The notes: a model not told the origin generated them from the letters alone. Shown: positions 1 through 64,000, counted from the first letter of the stretch. The stretch: DNA of 64,000 bases from Myxococcota bacterium (GCA_039208735.1 JBCCQY010000014.1:26916-90915), one strand, 5' to 3'. Translations and numbers: made by a program.

Positions 1-804
1 GAGCGGGTCTCTTCGGTGCTCGACAATCTCCGTCAGGTCAGCCAACCAGGGCTGCTTGCCCCGGAGCGGTGGTCGGTTTCGGCACTCGCGGAAAACGTAC
101 TTGAGTTGCTGGGCATGCCGATTCGGCCCAAGGTGCAACTGCAGGTGGAATCGGGTTTGTTCGCCTCGGGACCGCAGGCCATGGTCGTCCGCATTGTGGC
201 TTCCTTAGTCAGATACGTGCTTCAGCATCGTCGTGAGGCCTTTCTCGCGGCGCGAACCCATCGGGGCCATCCTACCGTAGTGGTGGGACCTACACCACAA
301 GCGCGGGGACGGCCTGTGGCGGTGCCGGCCACGCTCGCGGGTCAAGAACCCTTGGTCTGGCACTTTGGGGGCTCGCTGGAAGCGCATGCCGACGGTGAGG
401 ACGAGTGGCTCGTCCTTCAGCTTCCGCGGCCGCCGCTAAGCCGCGCCCGACGTGCCACTCAGGCCGTCCAACTGTTGGTGCTTGGCTCTCCACCGTTTCA
501 GCGCGATGTCGAACTGCGACTGCGGCCGCAGGGGTTCGCGTTTCAGATGTTGAACCACCGACTTGACGCGGTTGAGGTCCTCACCACCTCCGATGTCGAC
601 CTTGCGTTGATCGATCTCGATCTGGAGGGACCGGGTCCGCGGGGGCACGCGTTGGCCATTGACCTTGCCCCTCGGTTCCCAAAGGTCGAGTGGTTTGTCG
701 CCGTCCCGGCGAACACGAAGCCCCTTCCCATGGGGACGGTCCGCTTCGTGCGATGGCCCGAGGACTCGAACGATCTGGTTCGGGCAGCCCGAGGCGATGG
801 CTGA
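1..804 (+). CDS. 5'-truncated protein with a degenerate HATPase-like region and a C-terminal atypical receiver (REC)-like domain
   Basis: Frame is open from base 1. IVASLVRYVL resembles an eroded N-box and FGGSLEAH...LVLQLP resembles the end of a HATPase. The C-terminal VDLALIDLDLEGPGPRGHALA resembles REC beta3 with its Asp, but the N-terminal acidic pair and the KP motif are missing. Confidence 0.5.
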   Translation, partial: ERVSSVLDNLRQVSQPGLLAPERWSVSALAENVLELLGMPIRPKVQLQVESGLFASGPQAMVVRIVASLVRYVLQHRREAFLAARTHRGHPTVVVGPTPQARGRPVAVPATLAGQEPLVWHFGGSLEAHADGEDEWLVLQLPRPPLSRARRATQAVQLLVLGSPPFQRDVELRLRPQGFAFQMLNHRLDAVEVLTTSDVDLALIDLDLEGPGPRGHALAIDLAPRFPKVEWFVAVPANTKPLPMGTVRFVRWPEDSNDLVRAARGDG

Positions 805-806
805 CC

Positions 807-835
807 TTGCTCGTCAGCGTCTCTAGCGTTATCCT
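807..835 (+). promoter_or_regulatory. Putative sigma70 promoter for rpmB
   Basis: TTGCTC (807-812), 17-nt spacer, TATCCT (830-835), 65 nt upstream of the ATG at 901. Confidence 0.45.
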
Positions 836-900
836 GGCGATCATCTGCGTAGTGCCCCGTGCATCTGCGCCTCCACTCTCTTCCACGAACGAGGCTTCCC

Positions 901-1173
901 ATGGCTCGGAAGTGCATGTTGACGGGCAAGCGCCCCAACGTGGCGAACAAAGTGTCCCACTCCAACCGCAAGTCCAAAAAGCGCCAGCTGCCGAATCTGC
1001 AGGCACGTCGCTTCTGGTGGGCCGAAGGGGACTGCTTCGTCCGTCTTCGGGTCTCGACGCGGGCCATGCGCACCATCGATAAGGTGGGGCTCAACGCGTT
1101 TGCGACCCGAGAGGGCGTCGACCTCTCGAAGTATCGAGTCGACGGGCCGACCGAAGCGCCGATTCAAGGCTGA
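901..1173 (+). CDS. rpmB: 50S ribosomal protein L28, form without the four-Cys Zn site
   Basis: MARKCMLTGKRPNVANKVSHSNRKSKKRQLPNLQ...RLRVSTRAMRTIDKVG; GAGG RBS before ATG 901. Confidence 0.97.
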   Translation: MARKCMLTGKRPNVANKVSHSNRKSKKRQLPNLQARRFWWAEGDCFVRLRVSTRAMRTIDKVGLNAFATREGVDLSKYRVDGPTEAPIQG

Positions 1174-1184
1174 AGCGCCGATGA

Positions 1185-1207
1185 ACGCTGACGGTCGGCA
1201 TCAGCGT
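1185..1207. terminator. Hairpin between convergent rpmB and the small ORF, possible bidirectional terminator
   Basis: ACGCTGA (1185-1191) pairs with TCAGCGT (1201-1207); no U-tract. Confidence 0.3.
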
Positions 1208-1213
1208 CGACTT

Positions 1214-1393
1214 CTACAGCTTGAAGTCGATGATGGTGCTGCCTCGTTCGTCTCGCTTCGGCTCACGGCGTTGCCGCTCGTGTTCCTCGTCCGAAAACGG
1301 ACGGCGATCGTCGATGTGCAGCGGAATGCGGTGGTCTTTCCTCTGTCGCTCCTGGTCACGGCGGATACGGTCGATGATGTAGGTGTCCAGCAC
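1214..1393 (-). CDS. Small charged hypothetical protein, 59 aa, below the ORF-track cutoff
   Basis: GTG at 1393 to TAG at 1214: MLDTYIIDRIRRDQERQRKDHRIPLHIDDRRPFSDEEHERQRREPKRDERGSTIIDFKL. AGGAGG RBS 5 nt upstream; fills the gap exactly. Confidence 0.8.
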   Translation of the reverse strand: MLDTYIIDRIRRDQERQRKDHRIPLHIDDRRPFSDEEHERQRREPKRDERGSTIIDFKL

Positions 1394-1421
1394 TAGGACC
1401 TCCTTTTCGTCGCCTATCTGA

Positions 1422-1449
1422 ACTTTAGCACCAGAAGCGGTCAGGACAA
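1422..1449 (-). promoter_or_regulatory. Putative sigma70 extended -10 promoter for the 59-aa ORF
   Basis: Minus strand reads TTGTCC, 16-nt spacer, TAAAGT, with TGn immediately before the -10. Confidence 0.4.
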
Positions 1450-2220
1450 GTCCCCCTCGGGATCATCGACTGGATCCAACTGCCACAAGTCGTCGCGGAC
1501 CTCGGAGGTGGCAGGTGAAAGGCGAGCAATCGCGCGTTCTACAAGCGCCTCATAGAACGGCAGTGCCGCCGGGTGATGCGCCTGTAGCGCGGCGCGGTGA
1601 CCATCGAGGGTGGTCTGGTCTGACCGCGCGATGGGTCCGGTGAGGGCTTGGGGAAGGCCGAGTGCCGCGTTGTTCACCGAACGGAGGGCCAACGGCGTCA
1701 GCACGTCGAAGGCAACTTCGCGCCCGACCCCAGCGTGCTCGAGGACCGTCGCGGCTTCGTCCATCAACACCATGGCGAGGTTGCCGGCAATCACCGCGGC
1801 GGCATGGTACAGCCGCCGGTCGCCGGGAACCTCGAAGGCTCGCATGCCCACGTCATCCGCCAACCGGCGTGCTACGCCAAGGGCTTCAGGCTCACCCGCA
1901 AGGGCGACGGGAACGTCGCTGGGGTCCGGCAGCCCCAGTTCCGGGCCCGGAAAGGTCATCAGGGGATGAAAGCTGCCACGGCGTTGGTGGGGCGCAAGAA
2001 CGTCCAGGTCGAGCGCTCCTGCGCAATGCAGCACCACGGGCCCCTGCGGCACAGCCTGGGCGACCTCGGCGACCGCATGGTCAGGAACCGTGAGCAGCAC
2101 CACGTCGGAGTGCTTCGGGAGCGACAAGTCCCGGCCCACCGTTGTCACGTCGTACAACGGTGCGAAGAGCACCGCGAGACTCCGACCCAGTCGCCCTGGC
2201 CCAACGATGCAAACGTTCAC
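1441..2220 (-). CDS. Rossmann-like and DUF2520 domain oxidoreductase (family includes PanG-type ketopantoate reductases)
   Basis: IVGPGRLG dinucleotide-binding motif, LTVPD, HCAG, SFHPLMTF, LYHAAAVIAGN, ALTGPIARSD; GTG 2220 overlaps the upstream stop. Confidence 0.85.
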   Translation of the reverse strand: MNVCIVGPGRLGRSLAVLFAPLYDVTTVGRDLSLPKHSDVVLLTVPDHAVAEVAQAVPQGPVVLHCAGALDLDVLAPHQRRGSFHPLMTFPGPELGLPDPSDVPVALAGEPEALGVARRLADDVGMRAFEVPGDRRLYHAAAVIAGNLAMVLMDEAATVLEHAGVGREVAFDVLTPLALRSVNNAALGLPQALTGPIARSDQTTLDGHRAALQAHHPAALPFYEALVERAIARLSPATSEVRDDLWQLDPVDDPEGDLS

Positions 2221-3131
2221 GCGTTGGTATGGTGCAATGGCAGCGTATCGTTGGGCCGCCCGTCCTTTTTGATGCCATGGAACCGGAGGCGTTCGAGCTC
2301 CGAATCGACCTCCGCGCCAAACAGGATCGACATCGCCGTCAGCCAGAACCACAGCAGCAGAACGATGATGCTGACGAGGCTGCCGTAGGTCTCACTAAGA
2401 CCCCCGATGTTGCCGACGTAAAACGAAAAGCCCGCCGAAACGATGAGGAACGCCGCTGTGGCCATGACCGCTCCGGGGGTGAGGAACGCGAATCGGTGGC
2501 GCTTCCGGCATGGCGCGAAGTGGTAGAGCCATGACAGGTAGGTCGCCATGGCTAAGGCGAGTAGCGGCCACCGGACGATTTCGAGCGCGCGCTTCACCGC
2601 CTCGCCGATGTAGCCGAGCCATTCGAAGATCGGCAGAGCGATGAACGCGCCCGTCGCAAGGGCAGCGACGAGGAAACCCAGCAAAAGCAGCCCGATGCCC
2701 AGTAGGTTGTTGGCGACAAAGCCTCGAGTTTCTGGGAGGTCCCAGGCGATGTTGAGGCCGGTCACGAGCCCCTTCACACCCGTGTTGGCCGCCCATACCG
2801 AAGCCAGGAACGCCCCAACTGCACCGATGGTCAGCGACGTTCGTTCCTCGGCACTGGTGAGTCGGGTGAGCCGGGCTTCGATGAGATCCGCCGCTTCACC
2901 GGGGAGCAGGCTCATGTAGGGCCCGATGCTGTCGAGGACTTCAGCCGGATCTGCGACCATGGCCCAGATCGACACGCCGGTCGCCAAGGCGGGAAACAGC
3001 GCCAGAAGCCAGAAGAAGGCTACTCCTGCCGCGACCAGCGGCACGTGGTCGTGCTCGAACTCGATCCGCAATCGGTTTGCGAGGTACAGCCAAGTCTCTG
3101 GGCTGGTCCAAGAGACGGAAGATGCAGTCAT
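2217..3131 (-). CDS. YihY/virulence factor BrkB family membrane protein
   Basis: AAGVAFFWLLALFP, LNIAWDLPETRGF, RWP, PGAVMAT, YGSLVSIIVLLLWFWLTAMSILFGAEVD. Confidence 0.92.
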   Translation of the reverse strand: MTASSVSWTSPETWLYLANRLRIEFEHDHVPLVAAGVAFFWLLALFPALATGVSIWAMVADPAEVLDSIGPYMSLLPGEAADLIEARLTRLTSAEERTSLTIGAVGAFLASVWAANTGVKGLVTGLNIAWDLPETRGFVANNLLGIGLLLLGFLVAALATGAFIALPIFEWLGYIGEAVKRALEIVRWPLLALAMATYLSWLYHFAPCRKRHRFAFLTPGAVMATAAFLIVSAGFSFYVGNIGGLSETYGSLVSIIVLLLWFWLTAMSILFGAEVDSELERLRFHGIKKDGRPNDTLPLHHTNA

Positions 3132-3278
3132 GATCGGCCCCCCGGGCCACCATAGACCGATGGACGCGGGCGGGCGTGTGACCTGTGCGTTACCCCATCC
3201 GGGTTCGGGGCGTGCGACCCCGCCCGACACTCAAACCCCACGATCGCTCGGTGCGCATCGTGACCCCGAGGCAGCGAA

Positions 3279-3662
3279 ATGCGTGGCTACCGGCCTGAGC
3301 GCGTGGCCGAGCTCATCCACCGGGAGCTTGGGCAACGCCTGTTGACCGAAATCAAAGATCCGCGGGTGACCCCGATCTCGATTACCCATGTGCAGGTCAA
3401 CCGGGATCTCTCGCGAGCAGTGATTCAGTTTCTGCCGCTTGGCGGAGGGACGGTCAGTCCCGATCTGATCGATGGGCTCGATCACGCTGCGCGACAGCTG
3501 CGAGGTCCAATTGGTCGGGCGTTGCGTTTGCGCCACGCGCCCGAACTCGTGTTCGAAGTCGACACGCATACCGAAGAGGCGGTCCGCATGACGCAGATCC
3601 TCGACGAGATCGGTGAGGAGCTGCGGCAAGGCGAAGACGCCGAGACAGGAGACGAGGAGTGA
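3279..3662 (+). CDS. rbfA: Ribosome-binding factor A
   Basis: RPERVAELIHREL, IKDPRV, VNRDLSRA, LRLRHAPELVFEVD; directly upstream of truB. Confidence 0.96.
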   Translation: MRGYRPERVAELIHRELGQRLLTEIKDPRVTPISITHVQVNRDLSRAVIQFLPLGGGTVSPDLIDGLDHAARQLRGPIGRALRLRHAPELVFEVDTHTEEAVRMTQILDEIGEELRQGEDAETGDEE

Positions 3663-4621
3663 ACCTCAACGGCTTTTTGGTCGTCGATAAACCAGCTGGC
3701 ATCACCTCCCACGACGTGGTGGCAGCCGTTCGAGCGTGCACTGGGATCAAGAAAGTGGGCCACACCGGCACGCTGGATCCCTTTGCGACCGGTGTGTTGC
3801 CCCTTGCGCTGGGCCGTTCGACCCGACTCATTCAGTTTCTCGATGAGTCGATCAAGGTCTACGATGCGACCATTCGCTTTGGAACCAGCACCAATACGGG
3901 GGATCCGACGGGTGAAGTCGCAACGACGGCACCCTTGCCCGAAGCCGATGAGGCCGACGTGCTGACCGTGCTCGATGGCTTTCTCGGAGAACGGCAACAG
4001 GAGCCGCCGGCCTTCTCGGCGGTCAAGGTCGCCGGCAAGCCGATGTACCACTACGCCCGCAAGGGTGAACCCGTGAAAGCCAAGGCGCGGACGATCCATC
4101 TGCATGCACTTGAGCTCATCGACTACGACCAACAGACCCTCCGCATCAAGATCACGTGCAGTCGGGGCACCTACGCACGGGTGTTGGCCGACGAGATCGC
4201 GTTGGCGTTGGGCTCGGCGGGACACCTCGAGGCGTTGAACCGGGATCGGTCGGGCCCCTTCTACATCGAAGATGCGGTAGGTCTCGACACGATTGCAGCG
4301 TTCGTAACCGCTGAAGAAGGGCATGAGTGGCCCGCCGTGCTCATGGCGAAACGGGGTGAGCCCCGGGTGCCCTGGCGAAGCAAGCAGGATGTCGCAGAGG
4401 CCCTGTCGACCCACATTCGATCCGAATTGCGGAGCCTCGATCACCTTCCGCTGGCCGACGTGCCCGCGCCAGATGCCGAGCGGGTTCGTCAGGGCGGCCA
4501 TCCGCCCCCGCCTCCGCGAGGGGTCGCGATGGGGGATCGGTACCTCGTCGTGTGTGGCGAACGGTTGGTGGCGGTGGCTGAGAACAGCCATCGTGGGCCA
4601 CGGCTGCTTCGCGTGGCGTGA
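3659..4621 (+). CDS. truB: tRNA pseudouridine(55) synthase
   Basis: DKPAGITSHDVV, KVGHTGTLDPFATGVL with the catalytic Asp, PPAFSAVKVAGKPMY, CSRGTYAR. Confidence 0.97.
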   Translation: MNLNGFLVVDKPAGITSHDVVAAVRACTGIKKVGHTGTLDPFATGVLPLALGRSTRLIQFLDESIKVYDATIRFGTSTNTGDPTGEVATTAPLPEADEADVLTVLDGFLGERQQEPPAFSAVKVAGKPMYHYARKGEPVKAKARTIHLHALELIDYDQQTLRIKITCSRGTYARVLADEIALALGSAGHLEALNRDRSGPFYIEDAVGLDTIAAFVTAEEGHEWPAVLMAKRGEPRVPWRSKQDVAEALSTHIRSELRSLDHLPLADVPAPDAERVRQGGHPPPPPRGVAMGDRYLVVCGERLVAVAENSHRGPRLLRVA

Positions 4622-4778
4622 TTTGCCTTGACGAGGTCTCGATCCTAGGGCACATCGCCAAGACGCGCGGGCGTCGTTGCATCGACCGCCCCACGATTTC
4701 TTTCACAACCACGCAGCCCTGGCGAGGGTGGGTGCCATCCCCATCCATCCGCTCGGGCTCGCGCGAGGAGAAGCAGAG
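4622..4778 (+). promoter_or_regulatory. rpsO 5' region: TTGACG -35 element and possible S15 autoregulatory leader
   Basis: TTGACG at 4628-4633 with a weak -10; complementary GGGTGG/CCATCC segments before the GAGGAG RBS. S15 leaders are known in many phyla, but no specific fold is confirmed here. Confidence 0.3.
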
Positions 4779-5048
4779 ATGGCACTCACCACTGAAGACC
4801 GCGCGACGATCGTGTCGGATTACGGCAGCAAAGAAGGCGACACCGGTTCGGCCGATGTTCAGGTTGCCTTGCTGACCAGCCGCATCAAGTACCTGACGGA
4901 TCACCTGAAGGTCCACAAGAAGGACCACAGTTCGCGCCGTGGATTGCTCAAGTTGGTTGGTCAGCGTCGCAAGCTGCTTCGCTACATCAAGAACAAGTCT
5001 GTGGAGCGCTACCAGACGCTCATCAAGCGTCTTGGAATCCGTCGCTGA
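4779..5048 (+). CDS. rpsO: 30S ribosomal protein S15
   Basis: 89 aa; [40 protein letters not shown]. Confidence 0.98.
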
Positions 5049-5092
5049 GCGTCTGATTTCGTGCGTACCCGGTCATTCAAGGGTACTGAGCC

Positions 5093-5124
5093 CGCGGACG
5101 CAATGGTGCGTCCGCGATCTTTTT
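5093..5124 (+). terminator. Rho-independent terminator after rpsO
   Basis: Perfect 10-bp stem CGCGGACGCA/TGCGTCCGCG, loop ATGG, followed by ATCTTTTT. Confidence 0.75.
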
Positions 5125-5134
5125 CAGTGCCGAA

Positions 5135-5413
5135 CGACCGACGGAATGCTGCACCTTCGCAGATCTCCGACGCCGGGACATCACCGATGTCCCTGCGCCG
5201 CAGGTCTGTGAGGGCCTGAATCCCCAGACTGGGTTCCCCGAGAAGAAGACGGGAGGAGCCTGGTTAGGGCGGGCATGGGGTCGCAACTACGCGGAAACGC
5301 GAGTTTGCGATGCCGGATGCTGGATGGTGTGGACCTCCGCCCCTGGTCGATCGGCTGTCGAAACGTCCGAACGGGTGCGTGTGCAAACACGGGCCGGTCG
5401 GACTGGAGTACGC
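5135..5413 (+). promoter_or_regulatory. Structured pnp 5' leader with an RNase III-type long stem and GNRA-capped hairpins
   Basis: 13-bp stem 5154-5166/5202-5214 encloses an 8-bp hairpin at 5175-5193. GAAA-capped hairpin at 5281-5310. GCAA-capped hairpin at 5365-5403 abuts the GGAG RBS. Confidence 0.55.
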
Positions 5414-7534
5414 ATGACAGCTACGATTCCCAATCGAGTCACGGCCGAGGTACAGCTCGGCGAGTCCACCCTTACCTTTGAAACCGGTCAGCTTGCGAAG
5501 CAGGCTAGCGGCGCAGTCGTCGTTCGTTCGGGCGACACGATGGTGCTCGTCACCGCGGTGGCCGCTCCCGCCCAGCGTGTCTTCGACTTCCTTCCGTTGA
5601 CCGTAGATTATCAGGACCGCAACGGTGCGAGTGGCACCATTCCGGGTGGTTTCCTGAAGCGCGAAGGACGGTCCACCGAACGCGAGACGCTCATTTCGCG
5701 GCTCATCGATCGGCCTTTACGTCCCATGTTCCCGAAGCACTTCCGCGGCGCGGAATTGCAGGTCATTGCCACGGCGATGTCCTACGATCCCGACCACGAA
5801 TCGGATGTCCTCGCCCTCTGTGGTGCATCGGCGGCATTTCACATCTCCGATGCGCCCATGTCTGACCCCGTAGCGGGGGTTCGCGTTTGCCGGGTGGACG
5901 GTCAGCTCAAGGTCAACCCGAACAAGGCGGACATCCTCAAGGCCGACATCAACCTCATTATCGCGGGCACCCGCGACGCCATCACGATGGTGGAAGGTGG
6001 GGCGGCCGAAGCGCCAGAAGATGCCATGCTGGATTGCTTCGACCTGGCGCAGGAATGCATCGTCAAGATCATCGATGCCATTGAAGATCTACGCAAGCAA
6101 GTCGGCAAGCCCAAGATGGAGGTTCCTGAACCTCCCACGCTCGACGACAAGGTGACGAAATACATCGCTCGCTACGGCAAGCGGCCCCTGCAAAAAGCAC
6201 TAGCCACACCAGGCAAGCACGAGCGGAAGGCGGCGCTGAAGGAAGCGCGTGGCGCGATCATCGAAAAGGTCACCGCGAAGGATGAAGACCCCGAGGTCAT
6301 TGCCCAGAAGACCAGCGACGCCAAGGAGGCCTGGGAGGGCCTGCTTCGCAAGGTCATGCGCGAGCAGGTCATCGCCGAGTCGAAGCGGATCGACGGGCGA
6401 TCTCCCGACGAGATTCGCGACATTTGGTGCAACGTAGGGATGGCGCCTCGCGCGCACGGCTCGGCCATCTTCACCCGCGGTGAGACCCAGGCCTTTGTGA
6501 CCATCGCCTTGGGTACCGAGGTGGATGGACAGCGCCTCGAATTGCCCGGCGGCAAAGAAGAGCGCACCTGGATGCTCACCTACAACTTCCCTCCGTTCAG
6601 CACCGGCGAGGCCCGTCCCCTCCGCGGACCCAAGCGTCGCGAAATCGGTCACGGAGCGTTGTCGCGTCGCGCGTTGGTACCGGTCCTTCCCGATGCGAAG
6701 ACCTTCCCTTACGTGTTGCGTTCGACCTCCGAAGTCCTCGAGTCCAATGGGTCGTCATCGATGGCGACGGTGTGTGGCTCCACCCTTGCCCTCATGGACG
6801 CAGGGGTGCCCATCACCGAACCGGTGGCGGGGATCGCGATGGGTCTCATCAAGGAAGGCGAGGATTACGCCGTCCTGTCCGATATCCTCGGCGATGAAGA
6901 CCACCTCGGCGACATGGACTTCAAGGTCACGGGCACGTCGAAGGGCATCACGGCCTTCCAGATGGACTGCAAGATCAAGGGTGTGAGCCGTGAGATCATG
7001 GCCAAGGCCATGGCCCAGGCGCGCGATGGGCGACTGCACATCCTCGCCGAGATGAAGAAGGCCATCGAGGCTCCTCGCGAGGATCTCTCGCCTTATGCAC
7101 CGCGCATCACCACGATCCACATCAAGCCCGACAAGATTCGTGACCTGATCGGTCCTGGGGGCAAGGTGATCCGCTCGATCCAGGAGTCCTGTGAGGTGCG
7201 CATTACCGTCGACGACTCGGGTCGGGTCGACGTCGCGAGTGCGAACCAGGAAAACACCGACAAGGCCATTCAGATGGTCCGAGAAATCACCCAGGAAGCC
7301 GAGATTGGCTCGCTGTACGTCGGTGTGGTCAAGCGCATCGTCGACTTCGGCGCGTTTGTCGAGATCTTCCCTGGCACCGACGGCCTCATTCACATCAGCC
7401 ACCTCGCCCAAGAGCGCGTGGACAAGGTCACCGATGTCCTTCAGGAGGGTGATGAGGTGCTGGTTCGCGTCATTGATGTGGATCGGTCGGGCAAGATCCG
7501 GCTGTCGCGCAAGGAAGCGTTGGAAAGCCTCTGA
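5414..7534 (+). CDS. pnp: Polyribonucleotide nucleotidyltransferase (PNPase)
   Basis: [55 protein letters not shown] domain (IGPGGKVIR) and S1 domain; GGAG RBS before ATG 5414. Confidence 0.98.
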
Positions 7535-7995
7535 TGGCAGATTCGGTCTCCATTTCGGTTGCCCTTGAAGTGCTGCCGCACGGTGAGGGACTTCCCCTGC
7601 CGGCCTACCAGACGGCCGGAGCCGCAGGGGCCGATTTGGTGGCCGCAATCACCGAGCCGCTTGAGCTATCTCCAGGGACCCGCCACGCCGTGCCCACAGG
7701 CATTCGCTTGGCGCTCCCGGATGGCTACGAAGCGCAGGTCCGACCTCGATCGGGGCTTGCGTTGCGTCACGGCATCACCGTGGTGAATGCTCCCGGCACG
7801 GTCGATGCCGATTACCGAGGTGAGATCTTGGTTCCGCTTGTGAACCTCTCGGACGTCCCGTACTGCATCGAACGTGGGGAACGAATCGCTCAAATGGTGA
7901 TCGCTCCCGTCACGCGTGCGGTGTGGAGTGTCGTCGACGACGTGGGCGACAACACCGTGCGCGGAACGTCCAGATTTGGGTCGACCGGACGCTGA
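7534..7995 (+). CDS. dut: dUTP diphosphatase, trimeric type
   Basis: [43 protein letters not shown]. Confidence 0.96.
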
Positions 7996-8628
7996 CTACT
8001 GGCGTTCGAAGTCGGTCAACCGACAGCTGACGATCTTGCTGCCGTCGATGGGTTCGAGGAAAATGTCGACCTCAGGCAGCCGGTTGGGCAGCATCCGGAA
8101 GATCATGTCCACGTCGGAGTACTTGGAACCAGCCGCGGGATCGATGGGAGAACTTGCACACGCCCGAATGAGAAGCGGCTCGGCGGTGGAGTAGGTCGCT
8201 CCCGTCGTCTCGAACATAAAGTTCTGGACGAAGGGATCGTCGAACGTGTCAATCACAAGCGTGAAGTTCGTGATCTGCGACGTCATTTCGAGATTCGCGT
8301 CCGGCGGGAACTCGGGATCCTGGGTGCAACCGCAAGGCGCCCCAGCGGGGTAGGGCGTGGTCACGAGCTGGATGTCCTGTTGGATCACCGACGTAATGCC
8401 AACTTCGGTTTCCTTGCCCGAACAGCTGTCGACCGCGACGTAGAACCCTTCGAGGTTCTCCACGTCATCTTTCACGGTGACCATGCCGTCAGGCCACTCT
8501 TCGACGGGGACCGTGCCCAGTGCTGTGGTCTGCAGCGCATCACAGGTCGCCTCGGTGGGAGCATCGTCGGACGAATCCCCCGAGCAGGCCATGAGCATCG
8601 TCAGCGCGAGCCCTACAACAAGACGCAT
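7996..8628 (-). CDS. Hypothetical acidic, Cys-containing lipoprotein
   Basis: Signal MRLVVGLALTMLMAC with lipobox; six further Cys; GGAGG RBS. Confidence 0.75.
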   Translation of the reverse strand: MRLVVGLALTMLMACSGDSSDDAPTEATCDALQTTALGTVPVEEWPDGMVTVKDDVENLEGFYVAVDSCSGKETEVGITSVIQQDIQLVTTPYPAGAPCGCTQDPEFPPDANLEMTSQITNFTLVIDTFDDPFVQNFMFETTGATYSTAEPLLIRACASSPIDPAAGSKYSDVDMIFRMLPNRLPEVDIFLEPIDGSKIVSCRLTDFERQ

Positions 8629-8727
8629 CGTTCCTCCAGGCCACGCCCCCTAACCTACGGAAGCATGGACCGCCGCGGCATCGGCCGCACGTTATGGCGA
8701 TAGGACGCCGACGGAGAGAGACCGCAC

Positions 8728-10227
8728 GTGTTCGATGTGTTGACCAAGGGCTTCAAAAGCGCCCAGCTCGCCCTCCAGGGCAAAACCGAGCTGACCGAGG
8801 ACAACCTTGCCCCTGCGCTGCGCGAGGTCCGAACGTCATTGCTCCAAGCCGACGTACAACTGTCGGTCGTCAAGGACTTCTTGGCTCGGGTCAAGGAGAA
8901 GGCCCTCGGAGACATCGTTCCGGTGCGGGTCTCGGGCCAAAAGGTCCGTCTTTCGCCCCAAGATTGGTTCGTCAAGGCATGCCATGACGAGCTGGTTGAA
9001 CTCATGGGACCTGTCGACACCTCGCTCGACCTCTCGGCGAGTCCGTCGGTCATCATGATGATCGGGTTGCAAGGTTCCGGTAAGACGACCACAACGGGCA
9101 AGTTGGCGCGAAAGTTGATGGCGGAGGGGCACAAGCCCCTGCTCGTCGCCGCCGACATTTACCGTCCGGCGGCGGTCGACCAGCTGAGGGTGATCGGGCG
9201 CAAGCTCAACGCACCCGTGTTTCACGAACCCGACACCTCTCCGGTGGAGCTGGCCCGCAAGGGCGTCACGCAGGCCCGAAACACCGATTGTGACGTCGTC
9301 ATCATCGATACGGCAGGCCGACTTGCGATCGACGAAGCCCTCATGCAGGAAGTCGTCGACATCAAGGACGCGGTTCGTCCGCGAAACGTCTTGTTTGTCG
9401 TGGACGCCATGATCGGTCAGGACGCGGTCCGTACGGCCAAGGCATTCGACGAACGACTCGATTTCACGGGCTTCGTCCTCACGAAGCTCGACGGGGACGC
9501 ACGAGGGGGCGCGGCGCTCTCGATCAAGGCCGTCACGGGCAAGCCCGTCAAATTCCTCGGGCAAGGGGAAGGCCTCGACAGGCTCGAGGAATTCCGTCCC
9601 GACGGACTGGCGCAACGCATCCTTGGCATGGGCGATGTCGTCGGGCTGGTTCAGGACTTCGAGAAGCATGTCGACAAGGTCGAGGCCGAAAAAGACGCGA
9701 AGAAGATGCTTCGCGGCGACTTCGGCTACGACGACTTCGTCAAGCAGATCAAGACGATCCGGCGAATGGGGCCCCTGCGCGATCTGCTGTCGAAGATCCC
9801 GGGCTTGGGTGGAATGCTCGATCAGATCCCTGAAGAGGCCCTCGACGAACGGGAACTGGACCGAACCTTGGCGATCATTGGTTCAATGACCATCGAGGAA
9901 CGGAAGATTCCCGATGTGATGAATGAAAGTCGAATGCGTCGGATCGCGCGAGGCTGCGGCCGCGGTCTCGACGACGTGAAGTCGCTGCACGAACGATTCC
10001 TGCAGGCGCGCCAAATGATGAAGGGACTTGGCGGCTTGATGGGTAATCCCAACCAAATGGCCGCGATGCAGCAGATGATGGGCGGGGGCGGGATGCCCGG
10101 CATGCCCATGATGCCGGGGATGGGGGGCGCTCCGGAACCCCGCAAGACGCTGTCTGCCGACGAGAAAATCGCCCGTCGCAAGAAACAAAAGGCGGCGAAG
10201 AAGGCTCGTAAGCGCAACCGACGGTGA
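8728..10227 (+). CDS. ffh: Signal recognition particle protein Ffh
   Basis: GLQGSGKTTT, DTAGRL, TKLDGDARGGAALS, RILGMGD, Met-rich M domain with SRMRRIARG. Confidence 0.98.
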   Translation: MFDVLTKGFKSAQLALQGKTELTEDNLAPALREVRTSLLQADVQLSVVKDFLARVKEKALGDIVPVRVSGQKVRLSPQDWFVKACHDELVELMGPVDTSLDLSASPSVIMMIGLQGSGKTTTTGKLARKLMAEGHKPLLVAADIYRPAAVDQLRVIGRKLNAPVFHEPDTSPVELARKGVTQARNTDCDVVIIDTAGRLAIDEALMQEVVDIKDAVRPRNVLFVVDAMIGQDAVRTAKAFDERLDFTGFVLTKLDGDARGGAALSIKAVTGKPVKFLGQGEGLDRLEEFRPDGLAQRILGMGDVVGLVQDFEKHVDKVEAEKDAKKMLRGDFGYDDFVKQIKTIRRMGPLRDLLSKIPGLGGMLDQIPEEALDERELDRTLAIIGSMTIEERKIPDVMNESRMRRIARGCGRGLDDVKSLHERFLQARQMMKGLGGLMGNPNQMAAMQQMMGGGGMPGMPMMPGMGGAPEPRKTLSADEKIARRKKQKAAKKARKRNRR

Positions 10228-11087
10228 CGTCGGCGATGCGGGTCGCGGTACGGCTCCCCAATCACCTTGGTGACACCGTGATGAGCTGGCCCGCGCTCGA
10301 GGGGCTGGCCGATCGTCATGAGGTGACCCTTTACGGCCCCGATGCGTTGAGGCCGTTTTGGGATGGAGGGCCGTGGCGGCCACCAGCAACGATGCCGCGC
10401 GGCGAATACGACGCGGCTGTGCTGTTCGCCCCGTCCTTTCGTGCAGCCTGGGAAGCCCGTTTGGTCCCTCGACGAATCGGAACTCCAACCGATCATCGGC
10501 GATGGCTGCTCACAGAGGCCGTGGCGCCGCGCGCTCACCGGTCCGACACCTATCGGGCCGTTGCCGGTCGTTTGGGCGCGTCCCATCCCGCTCCGCCTCG
10601 TCTGCGAGGTCCACCCGCGGCAGGTGGTCCGGCCCACGTCGGGCTGAATCCCATCGTGAAAGGCGGCCGGACACGTCAATGGACAGGATTTGCGGCACTC
10701 GCGGATGTGCTCGCGAGGCGATTTCCCGTGCGCTTCTACGCGGGTCCTGGTGAGGGAAGGGCGCTCGCCGCAGTGGCGCCCCGACATCCACAGTCGGTCG
10801 GACTTCCGCTCCGTTCCTTTGCTGCGGCCCTTGGAGACTGCAGGGTGTTCGTATCGAACGACGCGGGCTCGGCTCACTTCGCAGCCGCCCTCGGAGTTCG
10901 CGTCGTCGTCCTCTACGGTTCCACGCGACCCGAGCACACCGGGCCTGCAGGGGCGTGGGCGGTCCAAGGCCCGTCTCTTCCCTGTGTGCCGTGCTACCGA
11001 AACCGCTGCCGAATTCGAACCTTCGGCTGCCTCGACATCGCGTTGAACGACGTCGTCGCTGCCGTGGAGGCCGCGTGGGATTCGTGA
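10224..11087 (+). CDS. GT9 glycosyltransferase, heptosyltransferase II/WaaF-like
   Basis: VRLPNHLGDTVM, FVSNDAGSAHFAAALG, LYGSTRPEHTGP, C-terminal CVPCY...C...C. Confidence 0.88.
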   Translation: MTSAMRVAVRLPNHLGDTVMSWPALEGLADRHEVTLYGPDALRPFWDGGPWRPPATMPRGEYDAAVLFAPSFRAAWEARLVPRRIGTPTDHRRWLLTEAVAPRAHRSDTYRAVAGRLGASHPAPPRLRGPPAAGGPAHVGLNPIVKGGRTRQWTGFAALADVLARRFPVRFYAGPGEGRALAAVAPRHPQSVGLPLRSFAAALGDCRVFVSNDAGSAHFAAALGVRVVVLYGSTRPEHTGPAGAWAVQGPSLPCVPCYRNRCRIRTFGCLDIALNDVVAAVEAAWDS

Positions 11088-11881
11088 TCCAACGGCGACG
11101 GGCGCTCGGGGACGTTGTTCTGATCGGGGCGATCACCCAGGCCTTGCCCGGACCCGTCGTCGTGCAGACGGCGGAACGCTACCGCCCCGTGGCCGAGCGA
11201 CTCCGCGGTGTCGATCGCGTTGTTGGTTGGGACGAGCCTCCACCTGCGGATCACATCCGCATCGATCTTCAAGGCGGATTGCGGAAGCACAGCATTGCCC
11301 GACGCCTTCGCTTATGGGGATTGGGCTCCGGGCGACCTGCCGTAACCACTCTGTACGGTGAGGCGGCTCGGGTCCGCCCGCGCCCGCCACCCTGGATCGA
11401 CTTGCCGCGACCCGACGCCAAGGCCCTGGTGCTGATTCCAGGGGCAAGCACCGCGCTCAAGCAACCGCCCCCCTCGCTCCTCCGCGAAGCCGCAGACCAG
11501 TGGGAGGGGCCTGTGCTCGTGGTCGGTGGGCCCGAAGATTCGGCGGCGCTCGACGCCCTTACGCCCCTATCGATTCACCAGGACCGAAAAGGGTTTACGG
11601 AGACCTTCCGCTCGTTTGCCCAAGCCCAGGTCGTCGTCGGAGGAGACACGGGGCTTGCGCACCTGGCCGCGGCTTGTGGCATTCCCACGGTTGCGGTGGC
11701 CGGCCCAACCCATCCCGACGACGGCTTTCTTCGTGAACATTTCGCAGCCGTGCTGGGCCGCAATGTGGGATGCCGCCCGTGTACGTTGCATCGACGTACC
11801 TGGTGCTGGCGCGGAGATCGTCGGTGCTTTGACCTCGATCCACGGGAATTGGTTCGCAGGATTCGGGCATGCGCTGGTTGA
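11084..11881 (+). CDS. GT9 glycosyltransferase, heptosyltransferase-like, short
   Basis: RALGDVVL, IDLQG, VGGDTGLAHLAAACG, GPTHP, CRPC; GTG 11084 overlaps the upstream stop. Confidence 0.85.
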   Translation: MIQRRRALGDVVLIGAITQALPGPVVVQTAERYRPVAERLRGVDRVVGWDEPPPADHIRIDLQGGLRKHSIARRLRLWGLGSGRPAVTTLYGEAARVRPRPPPWIDLPRPDAKALVLIPGASTALKQPPPSLLREAADQWEGPVLVVGGPEDSAALDALTPLSIHQDRKGFTETFRSFAQAQVVVGGDTGLAHLAAACGIPTVAVAGPTHPDDGFLREHFAAVLGRNVGCRPCTLHRRTWCWRGDRRCFDLDPRELVRRIRACAG

Positions 11882-12870
11882 TCCTTACCGACGACCATCC
11901 TCCGATGGTCGGAGGCATCGCCACGTTCGTGGCTCGCCTGGCGCGAGGCCTCGTCGATCGAGGCGATCAGGTCGAGATTGTGGCTCGTGCCGGCGCCGAG
12001 CCTGTACCGGGCACCCGCCTCATCGCGGCCCGAGGGCCTCGCTTTGGTCGTTACGCAGGACGTTGGTTGGCTCTTGCCGCGGGCTCCCGACTGTTTTCGG
12101 CCGATCGCATCGTGGCGACGACTTGGGTGGCGGCAACCACCGCAAGCCGCCTCGGTCGCCCTCTTGCCATCTTGGCCCATGGCTCCGATGTGACGCGGCC
12201 GCCGGTGCGGGCTCACGCGACGTTCCTGCGGACCTGGCGAGCAGCATGCCAACGGTTTGCGGTCTCGGACTTCTTGGTCGAACGTCTTCGGGAGCACCAC
12301 CTCACCGCACGACGCCTCCCGTGGCCCGTCGATCCGTTGGCTTGTCCACCTCCGCCACGCCAACGGCACTCCCGTTGGGCATTTGTGGGCCGCCTGACGC
12401 CCTTGAAGGGGGTGGACCGATTCGTACGTTGGGTCGCGGCGGCGGGGGTTCAGGGGGTCGTGGTGGGCCATGGAAAGGCCATGGGACCGACGGTCGCCCT
12501 CGCTCGACAACTGCGGGCAGATGTTCAATTCCTCGGTCGTGTCTCGCTCACCGAGGTCCAGACGTTGTGGCCCGAGGTTGACCTGCTGGTGCTTGCTCCT
12601 CGCGCCGACCCCGACGGCTCGGGGGCCGAAGGGTTAGGGACCGTCCTTCTTGAAGCGGCAGCCCACGGGGTGCCTTCGGTGGGCTGTGCGACGGGAGGGG
12701 TGCCCGAAGGAGCAGGGCTCATCGTGGGGGGGCCCGACGATGCCGCCGCGTCCGTCCGCGAAATCGACCGCTGGTGGACCCCAATGCGGGGCCGGGAAGC
12801 GTGGGAACGCTGTCGAGAGCGACATGGAACGGCGAAGACCCTCGCGGCGCTGGATGATCGAGCCCCATGA
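11869..12870 (+). CDS. GT4 glycosyltransferase
   Basis: DHPPMVGGI, HGSD, FVGRLTPLKG, EGLGTVLLEAAAHGVP. Confidence 0.9.
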   Translation: MRWLILTDDHPPMVGGIATFVARLARGLVDRGDQVEIVARAGAEPVPGTRLIAARGPRFGRYAGRWLALAAGSRLFSADRIVATTWVAATTASRLGRPLAILAHGSDVTRPPVRAHATFLRTWRAACQRFAVSDFLVERLREHHLTARRLPWPVDPLACPPPPRQRHSRWAFVGRLTPLKGVDRFVRWVAAAGVQGVVVGHGKAMGPTVALARQLRADVQFLGRVSLTEVQTLWPEVDLLVLAPRADPDGSGAEGLGTVLLEAAAHGVPSVGCATGGVPEGAGLIVGGPDDAAASVREIDRWWTPMRGREAWERCRERHGTAKTLAALDDRAP

Positions 12871-13937
12871 GCCAGGCGTGGTTTGTCTTGTACCGCCCGT
12901 CGGCGCCGAGTGTACGGGCGCAGGCTGTTCAGGTGTTGGCGACGGCCGGAGCCCTCGCCACCCGTGGCCATCGCGTGACCGTGTGCGTTCAGACGGAGGC
13001 CTCCGATGCGGCGATTCGAGAGGCCCACGCCTTGCCATCGTCCCTGCATCTCGTGCGCCTGCCGTTGGGGAATACTTGGGCATCTTTGGCGTATCGTGCG
13101 TCTTTTGCGGACTTCATTCGTCGCACCAAAGGTCGGCGATGGGTGCTTGCCCGATCGAAGCGGCATGCCCACTGGGCGCTGCGGTGGTTTGGAGGCCGGT
13201 TTCGGCTGATCATGGAAGCCCATGAAGTCGATAGCCTTCGCACGGATCGCGCGATCGAGGGCGTTCATGCCCTTGAGCGACAGGTGCTTCGCAGTGCGGT
13301 CGGCCTCGTTGCCAATGCCGTGGGAACGCTGGCCGATCTGCGGGCGACGCATTGGCCGTTGCCCCCTGCGACCGTAATCGCCAACGCGGCACTTCCGGGT
13401 GGCCCTGCGATGTCTCCGGGTGCGGACATCGGATGGCTCGGCTCCATTCGGCCAGACAAGGACCCCGAAACTGTCGCGCACGCTGCCCGCACGTTGTCGC
13501 ATCGCATCGTTGTGGGAGGACCAACGGCAGCCGACGTTGCTCCTTTGGTGGAACGGTCCCAAGGACGCCTGATCGTGGAGCCCGCTCGGTGGCCCGCCCA
13601 GGTTCCCGAACGCTTGCGCCAGTTCCGCGTGTTGTTGGTGCCCTTGTCGCGCGGACGGTTTGGCGAACGATGGAGTTCACCGTTGAAACTCTACGATGCT
13701 TTGGCGAGTGGGGTGCCCATCGTCGCGGCGGACACCGCGGCCGTTCGTGCGATTGCCGGCTCCGCGTTCGTGCCCTACCGTCCAGGGGATGCCAAGAGCC
13801 TTCAGGAGGCCCTGGACCGCGCGATGACCGACGAGCCGCTGCGACGACAGCTTCGCGACGCCGCAAGGCCCCGAAGGCGCACCTGGGACCTGCGCGCCCA
13901 AGAGCTCGAAGCGTTCGCGCATCGGATCGCACGGTGA
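12867..13937 (+). CDS. GT4 glycosyltransferase
   Basis: WLGSIRPDK, SPLKLYDALASGVPIV, RTW near the C-terminus. Confidence 0.85.
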   Translation: MSQAWFVLYRPSAPSVRAQAVQVLATAGALATRGHRVTVCVQTEASDAAIREAHALPSSLHLVRLPLGNTWASLAYRASFADFIRRTKGRRWVLARSKRHAHWALRWFGGRFRLIMEAHEVDSLRTDRAIEGVHALERQVLRSAVGLVANAVGTLADLRATHWPLPPATVIANAALPGGPAMSPGADIGWLGSIRPDKDPETVAHAARTLSHRIVVGGPTAADVAPLVERSQGRLIVEPARWPAQVPERLRQFRVLLVPLSRGRFGERWSSPLKLYDALASGVPIVAADTAAVRAIAGSAFVPYRPGDAKSLQEALDRAMTDEPLRRQLRDAARPRRRTWDLRAQELEAFAHRIAR

Positions 13938-14995
13938 TGCGGATCGCCTACGTCGTTCGCTACTGGCCGACGCTGTCCGAGACGTTTGTGGTGCGTGAGA
14001 TTGCGGAACTCCAGCGTCGGGGTTTGCACATCGAGGTGTTTGCCCTTGGGCATCGTCGCGATCCACATCCCGGGGAATCGCTGTCCGAGCTTCGCGTGCA
14101 TCGCCCCCCTCGAGGCGCGGCTCTCTTGGCGGCCGCGTTCAGGGCCATCCCAAAGCCCATCTGGAGCAAGCAGGCGGTGCGGGTGGCATGGGCGGCTCGG
14201 CGCCTTCGTGAGGGCCGGTTCGATCGGGTTCATGCGCACTTTGCAGGCGAGGCAGCGGCTTTTGCGAGGGCTGCGGCACGGCGGGCCGACCTTCCGTTTT
14301 CGGTGACCGTGCATGCCAACGATCTGTTCGTGCCGCGAGCAGACCTGCGATCCCTGTTGCATGCGGCCCGTCCGGTGATCACCGTATGCGCGCATCATGC
14401 CCAGGTGATGCACGAGCGCTATCAGGTGCAAAGCCGCGTCGTGCACTGCGGGGTCGACCCAGACCGATACCCGCTTTGCGACCCCGGACGGTCGCGTCGC
14501 TTTGTGAGTGTCGCGCGCGACGTGCCCAAGAAGGGCCTCGACGACCTCGTGCAGGCCATGCAGCAGGTTCCCGCTCTGCTGCGCCTCGTGAGCGACGGGG
14601 TGCGATTGGGGGGCCCGGGAGTGTTGGTGGGGCCCGTGCCCGCCGCCGCCGTCGATGCCATCCTCGCCGACGCGATGGCGTTCGTGCTCCCGTGTCGTAT
14701 CGCGGAAAACGGAGATCGGGACGGAATTCCGGTGGCCATGATGGAGGCAATGGCCTCGGGCATTCCCGTGGTGACGACCGGCGTAAGTGGATTGCCAGAA
14801 CTTGTCGATGACGAGGTCGGCTGGCGAGTCCCGCCGAACCACCCTCGGACGCTGGCCGCGACGTTGCGGGAGGTGTTGGCCGACCCCGAATTGCGTCGCC
14901 GGAAGGGAGCGCTGGCGCGTCGTCGGATCGTCGATCGATCGTTCACCCTTTCGGCACAGGCCAATGGGCTACTCGCTGCGTGGGAGCTGGGATGA
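13937..14995 (+). CDS. GT4 glycosyltransferase, WcaL-like
   Basis: PTLSETFVVREI, HAHFA, FSVTVHAND, KKG, DRDGIPVAMMEAMASG. Confidence 0.9.
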   Translation: MRIAYVVRYWPTLSETFVVREIAELQRRGLHIEVFALGHRRDPHPGESLSELRVHRPPRGAALLAAAFRAIPKPIWSKQAVRVAWAARRLREGRFDRVHAHFAGEAAAFARAAARRADLPFSVTVHANDLFVPRADLRSLLHAARPVITVCAHHAQVMHERYQVQSRVVHCGVDPDRYPLCDPGRSRRFVSVARDVPKKGLDDLVQAMQQVPALLRLVSDGVRLGGPGVLVGPVPAAAVDAILADAMAFVLPCRIAENGDRDGIPVAMMEAMASGIPVVTTGVSGLPELVDDEVGWRVPPNHPRTLAATLREVLADPELRRRKGALARRRIVDRSFTLSAQANGLLAAWELG

Positions 14996-15828
14996 CGAGC
15001 GAGCTTCGACGGGTTCGAGCCAACCACCTCGACATTGCGTACTTCGAGTACGGTGAGGGACCGCTGGTGGTGTTGGTACATGGGTTTCCCGACACCGCGA
15101 TGACCTGGCAGGCACTGGGGCCCCGCATCGCAGACCTGGGGTACCGCGTGGTGGCTCCCTATCTGCGTGGCTATCACCCGACGTCGCAGCCCGATCGCGA
15201 CACCACCATCGTAGACCTCGGTGATGACGTGCGGGGGCTGATGGATGCGCTCGATGCGCCCCAAGCCGTGCTCGTGGGCCACGACTGGGGAGCCAGCGCG
15301 GTGATGATGGCGGCCGCGACCGCCCCTGAACGGGTCGTCGGCTTGGGCTTACTCGCCATTCCCCACCCGGCCGCGTTGACTCCGTCGCTCACCTCGCTCT
15401 GGCGAGCCCGTCACTTCATCACGCTCACCCTACCCGGAGCAGAGCGGCGCTTTGCCCGCCGCGACCTGTCCGGCATCGACACGCTCCTCCGACGCTGGGC
15501 CCCGAACTGGACTCCGTCTGAAGACGAACTCGCCGACGTGCGTCGATGCTTCCGAGAACCCGGCGCTCTTCATGCTGCGCTGGGGTACTACCGTGCGTTT
15601 TCCTTTCGGGTGCCCGACCGCCTCAAGGCCAAACTTCCCATGCCCACCGTCGCCATTGCAGGGCTCGAAGACATTGTCGAGGTGACTGCGTTCGAGCGCA
15701 GTCGTCGAGGTTTCTCGGGAGATTTTCAGGTTCGGGAGTACCCGTGTGGACACTTCCCGCACCGAGAGCGTCCGGATGATGTTTTTCAGGCTTTATCCGA
15801 GCTTTTGTCGAAATCAAAGTTCGACTGA
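14992..15828 (+). CDS. Alpha/beta hydrolase, epoxide hydrolase/dehalogenase-like
   Basis: HGFP oxyanion motif, GHDWG Asp nucleophile, YYRA, GHFPHRE. Confidence 0.9.
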   Translation: MTSELRRVRANHLDIAYFEYGEGPLVVLVHGFPDTAMTWQALGPRIADLGYRVVAPYLRGYHPTSQPDRDTTIVDLGDDVRGLMDALDAPQAVLVGHDWGASAVMMAAATAPERVVGLGLLAIPHPAALTPSLTSLWRARHFITLTLPGAERRFARRDLSGIDTLLRRWAPNWTPSEDELADVRRCFREPGALHAALGYYRAFSFRVPDRLKAKLPMPTVAIAGLEDIVEVTAFERSRRGFSGDFQVREYPCGHFPHRERPDDVFQALSELLSKSKFD

Positions 15829-15846
15829 TCGGGACATCTTGGCCAT

Positions 15847-17340
15847 GTGCACGACGCGCTGGCCAGCTACCTTCATTCCCGAGCCCGGGGCGCTTCTCAT
15901 CGAGGGGCCGTCCGGGCTGCGTCCGAGGCGGTAGCCACCGACCCCTGGCGAGTGGTGCAAGAAGGCGGGGCGCTCGCACGGGCCAGGCCAGTCGTCGCCG
16001 AGACCGATCTGGGGCTCACAGCGGACCTCGATCCCGTGGCCCTGACCGATATGCGGGCCGTGGTTCGCATCGGCCAGGGCCAGCCCTACCCGCAACGTGA
16101 CCCGCGACAGCGACGTCGCGCGGGCGCCTACGACACCCCAGCCGAGTTGGCTCGAACCGTCGTGCAGGCGACGTTGGCGGCCGCCAAGCGGTGTCGTCGT
16201 GCGCTTGACCCCGCGTGTGGTTCGGGCGCCTTCCTCGTGGCGCTCACCGAGGCGGGCGTTGCGGACGTGACCGGTACCGACCTGGATGAAGTGGTGCTCG
16301 AGGTGGCCCGGGTGGCTTGTCCACAGGCCCACCTGGATGTCGCCGACGCTCTCGAACCCGGTCCACCCGCCGATGTCGTGTGCGGCAATCCCCCGTTTAT
16401 TCGAACTGAACGGCAGGATCGGAACTTGCGCCGGCGGCTGCGAGAGCGACTCCCGTGGCTTCGAGGCCGTTTCGACCTCGTCGTGCCCTTTGCAGCCATT
16501 GCGTCCGAGCGCGTGGCCTCCGGAGGAGCCTTGGGCTTGGTCTTGCCCTACTCCTGCTTTGTCCAGCCCTACGCCACGCCCCTGCGTCGAAGGTGGCTCC
16601 ACGGCTTTGGCGTGGCGCGGCTCGAAGGCCCGATGGCGTTTCCCGGAGCGGCGGTGCAGGTAGGCTGGCTCGTCTTGGAACCGGGGTGCCGCCACACCTC
16701 GGCGTGGCCCGCGGAGGCGGCGTTGCGACTGCCGGCCGTGCCGTTCACACCGAGCCTCCACCGTCGCGACGTGTCCATCGTCGAACGCATGGCGGCCTGC
16801 TCTGATGTGTTGGGGACGTTCTGCGAGGTGGACACGGGGCTTGTGGCCCATGGCGCGCATGGAGGAAAGGCCCGGCTCCTCTGTGAAACCCCGACGTCCG
16901 GCACGGTTCCGTATGCCGATGCCCGAGGGTTCTTTGCGGGTCGGCATGGGTGGCTGCACTACCGGCCGCACGAGATGCACCGCCCGAAGCGTCCCGCACT
17001 CTTCGAATCCCCCAAGATCGTGATTCAACGCTTGCGAGGTCGGGCGCCGGTGCGTGCTGCGGTCGATCGCAAAGGCATCTACGTGGGCCATACTTGCACG
17101 GTGGTTCGGCCCCTCGATCCGTCGACCGACCTCGAACGGTTGCTCGAGCTCATTCGATCGCCCTTGGTCGATGGCTATACGCGCATTCGCTGCGGAGTGC
17201 GTCTCGACCTCTATCCCCGCGACGTGCGGTCGATGCCCGTGCCCCACGGTTGGTTGGAGCGACCGGGCCAGGGCTTGGCCGAGGCCTTTGGCTTAGGTCC
17301 CAGCGAAGTGGAACGACTCTACGTTGCGGCAGGCCGCTAG
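15847..17340 (+). CDS. N6-adenine DNA methyltransferase, gamma class (TaqI/Eco57I-like); no partner nuclease nearby
   Basis: GAYDTP motif X, LDPACGSGAFL motif I, VVCGNPPF motif IV, C-terminal TRD-like region (FESPKIVIQR). Confidence 0.85.
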   Translation: MHDALASYLHSRARGASHRGAVRAASEAVATDPWRVVQEGGALARARPVVAETDLGLTADLDPVALTDMRAVVRIGQGQPYPQRDPRQRRRAGAYDTPAELARTVVQATLAAAKRCRRALDPACGSGAFLVALTEAGVADVTGTDLDEVVLEVARVACPQAHLDVADALEPGPPADVVCGNPPFIRTERQDRNLRRRLRERLPWLRGRFDLVVPFAAIASERVASGGALGLVLPYSCFVQPYATPLRRRWLHGFGVARLEGPMAFPGAAVQVGWLVLEPGCRHTSAWPAEAALRLPAVPFTPSLHRRDVSIVERMAACSDVLGTFCEVDTGLVAHGAHGGKARLLCETPTSGTVPYADARGFFAGRHGWLHYRPHEMHRPKRPALFESPKIVIQRLRGRAPVRAAVDRKGIYVGHTCTVVRPLDPSTDLERLLELIRSPLVDGYTRIRCGVRLDLYPRDVRSMPVPHGWLERPGQGLAEAFGLGPSEVERLYVAAGR

Positions 17341-17978
17341 CCCGCCGCGGTGGCAATGCGGGCGATCACGCTCGGTCGGCGGCGGACGCGTGACAACTCG
17401 GCGAGCACGATGCCCTGGAAGGTACGCAGGGCGGTGTCCAGCACATCGTTGACAACGACGAAGTCGTATTCACCGCACCCGCCCAGCTGCTCGGCGGCTT
17501 GCGTCATGCGCCGTTCAATGGTCTGGGCGTCATCGGTACCTCGTCCATTGAGCCGCTGACGAAGGATCTCGAAGGACGGCGGGGCGACGAAGATGTGGAC
17601 CGCTTCGGGCATGCGCTCCCGGATCTGTCGCGCGCCTTGGACGTCGATGTCGAGCAGCAACGATCGGCCCTGCGACAAGGCCTCTTCGGTGGGTTGGCGC
17701 AGGGTTCCGTAGTCTCGTCCATAGACGGTTGCCGACTCGAGAAACGCGTCCGCCTCTTGGAGGGCTTGAAAGCGCTCGCGCGTCAGGAAATGGTAGGCCT
17801 CGCCGTTAACCTCGCCTTCGCGAGGTTCTCGTGTGGTGGCGGACACACTGAACGACAGGCCTTCGATCGCGGCCAACGTGGCGGCTACGAGGGTGGACTT
17901 GCCCACCCCGCTCGGCCCCGAAATCACAAAAAGGGCGCCTCGATCCGGCGGCACCCAACCGGGAAGTGGCTCATTCAC
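17337..17978 (-). CDS. gmk: Guanylate kinase
   Basis: GPSGVGKST, SVSATTREPREGE, YGT, LDIDVQGA, RGTD. Confidence 0.97.
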   Translation of the reverse strand: MNEPLPGWVPPDRGALFVISGPSGVGKSTLVAATLAAIEGLSFSVSATTREPREGEVNGEAYHFLTRERFQALQEADAFLESATVYGRDYGTLRQPTEEALSQGRSLLLDIDVQGARQIRERMPEAVHIFVAPPSFEILRQRLNGRGTDDAQTIERRMTQAAEQLGGCGEYDFVVVNDVLDTALRTFQGIVLAELSRVRRRPSVIARIATAAG

Positions 17979-18850
17979 TGCAGGTTCGCCGATTGCTCAC
18001 GCATGCGCTCGAGTAACGCCTTGAGTTCGACAACGTGAGCGCTCACGGCGTGGTCTGCGGTTTTCGCTCCCATCGTGTTGGCCTCCCGGTTGAGTTCCTG
18101 CAGCAGGAAGTCGAGCCGGCGGCCCACGGGCTCATCACTCTCGAGAGCATCCGAGAGCTGATCAAGATGGCTCCCCAGGCGCGTCAGCTCTTCGCTGATG
18201 TCCGCCTTATCGGCAAGGATCGCGACTTCCTGAGCAAGTCTCGCCGGATCCAATCGTTCGGCAATGAGACGGTCTAGACGCTGTTGGAGGCGTTGTTGAA
18301 TCGTCTCGGCCACCGAAACGACGGCGGCTTCGACGTGCGCAGCAAGGTCTCGGGCCTCGGTCACATACGTCTTCAGCGTGGTGACGAGCGCAGCGCCCTC
18401 GGTTTGACGCATGGTGAGCAAATCGTCGATCGCCGCGGTGAGGGCGGCTTCGACGATGGGCCATTCCCCCATCACGTCGGTTTCGGCTTCTTCCACCACG
18501 AGCACGCCGGGTTGAGACAGCACAAACGCGAGCGAGACCGAACCGTCCACTCCAGGCAGCTCTTGGGCGAGTTGCTGTGCTGCCTCGACATAGGCGCGAG
18601 CCAGCGAACGGTCGGTGGTCAGTCGGCGCTCGGAGCCCACCCCTTGGCGCCGAATGAAGACATCCACCCGACCTCTCGCAATCGCCGCCTTAAGCAGGGA
18701 AAGCATGCGCGGCTCGAGTGCGCCGTACTCCCGCGGAACCCGCAGTTGCAGGTCGCGGAAGCGGTTGTTGACGCTCTTGAGTTCCACGACGACCGTGACA
18801 TGGTTGGTCGCCGCTTCACCCCGGCCGTACCCCGTCATCGATTGAGGCAC
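17975..18850 (-). CDS. yicC: YicC/YloC family endoribonuclease
   Basis: SMTGYGR, ELKSVNNRF, DISEELTRL, GRRLDFLLQELNREANT, MREQ; directly upstream of gmk as usual. Confidence 0.95.
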   Translation of the reverse strand: MPQSMTGYGRGEAATNHVTVVVELKSVNNRFRDLQLRVPREYGALEPRMLSLLKAAIARGRVDVFIRRQGVGSERRLTTDRSLARAYVEAAQQLAQELPGVDGSVSLAFVLSQPGVLVVEEAETDVMGEWPIVEAALTAAIDDLLTMRQTEGAALVTTLKTYVTEARDLAAHVEAAVVSVAETIQQRLQQRLDRLIAERLDPARLAQEVAILADKADISEELTRLGSHLDQLSDALESDEPVGRRLDFLLQELNREANTMGAKTADHAVSAHVVELKALLERMREQSANLQ

Positions 18851-18871
18851 GACAAACCTCCGAAGCGCCGA

Positions 18872-20557
18872 TCAAGGCGTGATGTTCACGCTTAGGAAGT
18901 AGGGCTGCTGACCCGTCTTGGTGTCGATCACGAGGAACAGGTCCTGATCGGGCCCACTGTTCGTGTAGCTCAGCGTTTCTTCGTTTGCGAGGCTGTTGTC
19001 CGAGCCTGCCTCGCACTGGAACGCGTCGTTGCAGTTGCTCAGGAGGTAGATCGAAGGGTCGCCGTCAGGCATGTCGATTCCGACCGTGAGCGTGGCCCCA
19101 GAGGGAACCGTGATCGGCACGAGCGACTCACCACCCGGGGCGGCCGCGTTGGTGCAGCCACCGCCGCCGGGATTCAGGTCGTTCGAGTACGCAGTGAACT
19201 GCACGAAGTAAACGCCCGGCTGCAGCGAGTTGCCGGGCTGAACGTCACCGCAGGTGTTGAACATCGTCGGTGCGCCAAGCACGTCGATCACGACATCCAT
19301 GGTGTAGAAGTTGGGCTCACCGCCACCACGGGTATCCGCCAGCACATACACCGACTCGGTGCGGTCGCTGATGTTGAAGTACTCGACGAACTCGGGCTGG
19401 TTGAGGCCGATGGGCATGGTGTTCGCATTGAAGACGTCCGAGAAGTCTTCGCAGGCGTTGGCGGTAGTGGGGCACGTGGTCGAGAGCCCCAATACGCCAT
19501 CTTCACCGTACGCGGTGTATTCGACGGTCATAAGGGAACGCGGTGGCATGTCGACACGGTAGATGGCGTCTGCGCCTCCCGCGCCACAAATGCTGACGCC
19601 GTTGGAGAGTCCATCGAACGTCGACCACCAGCCCCCTTCAGGCAGCGACAGCAAGCCTTCGGCCGGCTGGCACGTGTTGGCTGGTGAGAGCTGTTCGCGC
19701 GCACCGACGTTGAGGAACTGCCCCGAGAAGTTGACCTCGCTCATGGCCGTCACGTCGACGACGTGGCCGAAGCGACGGAACTCGGACCGGTTCCAGCGCT
19801 TGAGCGAGAACTCGACGTCCTGCACGAGGCTGGTCCATGGCAACGAGTCGACGTCGAGCGCGAACAGACCGTCATCCTTCAGGCGAAAGATGCGGGAGAA
19901 GCCGAAGCGGCTCGTGGCCTCGAGCGTGATGATGCTTTCGCCCGTCGGTACCCATTCGATGATGAACTGCTCATCGTTGGTGAAGCGGGTGAAGCTGCCC
20001 GCGGCCGGCGAGATGATCTCGATGGGGGGGCTGATGTTCAAGAGATCGGGCGACACGTAGTCCGGCCAGAAGCCATTTTCCCAAGCCACGCCAACCTGCT
20101 GGCCCGAAAACGTTCCCGCCTGGGCGGTACCCGGGTCGCGGTAGAAGACCGCCTGGGTGTCTTCGTCCTGGCTGAAGGGGATGGACAACGCGCCGAAGTT
20201 GACTTCGGGCCCCAGGTAGCGCGTGCGCAACAGCTCGAGATTGACGCGCGCATCGGGGTCGAAGTCGATGAAGGTGCCTTCGGCCTTGGGCAGCTGGGGC
20301 AGACACGTGGTGTCGCGGTTCGGGTCCGTGAGGCACTGCGGCAGGTTCACGAAGCCAGGTGTGGTCTGGACGGCCACGGCCGCGGCGCCGGCCGAACCAT
20401 TGTTCATGTTCCGCCAAAACATGAAAGCGCCGAAGTCGCCGGGCGACCAACCTGTGTCGAGCGACTCGGCGGTGTCCGCGGTCTCGATCGCGGGGCCTGT
20501 GGGCTCATCAGGGTCAGACGACGTGCAGGCCAACAGCGTGTGAAGCATCAGAAACAT
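18872..20557 (-). CDS. Cys-rich lipoprotein with two C-terminal PPC-like beta-sandwich repeats; paralogue of 21530-23239
   Basis: Lipobox LLAC; repeats C...G.D/E...V...SIYLLSNC...C...ETLSYTN...LFLVID. Start is uncertain (20557 or 20581). Confidence 0.7.
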   Translation of the reverse strand: MFLMLHTLLACTSSDPDEPTGPAIETADTAESLDTGWSPGDFGAFMFWRNMNNGSAGAAAVAVQTTPGFVNLPQCLTDPNRDTTCLPQLPKAEGTFIDFDPDARVNLELLRTRYLGPEVNFGALSIPFSQDEDTQAVFYRDPGTAQAGTFSGQQVGVAWENGFWPDYVSPDLLNISPPIEIISPAAGSFTRFTNDEQFIIEWVPTGESIITLEATSRFGFSRIFRLKDDGLFALDVDSLPWTSLVQDVEFSLKRWNRSEFRRFGHVVDVTAMSEVNFSGQFLNVGAREQLSPANTCQPAEGLLSLPEGGWWSTFDGLSNGVSICGAGGADAIYRVDMPPRSLMTVEYTAYGEDGVLGLSTTCPTTANACEDFSDVFNANTMPIGLNQPEFVEYFNISDRTESVYVLADTRGGGEPNFYTMDVVIDVLGAPTMFNTCGDVQPGNSLQPGVYFVQFTAYSNDLNPGGGGCTNAAAPGGESLVPITVPSGATLTVGIDMPDGDPSIYLLSNCNDAFQCEAGSDNSLANEETLSYTNSGPDQDLFLVIDTKTGQQPYFLSVNITP

Positions 20558-20625
20558 GAAGGCTACCCTCGGGGGTGACATCCGGGCATGCCCAAGTAAC
20601 CCAAAGACCTTCACTCGGAAGAAGA

Positions 20626-21519
20626 TCACAGCCGGAGTAGAACCTCGTCCAGGACCAACGGGGGCACACAGGTTCCTTCAGCGTCGCAGTCCGTGACGGT
20701 GCATGCGCCTCGCTGAAAAGTGAGGGTACACGCTGGGGTTCCGTCCTCGAAGGTCAACGTTCCGGTTCCGTTGCCTTCGGAATCAAACCCATAGTTCCAG
20801 AACTCGGGCACACCGTCGTTGATGATGGCTCGGTACTCGACGTTCATCCTTCCATTTGCACGTCGGCGATAAAAGCCGTTGAGCAGGGTGTCGGCCGTCT
20901 CGTACACGAGATCGCGTCGCCAGGACACGTCTCGGGCGTTGCCCGATTCATCGAGCATGTAGGTGAGATTCGCGCCTTGGAAATTGAGCGACTCGGTCCA
21001 CGACCCGTCGGGCAGGCGTTCGCCGTCGGCGACGAACGTCCGGGCGCCATCAACGAATTCATGCGTGTAAAGCAGCCCATCGTCGGTCAGCTCACCCCGG
21101 TAGATCTCGACCCGACCCTGTTCGTCTTCGACCCGACGGTTCACGTCACAACCAAGCCTGAGATCCCTCACCTCGATCGAGCGACGAATCAGGGGCAGCG
21201 TGACTTCGAGATCGTACTCGAGATCGAGATCGCCATCGGGCCATAGCGTACCTTGGCCCTCCGCCGATTCCGACCGACGAAACGCACCTTCTACGTAGGT
21301 GCGCTCCCATTCCAGGTCGCCTGTGCGCAGATCATACTCACCCGCCATCTGCACGACGATATCGCTATCACGGGGAATATAGTCGAATGCACCGTCACCT
21401 GAGCCCTGCAATACGTCATTGGTCAGTCCCCCTGCCCAGTCGACGAAATCTGCGTCGCAGGTGGGGTCATCGAACACGAAACGCGAAGTACAGCTGGCCA
21501 GGAGCCACCAAACCCACAT
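20626..21519 (-). CDS. Hypothetical acidic beta-rich lipoprotein
   Basis: MWVWWLLASC after a GGAGG RBS; alternating beta-strand pattern; C-terminal Cys cluster. Confidence 0.7.
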   Translation of the reverse strand: MWVWWLLASCTSRFVFDDPTCDADFVDWAGGLTNDVLQGSGDGAFDYIPRDSDIVVQMAGEYDLRTGDLEWERTYVEGAFRRSESAEGQGTLWPDGDLDLEYDLEVTLPLIRRSIEVRDLRLGCDVNRRVEDEQGRVEIYRGELTDDGLLYTHEFVDGARTFVADGERLPDGSWTESLNFQGANLTYMLDESGNARDVSWRRDLVYETADTLLNGFYRRRANGRMNVEYRAIINDGVPEFWNYGFDSEGNGTGTLTFEDGTPACTLTFQRGACTVTDCDAEGTCVPPLVLDEVLLRL

Positions 21520-21529
21520 CGGGCCTCCG

Positions 21530-23239
21530 TCAAAACGACACGTCGAGACGGTACTGGTCGATTCCGAGCTCCGCGTCCAGCACGACATACACCGTCCGCG
21601 TGAAGGGAGAGGGATTCGTGTAGGTGAGCGTCTCGTTTCCGAATGCCACACAACTTGCGGCAATGCTGCAGTTCGAAAGGATGTGGATCCCCGGCATCCC
21701 CGTTGAGCCAAAGGTGCTCACATCGAGCGATTGGCCGCCCGAAAGCTCGACGGCCACAATGCCTTCGCCGCCCTGCCGTTCGCCGCCACAAGGCCCGGCG
21801 TCGGGGTAGCTCGGCAGAAGATTGGCGTGGTCGAGCAGGCTGCCTTCGAAAAATCCGGGCCCCACAGGTCCTTGCTCGATCGCTTCGACGCACGAGTTGA
21901 CGAGGACGTCGCCCCCCAACGCCCGACGCCGAATGTCGAGGGTAAAGTCGCCGGTTGCCTCACCCACCACATCCATCACGACGTAGACGCGAACGAGATC
22001 GGGCGACTCGTTGATCCAGGTGATGGTTTCGGGGCCTACGCCATCGGCGCCCACCAGGCAGGTCGCTTCGTCGTTGCAATCGGTGAGCAGGTACAGCGAG
22101 GCATCGGCGTCAGGAAGCTGGTAGCGCACCCGCAACTCATGTTGGGGTCGCACGTCCACCGGCACCAAGGACTCCCGACCCGACGCAGCCCGGCCCGTAC
22201 AACCGGTGTCGGTCGGGTCGAGCGCTGCGCTGGTCGGTGCGAAACGGCCCTCGTAAAACCCATCGTCGATCCCAGCCGAGGTTTGGGCTTCCGCGCAGGT
22301 CGCATCCGGGAACAACGTCGTTCGGACCCCCACCGATCGCCAGAGACCCCGGATGCGCTGGTTCCGTTGCACCGTCACGAACGTGGTTCGCCCGCCCTGC
22401 TGCACTTCCGTGCGCGTCCAGCGACCCAGCATCAAGTCGACGACATCGCCGTCTGTGAGTCCCGCGCCCGAAAGGTCGAGGTCGTAGCTGCCGGTGTCCG
22501 CGAGTTTCTGGATGCGCCGTCGCGTAGGGGTCTCCACATAGAGGAACACCTCACCGGGCGCCCCGACCTGGACGGGACCATCCTCGCCTGCAGACTGGCC
22601 TGAACCGTTGGGATCTCCGGGCGCCCAGCGGAGAGGGATGCCGTCGGTATCGACGAAGTCTTGCTCGAACATCGGGTCGATGAGTCGCAACCCGATGGGG
22701 TCAGGCATCTCGATGACCGCCGGGGCATCGGTGGCCGGCCACACATCGCCCGTCAGGGTGAGGTCGATCGGCAACGGAGAGGTTTGGGTGCCCGTGATGA
22801 TCTGGCTGTAGAACGCGAGGTTCGAGGTCGAATCAAAGAAGAACGGCGCGGACCAATTGCCGAGGGTCAACGTTGGGCCTGCCGAAACCGTGTCGATCGT
22901 CTCGAGCAACTTCGGCTCGAAGCCATCGACATCCACCGAAGCATTCACCACGTCGGGCAGGTCCTGCCGCAAGCAGAACTGCTGACCGCCAAGGCACTGC
23001 GCCAGATTGCGGACCTCCGTGGGCGGTTGGGTAAAGACGCCCAGCACCCGCGTATCAGCTGCACCAATCACCGAGTCTCCGTTGATCTCGATGACCACGT
23101 CGCCGAGCCCTGGCGTGCCGTCGGTCGTGGGCAAGCCGCCGGAGTCGGTCGTGCCATTTCCGTCGGGGGCCGGTCCTGTCCCCCCCGAGCAGGCGCTGAG
23201 CACACCGAGGAGGATCCCGAACCCGACTGCTTTCGTCAT
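21530..23239 (-). CDS. Cys-rich lipoprotein with two C-terminal PPC-like repeats; paralogue of 18872-20557
   Basis: MTKAVGFGILLGVLSAC lipobox after GAGGAG; shares NLxQC, GCT..AA.G.ESLVP, SxYLLxxCND, ETLxYTN with its paralogue. Confidence 0.75.
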   Translation of the reverse strand: MTKAVGFGILLGVLSACSGGTGPAPDGNGTTDSGGLPTTDGTPGLGDVVIEINGDSVIGAADTRVLGVFTQPPTEVRNLAQCLGGQQFCLRQDLPDVVNASVDVDGFEPKLLETIDTVSAGPTLTLGNWSAPFFFDSTSNLAFYSQIITGTQTSPLPIDLTLTGDVWPATDAPAVIEMPDPIGLRLIDPMFEQDFVDTDGIPLRWAPGDPNGSGQSAGEDGPVQVGAPGEVFLYVETPTRRRIQKLADTGSYDLDLSGAGLTDGDVVDLMLGRWTRTEVQQGGRTTFVTVQRNQRIRGLWRSVGVRTTLFPDATCAEAQTSAGIDDGFYEGRFAPTSAALDPTDTGCTGRAASGRESLVPVDVRPQHELRVRYQLPDADASLYLLTDCNDEATCLVGADGVGPETITWINESPDLVRVYVVMDVVGEATGDFTLDIRRRALGGDVLVNSCVEAIEQGPVGPGFFEGSLLDHANLLPSYPDAGPCGGERQGGEGIVAVELSGGQSLDVSTFGSTGMPGIHILSNCSIAASCVAFGNETLTYTNPSPFTRTVYVVLDAELGIDQYRLDVSF

Positions 23240-23316
23240 GATCTGCTCCTCGCAGCCTGCGCCTTGGCCAGGGTAACGTGCACGAGAGGCCACCCGCGCG
23301 GTCATTCGGGACCGAC

Positions 23317-25386
23317 CTACCCTCCGTTGCGGCGAGCGGGGAGACGGATGACGAATCGTGCTCCTCCGTCCACTCCATCGGTGCACACAAGCGAGCCCTT
23401 GTGCGCTTCCACGATCTCACGGGCTTGGTTGAGGCCCAGGCCATGACCGCCCGAGGGACCCCGGTTGGGCCCTTCGATGCGAACGAAGCGATCAAAAATC
23501 GCCTTGCGCATGGCTTTCGGCACCCCAAGGCCGTTGTCAGCGACCGCAATTCGAATCTGACGGTTTTCCTGACTCAACTCGAGCCACACCTGGGGGGCAT
23601 CAGAGTCGGGCTTGCGGTACTTCAGCGCGTTGTCGAGCAGGATTCCGACCGCGTCACGCAGGGCCCCGGAGTCTCCAAGCACTTCATCGGTGGGATGGAG
23701 ATCGGCATGAAGCTTGACCCCCGCTTGCTCGAGTCGGGGGCCCCACTGGTCGATCGCTTCGAGAACGGATTCCTCTGGGTCGGTGGGCTCGGGTGACGGA
23801 ATGGTCCGTTCACGGGCCACATCGAGCACCTCATCGACGCGGGCCTTGAGACGATCCGCCTCTTCGACGATGCGACGCGCCATTTCCTGACGCTGCTCAT
23901 CGGTGCGGAACACGCCCGCTTCGAGGTTCTCCGCCATGACGCGAATGCCCGCAAGTGGCGTTTTCAGCTCGTGGGTGACGCGGGTGGTGAACGCCCGTTG
24001 ACGATTGAGCAGTTCGTACTGACGGCGGGTAAAACGTTCCAAGGCTGCGAGGGCGGCAATGCCGAGCACCATGCAAATCCCCATGATGCCGAAGGGGAGC
24101 AGCCAGTGTTCGGACCGCATTTGGGCCAGGCTATCGAGGGCCGCCTCGTTCACCCGGACTCGCAAATGCGTCAGCCCCTTAAACGGTGCGATCTCGACGT
24201 AGGCTTCGTTGGGGTGAGACGGTGCCCCCGTGACCCACTCTCCATCGGCGTTGGTGATGGTGATCTGGTGGCGATATTCCCTCGTTCCAGCGAGGAAATC
24301 TTTCAGGAGCAGCTGCTGTTCGATCTGGAACGCGGTGCCGTGCCCATTGGACCACCCAAAGAAAACGAGAAAGGGCGTGTCTGAGTACTGATCCCAGATG
24401 AACCTGGGTTTTTCGTCAGACTCCGGCATTTGGGTCGCGATTTTGTCTCGGATTTCGCGGAATGCGGCACGCCGCCGTTCCGCGCGGCCCCAAACCGTTT
24501 CGAGGCGACGAGCATCCTGGTGGCGTCCGTGGCGCAGGAGCTGATTGCGAATGTTGAACGTGTCGTCTTTGCCGCTGTACTGCGTGAGCAGACGCGAAGC
24601 CTCGGGAGCGTCGAGCTGCGTGATCTCGTAGCCAAGATCCCACATTCCCTGAAGACCATCCTCAAGGTGCTTTCGGCGTACTCCCTCCAGGAGGAGCCCA
24701 TCATGGCCAAGGGCGATGCGCCGCATGGCGTCGCGGAACCGGTAGATGGCTAGGTTTGTCGGCGGAATCTCGCGCCTTGCCGCCTCTGCGAGCGACATGG
24801 ACGGGTCGATCCGCATTGCTTCCATGGCGGCCAAGGCCTGCGCAGGATGGGTCTCCCGTAGGAAATAGTCGGCTTCTGTGGCGGCATAGATCCGCACGAG
24901 GGGCGCTTCGTTCTGGCAACCGAGGACAAACCGTTCGGCAATCTTCGTGTCATTGTCGAGACTCGGCTCGAGGGACCGCGCCAACCAATGCGCCTCCCGA
25001 ACGCAGGGGACTTGCCCCAGGTCCGCAGGGCGAACCGGTGCTACCGGGTAGACCCATTCCGCAGGTTGAGTCTCGGTCCGAACACGCCAAACGTACAAGC
25101 TGTCGAACCAACGACGGGTCTTACGAAGGCGACTCTGGCGATGCCGCGCTTGCTTGGGGCTGGTGGGGGGCGCCTCGATGTGGTCGGTGAGCGCCTTGAT
25201 CTTGTCCTCTTCCCACGCGGCGGCGTACTCCTCAACCATGGTGACGGTCCGCTCGCGTTCCTGTTCCCACGCCAAGTCACGCAACGTGGCCATTCGCCAC
25301 GCGGCAATCGTCACCGTCATCAAGAACGCCGCCCCCACCACGAAGGGAAGGGCACGTCGAGCGGCGGAAGGTCGGAGCTCACCCAT
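23317..25386 (-). CDS. Membrane sensor histidine kinase with a large extracytoplasmic domain
   Basis: Two TM segments; H-box VTHELKTPL, N-box LLDNALKY, DNGLG, IFDRF, GHGLGL. Confidence 0.93.
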   Translation of the reverse strand: MGELRPSAARRALPFVVGAAFLMTVTIAAWRMATLRDLAWEQERERTVTMVEEYAAAWEEDKIKALTDHIEAPPTSPKQARHRQSRLRKTRRWFDSLYVWRVRTETQPAEWVYPVAPVRPADLGQVPCVREAHWLARSLEPSLDNDTKIAERFVLGCQNEAPLVRIYAATEADYFLRETHPAQALAAMEAMRIDPSMSLAEAARREIPPTNLAIYRFRDAMRRIALGHDGLLLEGVRRKHLEDGLQGMWDLGYEITQLDAPEASRLLTQYSGKDDTFNIRNQLLRHGRHQDARRLETVWGRAERRRAAFREIRDKIATQMPESDEKPRFIWDQYSDTPFLVFFGWSNGHGTAFQIEQQLLLKDFLAGTREYRHQITITNADGEWVTGAPSHPNEAYVEIAPFKGLTHLRVRVNEAALDSLAQMRSEHWLLPFGIMGICMVLGIAALAALERFTRRQYELLNRQRAFTTRVTHELKTPLAGIRVMAENLEAGVFRTDEQRQEMARRIVEEADRLKARVDEVLDVARERTIPSPEPTDPEESVLEAIDQWGPRLEQAGVKLHADLHPTDEVLGDSGALRDAVGILLDNALKYRKPDSDAPQVWLELSQENRQIRIAVADNGLGVPKAMRKAIFDRFVRIEGPNRGPSGGHGLGLNQAREIVEAHKGSLVCTDGVDGGARFVIRLPARRNGG

Positions 25387-25489
25387 GTTCCCTCTCTATC
25401 CCGGGGGCCACTTCGGATTGTCATGGCTTGACGGAGCCTGTCGATGGGGTGACGCTCGTGGCCAGAACCACGTTCCGGAGGGGTTCGAG

Positions 25490-26734
25490 ATGGTGCGCAG
25501 CGGTTGGGTCTCATGGTGGGTAGGATTGGCCCTCGGATGTGGGTCTTCGACTCCGTCAGAGCCGGCTCCAGTGGAACCCGAAGCGCCGGCCGCAAAGGCC
25601 GTTGAGGGACCGCAGCCCGTGTTGTTCATGGTGCAAGCGCAGTTCCTGCCGACCAACAAGCCTGGGCCTGCCAAAGGCGTCTTCTACCGTAAAGACGGCG
25701 ACTTCTGGACGTCTGACGTGCTGGAAGACCCCGACTCCAACGTGTGGCACAAGGCCATGTTTTGGCGTGACGGCATCCTGACGATTGGGGCGCAGCGGGC
25801 GTTGCTCAAGCATTGGACGAAGCAGGGCGACAAGTGGGAGGCCAAGACGCTGTACGAAGCCACGTTTGGGGGCACGTATGATCGCTTTCGCGACGTCGAG
25901 ATCGGGGACGTCGATGGCGATGGCCAGGATGAGATCGTGCTGGCCACCCACGATGCAGGCGTCGTCGCGGTGGGAGACGAGCAGGTTGATGGCAAGTGGG
26001 TCTTTCAGCAGTTCGACAAGACCCCGGACACCTTCGTTCATGAGGTCGAAATCGGCGATGTCGATGGCGACGGCAAGAACGAGTTCTACGTGACGCCCTC
26101 GGAGCGCAACAAGGCCAACGGGGCCTCGCAGCCTGGCGGGGTGTTTCGCTACGATCACCAGCCGGACGGGACCTACGCCCGGCGGCCGGTGGTGCAGTAC
26201 GACAAGACCCACGCCAAAGAGATTCTGGTCACCGATCTCGATGCCGACGGCACCGATGAACTCTACGTGGTCAAGGAAGGCGTGACCACGGTGTCGCCGA
26301 CGAAGATGACCCTCGAAGAGCCAGTCGCCATCGAGCGATTCGTGGCGGGTGAAGGTCAGGCCCTCGTAGGCACGGTCATTGGGGAATTGCCGGGCGAGGC
26401 ACAGTGCCGCTTCCTTGTGGCGGGCGACGTCAATCACGACGGGAAGGCCGAGCTTGTGGCCGCGAGTAAAGGAACCGGCCTGTGGCTTCTCGAATCGGGG
26501 CCAGACGCCTTCACCACAACGAAGATCGCCGAAAACACCGGCGGATTCGAGCACGCCACGCACCTCGCGGACCTCGACAACGATGGCAAGCTTGAGATCT
26601 ACGCGGCGTCCGAGATGCGCCGGCACCGCTTGTTGCGCCGCTACGTCTTCGATGGCGAGCGCTATGTACCCACGGTGATCGCGCCCATCCCGGAGCGCCA
26701 CATCACCTGGAACCTCGCGGACGGTACGCTGTAG
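25490..26734 (+). CDS. FG-GAP/VCBS repeat lipoprotein
   Basis: Lipobox ALGC; five Ca-binding-type loops GDVDGDGQDE, GDVDGDGKNE, TDLDADGTDE, GDVNHDGKAE, ADLDNDGKLE. Confidence 0.85.
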   Translation: MVRSGWVSWWVGLALGCGSSTPSEPAPVEPEAPAAKAVEGPQPVLFMVQAQFLPTNKPGPAKGVFYRKDGDFWTSDVLEDPDSNVWHKAMFWRDGILTIGAQRALLKHWTKQGDKWEAKTLYEATFGGTYDRFRDVEIGDVDGDGQDEIVLATHDAGVVAVGDEQVDGKWVFQQFDKTPDTFVHEVEIGDVDGDGKNEFYVTPSERNKANGASQPGGVFRYDHQPDGTYARRPVVQYDKTHAKEILVTDLDADGTDELYVVKEGVTTVSPTKMTLEEPVAIERFVAGEGQALVGTVIGELPGEAQCRFLVAGDVNHDGKAELVAASKGTGLWLLESGPDAFTTTKIAENTGGFEHATHLADLDNDGKLEIYAASEMRRHRLLRRYVFDGERYVPTVIAPIPERHITWNLADGTL

Positions 26735-26739
26735 TCTGC

Positions 26740-27258
26740 ATGAGCAATCCCCCGCCGAACTACATCACGCCCTACGGCCTCGAGCGAATGCGTCGTGAAC
26801 TCGCATGGCTCGACCACGAGGAGCGTCCACGGGTCGTCGCCGAGGTGAGCTACGCCGCCTCGTTGGGCGATCGGTCCGAGAATGCCGAGTACATCTACGG
26901 CAAGAAGCGGCTGCGAGCCATCGACCGACGACGGGAGTTCCTGTTGCGTCGCCTCCGGGCGGCCCGCCCCGTCGACCCCGTCGACCTTTCGGGTGAAATT
27001 GTGCGGTTTGGGGCGACGGTGGTGATCGAGGACGAACAAGGCCAGGAGCAGACCTGGCGGATCTACGGCGAAGACGAGGTCGACGTGGCCAGCGGAATCA
27101 TCAGCTGGCGTTCGCCCATCGCTCGCGCGCTCCTCAACAAGTCCGTCGGGGAAGTCGCCAAAGTGCGCGCTCCTTCGGGCGATCGTGAGGTCGAGATTCT
27201 TGAGGTGCGGTACGAGCCCGTGCCGGAACTCCCCGAAAACCTGGATTTCGGAACCTGA
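26740..27258 (+). CDS. greB: Transcription elongation factor GreB
   Basis: NYITPYG, AASLGDRSENAEYIYGKKRLRAIDRR, VRFGATV, ISWRSPIARALL. Confidence 0.95.
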   Translation: MSNPPPNYITPYGLERMRRELAWLDHEERPRVVAEVSYAASLGDRSENAEYIYGKKRLRAIDRRREFLLRRLRAARPVDPVDLSGEIVRFGATVVIEDEQGQEQTWRIYGEDEVDVASGIISWRSPIARALLNKSVGEVAKVRAPSGDREVEILEVRYEPVPELPENLDFGT

Positions 27259-27361
27259 AGCACGCCTGTGGTGGGTCTCGTGACGGAACGAGGCGCGCGT
27301 TGACGTTTCGCGATTGGTCGATCCCCGGGTCGGCCACGCAGATTCGATCAGGAGGCACCCG

Positions 27362-28018
27362 ATGGCCCTCGGTCTGACCGCGCTACTGCTTGCTGCTCTT
27401 TCCGGGATTCGAACTTGGTTTCCCCTCTGGTTGGTGGCCTTCGCGGCCTGGGTCGGGCTCAGCGCATCGTCCTATGCGGGAGGCAGCCTCGGCCAGGTGG
27501 GCATTGTCGGAGCGTTGACGGTCCTTTGGGCAGCCGAGATCGGAGCCGACAAGGTGATTGGACTGGATCATCGCCTGCAGTCCGTCGGCATCTTGCTCAA
27601 GCCGATCGTCGCCACCTTTGTGGCCGTAGTGGCGTGGCCCGAGGTCTCGCCGTTGCTCGCGGGCATGGTCGGCGCGGTCGTAGGCGGCGTGTCAGCCGCG
27701 GGCCTGGCCGTCGCGAAGGGTCGGCTTCGACGATTCGCTACGGCCCATCTGCCGGGTTGGGGCAACGTGCTCGTGTCGGCCGGTGAAGACGTCTTCGTGG
27801 TGGTCATGGGCATCCTCGCCCTCGTGGCACCCGTCGCCGCGCTGGTCTGGGGCGCCGTCAGCGTGGTGTCGGTAGGGACGCTGGTGCGGCTCGCCGGGTC
27901 AGCCGTCTCCGTTGAGGAGTTGGAGCGCGAGGTCCCGGATCTCGGGGTCCTGATGGCGGCGCAGCCACCGCAAGCGCGGGGCGAGGTTGGGATCTGGTCG
28001 GCGCGCCATCATCTGTAG
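27362..28018 (+). CDS. DUF4126 family membrane protein
   Basis: LSGIRTWFPL, EIGADKVIGLDH, NVLVSAGED; AGGAGG RBS before ATG 27362. Confidence 0.8.
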   Translation: MALGLTALLLAALSGIRTWFPLWLVAFAAWVGLSASSYAGGSLGQVGIVGALTVLWAAEIGADKVIGLDHRLQSVGILLKPIVATFVAVVAWPEVSPLLAGMVGAVVGGVSAAGLAVAKGRLRRFATAHLPGWGNVLVSAGEDVFVVVMGILALVAPVAALVWGAVSVVSVGTLVRLAGSAVSVEELEREVPDLGVLMAAQPPQARGEVGIWSARHHL

Positions 28019-29209
28019 GGCCAGCACGACCCGATCCCGATCGGTCCCTTCGTGAGAAGGACCGCGAATCCACGACAGGATTCGAGTGTCCTTCAGTGAG
28101 TCGAGCACCTCCGCCCAAGGGGCTGCGGTCCACGCCGGATCTTCGAGCAAGATTTGCTGCAATGTCTCGGATCGTGCTTGCCAATGGGGCTGGGCCAAGA
28201 ATGCACGGAGGCGTCGGTCTCCATTGGGTTCGGGGGCATCGTCAGGTACAGGGTCGCTTTCGAGGAACCGGAGCTGCTCGTAAGCCGGGTGTTGATCCGC
28301 CCGTTGCTCCGCTTGCTGGGCCAGCAACGGCACCACAAGTTCCTGGGCGAGCTGTTCAAGGGCAGGACCGAACGGAATGTTGCGCAGCAGCTCCAGGGTG
28401 GCCCCCGAGACCGTGGCGTAGTCTGGCCGCATGGCGGGGTCGTAGGCGGTCATCCCTTCGATGAGGTCGACGAGCGTGCGGGTGGCACGCAGATCGAATC
28501 CCGGGGGCCGTAGCCGCATCAGGTGTCGCTGAACGCTCGCTTCGTAGCCCTTGCGGTACAGCGAAACGCCAATGCGGTCGCCTGACAACAGCTCGTAGGC
28601 CACACAACCCAGGGCAAAGATGTCGCCTGCGGGAGAGTCAGGCGCTCCATCGAAGCGTTCAGGCGCCACGTAGCCATCCGCACCAAGGACCACCGACACG
28701 GTTTCGGACTCCTTTCCCGCGAAGTCTCCCTTGGCGATCCCAAAGTCCACGAGTTTCACGGTGCCATCGACGGCCATCAGCAGGTTGGAGGGTTTCACGT
28801 CACGGTGGATCACTGCCATTGCCTTGCCGGTTTGGGGATCGATGGTGGCGTAGGCGACCTGAAGGGCCTCGACGGTCGTCCGAAGGATCTCGATGACGTC
28901 CGGAGCCGGGAGGTGCCGGTCCGGCGCCTGGTTGACGACCGCATCGAGAGGCGCCCCCCGAACCCACTCGAGCAAGAGCACGGGCTGGCCTTCGATCTCC
29001 CGAATCTCGTGGATGCCCACGATGTGGGGATGATCGAGTCGGGAAAGCATCGCCGCCTCGTCCCGAATCCGCCGTTCAATCTTCGGATTGTGGATGTGGG
29101 ACGGTCGCAACACCTTTGCGGCAAACAGACGGTCTGTGACGGCATCGCGCACGACGCAGACGTGACCGAAGGTGCCCGAAGCGAGAATCTGGACGATCTG
29201 GAGGCCCAT
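27899..29209 (-). CDS. Hanks-type Ser/Thr protein kinase with a helical C-terminal region and no TM segment
   Basis: ASGTFG, AAK, IHRDVKPSN, DFG, YVAPE, DIFALG. Confidence 0.93.
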   Translation of the reverse strand: MGLQIVQILASGTFGHVCVVRDAVTDRLFAAKVLRPSHIHNPKIERRIRDEAAMLSRLDHPHIVGIHEIREIEGQPVLLLEWVRGAPLDAVVNQAPDRHLPAPDVIEILRTTVEALQVAYATIDPQTGKAMAVIHRDVKPSNLLMAVDGTVKLVDFGIAKGDFAGKESETVSVVLGADGYVAPERFDGAPDSPAGDIFALGCVAYELLSGDRIGVSLYRKGYEASVQRHLMRLRPPGFDLRATRTLVDLIEGMTAYDPAMRPDYATVSGATLELLRNIPFGPALEQLAQELVVPLLAQQAEQRADQHPAYEQLRFLESDPVPDDAPEPNGDRRLRAFLAQPHWQARSETLQQILLEDPAWTAAPWAEVLDSLKDTRILSWIRGPSHEGTDRDRVVLALQMMARRPDPNLAPRLRWLRRHQDPEIRDLALQLLNGDG

Positions 29210-29257
29210 TCTGCACGGCTGTTATCCGGTGTGGGTCTTGCCAGACGGGATCCCACG

Positions 29258-30760
29258 ATGTCCTGGCTCCGCCGTACCCTGCACGACGCCTTTCACCGCC
29301 CAGATTCGACGGCTGGCCGTCGTGTCGACGCCATCGTTTGGTTGTTGATCATCGCGTCGACGATCCTATTAGCCATCGATCTGACGCTGCCGGCCTACCT
29401 CCTCAAACCGCTCGAGTTCCTGCAGCAAGCCGACAATGTGATCCTCGGACTGTTCGCGGTTGAACTGGCACTTCGAGTTCTGACCTACCGACCGGCCGCT
29501 CTCGATTTTTGGCGTATGCCTTGGTACCGCCGGCTTCAGGTTCACTTCTTCGAACGTGTGCGCTTCTGCCTGCGACCGATGATCCTCATCGACATTCTCA
29601 CCGTGTTGGGTGGGGTGCCGGAACTCCGAGGGCTGCGGGCGCTTCGCTTGCTTCGTTTGCTTCGCAGCCGCCGCATCTTCCGATACGCTAATCCCTTCGG
29701 AGGCATCGCCCGTGCGTTCGAAGAGAACCGACTGTTGTACCTGTTGGGACTCTCGATCTTCGGCATTGCCGTGTTGCTCGGCGGGGTGTCGTTTTACCTC
29801 ACCGAGCAGCCTCATAACGAGCGCATCACGGATCTTCCCGACGCATTGTGGTGGTCGATCGTCACGATCACCACGGTTGGCTACGGCGACCTCACCCCAG
29901 TGACCAACGTGGGCCGTGTGGTTGCGGGCAGCCTCATGATGGTCGGCATGATCACGTTGGCCCTGTTTGCCGGCATCGTCGGGTCTACGCTGATGAGCAG
30001 CGTGCTGTCGATGCGCGAGGAGTCCTTTCGCATGAGCAACTACCTCGATCACATCGTCGTGTGTGGCTACGACGCCGGCACGCGCATGCTCCTCGACACC
30101 ATGAGCGAGGAACTCGATCTCGACAAGCATCCGGTGGTGATCTTTGCGCCTTACCCGCGCCCCCCCGACATTCCATCCGAGTTCTTTTGGATGCAGGGGG
30201 ATCCCACAAAGGAAAGCGAACTCGAGAAGATTCGGCTCGCCTACGCCGATGCCGCCATCGTGGTGGGCACGCGGGACTCCATCCCCCAACAAGCCGATGC
30301 CCACACGATCCTCGTGACATTCACGATCCGCCGCTACCTCAAACGTCGCGAGCCCCTCACCGCCCAGCGCAAACGTCCGCTCTACCTGGTGGCCGAGATC
30401 CTCGACGCCGAGAATGTCGAGCACGCACGAACGGCAGGGGCGGACGAGGTGATTCAAACCACCCGAATGGGCTTTTCGCTCCTCGCCCACGCGGTTGAGG
30501 TCCACGGAACGGCCACTCTGGTCGGAGAGTTGGCCGATGTGTCAGGTAATTCCCTGTTTGTTGGCCAGTGGCCTGCCTCGGTGCCTGAGCCTTGGACGTT
30601 CGACACCGTGTCGCGCGCCCTCAAGGACCAGTTCGGCGTGTTGGCGGTCGGGGTTCGGTCGCCCGAAGACGGAGACATGCTCAATCCGCATCGAGACCTG
30701 CCCCTGACTCGACATCACCATGTCATCTACATGGCCACGAAGCCTGTATTGCCCGGGTAG
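29258..30760 (+). CDS. Voltage-gated potassium channel with a C-terminal RCK/TrkA-N domain
   Basis: S4-like RGLRALRLLRLLRSRR, filter TTVGYGD, HIVVCGY, GDPTKESELEK, AGADEVI. Confidence 0.92.
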   Translation: MSWLRRTLHDAFHRPDSTAGRRVDAIVWLLIIASTILLAIDLTLPAYLLKPLEFLQQADNVILGLFAVELALRVLTYRPAALDFWRMPWYRRLQVHFFERVRFCLRPMILIDILTVLGGVPELRGLRALRLLRLLRSRRIFRYANPFGGIARAFEENRLLYLLGLSIFGIAVLLGGVSFYLTEQPHNERITDLPDALWWSIVTITTVGYGDLTPVTNVGRVVAGSLMMVGMITLALFAGIVGSTLMSSVLSMREESFRMSNYLDHIVVCGYDAGTRMLLDTMSEELDLDKHPVVIFAPYPRPPDIPSEFFWMQGDPTKESELEKIRLAYADAAIVVGTRDSIPQQADAHTILVTFTIRRYLKRREPLTAQRKRPLYLVAEILDAENVEHARTAGADEVIQTTRMGFSLLAHAVEVHGTATLVGELADVSGNSLFVGQWPASVPEPWTFDTVSRALKDQFGVLAVGVRSPEDGDMLNPHRDLPLTRHHHVIYMATKPVLPG

Positions 30761-30797
30761 GTTCGCGAAACGAGGGCCCACGGACTACGATTGCTGC

Positions 30798-33197
30798 ATG
30801 TCTGCGAGGCGGACCGACCCCCGGCCCGCGAGCGTGGTTGCCCTGCTCGGCCCCACCAACACGGGAAAAACGCACCGAGCGATCGACCGCATGCTCTCGT
30901 GGCCGTCCGGCATCATGGGGCTGCCCCTGCGGCTGCTTGCCCGAGAGGTCTACGACCGGGTGAGAGAGCGGATTGGCGAGCGCCGAGTGGCGCTCATTAC
31001 CGGGGAAGAAAAGCGGGTTCCTCGCGAGGCGGTCTACTTCATCTGCACCGTCGAAGCGATGCCCACCGACCGCCGGGTGGCGTTTGTCGCCGTCGACGAG
31101 ATCCAACTCGCCGGCGACCGCAATCGCGGCCACACCTTTACCGATCGGCTCCTCAACGTTCGCGGCACCGAGCAGACCATGTTCCTCGGCGCGGACACCA
31201 TCGCGCCGCTCATGAAGAAGCTGGTTCCCAAGGTCGAGATCGAGTCGGCCCATCGGTTGTCGCGGCTCAGTTGGGCCGGCACGAAGAAGATCGCGTCCAT
31301 TCCTCCGCGATCGGCCATCGTCGCCTTTTCCGCCGAGAAGGTCTACGAGGTCGCTGAACGACTGAAGGCCCTGCATGGGGGAGCCGCCGTCGTACTGGGG
31401 GCGCTGTCCCCACGGACCCGAAATGCCCAGGTCGAGATGTTTCAGGCGGGCGAGGTCCAACACATGGTCGCGACCGACGCCATCGGCATGGGCTTGAACA
31501 TGGACCTGCAGCACGTCTGGTTCACCGATGTGCGCAAGTACGACGGACGCGGGTTTCGTGCCCTGTCAGCCTCAGAGGTGGCCCAGATCGCGGGGCGCGC
31601 CGGGCGCTACAAGACCGACGGGACGTTTGGCGCCACTCGTGCGTTGGGGCCTCTCGACCCGGACCTCATCGAAGCGGTGGAAGCCCATCGCTTTCCTGCG
31701 CTCACCCGGCTGTTCTGGCGCAACAGCAAGCTCGACTTTCGAACCCCCGAGGCCCTGCTGCGAAGCTTGTCTCGGCCCCCTCCCGCGTCCGGACTGCTCT
31801 CGGCATTTGGCGAAGACGATCAACGCACGCTCGAAGCCCTCGTTCATCGGGACGACGTCCGCGATTGCATCACCGAGGAAGCCGCGGTCCGCACGCTGTG
31901 GGAAGTGTGCCGCATTCCAGACTATCGGAAGACCCACACCGGATCGCACGCAGAACTGCTCGAACGCATCGTGATCCAGCTCGTTGAGCGCGGCGAAATC
32001 GACGAGGAGTTCGTGGGGAGTCGCCTGCGTCGGCTCGACCGGACCGATGGTGACATCGAGACGTTGATGGCGCGTATCGCGTGGGTAAGGACGTGGACCT
32101 ACGTGGCTTGGCAGTCCCGCTGGACCGCCGATCCGCAACGTTGGCAGGCTGAGACGCGTCGTCTCGAAGACAGCCTGTCCGACGCCCTTCACGAGCGGCT
32201 CACGGCCCGGTTCGTCGACCGTCGGGTCTCGTTTGTGATGGCCGGGGGGGCTGAACTCCACGCCGATGTGCGGGTCGATGAAGGGACCGTGCGAATCGGA
32301 GCCATCGAGCTGGGCCGGCTGGTCGGATGGACCTTCGTGCCGACGTCCGAGCTGCCAAAGGTGGTGGCGCGGGCGGTTCGTGGACGGCTTCGCGTACTGG
32401 CTTTGGCTCGGCACCGGGCGATTCTCGAAGCGGACGACGCCTCCATCACGGTCGATGACGAAGGGGCCATCTTGCACGAGGGGGTCGCGATGGCCGACCT
32501 GCGACCCGGCCCCTCAGTGCTCGAGCCCAAGGTGGTCGTTCGCCGAATCGAGGTGTTGGATCCCCAAGAGCGTCAGCGTCTGGGCACCCGACTCGATCGT
32601 TGGCTGAAGGCCTGGCTTTCGGACCTCTTTGGCACCCTCGATGAGGTGCAGGACTTGTCCCCGGCCGCGCGGGGGCTCGTGCACATGGTGCGGACAGGCC
32701 TGGGAGTGGTGCCGGTGGCCGACGTTGGGGCCAATCTCGACCAACTCACGCCGGCGGATCGAAAGGGCCTGGCGAGATTGGACGTGCGCATCGGGCGGCT
32801 TCATGTGTTCGTGAAACGCCTACTGTTTGGCGGTGAACTGGAGGCGCGAGGTCGGTTGCTGTCGCTCGCCGAGGGCCGCAAGCCGTTCCCTTCCCCCCCT
32901 GCCGATGGGCGCGCCACAGTTCCCCTTGACGGAACATTCAATGCCTGGCTCGAAGGACTGGGTTTCGTGGGGGTCGGTCCGCTCGCGGTGCGTGTCGACC
33001 TGCTGGAGAAGGTTTCGGCCGAGGCCCGTCGCCGCACCCGTCATCGACGGTCGTCAGCGCTCGATCCGCTGCCGTCCTGGTTGGGCACCTCGATCGACGA
33101 GACCTTGGCCGTTCTGCGCGCCCTTGGATTTGGCGTTCAGCTCTTCAAGGACGGCACGATTTCCGTACGGGGCAAGAAGCGGAGGCGTGGCGCGTGA
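30798..33197 (+). CDS. SF2 helicase, SUV3/MgpS-like
   Basis: GPTNTGKT, PLRLLAREVY, LITGEEK, DEIQ, ATDAIGMGLN, QIAGRAGR. Confidence 0.9.
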   Translation: MSARRTDPRPASVVALLGPTNTGKTHRAIDRMLSWPSGIMGLPLRLLAREVYDRVRERIGERRVALITGEEKRVPREAVYFICTVEAMPTDRRVAFVAVDEIQLAGDRNRGHTFTDRLLNVRGTEQTMFLGADTIAPLMKKLVPKVEIESAHRLSRLSWAGTKKIASIPPRSAIVAFSAEKVYEVAERLKALHGGAAVVLGALSPRTRNAQVEMFQAGEVQHMVATDAIGMGLNMDLQHVWFTDVRKYDGRGFRALSASEVAQIAGRAGRYKTDGTFGATRALGPLDPDLIEAVEAHRFPALTRLFWRNSKLDFRTPEALLRSLSRPPPASGLLSAFGEDDQRTLEALVHRDDVRDCITEEAAVRTLWEVCRIPDYRKTHTGSHAELLERIVIQLVERGEIDEEFVGSRLRRLDRTDGDIETLMARIAWVRTWTYVAWQSRWTADPQRWQAETRRLEDSLSDALHERLTARFVDRRVSFVMAGGAELHADVRVDEGTVRIGAIELGRLVGWTFVPTSELPKVVARAVRGRLRVLALARHRAILEADDASITVDDEGAILHEGVAMADLRPGPSVLEPKVVVRRIEVLDPQERQRLGTRLDRWLKAWLSDLFGTLDEVQDLSPAARGLVHMVRTGLGVVPVADVGANLDQLTPADRKGLARLDVRIGRLHVFVKRLLFGGELEARGRLLSLAEGRKPFPSPPADGRATVPLDGTFNAWLEGLGFVGVGPLAVRVDLLEKVSAEARRRTRHRRSSALDPLPSWLGTSIDETLAVLRALGFGVQLFKDGTISVRGKKRRRGA

Positions 33198-34366
33198 ACG
33201 AGTTGACCTCCCCATGGCTCGCCCTCGAGAGCCTTCTGTTTGTCGGTGGGGGCCTCACGGTGCTTGCCGCAACGTGGAAGCAGGAGGCGGATCGCCCCTT
33301 CCTTTGGTGGCCGGTGCCCGTGGCCATGGGCCTCCTTGGCTGGGTGGTGCTGGTGGTTCGTTCTCAGCTGCTGCCGGCAGTTGTGCAGGGCGTGCCACAC
33401 GCCGAATTGGCCCATGCGGCGTTGCGAGTTCACATCGCCAATGCGGAGGCGGGTTGGCTGGTGCTCATCCTCATGATGGCATGGTGTCTAGCCGCGGCTT
33501 GGAGCCACGGCCTTCACCCCGCCGACCGGACCCGGCTCTGGATCGCCGCTGCACTGTTGGGCCTCGCGGGGGTGGCCGGAAATGGACGAATGGGCATCGC
33601 GGCGGTGGCGGTGGCGGCAGTGGCAACCGCGCCCGGTCGCTTGGGCACCGCCAGTGGGCTTCTCGCCGTTGCCGCTGGGTTCCTGGCCCATCTTGGGTGG
33701 CTCTCTGACGTCGTGATTAACGGGAACCTTGGCGGCGTCTGGCTCGCGTGGGTCACGGCTCCGGTTTGGGGAGGGATGGCCGTGCTCTTGGGATGGCGGA
33801 GCCCTCACTTTTCGTCGTTTGTCGGGGGTCTTCTGGGCGTGGGGATTGGCGGTTGGTTGGCCATCGCCCATTTCGCGCGTGCCCCGTACCGTCCCCTTGC
33901 ATTCTCGGGCGATGCTCCTGTGCACCGGCCCGCCCGCCTGGCGCGGAGCGTGCCCCAGGCTCCGGCGCAAGTACGGGCCATGGGTGCCGAGGCGTCCCTG
34001 CGGGACGTGGGGCAGGAAGGACCCGGCAACCACAAGGTGCTCGTCGCGATCGACGAAGGACCCTGGCCACCCGGACTTGGGCGTTGGCGGTGGTCCTGGG
34101 AGCCTCTGCGCATCGTTCAACCGGGCTCTCGTTTCGTGGCTCCGGCATCGGCGGTGAAGGTCGACAACCGTCATGGTGTCCTCACCCTCCACAATCATGA
34201 TCCGCTGACGGAGCCCACTCTTGTCTCCGCCTTGGCGGGGGCCCCGCTGCGGGTCGATCTGGTCGCCAAGGCCAATGCCGAGTTGACCCTCGATGCGTGG
34301 CTGGCCTGGTGCAGAACGGCCAGGAAGTCTCATGAATTCGTGCGATGCTCGGTTGAGATCGACTGA
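33194..34366 (+). CDS. Hypothetical multi-pass membrane protein with a soluble C-terminal domain
   Basis: About 7 hydrophobic segments in the N-terminal 230 aa; GTGA overlap with the helicase. Confidence 0.65.
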   Translation: MNELTSPWLALESLLFVGGGLTVLAATWKQEADRPFLWWPVPVAMGLLGWVVLVVRSQLLPAVVQGVPHAELAHAALRVHIANAEAGWLVLILMMAWCLAAAWSHGLHPADRTRLWIAAALLGLAGVAGNGRMGIAAVAVAAVATAPGRLGTASGLLAVAAGFLAHLGWLSDVVINGNLGGVWLAWVTAPVWGGMAVLLGWRSPHFSSFVGGLLGVGIGGWLAIAHFARAPYRPLAFSGDAPVHRPARLARSVPQAPAQVRAMGAEASLRDVGQEGPGNHKVLVAIDEGPWPPGLGRWRWSWEPLRIVQPGSRFVAPASAVKVDNRHGVLTLHNHDPLTEPTLVSALAGAPLRVDLVAKANAELTLDAWLAWCRTARKSHEFVRCSVEID

Positions 34367-34398
34367 TCCTGCACGCGTCCGACCCCAAGGAGTCGCCC

Positions 34399-35820
34399 AT
34401 GTCCAACGCCGCCGTTGCGCCGGAATCCACCGTTCTCGACACGACCTTTGCAAGGTTGCGGGAGGCTTTTCAGGCCGAACCTTACCCGGAGGTGGCGACG
34501 CGCAAGGCCAAGCTCGATGCGCTCCTGGCGAACGTGCGAGAGCAGCGTGAGGCCCTCGTCAAGGCCATGTCCGAGGACTTTGGTCACCGCAGCTGGCACG
34601 AGTCGATGACCTACGACGTACTGCAGGTGGTGAACCACATCCGCTACGCCAAGCGAAACCTTCGGGGTTGGATGGCGCCGGAGCCGGTTCCGCTTGCCTG
34701 GACCTACCAACCGGCTCGGGCCGAGGTGTTGAGCCAGCCATTGGGCGTCGTTGGGGTGATTGCCCCCTGGAATTTCCCGGTCCAGCTGGCTCTCGTGCCT
34801 ATCGTGTACGCGATCGCGGCGGGCAACCGTGTGCTTCTCAAGCCAAGCGAACTCACGCCGGCCACTGCCGACGTGCTGGCGAGCTTGCTCGAGCAAAGCC
34901 TGGGGTCGGACTGGGTGGGCGTCGTGACCGGAGACGCCGAAGTGGGAGCCCAGTTTGCTTCGTTGCCGTTCGATCACTTGTTGTTCACTGGGTCCACGCG
35001 AGTAGGACGGCTGGTGGCCAAGGCGGCGGCGGAAAACCTCACGCCCGTGACGCTCGAGCTTGGAGGCAAGTCTCCGGCCTTGGTGCATCCGGACTTTCCA
35101 ACCGAGCGGGCCGCCGAACTCGTGGCGTTCGGGAAGCTTGCCAACAGCGGCCAGATCTGCGTGGCACCGGACTATGTGCTGGTGCGCAAGGATCAAGCCT
35201 CAGCGCTCGTGACGGCCTTGCAGACGGCCATGTCCGACATGTATCCAAAGTTTCTCGAGAATCGAGATTACACTGCGATCATCACCGATCGTCATCGGGC
35301 TCGACTGCAAGAGCTGCTCGACGATGCGGAGCAGAAGGGTGCGCAGGTCCTTCGGGTCAACCCAGGCAACGAGGAACTCGAAGGCAACGGCAAGTTCGTG
35401 CCGGCCATCGTGCGCGGGGTGACCAACGAGATGCGCGTCATGCAGGAGGAGATCTTCGGGCCCGTTCTCCCCATCGTCGAAACCGAGTCTTACGAAGCGA
35501 TGGCCGAGGTGGTGAACCAAGGCGAACGACCGCTTGCGATGTACATTCTCGACAAGAACGAAGCGCGCATTTCTGAACTGATGAAGCAAACCCACGCCGG
35601 GGGCATTGCGGTCAACGAGACGCTGATCACAGCTGGCATCGAAAGCCTGCCGTTTGGAGGAGTCGGCAAATCGGGAATGGGCAGCTACCATGGTCGCGAG
35701 GGTTTCGACACGTTCAGTCATCGAAAGAGCATCTTTCGACAGTCAAGGTTCAATCTTCGCAACCTTGTTTCGCCGCCCTTTGGCAGGACGTTGGAACGGC
35801 TGCTCGACTGGCTCATCTGA
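34399..35820 (+). CDS. calB: Coniferyl/fatty aldehyde dehydrogenase, ALDH3-like
   Basis: PLGVVGVIAPWNFP, KPSELTP, FTGS, LELGGKSP, GQICVAPDY, EEIFGP, PFGGVGKSGMGSYHG. Confidence 0.85.
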   Translation: MSNAAVAPESTVLDTTFARLREAFQAEPYPEVATRKAKLDALLANVREQREALVKAMSEDFGHRSWHESMTYDVLQVVNHIRYAKRNLRGWMAPEPVPLAWTYQPARAEVLSQPLGVVGVIAPWNFPVQLALVPIVYAIAAGNRVLLKPSELTPATADVLASLLEQSLGSDWVGVVTGDAEVGAQFASLPFDHLLFTGSTRVGRLVAKAAAENLTPVTLELGGKSPALVHPDFPTERAAELVAFGKLANSGQICVAPDYVLVRKDQASALVTALQTAMSDMYPKFLENRDYTAIITDRHRARLQELLDDAEQKGAQVLRVNPGNEELEGNGKFVPAIVRGVTNEMRVMQEEIFGPVLPIVETESYEAMAEVVNQGERPLAMYILDKNEARISELMKQTHAGGIAVNETLITAGIESLPFGGVGKSGMGSYHGREGFDTFSHRKSIFRQSRFNLRNLVSPPFGRTLERLLDWLI

Positions 35821-35838
35821 GGCCCTCCGGAGCCTGCC

Positions 35839-36567
35839 ATGCTGTGCCTTGCCTTCCTCTTCGTGAGCTTTCTGCTGATCGCCTGGGGAATGCACGAGCT
35901 TTCGCTCCGCAGCGAGCAGGTATACCGGCATTTGTCTCGAGCGGTGCAATCTGCGCACGCGTTTGACGAGTGGATGGTGGCTATTCCGGCCCACGATCGA
36001 GCGTTGGACATGAGCCAGGTTGCTCGTTGGGCGCTCGTCATTGTCGGATTGTGGCCGTTCTGGTGCATCGTCGGCGGCTTCTTCCTTTTCGTGCCTCTCG
36101 TCGTGATGTTTTCGGGCGCACAAGGCGCGTATTTTGCACCCGCAGGACTGGGCTTCATTGGACTGTGGCCCATCTTGGCGACAACCTGGCTGCTCAACCA
36201 TTCCCACGCCCGGCGGCTCGTCTGGCGCCGGCTCGTGGTGAATCACCAGGGCATTCGCATCGAACGGATCAAGGCGAACGTTCGCACCGTGAAACCGTCC
36301 GACATCCGGGCAGCCCCCCCTGTGGAAGTGGAACTCCACGCGCAGTGGCACGAACTCTCACGCATCGTGGTCGAGAACGGTGCTTACCTCTGTCTCACCG
36401 TTTTCGAGGGTACGAGGCAGTTTGGTCCGCTTCCCCACGCCGTGCTGAAACAGCTGGTGGACGAGGCGGTGATCCGGCGCAGAGCCGAAGATGAGGGCAA
36501 GAAGGCAGAGCTTGGACCTTTGCACGACCTCATGAAGCGGAGCCAGGCCTCTCAGGAGACAGCATGA
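35839..36567 (+). CDS. Hypothetical membrane protein; tandem paralogue of 36564-37274
   Basis: Three hydrophobic segments; shared motifs VGxWPxW, WRRLVxxHQG, AxWH, FGPLP. Confidence 0.7.
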   Translation: MLCLAFLFVSFLLIAWGMHELSLRSEQVYRHLSRAVQSAHAFDEWMVAIPAHDRALDMSQVARWALVIVGLWPFWCIVGGFFLFVPLVVMFSGAQGAYFAPAGLGFIGLWPILATTWLLNHSHARRLVWRRLVVNHQGIRIERIKANVRTVKPSDIRAAPPVEVELHAQWHELSRIVVENGAYLCLTVFEGTRQFGPLPHAVLKQLVDEAVIRRRAEDEGKKAELGPLHDLMKRSQASQETA

Positions 36568-37274
36568 TCTGGGTGGCCCTCATCGTCACGATGCCCACCG
36601 TCCTGTTCGGTGCGGTCATCGTGGCCCTATGGCGACGGCGGAGCCGGGAGATCGAGCGTCATCTTCGCGAGGCGCCACGCCTTAGTTATGCATTTGGCGA
36701 GCTGGTGCTCGCGGTTCCTGAGCACTTTCAACGCGGATTGGACCTGGGACAAGCCGTGACCTGGCTTCTTCTGGTCGTGGGCGCATGGCCCACCTGGGCA
36801 TTGATCCTCGCGTCTGCCACCAACATTTTGGGCATTGTCTACCACGGGGAATGGTGGTTTTGGTGGAGGGCCAGCCTCGCCCTTCCCGCGGTTGGCTACC
36901 TCGGCGTCATCGCGAGCCAACGTTTTCGACCCTTGGGTTGGCGACGGTTGGTCTTGAAGCACCAGGGCCTGTGCATCGACCGAGTGCGGGCGTCTCCCGA
37001 GGCACCGCGCCGCACCGTCGGGGTCCTCGAGGCAGAGTGGCATCGTGTGGAGCGCTTCGAACGCTGCGGTGAGGTTTACCTCCACGTCCGCACCGGGGGC
37101 CAAGAAGAGATGTTTGGACCGCTGCCCAAGGCCCAGGCCCAGGCGGTTGCGGAACAGTGTGCGTTTTACCTCACCAAGGACGTACAACGACCGGGCCGAG
37201 CGTTGACGCCCCTTGTGACGCTGATCGCTCGGGCGAAGAAATCCGAGGGTCCGTCGATCAGAACGCGCCGGTGA
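36564..37274 (+). CDS. Hypothetical membrane protein; tandem paralogue of 35839-36567
   Basis: Same motifs; ATGA overlap and AGGAG RBS. Confidence 0.7.
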   Translation: MIWVALIVTMPTVLFGAVIVALWRRRSREIERHLREAPRLSYAFGELVLAVPEHFQRGLDLGQAVTWLLLVVGAWPTWALILASATNILGIVYHGEWWFWWRASLALPAVGYLGVIASQRFRPLGWRRLVLKHQGLCIDRVRASPEAPRRTVGVLEAEWHRVERFERCGEVYLHVRTGGQEEMFGPLPKAQAQAVAEQCAFYLTKDVQRPGRALTPLVTLIARAKKSEGPSIRTRR

Positions 37275-37641
37275 GGTGGAACCAGCCGCAATCGGGCCCG
37301 GTGAATACGGTCGCGCAGTCGTCGATCGGGTAACCCACGTCGTCGCAGGTCTGGCTCGCTTGCCCGTCGATGCAGTCGGGCGTCATCGTCGCATCGAACG
37401 AGCAGTTGGCGATATTTTCGAGGTAGATCGGAAATAAGACCTCGACACAGTCCTCGGTGGAGTCGAACATCACCGGCTCCTGGTAGGCCGGAATCGTCGC
37501 TTGGCACTCGACCCAGAGGGGACAGAACTCATCGAGTAGCCCTTCGAGGAAGAGTCCAGGGTCTTCGATGGGTTCAGGGTCTTCCTCGAACGGTGCGAAG
37601 AAGAACCCATCGGCGCAAGCCAAGAGCCAAAGGGTGATCAT
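37258..37641 (-). CDS. Small acidic lipoprotein with 8 Cys in the mature part
   Basis: MITLWLLAC after GGAGG; four potential disulfides. Confidence 0.7.
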   Translation of the reverse strand: MITLWLLACADGFFFAPFEEDPEPIEDPGLFLEGLLDEFCPLWVECQATIPAYQEPVMFDSTEDCVEVLFPIYLENIANCSFDATMTPDCIDGQASQTCDDVGYPIDDCATVFTGPDCGWFHLTGAF

Positions 37642-37694
37642 GGAGCCTCCCGGCGAAATTGCCCGCCAGGCGAGGCGATCGTCACCTGCGTTGG

Positions 37695-38729
37695 CTACTC
37701 CATCTGGTCGGCAAGTCGGGCCTGATCGGCCTTGCGAATCGACAGGGTCGAGACGTACCGTCGAGTCGAGCCCTTATCTAGGATCTGATTGGCCTTTTGC
37801 GCTTGCTCGATCGCGCGATCCAGATCGCCCACCACCTCGCTGTAGAGCGCAAGGTTGAAGAACGCCCGGCCTTTGGTTTTGGGATCACTCGACTGCGTCA
37901 ATTCGCTCCAAATGGTGGCCGCACCATCCCAATCGAGCCCGCGAACCCGCGTCTTGGCTGCCTTGAAGCGGTCGTCGCCCTTGCTGAAGTAGGTTCTCGA
38001 CACCGTGATGTACGAGGGGGCAATGCGACGCCCGTAGGCTTCCCCTGCCACGTACGCGACATCACGGACCATGGCCGTTTGAGGTGGCAAATCACGCCGC
38101 GCCTGCTTTTCGCTATCGCCTGTGGCCGTCCAGGTACGCGCAAAGCTGGTTTCCCGCATGTTGTCGAGGACCTGGCGGTTCTTGACGTCATACAACTGCC
38201 AGGAGGTCAGCACGCTCATCCGACGTTCGACGTCATAGACCGTCCGAACGCGTTCCTTGCCATCGACCTCTTCTTCGACACGGCGCGTATCGACGTCGGT
38301 GAAGGAGTCCGAGTCGAAGGCTTCGAGCGTGACAATGCCGTCGCAGTTCTCCTGGGCGCAGATCCGTTCGGCGAGTTCCCAAGAGATGCCGGCTGCATCG
38401 AACAACGAACTGGCGACAACCTTGGATTTCAGGTCTGGCGTGACCACATCGAACCGTGGGGATGCCCCGAGCGCATTGGCCAGACCCTGGCGGGCGGACA
38501 CTCGGCCTTCGGTATCGGCGCCAATCGCCTCACCGGTGAGGGCTCCTTCGAGGACCCCGAGAACGCCCTGCCCCACGTTCTTGGCGCGGCTGCGGTCGAC
38601 CACCGCCAACGTCTGTACGTTCTGGGGCACCGCGAGGGCGGCGGGCTGCAGTACTTCAAGATTGATGGTTGAAGCGCACCCGGTCAGCATGCTCATGCCA
38701 AGTGCAACGATCGCGGTCCAAAGTCTCAT
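37695..38729 (-). CDS. Lipoprotein with a C-terminal TPR, DUF6340-like
   Basis: Lipobox LTGC, LEVLQPA, AVVDRS, C-terminal AFFNLALYSEVVGDLDRAIEQAQKA. Confidence 0.75.
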   Translation of the reverse strand: MRLWTAIVALGMSMLTGCASTINLEVLQPAALAVPQNVQTLAVVDRSRAKNVGQGVLGVLEGALTGEAIGADTEGRVSARQGLANALGASPRFDVVTPDLKSKVVASSLFDAAGISWELAERICAQENCDGIVTLEAFDSDSFTDVDTRRVEEEVDGKERVRTVYDVERRMSVLTSWQLYDVKNRQVLDNMRETSFARTWTATGDSEKQARRDLPPQTAMVRDVAYVAGEAYGRRIAPSYITVSRTYFSKGDDRFKAAKTRVRGLDWDGAATIWSELTQSSDPKTKGRAFFNLALYSEVVGDLDRAIEQAQKANQILDKGSTRRYVSTLSIRKADQARLADQME

Positions 38730-38779
38730 CGTCCCCTCCAGGTTCGGGCTCTTCTACGACGACCCACGGGCCACGGCCT

Positions 38780-39505
38780 TCAAATTGCGGATCGTTGGAC
38801 GAATCGGTAGAGTTCAGCTGGACGATGGCCAACCTCCTGTTCCCGTTCTCCCGTCGCCTCAAGCTGGCCCGACTGGATCATGCGGCGACGAAAGCTGTCT
38901 TTGTTGACGGTGGTGCCGAGAACTGCCTCATGAACGCGTTGCAATTGGCGCAGCGTGAAGGTCTCGGGCAGCAGCTGAAAACCAATGGGCGTGTAATCCA
39001 GCTTTCCCCGGATCCGCTTCACCGCCATGCCGAGGATGTCCTCGTGGTCGAACGCGAGCGGAAGGCGTTGGTTCGAGACGTCCCGAGGGTGAATGGGGCC
39101 TCCCGTTTGACCGCTCCAGGGCACATCTAGGGGAAAGAAGCGTCCGCGATCCGCCACTTCAAAGCCGTCGGCCGCAAGGAGCGCCACGTATGCCACCGAA
39201 ACCACGCGGGTCCGAGGGTCTCGTTTCGGATCGCCAAAGGTGAAGAGCTGTTCGAGAAAGACGCCGGTTAATCCGCCCTTGTCGCGCAGCACCCGGGTGG
39301 CCGCGCCGCGCAACGACTCGTTGATGCCAACAAAGCCACCGGGACACGCCCACATCCCTTGATGAGGCGGGTTCTCCCGGCGAACGAGCAAGGCGTGGAG
39401 CCGATCGCCCAGTACGGTGAGCACCGCCAAGTCCACGGCCAACGAAGGCCGGTCGAAGGCGGTGGGGTCGTAGCTGGCAAGCCAGGCATCGTCATCCTTG
39501 GACAT
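38780..39505 (-). CDS. nrtR: NrtR family Nudix-related transcriptional regulator
   Basis: PGGFV, LEQLFTFGDPKRDPRTRVVSVAY, LAFDH, wHTH FTLRQLQRVHEAVLG...SFRR, RPAELY. Confidence 0.9.
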   Translation of the reverse strand: MSKDDDAWLASYDPTAFDRPSLAVDLAVLTVLGDRLHALLVRRENPPHQGMWACPGGFVGINESLRGAATRVLRDKGGLTGVFLEQLFTFGDPKRDPRTRVVSVAYVALLAADGFEVADRGRFFPLDVPWSGQTGGPIHPRDVSNQRLPLAFDHEDILGMAVKRIRGKLDYTPIGFQLLPETFTLRQLQRVHEAVLGTTVNKDSFRRRMIQSGQLEATGEREQEVGHRPAELYRFVQRSAI

Positions 39506-39561
39506 GGCCGCAGTCTATGCGCTGGTCGGGGCTTGCGTTAGCAGGATCGCCTAGGCGGGTC

Positions 39562-39852
39562 ATGGTCGAGCGGATTCAAGAATTGCTTCAGTGGTGGCCT
39601 GCCGTGGGTGTCCCCGTGCTTGTCGTGGGTGTCCTTGTCCTGACGGTCCAGCAGTGGACCTTGTCGACACAGCTCATTGAGCTGCGACGAGACGTCAACG
39701 GGCTGGCCACCGAGGTGGTGCTCCTCCAACAAGAGGTTCGCCAGCTGAGGCGGGCCAATGAAGATGCTGTTTCTTCGGAAGCAAACGCCTCTCGGGCCAA
39801 ACGACCGGCTCGGAACAAGTCCCGCACCAAACGCAAGTCCGGGAGCCGTTGA
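39562..39852 (+). CDS. Small single-TM coiled-coil protein with a basic tail
   Basis: TM segment VGVPVLVVGVLVLTV, heptad LIELRRDVNGLATEVVLLQQEVRQL; overlaps the FIST gene start. Confidence 0.55.
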   Translation: MVERIQELLQWWPAVGVPVLVVGVLVLTVQQWTLSTQLIELRRDVNGLATEVVLLQQEVRQLRRANEDAVSSEANASRAKRPARNKSRTKRKSGSR

Positions 39853-40982
39853 TGGAGTGGGCCAGCGGATTGTCGGTGCGGACCAGCATGCCTTCCGCTT
39901 TGGCCGAAGTGCTGGCCCAAGTCGCGAAGGTCAACGGACCGGACCTCGTCTTGTGCTTCACCTCAGGCGGGCTCAACGCTCAGTTGGGGCCGCTCACCGA
40001 CGCGTTGTCGGGTACCTTTCGCGATGCTTGCGTGATGGGAGCGGCGAGTCACGGCGTGATCGGAGGAAGTCGGGAAATCGAAGGGGATCCGGCGCTAAGC
40101 GTAGTGGTGGCCCGGCTTCCGGACGTGCAACTCGCTCCTTTCGTGGTCCATCCGGACGACGCCATTTGGTCAGCGGATCGATGGCGAGGTGAAGTGGCGG
40201 CGGCCCGAGGGGCGCTGTTGTTCTCCGACCCCTATTCGATCGACGTGATGCCTTGGCTGGGCACCCTGCAAAACGCGTGGCCCGGCGTGCCGATCGTCGG
40301 CGGCCTGGGCAGTGCCGAGGCTCGATTGGAAGGGCCTCGATTCGTGCTCAACGGGGCCCACCTGAATGGCGGCATCGTGGGGCTTGGATGGTCGGGCCGG
40401 GTCCGGTTCTCAAGCCGGGTAGCGCAAGGGTGCCGCCCCATCGGGGCCCCCATGTTCGTCACGCGCTCCGACGGCAACCACATCTTCGAACTCGACGGCC
40501 GACCCGCGGTCGACGTGCTTCGGGAACTTCACGAACAGCTCGACCCTATGGATCAGGCGCTGTTTGGGAACTCCTTGTTCATCGGGCTCCAGATGCGCGA
40601 TCAAACGGAGTACGCGCAGGGCGACTTTTTGATCCGCAATGTGGTGGGGGTGTCGAAGGACCCGACCGCCCTGGTGATTGCTGCGGTTCCGGAGCGATTC
40701 GAAGTCGTTCAGATGCACCTGCGCGACGCTCGAGCCGCCCATGAGGACCTGAAGTCGGTCCTCGCGCCCGAAGCCTCTCCTCGAGGTGCGCTCTTGGTGT
40801 CGTGCGTGGGCCGCGGAAGGGGCTTGTTCGGAGAATCCAACCACGACAGCGATCAGTTTGCCGAGCGGTTTGGAACGGTCCCCTTGGGTGGGGTCTTTGC
40901 CAACGGCGAGATCGGACCTGTGCAGGGACAACCTTACGTACACGGCTACACGAGCGTGTTTGCCCTGTTCGAGGAAGAATGA
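39852..40982 (+). CDS. FIST N/C domain protein, NosP-like
   Basis: GVIGGSREIE, IVGGLGS, VAQGCRPIG, ELDGRPA, SCVGRG, GVFANGEIGP, HGYT. Confidence 0.9.
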   Translation: MEWASGLSVRTSMPSALAEVLAQVAKVNGPDLVLCFTSGGLNAQLGPLTDALSGTFRDACVMGAASHGVIGGSREIEGDPALSVVVARLPDVQLAPFVVHPDDAIWSADRWRGEVAAARGALLFSDPYSIDVMPWLGTLQNAWPGVPIVGGLGSAEARLEGPRFVLNGAHLNGGIVGLGWSGRVRFSSRVAQGCRPIGAPMFVTRSDGNHIFELDGRPAVDVLRELHEQLDPMDQALFGNSLFIGLQMRDQTEYAQGDFLIRNVVGVSKDPTALVIAAVPERFEVVQMHLRDARAAHEDLKSVLAPEASPRGALLVSCVGRGRGLFGESNHDSDQFAERFGTVPLGGVFANGEIGPVQGQPYVHGYTSVFALFEEE

Positions 40983-41036
40983 CCTCGCCTCTCGAAGCGA
41001 CGCTTCATCCGAAACCGTGAGACCGACGAGGACGGC

Positions 41037-41360
41037 ATGGACCTGTATGTGGTGACCTTTCGCAATCCGCACGACGGCACCGTCTCGACCCTGAAGGTGC
41101 GATCGGTCGAGGACTCCTTGCTTGGACCGGGCTTCATCTGCCTGTCGGACTTCGTGTTCGACACCAACGGCAAGCTGCATTTGCCGCACGAAGAGGCGAT
41201 GATGAAGCGCTTTGAGACCACCAAGCGTCTGCACCTAAGCGTGTTCTCGATTCAGTCGATCGCCGAGGAGGGAGCCGAGCATCCCGGTCTACAGCTCGAC
41301 ACCGACCGAACGAACCTCGTGGTGCTGCCAGGCACGCTCAACGAAGATCCCACCACCTAG
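41037..41360 (+). CDS. DUF1820-like protein
   Basis: LYVVTF...SLLGPGFICLSDFVF...PHEE...F pattern. Confidence 0.7.
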   Translation: MDLYVVTFRNPHDGTVSTLKVRSVEDSLLGPGFICLSDFVFDTNGKLHLPHEEAMMKRFETTKRLHLSVFSIQSIAEEGAEHPGLQLDTDRTNLVVLPGTLNEDPTT

Positions 41361-41399
41361 ACGGTCCGGTCCACAGTATCTTGGCGGCGGAGGACGGGG

Positions 41400-43658
41400 A
41401 TGCCGCCGACGGATGAGACCGAGATGACCGATGCGACCGCGCTGCCCACGATGATGGCGCCGGTTGTGAGTGCGCCGAGACGACTCGGCATGTTTGCTGG
41501 GGTCTTCACGCCGACCTTCCTCTCGATCGTAGGGGTTCTGCTCTATTTGCGAGTCGGGTGGGTCGTCGGGAATGCGGGCCTTGGCGAGACGCTCATCATG
41601 CTCGCTGTCGCGGCCATGATCGCCATCTGCACTGGCTGGTCGTACGCAACATTGGCGAGCAACACACGGGTCAACGACGGCGACACCTTCGCGGTGCTCA
41701 ACCAGGGACTGGGCTTTGAAGTCGCGGGCACCCTGGGCATCCCGCTCGCCCTGTCGCGTCCGTTGCTCATCGCCATGCACATCTTCGGGTTTCGAGCTGG
41801 GCTCATCTACCTCGAAGGCTCGCTCCAAGAGTTCGCGCTCTATGTCGATATCGGCATTTTCGTCCTGTTCTTCATTCTCGCCTACCGGCTGCGGCGCCTT
41901 CCCTCAGCGCTTCAGTACGGACTGCTGGCGCTGATCGTGGCTTCGGTGGTCTCGATCGTCTACGGCCAAGTGCCCGAGGATGCTGCGCCGTATGAGCTGA
42001 ACTGGTGGGGCAGCTACCCACCGTCTTCGCTCTCCGCGGACCAGAGCCTGACGTTTTGGCCGGTGTTTGCCATCCTGTTTCCTGCTTTGACAGGGTTTCT
42101 AGCCGAAACCCCGACCTCGGGGGGGCTCAAGGAGCCCCGTCGGGACATTCCCAATGGGACGATGCTGGCGATTGTGATGGCCGCATTGGTGTACGGGGGC
42201 GTAGCGGTATGGTGTGCCACCACGGGGACCATCGAGGTGCTGGTGTCGGACCCGCTCCACGTCATCCATCAGGCCTGGTCTCCGCCGCTCGTCGCCGCCG
42301 GACTGCTCGGTGCGACGGCAACCTCGGCCCTGGCGGGCCTCACCTCCGCTCCGCGCATTCTTCAAGGCCTGGGCAACGACCGCATCGTGCCATTCTCCGA
42401 TGCCTTGTCGGAGACGATCGATGGCAAGCCTCGCAACGCCTTGCTCGTCACCGCCATCGCCACCTTCTTGTGCTTGTTGCTTCGCGATCTAAACGTGGTG
42501 GCGAGCATGGCGACGCTGTTCATCCTCGTGGCGTACGCGGCATTGAACGCGGCGGTCATTGTCGAACAGGGGCTTTCACTGATCAGCTTTCGCCCCACCT
42601 TCAATCCACCGAGGCTCGCGCCCTTCATTGGGTTGTCGGGATCGCTCGCCGCGCTCGTGCTGATCAGCCCGCTGTTCGGCATGGCATCCGTCATCGGAAT
42701 GTTCGGCACCTTGCTCATCGTGCGGCGCCGAGGCCAGCCCCACGGCGCCGTCCCACGGAGCACGTTGTTCCTCGGCATCGCGGAGTGGGCCGCGTCAAAG
42801 GTGACGGGGGACGATGCCTCCAATCCGAAGGCTTGGCGACCGAATTTCGTGGTTCCGGTGGTCGATGCGGAACACCTTCGCGATTCCTTCCGGTTGCTCA
42901 TGGAGCTCGCGCGACCCGAAGGTTCCATCCGCTTCATGGGCATCGCCACTCAGCAGCCCATCGAGAACCTGGGGCGGCGGCTCGGGCGGTTGTCGACCTC
43001 GATGAAGGAGCGGAGCGTCCGCGCCACGTGGTCCACCATCGACATGGATGATTTCGAGCGGGCCGTTCACGTCGGAACACTGGCCTTCCAGGGTGCGTTC
43101 TTGCGGCCCAACGTGATGTTCCTCCGACTCGGTCAGGAGCGCGCCCGCCGGCGGGAAGCCCAGCAAGCGCTCCAGGTGGCGACCCAGCTGCGCCTTGGGG
43201 TGGCGTTGTATTTGCCTCATCCTGATCAGCGCTCGGCCGACGATGAGGAAGAGCGATCGATCCGCCTGTGGATTCGGCGAGGCCCCCGCGGATGGGACCC
43301 CCACAGCGCCTTCAACGACACCAACCTCGATTTGCCGTTGCTTCTCGCGATGCGGCTCCAGCGGCTGTGGAACGGGCCCCTCGAACTCGCGACCTTTGCG
43401 CGGTCAGAGGCCGATCAGGTGGAGGCCGCGGCCTTCCTCGAATCGGTTCGCGACATGGCTCGATTGCCTCGAGGTACCGAGATTCAGGTGTTCGAAGGGC
43501 AAGAGTCCGAAGGCTTGACCGCGGCACCGACCGTCGATCTCACCATTGTGGGGTTCAAGGCCAAGCCCGAGTTGCAGTGGGCCGAGTCCACGATGTGGAC
43601 CGCCCGGGGGTCCTGCCTCTTCGTGCTCGACTCGGGCCGGGAAACGGCCCTCGCTTAA
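41400..43658 (+). CDS. Cation-chloride cotransporter (SLC12/CCC, APC superfamily) homologue
   Basis: GVFTPTFLSIVGVLLYLRVGWVVGNAG, FPALTG, LKEPRRDIPNGT, APRILQ, FRPTF, WRPN, cytoplasmic C-terminal domain (LRPN, SCLFVLDSG). Confidence 0.85.
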   Translation: MPPTDETEMTDATALPTMMAPVVSAPRRLGMFAGVFTPTFLSIVGVLLYLRVGWVVGNAGLGETLIMLAVAAMIAICTGWSYATLASNTRVNDGDTFAVLNQGLGFEVAGTLGIPLALSRPLLIAMHIFGFRAGLIYLEGSLQEFALYVDIGIFVLFFILAYRLRRLPSALQYGLLALIVASVVSIVYGQVPEDAAPYELNWWGSYPPSSLSADQSLTFWPVFAILFPALTGFLAETPTSGGLKEPRRDIPNGTMLAIVMAALVYGGVAVWCATTGTIEVLVSDPLHVIHQAWSPPLVAAGLLGATATSALAGLTSAPRILQGLGNDRIVPFSDALSETIDGKPRNALLVTAIATFLCLLLRDLNVVASMATLFILVAYAALNAAVIVEQGLSLISFRPTFNPPRLAPFIGLSGSLAALVLISPLFGMASVIGMFGTLLIVRRRGQPHGAVPRSTLFLGIAEWAASKVTGDDASNPKAWRPNFVVPVVDAEHLRDSFRLLMELARPEGSIRFMGIATQQPIENLGRRLGRLSTSMKERSVRATWSTIDMDDFERAVHVGTLAFQGAFLRPNVMFLRLGQERARRREAQQALQVATQLRLGVALYLPHPDQRSADDEEERSIRLWIRRGPRGWDPHSAFNDTNLDLPLLLAMRLQRLWNGPLELATFARSEADQVEAAAFLESVRDMARLPRGTEIQVFEGQESEGLTAAPTVDLTIVGFKAKPELQWAESTMWTARGSCLFVLDSGRETALA

Positions 43659-45142
43659 GTGCGTACGCCGAGCATGCGGAGCAGATCCGTCATGATGGCC
43701 AGGGCGAGGCTTGCCAAGGCCTCGGGCACCCCCTGGTGGGCTTGAAGCTGCCGCACGCGTCTCGCCAGCCGTTCCAACAGGTCGACTTGCTTGCTGGGAT
43801 CCAGCGTTTCCGCGGCCCGTCGGACCACGGACGGCGCTTCGAACAGGCTGCGCAGCAACAAGCGGGTGTGTCCGTCCTCCTGGCCCGTCCAACCGGGCAT
43901 CGTGGCTTCCTGGAGGTGGCGCACGGTCCGCAATACGGCGTGGCTTGAACCAAACGACTCGAGATCGAGGTGCGTGGTAGGAAACTGCCGCATCTGGCCC
44001 GGTTGGCCCTCGAGCAAGCCCAGCCGAGGAACCGCCCAGATCCAGTCGAGGGACCAAGGAGGGTGCGGGTCGACGTTTAAGGCAGCGGCGATGCGAGAAA
44101 ACAGCACATTGGCGGTAGGCCACTCCCGGGAAACCACCATCGACATTCGGCGTGGCGTAATCAACGGTGCGACCGGCACGGATTGCAGCAGCTGTCCGCG
44201 TTCCATCCATCGCCACCGCTGGGCGATGGCGTCATGGTTGGCGAAGTGGTCGCGCTCCTTCAGCGTTCGCACACAGATGCTGCATTTGGCGCCCAGCCGC
44301 ACCAGCTTGTGCCGGGTCAATGCCAGCTCCCGCCCAAGATAGAGGCTCGACCCATCACTGCGCCGAAGCAGGGCTGGCGTGCGTCCCGCGTCCCGAGCAA
44401 GCACGAGCCCGTCGTCGATGACCACATCGTCGCGTGAGAGTCCCTCGTCGACCACCACGTGAACCCCATCCTCGAGTTCACTCCGCCGCATTCGCTCGCT
44501 GACGTCGAGGCCAATGCCCTCGTAGAACGCATCGAGGGTGACGACCGCTTCCTCGACGCGTGCTTCATGGGCCGTGACCGCCTCGGGGTCGAGGCGCCAT
44601 CCCACCGTCGGGTGAGGCTCGGGCGGCGACTCTCGAGGGTCCCAGCGATGTTCGCGAGGTCCGCTGTCGTCGATGAGGACGAAGGTGCGAACGTCATGTC
44701 CGAGCGCGGTCAGGGTGTTTGCGATTGCATGGGCGACGAACACCCGTCTGAGCTCAGGAGCCCGACGCAGGGGCCCCGGAGCCTCCACTCGGTCCACATC
44801 GACGACAATCGATTCAGGGCGCTCGGCGCGGGGCCAGTACCGACCCGCTTCATGCGCCTGGAAGAGTCGCCGCACCGCCTCTGTTTGGTCGGTCCACAGA
44901 TGAACGATGCCCGCGTTGGCTTGAACCCGAGCGATGAGCCCGTCCGGAGACACCTGGGCGGCGAGGGCTCTTGCGACGGGTTCGGAACGGCGACCCGCTG
45001 CGTTCGCCCATCGTCGGCAGTCGACGACCACATCCCCTTCGGTGGGGGCTTTGCTGATCGCGATATCGCGCGGGTATTCGAGGCCCGGCATGGCCTCTTC
45101 GATCCAGGGTCCGAGGCGTTCAAGGACGTGTTCGATCAACAC
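43655..45142 (-). CDS. Arginyl-tRNA synthetase-like protein with degenerate HIGH/KMSKS motifs, probable pseudo-synthetase
   Basis: Intact 495-aa frame with ArgRS N-domain, Rossmann core (IVVD...LGHDV...DDSG; LLRRSDGSSLYLGRELA; HF) and DALR-like tail (PSVVRRAAETLDP; LRMLGV). Confidence 0.8.
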   Translation of the reverse strand: MLIEHVLERLGPWIEEAMPGLEYPRDIAISKAPTEGDVVVDCRRWANAAGRRSEPVARALAAQVSPDGLIARVQANAGIVHLWTDQTEAVRRLFQAHEAGRYWPRAERPESIVVDVDRVEAPGPLRRAPELRRVFVAHAIANTLTALGHDVRTFVLIDDSGPREHRWDPRESPPEPHPTVGWRLDPEAVTAHEARVEEAVVTLDAFYEGIGLDVSERMRRSELEDGVHVVVDEGLSRDDVVIDDGLVLARDAGRTPALLRRSDGSSLYLGRELALTRHKLVRLGAKCSICVRTLKERDHFANHDAIAQRWRWMERGQLLQSVPVAPLITPRRMSMVVSREWPTANVLFSRIAAALNVDPHPPWSLDWIWAVPRLGLLEGQPGQMRQFPTTHLDLESFGSSHAVLRTVRHLQEATMPGWTGQEDGHTRLLLRSLFEAPSVVRRAAETLDPSKQVDLLERLARRVRQLQAHQGVPEALASLALAIMTDLLRMLGVRT

Positions 45143-45158
45143 CGAGCAAGCCCCGTGC

Positions 45159-45794
45159 TTACTCGCACCAGTCGGCGACCGTATAGGCCGTGGCCCGCCG
45201 AGCCATGCGATGGCCACTCCACGCGTGCGGATCGGCGACCGACTCGAGAAGGGCGCGTTGCGGGGTAGCCAGCTCTGCACGCACTTCTCGGCCGTCTGGG
45301 CACTCCACATCGAACTTCACCGACGTGAGCGAGCGACTCCCAAACCGCACACTCCACTCGGGGCAGCTCGTCGGATGGTCCGCATCGAGGGGCGCCACCC
45401 AGGCCACCATGCAGGGGGGCTCCACGCACTGAACATCGATGATCTCATGAGGCAGGTCGCACTCATCGAGGATGTCCTCAATGGTTGGACCGAAGCCATA
45501 CTCGGAAAACTCGTCAGGCACGCGCTCGGCCCACTCGCCCGCCGCGGGGTTGCCCTTGAGAAGGGGCTTCAGCCCTGGTGGAATGTCGGCTTCCGGGGCT
45601 TGGTTGGGGACGTCGCTAGGGGTCGGCCGAGGCGCTGCCGCGGGAGCCTCCGGAGCCGTTGGAGACGCCACAACGGAAGAAGGGGCGGGCTTGACCGGTG
45701 GCGGGGCGGGCGCGTTGGTGCGAGTCGCGAGATAAGCGCCGCCGACCAAAACAAGCAAGGCGACTCCCAGCCCTGCCATCAGTCGCAGTTGCAT
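45159..45794 (-). CDS. Hypothetical membrane-anchored protein with a Pro/Ala linker and Cys-rich domain
   Basis: N-terminal TM segment, PAPPPVKPAP linker, six Cys including CVEPPC. Confidence 0.65.
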   Translation of the reverse strand: MQLRLMAGLGVALLVLVGGAYLATRTNAPAPPPVKPAPSSVVASPTAPEAPAAAPRPTPSDVPNQAPEADIPPGLKPLLKGNPAAGEWAERVPDEFSEYGFGPTIEDILDECDLPHEIIDVQCVEPPCMVAWVAPLDADHPTSCPEWSVRFGSRSLTSVKFDVECPDGREVRAELATPQRALLESVADPHAWSGHRMARRATAYTVADWCE

Positions 45795-46177
45795 GCATGC
45801 TCCGTGTCGAGATCGATGGCGGTAACCAGGCGGGTCTCGGTTTCACAAGCCGCGAAGACCATCCGCGCATTTTGACCGTCGCGCGTCACGCCCTCGACCG
45901 CGTGAGAGGGGCAGCGCCCGTCGAGGCGCGTCCGCTCGGGGACCCATCGTCCTTCCTCAAGGAGCTGCCGAACTTCGACTTGGTCGAACTTGCGGCACCG
46001 CATTCGACATCGACCGTGGTGGGTGAAGCGAAGGGGTCGAGTCCGCCACGCCTCGTCGGCATCTGCGGCCTTGGGTTCCGGACGCCGGAGTTGTGCGGGG
46101 TCGAGCAACGGAGCCTGAGGCGGTGCCGCAGGGGGAACCTCGGGTTGCAGCGCACACGAAAGCCAGAACCACACCAC
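45779..46177 (-). CDS. DUF4258-like domain lipoprotein
   Basis: VVWFWLSC after GGAGG; FTHHGRCRMRCRKFDQVEVRQLLEEG; RMVFA...LVTAID. Confidence 0.65.
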   Translation of the reverse strand: MVWFWLSCALQPEVPPAAPPQAPLLDPAQLRRPEPKAADADEAWRTRPLRFTHHGRCRMRCRKFDQVEVRQLLEEGRWVPERTRLDGRCPSHAVEGVTRDGQNARMVFAACETETRLVTAIDLDTEHACNCD

Positions 46178-46213
46178 AGGGCCTCCCGCCGGGCGCACCC
46201 GGCAGGGGCGTCC

Positions 46214-47167
46214 TTATCGCGATGAGCCGGTGAATGGGCACGCTTCGGGGTCACCGGCGGAAGCGATGCGGGGGTCGGTTCCGCCTTGCCAAATGCCTGT
46301 GCCATCGGCGGACCAACAAGACCCAAAGGCGAGGCGCTCCCCGGCAATGTCGATCTCACCGCCCGCAAATCCTCCTTCGGCGGTATGGATCGTGCCCAGC
46401 TGGCCCGGCCACGTGAAGTCATCCGTGGTCACCGCAAAGCGGCCGTTGAACGCGAACTGGTCGGGTCCTTCGAGAAACCAGTAGCCATCGAACGTGGGCG
46501 CGGTCCCATAGCGAGCCTCGACCCGTCGACCGACCTCGGGATCTTGGACCACGCTGAACTCGAGCGTCTGCAACCGTCCCTCAATGGCGAGGTCCAGCAC
46601 ATCAACCACTCCGTCGAGTTCCCACCGCCAGGCCGATCCATCGGCATCCGAACGGCTGGTCCCAATCGTCTGGAACGGACCGGCCTCGGTTTCGGCGACG
46701 TCGATGCGCACCTCGAAAATGTCCTCGCCAAGCTGCACCACGTCCGCCTGCACCCACATCGTTTCGAGCCGCTGCCCCCCCGACGGGCCCTCCGCGACGG
46801 GTACGGTCAGGGCGGTGGGGGTCCAGGTTCGCCGCTGTGCCGTCCGTCGGTTCGCGCCGACCTCGCGAAGCTGGGCACAGATTTCGACCGGGAAGGAGAG
46901 GAAGTCAGCGTAGGCCGAGACCGAGCCTAGCGTGGTGGCCAGCAGGGGCGCAGTCGCATCGGTGGGCACCACCGCACCGAGCGCAGCTGGAGGAACCACG
47001 TCTTCCCGCGCAAGGAGCGCTTCGAGAAATCGAGGTTCTTCCATGAAGGGTGCGTTCGTGATGGGCGCTCCACAACCGGCCAGGCCCCCGATCAGCAGCC
47101 AGCGAAGCTTGCGCGAAATCAGAACCGGTAGCCTAAGGTCAACAAGGTGTCGGAGAACGCGGGCCAT
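46214..47167 (-). CDS. Hypothetical lipoprotein downstream of the caspase gene
   Basis: RKLRWLLIGGLAGC lipobox; beta-rich body; CW...C near the end. Start is uncertain; the nearest in-frame ATG (47167) overlaps the caspase gene. Confidence 0.65.
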   Translation of the reverse strand: MARVLRHLVDLRLPVLISRKLRWLLIGGLAGCGAPITNAPFMEEPRFLEALLAREDVVPPAALGAVVPTDATAPLLATTLGSVSAYADFLSFPVEICAQLREVGANRRTAQRRTWTPTALTVPVAEGPSGGQRLETMWVQADVVQLGEDIFEVRIDVAETEAGPFQTIGTSRSDADGSAWRWELDGVVDVLDLAIEGRLQTLEFSVVQDPEVGRRVEARYGTAPTFDGYWFLEGPDQFAFNGRFAVTTDDFTWPGQLGTIHTAEGGFAGGEIDIAGERLAFGSCWSADGTGIWQGGTDPRIASAGDPEACPFTGSSR

Positions 47168-48684
47168 CCTTCGTTGTCCTCCCAACTCGTGACCATCAGG
47201 TTGATGTTGAATTGCAAATCGCCGACGAAGCGTCCGTGGTGAATCCCCACCCAGGTGTTGACGCCCATCCCGAGCCCGAGCGCGGTTTGTCGGTCTACCC
47301 CGAACTCGGGGAACTCCCTTGAAAGCCATACGATTCCCCCTTGCGCCCCGATGCCGGCGCGAACCAGGCGTGGACGTGTGGCGTAGCCAACCACCCCCAG
47401 TGCGGTCGTCGACGTTTGCAACGCTTCCACGGCCGGCAGCCCGTCAAACTCCCAATTCGTGGTCGCTCTGCCCGAAAGTACATCGAATCCCCAATAAGAG
47501 CGGTTCCGAGAAAGAAATCGCGCCTGTAGCCCACCGACTAAGTGGGGTGCGAAGTACTGAGAGGCGTAGTTGACGTTGCCGAAGCCTCGACCGCCAATGA
47601 TGAAACGGAGCGACAGGTCGGGAATCCGCGACCGTCGAACTTGCCGATCGATGTCGCCCCGCGACGCGGCATCTTCGTAGGACACAACGGTGAAGTCCTC
47701 GGCGATGACCGTTCGGGTCTCCCCCCTTCGGACCTCGACCTGGGCCTCCTCGACGTAGCCGGGCATCCGTTTGTGGACGAAGAAGCTGCCCGGGGTGACC
47801 GCGAGGGTGAGGGGCTGGGTCCCGTCGACCTCCGCCACGTACCGCCGACGCGACTCGTCCCAGACGCTGAAGGCCCCTTCCAGATCCCCGAGGAAGGCGA
47901 TTCGCGCGGTCGCCGCTTCGAGCCGGGTGAGCACCACATCACCCGCCCCCGACAGGTCGAAGTCGCCATGAGGGGTTTGCGTCTCGGGGGCATCTCGGGT
48001 CCGAAACGCCGTTTCTGCGTAGACGTAGGCATAGGTCTCGGCCAGGCTGACGAGGCCGTCACGATCGAGATCCGCTCCTCCCGAGAGCGCAGTGTGGAGG
48101 TAGTGGGTGAAAAACCCTCCCCCGATCTCTGAGGACTCTTGAGATAGCTCACTCGCTGCGCTGCTCGTGAGAATCGCGGTCCCTTGCATGGATTCAGCCG
48201 TGGGTGTCGCAAAGGCCATCGGAGGCCCCCGACGCCCTCCTTTTCGCCGAACCAGTGCCCCAGATTGACAGGCGTCAACCATGACAATGCGAATCTGGGC
48301 GCCGGTTTGTTCGATGCGGTCTCGCAACAGGTCGTACGAGAGTTTGGTGGTGCCCAAATGCAGCGATTCATTATCGCCGTGGCCCGAGTAGTAGACCACG
48401 AACGTCACGCGGTCCCCATCACTGGTCCGTTCGAGGGCTTTGATGGTGAGGCGCTCGAGTTCGGCGAGGAGGCCCCGGGTGGTCGCACCCTTGACGATCA
48501 CGGCATGCCGTGGCTCCATCCCGCCAAAACGGACGAAGAGGTCGCGCATCTTCTGGGCGTCGGTCTCCGCAAAGACGAGCGGCTGATCCCCTGTGGATCC
48601 GTGGTTGTTTCCCACGAACAGCCCGAATCGCACGTCGGCGGCCGATGCGAAGGCCGTCCAAAGGAGGAGCCAAACGGGGATCAT
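47119..48684 (-). CDS. Exported caspase-family (peptidase C14) protease with a PEGA-like middle domain and probable C-terminal outer-membrane beta-barrel
   Basis: Signal peptide ending ASA; VGNNHG, LVFAETDA, YYSGHG (His), VDACQSG (Cys), GGFFTHYL, GADLDRDG, QTP; amphipathic strands ending LTLGYRF. Confidence 0.88.
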   Translation of the reverse strand: MIPVWLLLWTAFASAADVRFGLFVGNNHGSTGDQPLVFAETDAQKMRDLFVRFGGMEPRHAVIVKGATTRGLLAELERLTIKALERTSDGDRVTFVVYYSGHGDNESLHLGTTKLSYDLLRDRIEQTGAQIRIVMVDACQSGALVRRKGGRRGPPMAFATPTAESMQGTAILTSSAASELSQESSEIGGGFFTHYLHTALSGGADLDRDGLVSLAETYAYVYAETAFRTRDAPETQTPHGDFDLSGAGDVVLTRLEAATARIAFLGDLEGAFSVWDESRRRYVAEVDGTQPLTLAVTPGSFFVHKRMPGYVEEAQVEVRRGETRTVIAEDFTVVSYEDAASRGDIDRQVRRSRIPDLSLRFIIGGRGFGNVNYASQYFAPHLVGGLQARFLSRNRSYWGFDVLSGRATTNWEFDGLPAVEALQTSTTALGVVGYATRPRLVRAGIGAQGGIVWLSREFPEFGVDRQTALGLGMGVNTWVGIHHGRFVGDLQFNINLMVTSWEDNEGWPAFSDTLLTLGYRF

Positions 48685-49511
48685 CGGCGCTTCACTTCGG
48701 CGGTCGCCACCCCATCAACCGCATCGAGACGACGAAGGCCCGCATGGCCTTGATTCCAGTACGTTTGTCGCACCAGCGCCTTGGCTTCGTCGGCCGGGCG
48801 ATCGAAGACGGCGACGAAGACTTCAGGCCCGGGTGCCCCGTCCAGCATCACGGTACCGGGCAGCTCAACGACCTCCAGGGCCTCGAGCGGTTCGGGGGCA
48901 ACGCCCTCGATGGGGAAGAACACCGAGATCATGCCCGTGCCGTCCACCGAAAGGAGCACTACGCCCGAGTGGTCGCTCCGAACGACCCGAAACCCAAGGA
49001 CGTCGCCTGCACCTACGGGAGTGGCGGGATCGTAGGGGTGCAGTTCGCCACCTTGGGCAACGAACAACTGAAGCGCTTCGCCACCCCGAATCGCATAGGC
49101 CGCATCGGTCGAGGCCTCGCGGTTCGTGAAGATGCCAAACACGCCGATAAGCACCGCGGCTGCGAGCAACAACCCGGAGACCACCCCGGGAAACACCCGT
49201 GGGCGTCGACGGCTAGCCAGGTTCACCACGGGTTCTGGGGGTTCGCCACGCGCAGAGTCATCGACCTCTGGGTCGATGAGGGCATCATCGTAAATCGGCG
49301 TCGGAGATTCGTCGGGCAACGCGGCGGCTCGTGCCCGCAGGGCCGCGATGTCGAGGGCGGGCAGCTCTGCTTTCGCCTTTGGGATCGCCTCGAGATGCGC
49401 ACGGCTGCGGTCGTCGAGGGCCGCTTCCACCTTTGCAGCTTCCTCGGGGGAGAGTTCACCGGTCATATACCGGTCGAGAACCAGCTTCGAGAGGTGATGG
49501 GGTTCGTTCAT
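48681..49511 (-). CDS. Membrane-bound anti-sigma factor: Zn-ligand-free ZAS-like N-terminus, TM segment, DUF4384-like extracytoplasmic domain
   Basis: HLSKLVLDRYMTGELSPEEAAKVEAAL; TM segment GVVSGLLLAAAVLIGVFGIF; GDVLGFRV, VLLSVDGTG.ISVFFP, LPGTVMLDGAPGPEVFVAVF; ATGA overlaps on both sides. Confidence 0.8.
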   Translation of the reverse strand: MNEPHHLSKLVLDRYMTGELSPEEAAKVEAALDDRSRAHLEAIPKAKAELPALDIAALRARAAALPDESPTPIYDDALIDPEVDDSARGEPPEPVVNLASRRRPRVFPGVVSGLLLAAAVLIGVFGIFTNREASTDAAYAIRGGEALQLFVAQGGELHPYDPATPVGAGDVLGFRVVRSDHSGVVLLSVDGTGMISVFFPIEGVAPEPLEALEVVELPGTVMLDGAPGPEVFVAVFDRPADEAKALVRQTYWNQGHAGLRRLDAVDGVATAEVKRR

Positions 49512-50020
49512 CTCGCGACTCCGGCAATGACGCCCAACCGTTGGCGGGCACGGACCAGAAAGTTGTGGATGCGCTTACGCACCGTTGGAACGGATAGGCC
49601 GACCAACGCCGCCGTTTCTTCCCGCGTGCACTCGTCGAAGTACGTATGGACCACGCAGGCGCGGGTCTGTGCATCGGCCTCATCAAGCAAGTCTAGGATT
49701 CGGCCAAGATCTTCATGGTCCTCAACCTCTCGACTCAACGCTGCGGGAACCACTTGGTCGCTATGCTGGTCGAGCTTCTGCTGACGCGACGAACGGTTGC
49801 GCAGCTGGTTGAGGCTGTAGTTCGTGGAGATCTTGTACATCCAGGTGAGGGGGCTCGCTTGTTGGCGGAAGGTCTCGGCGTGCTTGATGACCCGCGCGAA
49901 CGTCTCCTGCACCGCATCCCGAGCCGCCTCATCATCGCGTAGAATCGAGCGACAACGATGATAAAGGACGGCGGCATAGCGGTCGTAGAGTTCGGCGATC
50001 TCGGCGTCGGTCAATTCCAT
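49508..50020 (-). CDS. ECF RNA polymerase sigma factor
   Basis: Region 2 ARDAVQETF...TWMYKISTNYSLN; region 4 ETAALVGLSVPTVRKR; 170 aa. Confidence 0.93.
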   Translation of the reverse strand: MELTDAEIAELYDRYAAVLYHRCRSILRDDEAARDAVQETFARVIKHAETFRQQASPLTWMYKISTNYSLNQLRNRSSRQQKLDQHSDQVVPAALSREVEDHEDLGRILDLLDEADAQTRACVVHTYFDECTREETAALVGLSVPTVRKRIHNFLVRARQRLGVIAGVAR

Positions 50021-50138
50021 GAACGGGACTCGTCGGATAGACCCGCCAAGCGGGCGGAAGGAAAACGAAAACACGGCGCGGGCGATTGGTACCACCGTAG
50101 TCGCTCCGGTCGAGCCTCTGGTCGCGGCGAGGACGTGC

Positions 50139-51290
50139 GTGCGCAAAACAGGATTCGAGGAACGTCACGAACCGATCGTCGTTGGCGATCCTGACGTCGG
50201 CCGAACCCTGGGAGAGGCGTTGCTCTGCCAGGGTGACGTCGACCGCGGGACCCACGGGTTTCACACCTACCCTGCGGGATTGCATCCCGACGCGGCCCAG
50301 CGCCTTGTGCATGCTTTTCCCGGCTCGGTGCTCGACCCGTTCTGTGGCGGCGGCACCGTGTGCGTCGAGGGCCGCATCGCGGGAAGGGTCACGGTGGGAA
50401 GCGATGTGTCGCCGGTAGCGCTCATCGTGGCGCGGACGCGGACGACCACCGAAACCGAAGCCGTGCTCACCACGTTTCGCTCGGCGGCCCGCAAAGCGAC
50501 CGAACGAGCCCGGTCGGCTCGCGACCTGCCTCCGCCCAACATCTTGCGGGTGGTGGAGCCTTGGTACGCTCCGGCGGCACTGACTGAACTCGAGTCGCTT
50601 CGTCGATCGATCGCCGAATCCGATCCAGCGGTGCGGGATCTCCTGTGGACCTGCTTCTCCTCGATCCTCGTGAAGGTGAGCTGGCGCAAATCGGACACTT
50701 CGGCGAAGCGCGTCAAGCACGTTCGCCCCGCTGGCACGACGGCGGTGCTCTTCCACAAGAAGGTCCGCGAACTCGGTCGACGCATTGCAAGCCTGCGTGA
50801 ACTCGTGCCGGCCGACACGCCGCCCACCACGTTTTGGTACCAAGATGTGCGGCGGTTGACGCTCCCTGAGCCGGTTGACGTCGCGATTACGTCCCCGCCT
50901 TACCCAAGCACCTACGACTACCTTTCCCTACAGCATTTGCGGCTCGTGTGGATGGGGCTTCGAGACGAAGGGCGCGAGATTGGGGCGCGCCGCCAGTGGC
51001 GCGAGGGCGAACGGCAGGCCCGACGCCAATGGCGAGAAGACACCGTGGCCTGGACCCAGAACGTTGCCGACCAGCTCCGACCGGGTGGTCATCTGGTGGT
51101 CGTGATCGGGGATGGCGTCACGCCTGCGGGCAGCGTCGATACATCGGCGGTGACGGAAGACGCGGCGAAGGCCGCGGGACTCGACGTGGTGGCCCGAGCC
51201 AGCATCGAACGAGTCGATCACGCGCGAGAACGCATGCGATTCGAACACGCATTTGCGTTCGCGAAGACCAGGAGTTCGGAGGGAGAATGA
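50139..51290 (+). CDS. SAM-dependent amino-methyltransferase, N4-cytosine DNA MTase-like (SPPY); no partner nuclease nearby
   Basis: THGFHTYPA, VLDPFCGGGT motif I, GSDVSP, ITSPPY motif IV, LRPGG, VVIGD; GAGGA RBS before GTG 50139. Confidence 0.8.
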   Translation: MRKTGFEERHEPIVVGDPDVGRTLGEALLCQGDVDRGTHGFHTYPAGLHPDAAQRLVHAFPGSVLDPFCGGGTVCVEGRIAGRVTVGSDVSPVALIVARTRTTTETEAVLTTFRSAARKATERARSARDLPPPNILRVVEPWYAPAALTELESLRRSIAESDPAVRDLLWTCFSSILVKVSWRKSDTSAKRVKHVRPAGTTAVLFHKKVRELGRRIASLRELVPADTPPTTFWYQDVRRLTLPEPVDVAITSPPYPSTYDYLSLQHLRLVWMGLRDEGREIGARRQWREGERQARRQWREDTVAWTQNVADQLRPGGHLVVVIGDGVTPAGSVDTSAVTEDAAKAAGLDVVARASIERVDHARERMRFEHAFAFAKTRSSEGE

Positions 51291-51790
51291 TCGAAAGCCG
51301 AATCTTGCAGGCGCAGTTTCCAAACGACGGCGTACTCGAGTGGATCGGCATTCGTCCTGCGCGTCATGCGCCTATGGAGGAGCGCGAATCACTCGAGGCC
51401 ATCGCTGACAAAGGGCTAGCGGGCGATCGGACGGCGGCGGGACGTGGGGGTGGCAAACGCCAGGTCACGTTCATCCAGGCCGAGCACCTTCCCATCATTG
51501 CGGCCCTCTTGAAACGCGACGAACTCGATCCCATGATCCTCCGTCGAAACATCGTGGTGAGTGGCATCAATCTCACGGCGTTGCGCGGCCGACGGTTCCA
51601 AATCGGTGAGGCCATCTTCTTGGGTACTGGGCCGTGTGCACCATGCTCCAAGATGGAAGAGGACCTTGGAACCGGGGGATACAACGCGATGCGGGGCCAC
51701 GGAGGCCTCACCGCCAAAGTACTGCGCGGAGGCTTCCTGCGCAGAGGTGACGCGGTACGTGCGCTTCCCGACGAGTCCGACTCGGACTGA
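51287..51790 (+). CDS. MOSC domain protein, YiiM-like
   Basis: GLAGDR, RQVTFIQAE, LRRNIVVSG, CAPCSKM, GLTAKVLRGG.LRRGD. Confidence 0.9.
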   Translation: MIESRILQAQFPNDGVLEWIGIRPARHAPMEERESLEAIADKGLAGDRTAAGRGGGKRQVTFIQAEHLPIIAALLKRDELDPMILRRNIVVSGINLTALRGRRFQIGEAIFLGTGPCAPCSKMEEDLGTGGYNAMRGHGGLTAKVLRGGFLRRGDAVRALPDESDSD

Positions 51791-51856
51791 TGTGGCATCC
51801 ATCGCCAATGCCGCGGAGTGGTCGATAGGGGAGATTTGGCGCAGGGGAAGGAGACT

Positions 51857-54694
51857 GTGGTGTCCTCGTTCCTTCGTCTCGGCGTGCTTGCTGTACTCGG
51901 ATGTCGCGCCCCCACCGAACCTCCGCCTCCAGTCGAGGATTCGACGGGGCCCGAACCGGTTCCCACCCAACCGACGGCGGCCGTCCCGACGGGTGATACA
52001 GGCCCGGCGCCGGTGGACCGAGGCCTTGAGTTTCCCTCCGATGCAGGCGTTCTCGATGTGACCGACCCCTTCTTCGGGGTGATTCCCGATGACGGCATCG
52101 ACGACACGGTCGCATTGCAACGCTTGTTCGACCTCATGACGCCAGGGTCGCTCATCGTGTACCTGCCCGAAGGGACGTACGACCTTTCCGGGCCCGTAGA
52201 ACTGCGCAAGGTGCGGTTTCAGGCCGAGGCGGAAGATCTCGCCTACACGGGTTGGACCCTGCAGACCGATGGCGAACGCACCTGGCTCGAGGCCACCGAT
52301 CCGGGAACCGGTCCCGATGATGCGGGCCGCATCACCTTTACGTTCGATGCGATCGCTGCGAACCGGGCGATGAGCCTGTCCCACCGGGTGCCCGGCGACA
52401 ATGGCAACGCGTTCTACTACCGCGTCAATGGTGGCGAGTGGCGAAACAACGGACGGCCCTTCAACGGCAATGACGCCTGGCGAAGCGGTGTCGTCACGAC
52501 GAACATCCCGTTGGACACCGGAAGCAACACCGTCGAGATTGCGGTCGATGAGCCTGGGTTCGCCATTGACAGCATCAGCATCCAGTACCTGTCGAACTAC
52601 CTCAACGACACCATCATCCAAGGCGCCGGTCGCGACCGTACGATTCTTCGGTTGGCTGACGGGCTCACCGATGACGAAGGGGAACCTCTGAACGCGGCTG
52701 TCCTGGGGTGGGAGAGTGGGGTTGAGCAGTTCTTCCGCACCGCGGTGCGCGACCTCACCCTAGATGTGGGGCAAGGCAACCCGCTGGCCGATGGTCTTCG
52801 ATTCCACGGCAACAACCAGTCGACGGTGGCCGACGTGCGCATCGTCGCCGGGCCCGACTCGGGCGATGTCGGTCTTGACCTCGCCCATACGGCAGCGATC
52901 GGGCCCATTCTGGTGCGAGATCTGCTCGTCGAAGGCTTCGATGTGGGAATTCATTCCGCCTGGCAAAACGCGAGTCGCACATTCGAACGCATCGAAGTCC
53001 GAAACCAGCGAACCTACGGATGGGTAAACGAAGCGGCGAGCACCATCTTCGTTCGGGGATTGACAAGTGACAACGCAGTCACCGCGTTTCGCAACAGCAG
53101 CTGGCGCTTGCCGGGCGATGGACAAGGGCGCGTGGTCCTCATCGACAGTACGCTGACCGGCCTGCCCGGCGCGAAGAAGGTCGACGCCATCCATTCGTTG
53201 GGCAATCTGTACGCTCGAAACGTGTCAACCTCGGGCTACGCAAGGGCCTTAGACAACTTCAATCAGGCGCCCTTTCGGGCGTACCGCGGTCAAGATGGCG
53301 TGGACGGTGACTTCATCGGGGAATGGTGGACGTCGGGCGCCAACTCCGGAGACGGGGGCGGGCTCGCGCGGTCCTTCCCTGGGGCCGACACCATGCCAGG
53401 TCTGCCCATCGAGGATGCGCCGACGGTGGCTTGGGACCCACCCGAGACCTGGGAAGGTCCCCAGAGCTTTCCCATCGAGCTCGAACCCGGGGTGATGAGC
53501 GGGTTTCCGAACGATGGCATCGATGACACGGCAAGCATTCAAGCCGCGATGGACAGCGGAGCCTCCACCATCTACCTGCCTAATGGAAAGTGGACGGTCA
53601 ACGGCCTCATCGAGGTGCCGGCGACGGTACGGCGGTTCCTCGGCACCGAGGCATCGATGAACGCCGCAGACGGAGAACAGGGCGTGGTCCGATTGCTGGC
53701 CGGCTCCGATCCGTTGATCGTCGAGCGTTGGGCCAGCTTCTTCTTTGGCGGAGCCCCCGTCATCTTCGAGCACGCTTCGGACCGTACCGTCGTGTTCAAC
53801 GACGTCACCGGCCTGCGCTACGAGCCCGTGGCAACCCCGCCGGGCGACCTGTTCTTGCAAGACACCGTGGGGGAATCCATCCGGTTTGTCGCGGGCCAGC
53901 GCGTGTGGGCCCGACAGCTGAACATCGAGACGGACAATACCGATCCCGACGCCAACCTTCCGGCCAAAATCGTCAACGAAGGGGCCGAGGTGGTCGTCCT
54001 TGGATTCAAGACGGAGTCGGCAGGGGTCCACGCTCGCACCACCGACGGTGGAGTGACCGAGTTGCTCGGCAATCTCCAAAACAACTTTTTCGGCCGCGAT
54101 ACCCCCCAGTACGAGGTGGTTGACGCCACCTTCGGCATTGTGGTCAACGTGTTGGTGAACAGCGAGCCCGATACCACCTACGGCACGGTGGTCGAGACCC
54201 AGAATGGCGTGACGACCGAGGGATTGGTCAACGCAACGGGCTACGTGGCGTTGGATTCGGCAACCCTGTGGGACCTTCGCGGCGAGGTCGTGCTGGACGA
54301 TGTCGATGGTGTGTATGAAGGGGTGTGGGAAGAAGTGGATTCCTTCCCACGGGGTCACATTGGCACAGGCTACCGCTTCGCGGAGGGCGAGGCGGCCAAT
54401 CGGGTCACCTACACCCCTGAACTCCCCGTCGCTGGCGACTACGAAGTCTACGTGCGGTGGGTGGCGGACTGGGGGGGCCAGCCGCATAGCGGGCATGCGA
54501 TGCAGGCCACCTTCGAGGTTGTCCACGCCGCGGGAACCACGCCCACCACCGTCAATCAAGACGTGACGAGCGACGGGTGGTTTTCGCTAGGCGTCTACGG
54601 TTTCGAAGCGGGTTCGGCCGGCTCGGTCCAGCTCTCGGGCGCAAACGCGGATGGGCGAATCCTCACCGATGGGGCGCGTTTCGTGCGGCAGTGA
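51857..54694 (+). CDS. Lipoprotein beta-helix glycoside hydrolase (Pectate_lyase_3/GH55-like) with an inserted CBM-like domain and C-terminal golvesin/xanthan-lyase-type module
   Basis: Lipobox VLGC; two helix starts PDDGIDDTVALQ...YLPEGTY and PNDGIDDTASIQ...IYLPNG; WARQLNIE; C-terminal YTPELPVAGDYEVYVRW...VNQ...WFSLGVY...DGARF. Confidence 0.8.
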   Translation: MVSSFLRLGVLAVLGCRAPTEPPPPVEDSTGPEPVPTQPTAAVPTGDTGPAPVDRGLEFPSDAGVLDVTDPFFGVIPDDGIDDTVALQRLFDLMTPGSLIVYLPEGTYDLSGPVELRKVRFQAEAEDLAYTGWTLQTDGERTWLEATDPGTGPDDAGRITFTFDAIAANRAMSLSHRVPGDNGNAFYYRVNGGEWRNNGRPFNGNDAWRSGVVTTNIPLDTGSNTVEIAVDEPGFAIDSISIQYLSNYLNDTIIQGAGRDRTILRLADGLTDDEGEPLNAAVLGWESGVEQFFRTAVRDLTLDVGQGNPLADGLRFHGNNQSTVADVRIVAGPDSGDVGLDLAHTAAIGPILVRDLLVEGFDVGIHSAWQNASRTFERIEVRNQRTYGWVNEAASTIFVRGLTSDNAVTAFRNSSWRLPGDGQGRVVLIDSTLTGLPGAKKVDAIHSLGNLYARNVSTSGYARALDNFNQAPFRAYRGQDGVDGDFIGEWWTSGANSGDGGGLARSFPGADTMPGLPIEDAPTVAWDPPETWEGPQSFPIELEPGVMSGFPNDGIDDTASIQAAMDSGASTIYLPNGKWTVNGLIEVPATVRRFLGTEASMNAADGEQGVVRLLAGSDPLIVERWASFFFGGAPVIFEHASDRTVVFNDVTGLRYEPVATPPGDLFLQDTVGESIRFVAGQRVWARQLNIETDNTDPDANLPAKIVNEGAEVVVLGFKTESAGVHARTTDGGVTELLGNLQNNFFGRDTPQYEVVDATFGIVVNVLVNSEPDTTYGTVVETQNGVTTEGLVNATGYVALDSATLWDLRGEVVLDDVDGVYEGVWEEVDSFPRGHIGTGYRFAEGEAANRVTYTPELPVAGDYEVYVRWVADWGGQPHSGHAMQATFEVVHAAGTTPTTVNQDVTSDGWFSLGVYGFEAGSAGSVQLSGANADGRILTDGARFVRQ

Positions 54695-54700
54695 CGTGAA

Positions 54701-55081
54701 TCACTCGGATTGGCCCTCGTAGTCATCGTACTCGTGGTACTTCAGGGCCTGCCCGCGGACCCGTTCTACCGGATACTTGGCCTCGGCCTTGCGCAGCTTC
54801 GCATCAAGGGCCGACGCCAGATCGATGCCGGCTCGATCGCAAAAGTTCAGCAGGCATATGAGCACGTCGGCTGCTTCGTCCGCGACCTTGGCGGCTCGCG
54901 GAGGATGAAGCGGCTGCGGCCCCTCGTCGGTGCACCACAGGTAGAGTTCGAGCAGCTCTCCCGCCTCGACGGACAGCGCCATTGCAAGGTTTCGCGGTGA
55001 GTGGTACCGCCCCCAGTCCCGCGCCTCCGCGAATGCGCGGACCCGGGCCGAAAGGTCGGCCAGTGTGGGTTCGTCGCTCAA
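54701..55081 (-). CDS. MazG-like nucleotide pyrophosphohydrolase, dCTP pyrophosphatase-like
   Basis: FAEARDWGRYHSPRNLAMALSVEAGELLE, DEAADV, KYP; TTG 55081 overlaps the upstream stop. Confidence 0.9.
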   Translation of the reverse strand: MSDEPTLADLSARVRAFAEARDWGRYHSPRNLAMALSVEAGELLELYLWCTDEGPQPLHPPRAAKVADEAADVLICLLNFCDRAGIDLASALDAKLRKAEAKYPVERVRGQALKYHEYDDYEGQSE

Positions 55082-55707
55082 CGGCGCCTCGCCTCGGCCA
55101 CCAGGTCGCCCACCGTCGAGGGCAACGCACCCTTGAGCGCCTTGTCCTGAATCCAGCGGGCCAACGTTCCGCTCCGCGAGCACACTTGATAGGCGACCTG
55201 AATGCCGTCGTCGACGGCGGTGAGGTACCAGCCACCGATGTTGACCGACAGTTCGACGGCCGAAGCGTGCCGCGTCCGGGTCGCGGTGACGAAACCCTTG
55301 TGGTCCGTATCGGACGGTAGCGGTGACCAGCGCACGACCCGTCGTCCCTCGGCCTGCTCCATCGTGGCGCGGACAAACCAGAACCGGTCACTCACGATCG
55401 CGACGTCTAGGTACTGGTAGTACTCGAGGAGTTCGTCGGTTCGCGTGAGCCACTCGCTCTCGGTAATCTTGGCCGACGACCAGCGCACGGCGCTCACAGG
55501 GTCTTTCGCGACGGCGAAGAGTCTGTCCAGTTCGACATCGCCGACTTGGGTTACGGCGCGAAAGCAGCTTTCGCCTTCGACTTCAGCCATCGAAAGCGTG
55601 ACTTGACCCACCGCCCAATGCTTCGATTCGCTCACCGTCGTCCATTGCGCAGTCTCGAGCTGCGCATGGGTTGGTGCGGCCAACGCGGCCGACAGCGAAA
55701 GGATCAT
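55078..55707 (-). CDS. Secreted START/SRPBCC-like protein
   Basis: Short signal peptide; YYQYLDV..VSDR, VRWS, GGWYLT, VAYQV...G.LARWI pattern. Confidence 0.65.
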   Translation of the reverse strand: MILSLSAALAAPTHAQLETAQWTTVSESKHWAVGQVTLSMAEVEGESCFRAVTQVGDVELDRLFAVAKDPVSAVRWSSAKITESEWLTRTDELLEYYQYLDVAIVSDRFWFVRATMEQAEGRRVVRWSPLPSDTDHKGFVTATRTRHASAVELSVNIGGWYLTAVDDGIQVAYQVCSRSGTLARWIQDKALKGALPSTVGDLVAEARRR

Positions 55708-55728
55708 CTCTCCTCCGAAACGGCAGCC

Positions 55729-57264
55729 TCAGCCACGGTAGGCCTCTGGCTGCTCGATGCGGCTCAGCACCCAATCGAAGCGTCCGGTGGTGATCTTCGA
55801 ATCGCAGTAGCCACAGATTCCGGTCTCCGCGACGCGATCGAGGGGAGCGCCACAGTTCGGACAGCCCGGTTCATCCCCTCGCGAAGTTCCGTCGGTTCCC
55901 GCCGCGCGGAGGAAGGTCCAGTACTCTGAGAATTCACGAGCCACTCGGGCATTTCCCCCAATGACATGGCCTCGAGCATCAACGATGCTGTCGCGCATCG
56001 CGCCCCAGATCCGCACGGTGATGGACTCGTACCACGCGTCGAGCTCGACCTTGACAATCCTGACCCTTCTCAACACGACCTCATCGAGGCGATTGCGCAA
56101 TCCGTGGGCCGTATAGCGCTCCACCCAAAAGCGAAGGCTCTGGTACATGCGATCGGTGACGTAGGGCCGCGCATCGTGCCACGTGCCGGCCGACCAGGCT
56201 CGTTGCACGGCATGGTAGACGCGGTCCACGCGTTGGCCAAACCGGGCCGAGTCAAATTGCGGATGGCGCGCTTGCATCGCTCGCATCGATGCCGCGAGGT
56301 CCACCGCCTGAACCATTGGCACATGAACCGAGCCCTCGGTGCCTCCGCTGGTGAATCCAACCTCGGGAATGACGGCTCGGCGTCGTGCCGTGACGACTGC
56401 AAATCGCGCTTGCCAAGCTAGCTGTCCAGCGGTAATCGCGGTGCCGCAGTTCGTGCATGCGCCGAACGGCGTCACTTCGATTGCAGCACCGCAGCTCGGA
56501 CACCCCAGGGCGAGGGCTTGCTCTGGGGCCTGGCTCCGTGCGTCGTGGTGACGCTGAAAGACCCATTGCTCACGAAGCATCACCCGCTGTTCCGTGCCGT
56601 TGTGCAGGCGTTCGGTTTGGGTGGAATCGAACCGCACCGTGAGGTGGTCGTACTGTCCCCGTCGCTCCGCCTTCACGATCGAGACCCCACCGACGACCAC
56701 CTCGTGAACCCCCGCGGCTCCCGGGTGGCTCGACTCGAGCTTCTCGCGCGCTTCGGGGGCTACGAAGGGGACCAGAAGCGCCCATTCCTTGTCACCGCGA
56801 CCCAACGCCTCATGGGCACGCCGATGCACGAGCAGGGCGAAATCAAGGAACACGGTAATCGAGAAGCCAGGATCGTGGTTCTTGAGCGCCTTGATGCCCA
56901 CCGTGGCCTGGCCAGGACGGGGCCCGCTCACGGTGACGTCCGGAAGTCGGGCACTGCGATGAACTTGGTGCTGCCCCTGTTCGGACCAGAACGTCCGGGC
57001 GTAGAGGAACCCGCACGTCATGATGAGGAGGGGCACGCCAATGACGGGCTGCTCGATGCAGAGCTGCAACAGTAGGATGAGCAGGTCGAGCGGAATGCCA
57101 TCGCCTCCTCCGCCGCTTCCTCCGCTGCCACCTCCACCGTTGCCTCGCCCAAACGACTCTCCTCCGCCGACCCTGGCCAGAGCATCTTCAGGACAGAGGA
57201 GCAGGACGGCGAGAAGGCCCAACCCTACCCAAACAAGCCAACGCTCAAGGCGCGGTCGCGTCAC
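55729..57264 (-). CDS. Membrane protein with two Tim44-like domains, each followed by a zinc ribbon
   Basis: ALARVGGGESFG plus Gly-rich linker; DPGFS...F, EQWVFQR, CPSCGA..CTNCG; HPQFD...VQRAW, FSEYWTFLR, CPNCGA..CGYC, DWVLSRIEQ. Confidence 0.85.
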   Translation of the reverse strand: MTRPRLERWLVWVGLGLLAVLLLCPEDALARVGGGESFGRGNGGGGSGGSGGGGDGIPLDLLILLLQLCIEQPVIGVPLLIMTCGFLYARTFWSEQGQHQVHRSARLPDVTVSGPRPGQATVGIKALKNHDPGFSITVFLDFALLVHRRAHEALGRGDKEWALLVPFVAPEAREKLESSHPGAAGVHEVVVGGVSIVKAERRGQYDHLTVRFDSTQTERLHNGTEQRVMLREQWVFQRHHDARSQAPEQALALGCPSCGAAIEVTPFGACTNCGTAITAGQLAWQARFAVVTARRRAVIPEVGFTSGGTEGSVHVPMVQAVDLAASMRAMQARHPQFDSARFGQRVDRVYHAVQRAWSAGTWHDARPYVTDRMYQSLRFWVERYTAHGLRNRLDEVVLRRVRIVKVELDAWYESITVRIWGAMRDSIVDARGHVIGGNARVAREFSEYWTFLRAAGTDGTSRGDEPGCPNCGAPLDRVAETGICGYCDSKITTGRFDWVLSRIEQPEAYRG

Positions 57265-58163
57265 GCCCCCCTCCGCAAACGCCACAGCTGCCAAGGCGCA
57301 TCTGCCTGACCCGCGGCTCGACAAAGGCCAAGGACGCGCAACCCACACTGCACTTCGATTCGCTCGTGCCACGCATCCTCCTCGACCAAGAGCCACGCAG
57401 CATCGGGGCCTCCAGGGGGCACCCCTGGCCCCTCGGCCCAGAAGCCCAATGCGCGAGCTCCGGCGGGAGTCAGGTACGGCGAGGAGGACCGGCTTGTTGC
57501 ATCGGCGGCGGCCAGCCGGTCGATCTCGGCGTTGACCTGAACGAACAACACATCGAACCCGTCGGCGTCGAGCGCTTCGGCACGAGCCAGCAACGCCCGT
57601 CGGGCCGCAGGCCAGTCCGGATCAATCTCGATGGTCGACGCGGCGATCGGAACGGTTCGCAGGCACACGAAATCTGCCGCGTCGTGGGTCAGGGTTGCTT
57701 CGACCCACTCGGTTTGCTCTTTATCGTGGATCAACGCGTGCGCCGTGAGTTGGGTGTCGTCCACCTGACGGATGTGGATCGGACCCACCGAGGCGGCGAG
57801 GTGCTCCTCGAGTGCCCGGCCGATGCGTTCCGACCACGCCACCAACGAAAACGTGGCGTCGATTTCAGACATTCGGGTGGACTTGGCTTCTCGCAACCAA
57901 GCCCCTGCCATCAGTCCGCGGTGCCGCACGGTCGCATCATCGAGCCCCGATCGGGTCTTCGGGGATGCCACAACGGCGCCAATCACCCACCAGAGACCCA
58001 GGTTGAGCCCAACGACCCCGAAGATCGAAAGGTCGTACGTGAGGTCAGACCACCGCAAAAACGGGAAGCCTAGGGTCATCCCAATCAGCAGCCCACCCGT
58101 GACGCCGATCAGTGCATTGCGCAACGCCGCTGGCCAGGCATCGAGCCGGTCGTAGAGGTGCAT
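57261..58163 (-). CDS. Two-TM membrane protein; eroded Tim44-like paralogue of the adjacent gene
   Basis: PYLTPAGARALGFWAE vs PYVTDRMYQSLRFWVE; VEEDAWHERIEV vs VELDAWYESITV; RAAG in both. Confidence 0.7.
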   Translation of the reverse strand: MHLYDRLDAWPAALRNALIGVTGGLLIGMTLGFPFLRWSDLTYDLSIFGVVGLNLGLWWVIGAVVASPKTRSGLDDATVRHRGLMAGAWLREAKSTRMSEIDATFSLVAWSERIGRALEEHLAASVGPIHIRQVDDTQLTAHALIHDKEQTEWVEATLTHDAADFVCLRTVPIAASTIEIDPDWPAARRALLARAEALDADGFDVLFVQVNAEIDRLAAADATSRSSSPYLTPAGARALGFWAEGPGVPPGGPDAAWLLVEEDAWHERIEVQCGLRVLGLCRAAGQADAPWQLWRLRRGA

Positions 58164-58765
58164 CACCGAATCCGGGGCGCGTCGTCGAGGTCCAGCTTTC
58201 GGGCCCCTGTGTGCGGAACGTGCTCCGCGAGAAGTTCGCCGATCGCGTCGAGTCCCGACAAGAATGCGGTGAGGTCGCTCGATGAACAATGCCCTAGCGC
58301 ATCGCCCCATTTTCCCCGGGGAATTCGAGCCTCAAGTCCGACATCGGGAATGAGTTCGATCTCGCCTTCCCAAGCACTCACGTACACGAGCAATCCGGTT
58401 CGGAGCGGGGTGGCATGAACGGCTTCGAGATGGAACTCGGCCGCGGCGGCTTGGCGCACCTGATTGAGCTTGCGATCCGCGGAGGCAAGCCAGGTGGAGG
58501 CTCGGTGTCCGGTCAGTCCCCAGCTGGCTACGATGAACACGAAGGCCAGATCGACAATGGCAAGCACGGGGTGGATGGTCACCGGCAACGCCAAGAGCAC
58601 CACGAAGGTGATCAGGGCGGCCACCGCACCTCCAACTTGGGCGAGGTCGCGGTAGTTGCCGGATTGGGTGGCCGCAACAACCACGACTTCAGCGTCGGTT
58701 TTGCGTTCAAGCTCGGCCACCTTGGTGGCCACAGCGGCCCGAAAACGGTCGTCAGCGTGCAGCAT
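58163..58765 (-). CDS. TPM domain membrane protein
   Basis: VAELERKTDAEVVVV, AAAEF...T..RTGLLVYVS..E..IELIPDVG, W, LAEHVP, LDDAP. Confidence 0.85.
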   Translation of the reverse strand: MLHADDRFRAAVATKVAELERKTDAEVVVVAATQSGNYRDLAQVGGAVAALITFVVLLALPVTIHPVLAIVDLAFVFIVASWGLTGHRASTWLASADRKLNQVRQAAAAEFHLEAVHATPLRTGLLVYVSAWEGEIELIPDVGLEARIPRGKWGDALGHCSSSDLTAFLSGLDAIGELLAEHVPHTGARKLDLDDAPRIR

Positions 58766-58771
58766 GGACCC

Positions 58772-59587
58772 TCAGATCGTGATGAGGCGAAAGGGAGCGT
58801 CGCGCATGAAGCCACATCGCTCATAGACCTTCACGGCCGCGACGTTGGCTTCGTTGACGTGCAACGTCACGCGAGGGGCACGACGCAGCAAGCGACCCCC
58901 TAGGGCTGCGATCCCTTGTTGGGCCAGACCTTGGCTGCGATGGGCGGGAGGCACATAGGTTCCCCCGATCTGGGCCCCTTCGGCATGCTGGGTTCCCACG
59001 TTGACTTGGAAGACGATCGCGCCGTCACGCTCGATGACCCAAGTGCGTCCCGCCTTCACCCGCTCCTTGACGATGTGGTCGTGCAGTTGGGGATCCGCCC
59101 CCACAGGGTCGACCCCTAGATCCTCACGTTCCATCGCCGCTGAAAAATCAGCGATGACTGGCCATTCTGGGTAGGTCGCACGCCGAAATCCGTCGGTTTC
59201 GGGGCCCGGAGGGGCCTCTGTGAGCACGTACAAGCGCTGGTCGAAGTGCGCTCGGCCACGCCGTCCGCGGGCCCACTCCTTCCACAGCGCGTCGGTCGCC
59301 TCGCGCGGTCCCACCATCAGGGTGGGGGTGCGAATGTGAAACAGGTGGGCCCCAATGCGGGCCGCGTCGTGGGGATCGGGGCAGTAGGGCACGGCGAGTC
59401 GACGGGGCAGCAACAGCGCAACGCCGCAGAGTTCGCCATCCTCGAACGCCCCGTACCATCCGCCCCGAGACACCGGGTGAGCCGCAAGGAAGCCCAACAG
59501 GAAGAGATTGACGACCACATCCTGTTCCAGCAAGCGACGGATCCCCGCTTCGTCCGCCTGCGTAAGGCGTTCGACGCCGTCCATCAT
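58772..59587 (-). CDS. GNAT family N-acetyltransferase, DUF4081-type
   Basis: QIGGTYVPPAHRSQGLA, LHVNEANVAAVKVYERCGF; GGAGG RBS. Confidence 0.88.
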   Translation of the reverse strand: MMDGVERLTQADEAGIRRLLEQDVVVNLFLLGFLAAHPVSRGGWYGAFEDGELCGVALLLPRRLAVPYCPDPHDAARIGAHLFHIRTPTLMVGPREATDALWKEWARGRRGRAHFDQRLYVLTEAPPGPETDGFRRATYPEWPVIADFSAAMEREDLGVDPVGADPQLHDHIVKERVKAGRTWVIERDGAIVFQVNVGTQHAEGAQIGGTYVPPAHRSQGLAQQGIAALGGRLLRRAPRVTLHVNEANVAAVKVYERCGFMRDAPFRLITI

Positions 59588-59643
59588 GCCTCCTCGGAGT
59601 CGCCAGCTCATGCTACGGACCCTCTTGACCAAAGGAGTGGGCG

Positions 59644-60240
59644 ATGGTGCCAAGCGGCCCCAAGGCGGTCTCTGTCCTGGAAAGCGGTGAAGACGATGGT
59701 TGGGTCCCCAAGCCAGGGTGGTACCCCGAAATGACTCCGCAGGGCGAGACTCGCCTCACGGTGAGTGTCGGACATCAGCGTCTCCCCGCTGTGCATCAGG
59801 CCTTGGTTCGGGCCATGCCGGCTCCCCTGTCCGTTCTGTATCGGCAGCGAATCGACCGTTCCGCCGTCGAACAAGGCAAAACCCCTCCGCAAGGCCAGCC
59901 TCCGCGAGACTTCGTTGCGGTGTCGTTGTCGACCGACACGGTGATCGCGGCGCTGCAAGCCGCAGCGGATCTTGTCTACGGTGACGCTCGTAACGAGGTG
60001 TGGGTTCGAAGCGCCCAGCACGACCAACTCGTGCTCGATGAGGATGGGGTCGTCTACGTTTACCCTGACGACCCAGTGTTTCGCGATGCGCTTCGGGCGG
60101 AGTCGCTGCCCGAACACGATGTCGACACGATGCACGACCGCGACTACGTAAAGCACTGGTTCCGGCCAGAGTGTGATGCCCAAGAAACCGCATTCTTGAC
60201 CACGCTTGGCCTGACGGAAGTGCCCCACCGTAGGGCTTGA
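59644..60240 (+). CDS. Hypothetical cytoplasmic protein
   Basis: AGGAG RBS; fills the gap before dusB; no recognised motif. Confidence 0.7.
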   Translation: MVPSGPKAVSVLESGEDDGWVPKPGWYPEMTPQGETRLTVSVGHQRLPAVHQALVRAMPAPLSVLYRQRIDRSAVEQGKTPPQGQPPRDFVAVSLSTDTVIAALQAAADLVYGDARNEVWVRSAQHDQLVLDEDGVVYVYPDDPVFRDALRAESLPEHDVDTMHDRDYVKHWFRPECDAQETAFLTTLGLTEVPHRRA

Positions 60241-60252
60241 GGAGGCCGCGCC

Positions 60253-61275
60253 GTGTTCGCGATCCGTCATCTCCACATCGATCCTGGGCTCGTGCTTGCC
60301 CCGATGGAGGGCGTGACCGATCTGAGTTTTCGACGCTTGGTGCGCTCCATTGGTGCGGTGGGCCTTACCGTTACCGAGTTCATCCCGGGGCGCAGCTTGG
60401 CCGAAGGCCACAAGAACGCACTGAAGATGGCCGAGTTCGACCCAGACGAACGACCGGTCAGCGTACAAGTCTACGGCCGAGACCCCGCGGTGCTTGCCGA
60501 TGCGGCTCGCTACGTCGAGCAGGAACTCGGCGCCGACATCGTCGACCTCAACATGGGGTGCCCGAGCAAGAAGGTCTGCAAGAACTCCGGTGGGTCGGCG
60601 CTCATGCGCGAACCCGAGCTTGCCCAGCAGATCGTCAAGGCGATGCGGGCTGCCGTGTCCATCCCCTTCACGGTGAAGATGCGCGCCGGTTGGGATGCCT
60701 CCCTCCGAAATGCCCCCGAAATCGCAGCGATGTGTGAAGGCGAAGGCGCAGAGATGGTCGCCGTGCATTGGCGCACACGAGCCGACCTCTACAAGGGAGA
60801 ACGCGACCTTTCCATCATTCGCCGCGTGAAGGAAGCGGTCCGCATCCCCGTTCTCGCGAATGGTGACATCGTCGATGAGGACTCGGCGATGAACACCCTT
60901 GCAGAGACGGGTTGTGATGGTCTGATGATTGGCCGGGGAGCGATTCGAGACCCCTGGGTGTTCAAGAAGATCGTGGCGCGGCAACAGGGGCTTTCCGACC
61001 TCACCGTTGATTTGGCCGAGCGCAAACGGGTGCTCGTCGAATTCTACGGGGTGCTCGAGCGGACATCGCGAACCGAGAAGGGCGCGCTTGGGCGGATGAA
61101 GAAGATCGGCCGGTACTTTACCGAGGGCGTGCCCCGCGGCGACGAGCTGCGTCAGGCGATTTTTCATGCCCAGGCCGTCCAAGAGGTGTTCGACCGCATC
61201 GCGGAGCACTTCGCGCAGCTCGATCGCGAGGACACACCTCCGCTTGAAGCGGGGTCCCAGCCGACCGCTGCGTGA
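60253..61275 (+). CDS. dusB: tRNA-dihydrouridine synthase
   Basis: LAPMEGVTD, DLNMGCP catalytic Cys, GSALM, TVKMRAGW, NGDI, MIGRGA. Confidence 0.92.
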   Translation: MFAIRHLHIDPGLVLAPMEGVTDLSFRRLVRSIGAVGLTVTEFIPGRSLAEGHKNALKMAEFDPDERPVSVQVYGRDPAVLADAARYVEQELGADIVDLNMGCPSKKVCKNSGGSALMREPELAQQIVKAMRAAVSIPFTVKMRAGWDASLRNAPEIAAMCEGEGAEMVAVHWRTRADLYKGERDLSIIRRVKEAVRIPVLANGDIVDEDSAMNTLAETGCDGLMIGRGAIRDPWVFKKIVARQQGLSDLTVDLAERKRVLVEFYGVLERTSRTEKGALGRMKKIGRYFTEGVPRGDELRQAIFHAQAVQEVFDRIAEHFAQLDREDTPPLEAGSQPTAA

Positions 61276-61346
61276 TCGGTGACCGTCTGGTCGGTGGCGC
61301 GTTACTGGCCCTGCGTTCGCGGGCAATGCCCGTCCAGGGGGGCTCC

Positions 61347-62432
61347 ATGTCAACGTCAGGACTCGCGCAGGCAGGCGAATCCCGACCGTCGACTCGCCGT
61401 TTCGGTTCAAGGCCCCTCACGGCCATGGTTGCCGTGGTGGTTTGGGGATGGTTGCTCGGTTGCATGGGCCTTTTCGGCTCACAGCCGCTTCCGGAGGACC
61501 TCGCCGTGGCTCGTCAGCAGCTCGCTGATGGGCAGCTCCCCGAAGCCACGACTTCGTTCAAGACGTTGTTCGATGCCCATCCGAACTCGACCGATGCGGC
61601 CAGTGGCTACGCCTATACGCTCATGCTCGCAGGTCGGACCGACGAAGCCGACGCGGTGCTCGCCACCTTGGACTACGGGCGTTCGAGCGAGATTGCCCTG
61701 CGTCGAGCCCTCCTCGCCCGAAGGGTGGGCAACTTCGATGGGGTTCGCGACCATGGCTTACGTTCGGGCACCGACGCGGGCAAGATCATGGCCGCCGAAG
61801 TGCAGATCATCGACCTTGAGCTTGATCAAGCCACCGCGACGCTAAACGAAGTAGCTTCGGGCGCCAGCGTCGAGGCCGCCACGGCGCGCGAGTACTTGGC
61901 TCTCCTGCAGAACGAAGACTCGATCTACCGCACCCTCGCCAACCCGGTCGCGCTTTGGTCACTTGGAAAGCGCCAAGATGCCTGCGAGGGAGCCGAAATC
62001 CTGCTGCGAAAGCTTCCCGCGGATGCTCGCCGGAGCGAGTTGCTCCTGTTGTGGGCGGGTCGCGCCGTGACCTCGGGTCAACCTCGCATCGCGCGAAGCA
62101 TGGTGGAAGAAGCGGTCGGCTTGCCCCCTGAACTCAAGTGGCGCGAGCAGGCCACCCTCGCGATGATCGACATCGCGGAGGGAAATGCGAAGTCAGGCAT
62201 CGCCATCTTCGACCGTTTGCTCGCCCAGAAAAAGGGCGTACCGGCTGATGGCCTCGATGACGCCAGGGTGACCGCCTGCGCGTTGGCCACCGACCCCACC
62301 ACGGCCCAGCGGTTGGTCCGTGGCCTCAACTCGCCTGGGGCGGCTCGCTGTCTGCTCCAGGCCGGAGCTGTCGAGGCTGCCCGCACCCGCACCGCACCAA
62401 ACGCGCTTGGTCGCATGCTGGAGAATCTCTGA
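61347..62432 (+). CDS. TPR-like helical protein, probable lipoprotein
   Basis: WGWLLGC motif; Ala/Leu-rich TPR-like helices. Start is uncertain (61272, 61347 or 61425). Confidence 0.65.
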   Translation: MSTSGLAQAGESRPSTRRFGSRPLTAMVAVVVWGWLLGCMGLFGSQPLPEDLAVARQQLADGQLPEATTSFKTLFDAHPNSTDAASGYAYTLMLAGRTDEADAVLATLDYGRSSEIALRRALLARRVGNFDGVRDHGLRSGTDAGKIMAAEVQIIDLELDQATATLNEVASGASVEAATAREYLALLQNEDSIYRTLANPVALWSLGKRQDACEGAEILLRKLPADARRSELLLLWAGRAVTSGQPRIARSMVEEAVGLPPELKWREQATLAMIDIAEGNAKSGIAIFDRLLAQKKGVPADGLDDARVTACALATDPTTAQRLVRGLNSPGAARCLLQAGAVEAARTRTAPNALGRMLENL

Positions 62433-62836
62433 TGCTGCCGCTTGTTGTCGTGTTATCGTCGTTCGCGGAGGCGGCGGACCCCGAAGGCATTCCCGTGACC
62501 GTGCGGGTGGTCGACGAAAACCGCAACCCCATCTCCACGGCGGTGGTGCGCCACCCGGAAGAAAAAGACCGGCACCGGGTCAACGCGAAGACGGGCGAAT
62601 GGACCGATCGGGTGCTGTACCTGCCCGATGGTCGCGAACTGTTCTTCGTGAAGGGCCTGCGCCTCGATCTCGAGGTTTCCGCCCCGGGGTACCGTACCGA
62701 ACGGGTGGTCTACGAAGTCCGCAAGCGTCGGAACGTCTTTGAAGTTCCTCTCGAGGCGCTGAAAATCGATGCTAGCCAGGACACGGTCGAAGACGTCGAA
62801 GTGCTGATGCCGCGTCCCCGCCCCCTCGACAAGTGA
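62432..62836 (+). CDS. Secreted protein with a carboxypeptidase-regulatory-like beta-sandwich
   Basis: Short signal peptide; VRVVDENRNPI..A.V, VSAPGY. Confidence 0.7.
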   Translation: MLPLVVVLSSFAEAADPEGIPVTVRVVDENRNPISTAVVRHPEEKDRHRVNAKTGEWTDRVLYLPDGRELFFVKGLRLDLEVSAPGYRTERVVYEVRKRRNVFEVPLEALKIDASQDTVEDVEVLMPRPRPLDK

Positions 62837-62849
62837 CCGGAGGCTGACC

Positions 62850-63938
62850 GTGAAGCGTTCCTCCCTGACGGGTGTGGTCGGCGCCACCCTGCTCCTCGCT
62901 CTTCCCTTGGTGGCCGCCGGACAAACGTGGTCGAGCTACCGCGCTGCCTTTCCGATGTTTCCCTGCTCCGACGGGTGGGCAGGTTGCATCGTCGAAGGCC
63001 AACGGGTTGGCCAGGGCGTCGATGCGTTGCCCGCCGACTTGCGAGTGGATTGGTTCACGCTTGGCGCCACGGCCACGTTCTCACCGTTTGCCGGCTTGTC
63101 GACGTACACAGGCGACAGTCAGGCATCGGGTGAGCGGGTTCCCAACGTCGTGGAGCGGCCCCCCTCGAACCCAAAAGAGCCTGAACCGGTGGCCGTTCAG
63201 CCGGTTCCCCGTCCCGCGCAGCCGGTTCAACGGCCGGTGCGGCCGGTACCGCCACGACCGGCGCGTCCGGTGCCTCCGCCGGTTTCGCCGGTCCAACCCG
63301 TCCGCGTTGCCAAAGACCCTGGAGGGACTGGTGACGAAAGCGGCTGCGGCGACTTGATTGCCCTCGAGACGCCGGCCATGCTCGGTCAGCTCGAGAAGGA
63401 CAGCCGGGCGTGTCTTGAGGGTCGCATCGCGGGCAGCGACAAGCAGACCACGAAGCTTCATGCCTCCATGATCCTCATCCAAAATGCCTGGGGTGCGGGT
63501 CAACGAGGCCAATGGGAAAAGCTCGTTCTTCGCCACCTCGAAGAGATCGACCGCTCCGACCCCGCACTTTGCTACAAACTAGCGTTGCACCTCGAAGAGC
63601 AGGGCCCTCCGCGAGCGGCAGAGGTCATTCGCTGGGCGGACTTGTCGATGAGCAACGCGCGTCGCGTTTGGTCCGACGAAGACTACACCGACAAGATGTA
63701 CTCGCTACATCGCCTGAAATCGAAGGCTGCAAGCGAGCTTTGGTACGTCGCCGAAGAACATCACACGTCGAATCCGACCCCCGACTCCAGACAGGCCGCG
63801 GAAAAGTATCGGGGGCAAGCTAAGAACTACTCCAAGGAGTGGTACTTGTTCGCCAAGCGGGTGGGCAAGGACACAACGCATCCTCGCGAGATGTGCCTTT
63901 CCGCAGCGGGAACCTCGGATTTCTGCGAGGACGCCTGA
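62850..63938 (+). CDS. Secreted protein with a Pro-rich linker and Cys-containing helical C-terminal domain
   Basis: Signal peptide; PVPRPAQPVQRPVRPVPPRP linker; GGAGG RBS. Confidence 0.7.
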   Translation: MKRSSLTGVVGATLLLALPLVAAGQTWSSYRAAFPMFPCSDGWAGCIVEGQRVGQGVDALPADLRVDWFTLGATATFSPFAGLSTYTGDSQASGERVPNVVERPPSNPKEPEPVAVQPVPRPAQPVQRPVRPVPPRPARPVPPPVSPVQPVRVAKDPGGTGDESGCGDLIALETPAMLGQLEKDSRACLEGRIAGSDKQTTKLHASMILIQNAWGAGQRGQWEKLVLRHLEEIDRSDPALCYKLALHLEEQGPPRAAEVIRWADLSMSNARRVWSDEDYTDKMYSLHRLKSKAASELWYVAEEHHTSNPTPDSRQAAEKYRGQAKNYSKEWYLFAKRVGKDTTHPREMCLSAAGTSDFCEDA

Positions 63939-64000
63939 TGGTCGGGCTTCTGGGGGCGCTGCTCGGCTGCAGCGGCACACCCACGACCGACGCACCACCC
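63938..64000 (+). CDS. N-terminus of a probable lipoprotein, cut by the window edge
   Basis: TGATG overlap; MVGLLGALLGCSGTPTTDAP. Confidence 0.55.
   Translation, partial: MVGLLGALLGCSGTPTTDAPP

Follow-up and report, generated by a model that had tools for sequence, protein, structure and literature searches.

The DegS-RseA-RseP pathway has the same succession of events as the switch we propose below, namely a site-1 cut, a site-2 cut by RseP, release of the sigma factor and autoregulation (PMC10028731, PMC11506125). DdvS-DdvA of Myxococcus xanthus is, like the pair encoded here, a myxobacterial ECF sigma factor with a single-pass anti-sigma factor; it has been proposed that a caspase-fold His/Cys module of DdvA performs the periplasmic site-1 cleavage within the linker beside the membrane helix, and RseP was shown to cut truncated DdvA (PMC11506125). 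However, the DdvA protease is a TPR-CHAT domain of the anti-sigma factor itself and works in trans within a dimer, and the system has CBASS/CRISPR as its output (PMC11506125). In the type III-E Csx29-Csx30-CASP-sigma system, a caspase-like protease also cuts the inhibitor of an ECF-like sigma factor, some Csx30 C-terminal domains are DUF4384-like, and target motifs lie within its own locus (autoregulation). It differs in that Csx29 is a cytoplasmic, RNA-triggered, CRISPR-linked CHAT protease that cuts after Met427, with no membrane helix, barrel or export in the accessible text (PMC10028731; bioRxiv 10.1101/2022.08.17.504292). The SAVED-CHAT/PCaspase/PCc-sigma system of Haliangium ochraceum likewise contains a cleavage-activated myxobacterial C14 protease encoded with a sigma factor, but this protease depends on another protease and cA3 for its activation, cleaves the sigma factor itself along with many other proteins, and acts in abortive infection; an export signal or barrel is absent from the available description (bioRxiv 10.1101/2023.06.23.546230).

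Operons joining a sigma-70 factor to a metacaspase were recorded in Myxococcus xanthus DK 1622, Anaeromyxobacter, Haliangium, Sorangium, Ralstonia and Fibrobacter, and four of the five M. xanthus metacaspases lie in such operons (Asplund-Samuelsson et al. 2012, PMC3501461). These operons very likely belong to the cassette family studied here, the two being set together by description; the accessible text of the survey gives the association and a discussion of cell death, and contains no anti-sigma factor, barrel, cleavage motif, promoter or mechanism (PMC3501461). The preliminary description of the locus knew of no characterised example of a caspase used in envelope-to-transcription signalling. 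This claim went too far, since the gene association had already been published (PMC3501461) and caspase-like control of sigma factors has been characterised or proposed (PMC10028731, PMC11506125). The system is therefore not wholly new; what this analysis adds is a three-site basic-Gly motif and a TTTC-N-CGGGTC promoter motif. Full-text searches, confined largely to papers outside subscription, found no description of a barrel-anchored caspase, these motifs or a mechanism. Nor did they confirm a link to the M. xanthus act operon or the self-cleavage residue of MaOC1, neither of which is relied on here.

Layout of the cassette

The window (the whole stretch of 64,000 nucleotides that was analysed) carries a minus-strand operon of sigma factor, anti-sigma factor and C14 protease, followed by a lipoprotein frame ending at 46214.

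49508..50020, minus strand: ECF sigma factor, 170 aa, regions 2 and 4 only (PF04542, PF08281 and TIGR02937 above cut-off)
48681..49511, minus strand: predicted single-pass anti-sigma factor, 276 aa (AlphaFold model, hydropathy, DUF4384 relatives, Ig-like matches)
47119..48684, minus strand: exported C14 protease, 521 aa (AlphaFold mean pLDDT 91.9, pTM 0.84)
46214..47122, minus strand: predicted lipoprotein, about 302 aa, lipobox LAGC with Cys at 47072-47074, non-canonical start

As had been noticed from the DNA, the sigma/anti-sigma and anti-sigma/protease junctions are both ATGA overlaps. The relatives have 4-bp overlaps at 113 of 152 and 129 of 166 of these junctions, respectively, which is more than chance would be expected to give. 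A lack of conservation of the neighbourhood had been set beforehand as grounds for abandoning the proposal; the order sigma-anti-sigma-caspase is kept in 176 of 184 loci (those with at least 1300 bp upstream, in a set that was not de-duplicated), against it, 5 of the 184 caspases have no sigma or anti-sigma gene nearby. The compared sequences include kin and are not independent of one another. The source genome itself carries eight such cassettes. A near-identical DNA contig, which is not independent of the window, covers the whole stretch with a single base difference at 49466 and thus does not point to misassembly where the lipoprotein begins. The operon is flanked by a methyltransferase, a DUF4258 and an ArgRS-like gene (profile matches), and these neighbours, together with the signal peptide and barrel of the protease, led us to reject a CRISPR-associated protease-sigma system of the Csx29/Csx30 or PCaspase type.

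The sigma factor matches TIGR02937 at 81.7 bits (cut-off 42.9). It is short, consists of regions 2 and 4 only, has an anti-sigma partner and has its own predicted promoter upstream, all of which mark it, by sequence, as a stress-type ECF factor. Likeness to the ECF25 group rests on the DUF4384 anti-sigma text, and the accessible ECF25 supplement text mentions neither caspase nor peptidase C14 (PMC7826278).

In the AlphaFold model, the anti-sigma factor comprises a cytoplasmic bundle of four helices (residues 9-64, high pLDDT), a membrane helix at about 106-128, a flexible linker and a DUF4384-like Ig domain (147-273). In class I anti-sigma domains, an N-terminal helical bundle binds the sigma factor, and the bundle seen here may be of that kind.

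49128..49196, minus strand: anti-sigma membrane helix (Kyte-Doolittle peak 2.63; helix 111-125 in the model)

PF14326 (DUF4384) does not match the window protein and matches 47 of 120 aligned relatives. The fold search, dominated by the Ig domain, gave a best Z of 7.8, and its Ig-like matches were too generic for a function to be derived. Searched against representatives clustered at 50% identity, a profile built from the cassette anti-sigma factors matched 4,650 proteins with E<=1e-30. Zinc-binding anti-sigma factors (ZAS) are defined by an HxxxCxxC motif, which is present in 44 of 168 relatives; the window protein was rejected as a ZAS because it lacks this motif, and it also lacks His-Cys zinc ligands and matches zf-HC2 only below cut-off. 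The DdvA/DdvS type was rejected as well, given that the ectodomain is a roughly 130-residue Ig-like domain and the protease is encoded by a separate gene.

A predicted periplasmic protease on an outer-membrane barrel

The protease belongs to peptidase C14, clan CD, by its PF00656 match above the gathering cut-off (45.6 bits against 21.4), its caspase fold (Z 21.1, rmsd 3.0 and 207 aligned against the metacaspase 4 structure) and its His-Cys dyad.

48379..48381, minus strand: catalytic His102 (YYSGHG; His in 168 of 168 relatives)
48268..48270, minus strand: catalytic Cys139 (DACQSG; Cys in 168 of 168 relatives)
47122..47619, minus strand: predicted 8-stranded outer-membrane barrel ending Y-R-F (strands in the model, structural matches)

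Both codons lie exactly where the preliminary description had placed them, and the dyad is intact in all 168 non-redundant pairs. The model is laid out as signal peptide (1-16), caspase domain (17-254), beta-sandwich (258-335), helix (340-353) and barrel (356-521). The claimed signal peptide agrees with a hydrophobic N-terminus ending A-S-A, as judged by eye, and the C-terminal strands ending TLGYRF do model as a barrel, with eight strands at 356-520 and long loops alternating with short turns. Structural matches to the barrel are OmpA, Ail, NspA (Z 17.5, rmsd 2.7, 151 aligned), OmpW and OprF, and F521 is kept at a level of at least 90% in 114 close homologs. Eight strands, short periplasmic turns, long outer loops and a terminal aromatic residue are the features of an OmpA/NspA-type barrel. 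This topology in the model places the protease domain in the periplasm and not in the cytoplasm, the latter having been named in advance as an outcome that would count against the proposal. In a classical (type Va) autotransporter, the N-terminal domain reaches the surface by way of a barrel of 12 strands; a surface-exposed autotransporter was rejected on the eight-strand topology and the OmpA-family matches. Among complete paralogous caspases, only 75 of 155 end in F, W or Y, so the type of barrel and the mode of anchoring differ among them.

Acidic residues make up the predicted S1 pocket. Position D42 is D or E, and D137 and E183 are conserved, in 168 relatives; in the alignment, D42 and D137 fall on the N-D and D-x-C aspartates of metacaspases from plants and fungi, which are the closest solved relatives, and the acidic residues match those of a metacaspase/orthocaspase S1 pocket. 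The profile hits are metacaspases 1, 4 and 9 and GSU0716. Because plant and fungal metacaspases cleave after Arg/Lys (PMC8283722), we infer from the homology of D42, D137 and E183 that the protease is Arg/Lys-specific. True caspases owe their cleavage after Asp to a basic S1 pocket; a true Asp-specific caspase was rejected on the sequence alignment, in which the pocket positions are acidic and invariant.

Basic-Gly motifs and the proposed switch

One basic-Gly motif occurs at three places: in the loop after the catalytic Cys, in the barrel tether and in the anti-sigma factor beyond its membrane helix.

48238..48249, minus strand: R146-x-K148-G149, candidate self-processing site in the flexible loop after the catalytic Cys (conservation, low pLDDT)
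47656..47661, minus strand: R342-G343 in the tether that joins the barrel to the beta-sandwich, a candidate for release or for autoinhibition as a pseudo-substrate (conservation)
49083..49088, minus strand: anti-sigma R142-G143, in a linker modelled with low confidence, candidate for the site-1 cut (conservation, low pLDDT)

At the loop site, 168 relatives have R in 153, K in 161 (R in 6) and G in 162, and pLDDT drops to 55-73 across residues 141-160. The tether site is K/R in 153 of 153 aligned sequences and G in 152 of 153; counted free of alignment, [KR]G is found in 161 of 163 (shuffle mean 74, maximum 95). The anti-sigma site is K in 130 and R in 32 of the 168 relatives, with G next in 141, and RxK[GSA], counted free of alignment, is found in 91 of 157, where shuffling gives a mean of 3.6; pLDDT is below 50 at 134-143. 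A basic residue stands at all three sites in 148 of the 149 pairs aligned at each of them. Of about 335 columns, just those of the loop and the tether show a basic residue conserved to at least 80% with Gly next to it on the C-terminal side. Outside the cassettes, basic-Gly is found at the loop position in 1 of 14 readable caspases of the source genome, although an Arg seven residues past the Cys is also seen in three non-cassette caspases (L008, L009 and L015). Among 30 DUF4384 loci, the 23 other than cassette anti-sigma factors had no membrane helix plus motif at the position when read by eye. The K-to-R change in the caspase loop occurred in two separate places of the tree, each with R in the anti-sigma factor. 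Covariation at P1 was nevertheless rejected as weak proof of substrate pairing, with two such events and many mismatches within pairs (25 of 168 combine a caspase K with R in the anti-sigma factor, the pair in the window included; tether R with anti-sigma K in 61).

The preliminary description had proposed that the barrel-anchored caspase is the site-1 protease of this anti-sigma factor. A predicted periplasmic barrel protease and a matching candidate site agree with that proposal; a fixed anchor fits less well, because the site lies a median of 15.5 residues from the inner-membrane helix and is probably out of reach of an enzyme held at the outer membrane. The conserved basic-Gly site in the tether suggests that the protease is released first. 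We consider it reasonably probable that a barrel-anchored, Arg/Lys-specific caspase-like protease processes itself, leaves the barrel and makes the site-1 cut on the anti-sigma factor, freeing the sigma factor. The protease, anchored in the outer membrane according to the models, would wait in the periplasm on its 8-stranded barrel until a cue at the barrel or at the partner lipoprotein triggers cuts at the K148-G149 and R342-G343 bonds. The freed caspase domain would then cross the periplasm and cut the anti-sigma R142-G143 bond, removing the Ig domain, and an RseP-type protease would cut within the membrane, by analogy with RseA and DdvA. Binding of the freed sigma factor to TTTC-N-CGGGTC promoters, as predicted from DNA motifs, would provide positive feedback and a lipoprotein output. 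The parts for regulated intramembrane proteolysis are present, as the anti-sigma factor is predicted to be single-pass and the source genome encodes an RseP-like M50 protease with a split domain. A DegS-type site-1 enzyme is an inner-membrane HtrA protease, whereas the proposed enzyme would be a cysteine protease of clan CD, serving a single cassette and starting out at the outer membrane; in contrast to DdvA, the protease is a C14 enzyme encoded on its own and predicted to sit on an outer-membrane barrel, and lipoproteins are the predicted output. A complex prediction of protease 16-345 with anti-sigma 130-276 (120-row alignments each) gave a score of 0.01 and a mark of 0.32, which is evidence neither way.

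More tentatively, and with somewhat less than even confidence, we suggest that the caspase domain is a periplasm-crossing messenger, a zymogen stored on the barrel that frees itself on a surface cue and cuts the same motif in the anti-sigma factor. Many such channels (eight here) would run in parallel, each with its own barrel and lipoprotein partner, and the channel in the window would control surface lipoproteins and hydrolases. If true, this would assign a specific signalling function, other than death, to a large family of caspase homologs in bacteria, and would constitute a new signal route from the outer to the inner membrane via a released protease. Since three bonds, a promoter and candidate targets are specified, the question is directly testable; the model organism M. 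xanthus has four sigma/metacaspase operons according to the 2012 survey (PMC3501461).

The conserved motifs could also be docking or autoinhibitory elements that are never cut. The tether Arg, with the loop Lys, might dock in the enzyme's own S1 pocket until a barrel signal frees the pocket, the still anchored enzyme then cutting or binding the anti-sigma factor where the membranes are close. A linker basic residue blocks the active site of plant metacaspase 4, which provides a precedent; moreover, the model has R342 at the ordered start of a helix (block pLDDT about 89), where a floppy loop might have been expected of a cut site, and arranges the domains with confidence (pTM 0.84). We nonetheless think this unlikely, given that the spacer in the model is one beta-sandwich and one helix while the anti-sigma site is so near the inner membrane, and that the invariant Gly directly following each of the three basic residues would fit a P1' position.

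Constitutive cutting of the anti-sigma factor and of the protease itself after export, with the pieces staying associated and a later signal acting on the DUF4384-like domain or the lipoprotein, as in self-cleaving anti-sigma factors, would explain the three motifs equally well, and for other anti-sigma factors a constitutive cut in the periplasm, after which the products remain associated, has been described (PMC11506125). However, the model puts the site in a disordered linker ahead of the folded Ig domain, so that nothing obvious would hold the pieces together, and each paralogous cassette keeps a cognate protease with its own divergent barrel, which suggests separate sensors. We regard such maturation as improbable and prefer regulated release of the protease.

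Promoter, predicted regulon and lipoprotein

50036..50067, minus strand: predicted promoter for the cassette's own sigma factor, -35 TTTC and extended -10 CGGGTC (motif and matrix score)

This site ends 15 nt upstream of the sigma ATG, and the TTTC-N-CGGGTC motif stands upstream of the sigma gene in 31 of 31 ortholog loci. Scored with a matrix built without it, the window site is the best in its genome (23.7 bits, next 18.4). A strict pattern gave 49 matches across 26 of 49 family genomes, with 0 for reversed-pattern controls. A relaxed pattern matched in all 13 family genomes with a full-length ortholog (50 sites; 2 control hits) and in none of the 5 family genomes where a full-length ortholog was not found (3 control hits). 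Against the regions upstream of six paralogous sigma genes, several of whose starts are uncertain, all matrix scores were negative. Of 47 sites read, 9 lie upstream of the sigma gene, 1 upstream of a cassette caspase, 26 upstream of a lipoprotein-type N-terminus (called by eye) and 11 upstream of other or unclear genes, so that lipoprotein genes account for 26 of the 37 outside sigma and caspase. In the source genome itself, where a regex picked out lipoproteins at 2 of 7 high-scoring starts (p about 0.06), the enrichment is weak. The sigma factor is thus predicted, from DNA motifs only, to autoregulate its own operon and to control lipoprotein genes; the other predicted targets are exported proteins, some of them hydrolases.

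Least likely, in our judgement, is that the protease is an output of the sigma factor, processing regulon lipoproteins or envelope or prey proteins, and that the anti-sigma motif inhibits or docks it with no sigma-releasing cut: the predicted autoregulation, the exported targets, the promoter-like site directly upstream of one cassette caspase (G321) and the restraint of PCaspase by its co-encoded inhibitor PCi in Haliangium (bioRxiv 10.1101/2023.06.23.546230) agree with this, but the motif sits between membrane helix and periplasmic domain, where site-1 proteases act (PMC11506125), and sigma factor, anti-sigma factor and protease are translationally coupled phylum-wide while lipoprotein partners vary.

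The lipoprotein has no ATG, GTG or TTG between the caspase stop and the lipobox Cys; possible starts are CTG at 47122, overlapping the caspase stop, and ATT at 47119. It has no match in Pfam or NCBIfam, its family and the predicted regulon proteins do not match each other, and its look-alikes in the Atlas are only unnamed Myxococcota clusters. Its suggested place in the cassette holds in part: the family follows the caspase in 58 of 132 downstream proteins, which by sequence makes it a clade-specific partner and not a universal component.

Composition and conservation of the cassette

Re-reading of the window sequence bore out the four reading frames and two ATGA overlaps of the preliminary description, together with the catalytic dyad of the protease (H102, codon 48379-48381; C139, codon 48268-48270) and its C-terminal end, TLGYRF. 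The cassette and its flanking genes are arranged as follows.

50019-51290, plus strand: DNA/RNA methyltransferase gene (PF01555), divergent from the sigma promoter
49508-50020, minus strand: ECF sigma factor
48681-49511, minus strand: anti-sigma factor
47119-48684, minus strand: C14 protease (caspase)
ending at 46214, minus strand: lipoprotein
45779-46198, minus strand: DUF4258 gene, downstream of the lipoprotein
45159-45794, minus strand: membrane-anchored protein, downstream of the lipoprotein
43655-45310, minus strand: degenerate arginine-tRNA-ligase-like frame with weak NCBIfam and DALR matches far below cut-off

Domain searches found only regions 2 and 4 in the sigma factor and a PF00656 match exceeding the cut-off in the protease; the anti-sigma factor has a single membrane helix and lacks zinc ligands. 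The names of homologs indicate Myxococcota. A near-identical contig carries T>G at 49466 (plus strand), which turns Met16 of the anti-sigma factor into Leu.

The lipoprotein gene encodes a lipobox, and its available starts are only CTG or ATT; the CTG would overlap the caspase stop as C-TGA (47119-47122, minus strand). Several relatives have only CTG or TTG overlapping this stop, and most have an ATG one base on. Because CTG or TTG recurs as the sole start in loci L001, L029, L036, L041 and L042, the weak start codon at the overlap suggests coupled re-initiation.

The protease profile matched 116 of the 301 phylum genomes searched (E ≤1e-30; four candidates scored per genome). Loci were sampled from the profile matches (130 of about 240), metagenomes (79), genome contigs (three) and the window's own genome (nine). 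Conservation of the neighbourhood, on which the preliminary description depended, was confirmed: among 184 caspase loci whose upstream sequence spans 1300 bp or more (duplicates kept), 176 read sigma-anti-caspase, the rest being caspase-sigma-anti (2), anti-caspase (1) or caspase alone (5). The cassette is real, widespread and uncharacterised. The own genome has 25 PF00656 matches; ten belong to the cassette protease family, eight of them in the sigma-anti-caspase order, and the C-terminal domains and downstream genes of these members vary. The paralogs lie on the following contigs.

C30, C20, C77, C55, C50, C4 and C39: sigma-anti-caspase
C1 and C243 (the latter cut by the contig start): caspase-sigma-anti
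C235: caspase at the contig end

On C77 the protease frame extends to about 770 aa, with additional sequence ahead of the barrel, and a separate barrel-like gene lies behind the C50 protease. A lipobox regular expression was positive in 79 of the 150 loci that have enough downstream sequence, and of the 132 proteins encoded downstream of the caspase, 58 belong to the window's lipoprotein family. The DUF4258 gene and the membrane-anchored protein were not found beside the lipoprotein in 32 ortholog loci. In 21 of 33 ortholog loci a methyltransferase homolog lies close to the cassette, a co-occurrence that is possibly linkage only. At locus L107, the caspase gene is followed in tandem by what looks like another exported caspase of its own family. 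The top match of the anti-sigma profile, P0121, has 758 aa and five matched stretches and is possibly a repeated or fused form. The proteases of L001 and L002 cluster tightly with those of the own genome on the tree, and their titles, 'uncultured Enterobacteriaceae', look unreliable.

Predicted structures and three basic-Gly sites

The AlphaFold model of the protease (114 homologs; pLDDT 91.9, pTM 0.84) comprises the following parts.

17-254: caspase domain
258-335: beta-sandwich
340-353: helix
356-520: eight strands

Odd strands are followed by long loops and even ones by short turns. Fold searches matched the N-terminal part to metacaspases (metacaspase 4, Z 21.1), MALT1 and caspases, and the C-terminal part to OmpA, Ail, NspA (Z 17.5, rmsd 2.7, 151 residues), OmpW and OprF; both the model and its OmpA-type matches support the C-terminal barrel proposed earlier. 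Since both termini of OmpA-type barrels face the periplasm, we infer that the protease is periplasmic. In the anti-sigma model, four cytoplasmic helices precede the membrane helix, which a disordered linker (134-143) joins to an Ig-like domain. DUF4384 was matched by 47 of 120 anti-sigma relatives and had no match in the window's own anti-sigma factor.

Basic-Gly sites occur in the protease loop (K148-G149), in the tether ahead of the barrel (R342-G343) and in the anti-sigma linker (R142-G143). Among 168 protease and anti-sigma pairs (<90% identity), the His/Cys dyad is invariant, and the loop carries R-x-K-G seven to ten residues past the catalytic Cys. The anti-sigma column after the membrane helix is K in 130 or R in 32 pairs, with G next in 141 and R two positions earlier in 115. 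At the tether, K/R occupies 153 of 153 aligned rows and G 152 (15 gap rows), even in clades with unrelated-looking C-terminal domains. In 148 of 149 pairs each of the three sites has a basic residue; within protease positions 1-350, there are no conserved basic-Gly columns besides those of the loop and the tether. Alignment-free counts agreed: leaving out 11 proteins without a clear helix, RxK[GSA] lay within 34 residues of the anti-sigma helix in 91 of 157 (3.6 in shuffles) and [KR]G near it in 138 (65 in shuffles), while the tether motif was present in 161 of 163 (74 in shuffles).

In controls, 14 non-cassette caspases of the own genome were readable at the loop, and 1 of them has the motif. 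Judged by eye, all 23 non-cassette loci among 30 DUF4384 loci lacked the combination of helix and motif; one has a KG closer to the domain. The non-cassette caspase L015 (G000:C5:13264-13680) has R-x-R-G at the same spacing past its catalytic Cys. The S1 pocket is predicted to be acidic (D42, D137, E183), and the pocket aligns with that of Arg/Lys-specific metacaspases, a specificity described in PMC8283722.

A proposed release mechanism and its alternatives

In the preliminary description, a barrel-anchored caspase would make the site-1 cut. However, the anti-sigma site follows the inner-membrane helix by a median of 15.5 residues (measured in 156 of 164 proteins, those whose helix is clear), and the peptidoglycan would probably keep it out of reach of a domain that a single beta-sandwich links to the outer membrane. 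The tether site matters for this reason: self-cleavage at R342|G343 would free the protease domain from the barrel. The loop past the catalytic Cys is the place of processing in caspases and type II metacaspases. The own genome encodes an RseP-like M50 gene, and M. xanthus RseP was shown to cut an anti-sigma factor lacking its periplasmic domain (PMC11506125).

We propose that a cue at the barrel or lipoprotein would cause the protease to process itself and leave the barrel; the freed protease would make the site-1 cut in the anti-sigma factor, RseP would cut next, and the liberated sigma factor would drive autoregulation and lipoprotein expression. We consider this whole chain the most likely reading, with moderate confidence. 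Against it, the choice of K or R is unmatched inside pairs and R342 is ordered in the AlphaFold model. Tethered autoinhibition without release, in which the caspase would stay at the barrel, appears unlikely. That maturation is constitutive, the protease cutting the anti-sigma factor and itself regardless of a cue, is less probable still. The least probable is that the protease is an output of the system.

The proposed release chain resembles regulated intramembrane proteolysis, but the cassette falls outside the DegS, DdvA and CRISPR-protease systems. For DdvA, the site-1 cut is proposed to be made by a caspase fold located in the anti-sigma factor itself (PMC11506125). Csx29/Csx30/CASP-sigma (PMC10028731; bioRxiv 10.1101/2022.08.17.504292) and PCaspase (bioRxiv 10.1101/2023.06.23.546230) are described as cytoplasmic caspase-like enzymes tied to a sigma factor. 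In the available part of a 2012 survey (PMC3501461), four metacaspase operons of M. xanthus contain sigma-70 factors, and the association is also reported for five other genera; no mechanism is given there. Excerpts on ECF25 report anti-sigmas with DUF4384 (PMC7826278), and those on ECF54 report adjoining CHAT proteins (PMC8999054). In full-text literature searches, no description of the cassette's architecture was found.

Promoter and predicted output

All 31 ortholog loci (33 minus two duplicates) have a TTTC-N-CGGGTC motif upstream of sigma; these are the loci on which the promoter matrix was iterated. The window copy (50036-50067) is the genome's best site with a matrix built without it. 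A strict pattern matched 49 times, in 26 of the 49 family genomes, and never in reversed controls; a relaxed pattern was found in 13 of 13 family genomes with a full-length ortholog versus 0 of 5 without. Of 47 strict sites read, 9 lie ahead of sigma and 1 ahead of a cassette caspase, while a lipoprotein-type N-terminus follows 26 (judged by eye, 0-57 nt from the site) and other or unclear genes follow 11; the remaining 2 of 49 are sigma promoters by matrix analysis. As background, about 6% of candidate starts in the own genome match a lipobox regular expression.

Predicted target genes recur as families between genomes. Among 25 targets scanned with Pfam, matches above cut-off were a beta-lactamase-family serine hydrolase, S15 and S9 peptidase-like proteins, a GH5 hydrolase, a CotH kinase, a Ser/Thr kinase and a TonB receptor; cytochrome c and sulfatase fell below it, and 16 had no match. 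For two target families, the closest own-genome homologs have the motif (C70, 14.4 bits; C24, 15.2 bits), which was absent from 19 other own-genome homologs among the matches listed (background 1 in 600 at ≥12 bits). On this motif evidence, the cassette sigma factor is predicted to control a lipoprotein regulon.

At L304 (G321:C418:579-606), a strict match located where the anti-sigma gene ends, 48 nt ahead of the cassette caspase start, is a possible internal promoter. The sole strict match in the own genome, L294 (G000:C80:24948-24976), falls at the 5' end of a TonB-dependent receptor gene and may lie inside the coding region. Other high-scoring own-genome sites precede lipoprotein-type genes at C65:26785(-), C164:13054(+) and C124:18330(-).
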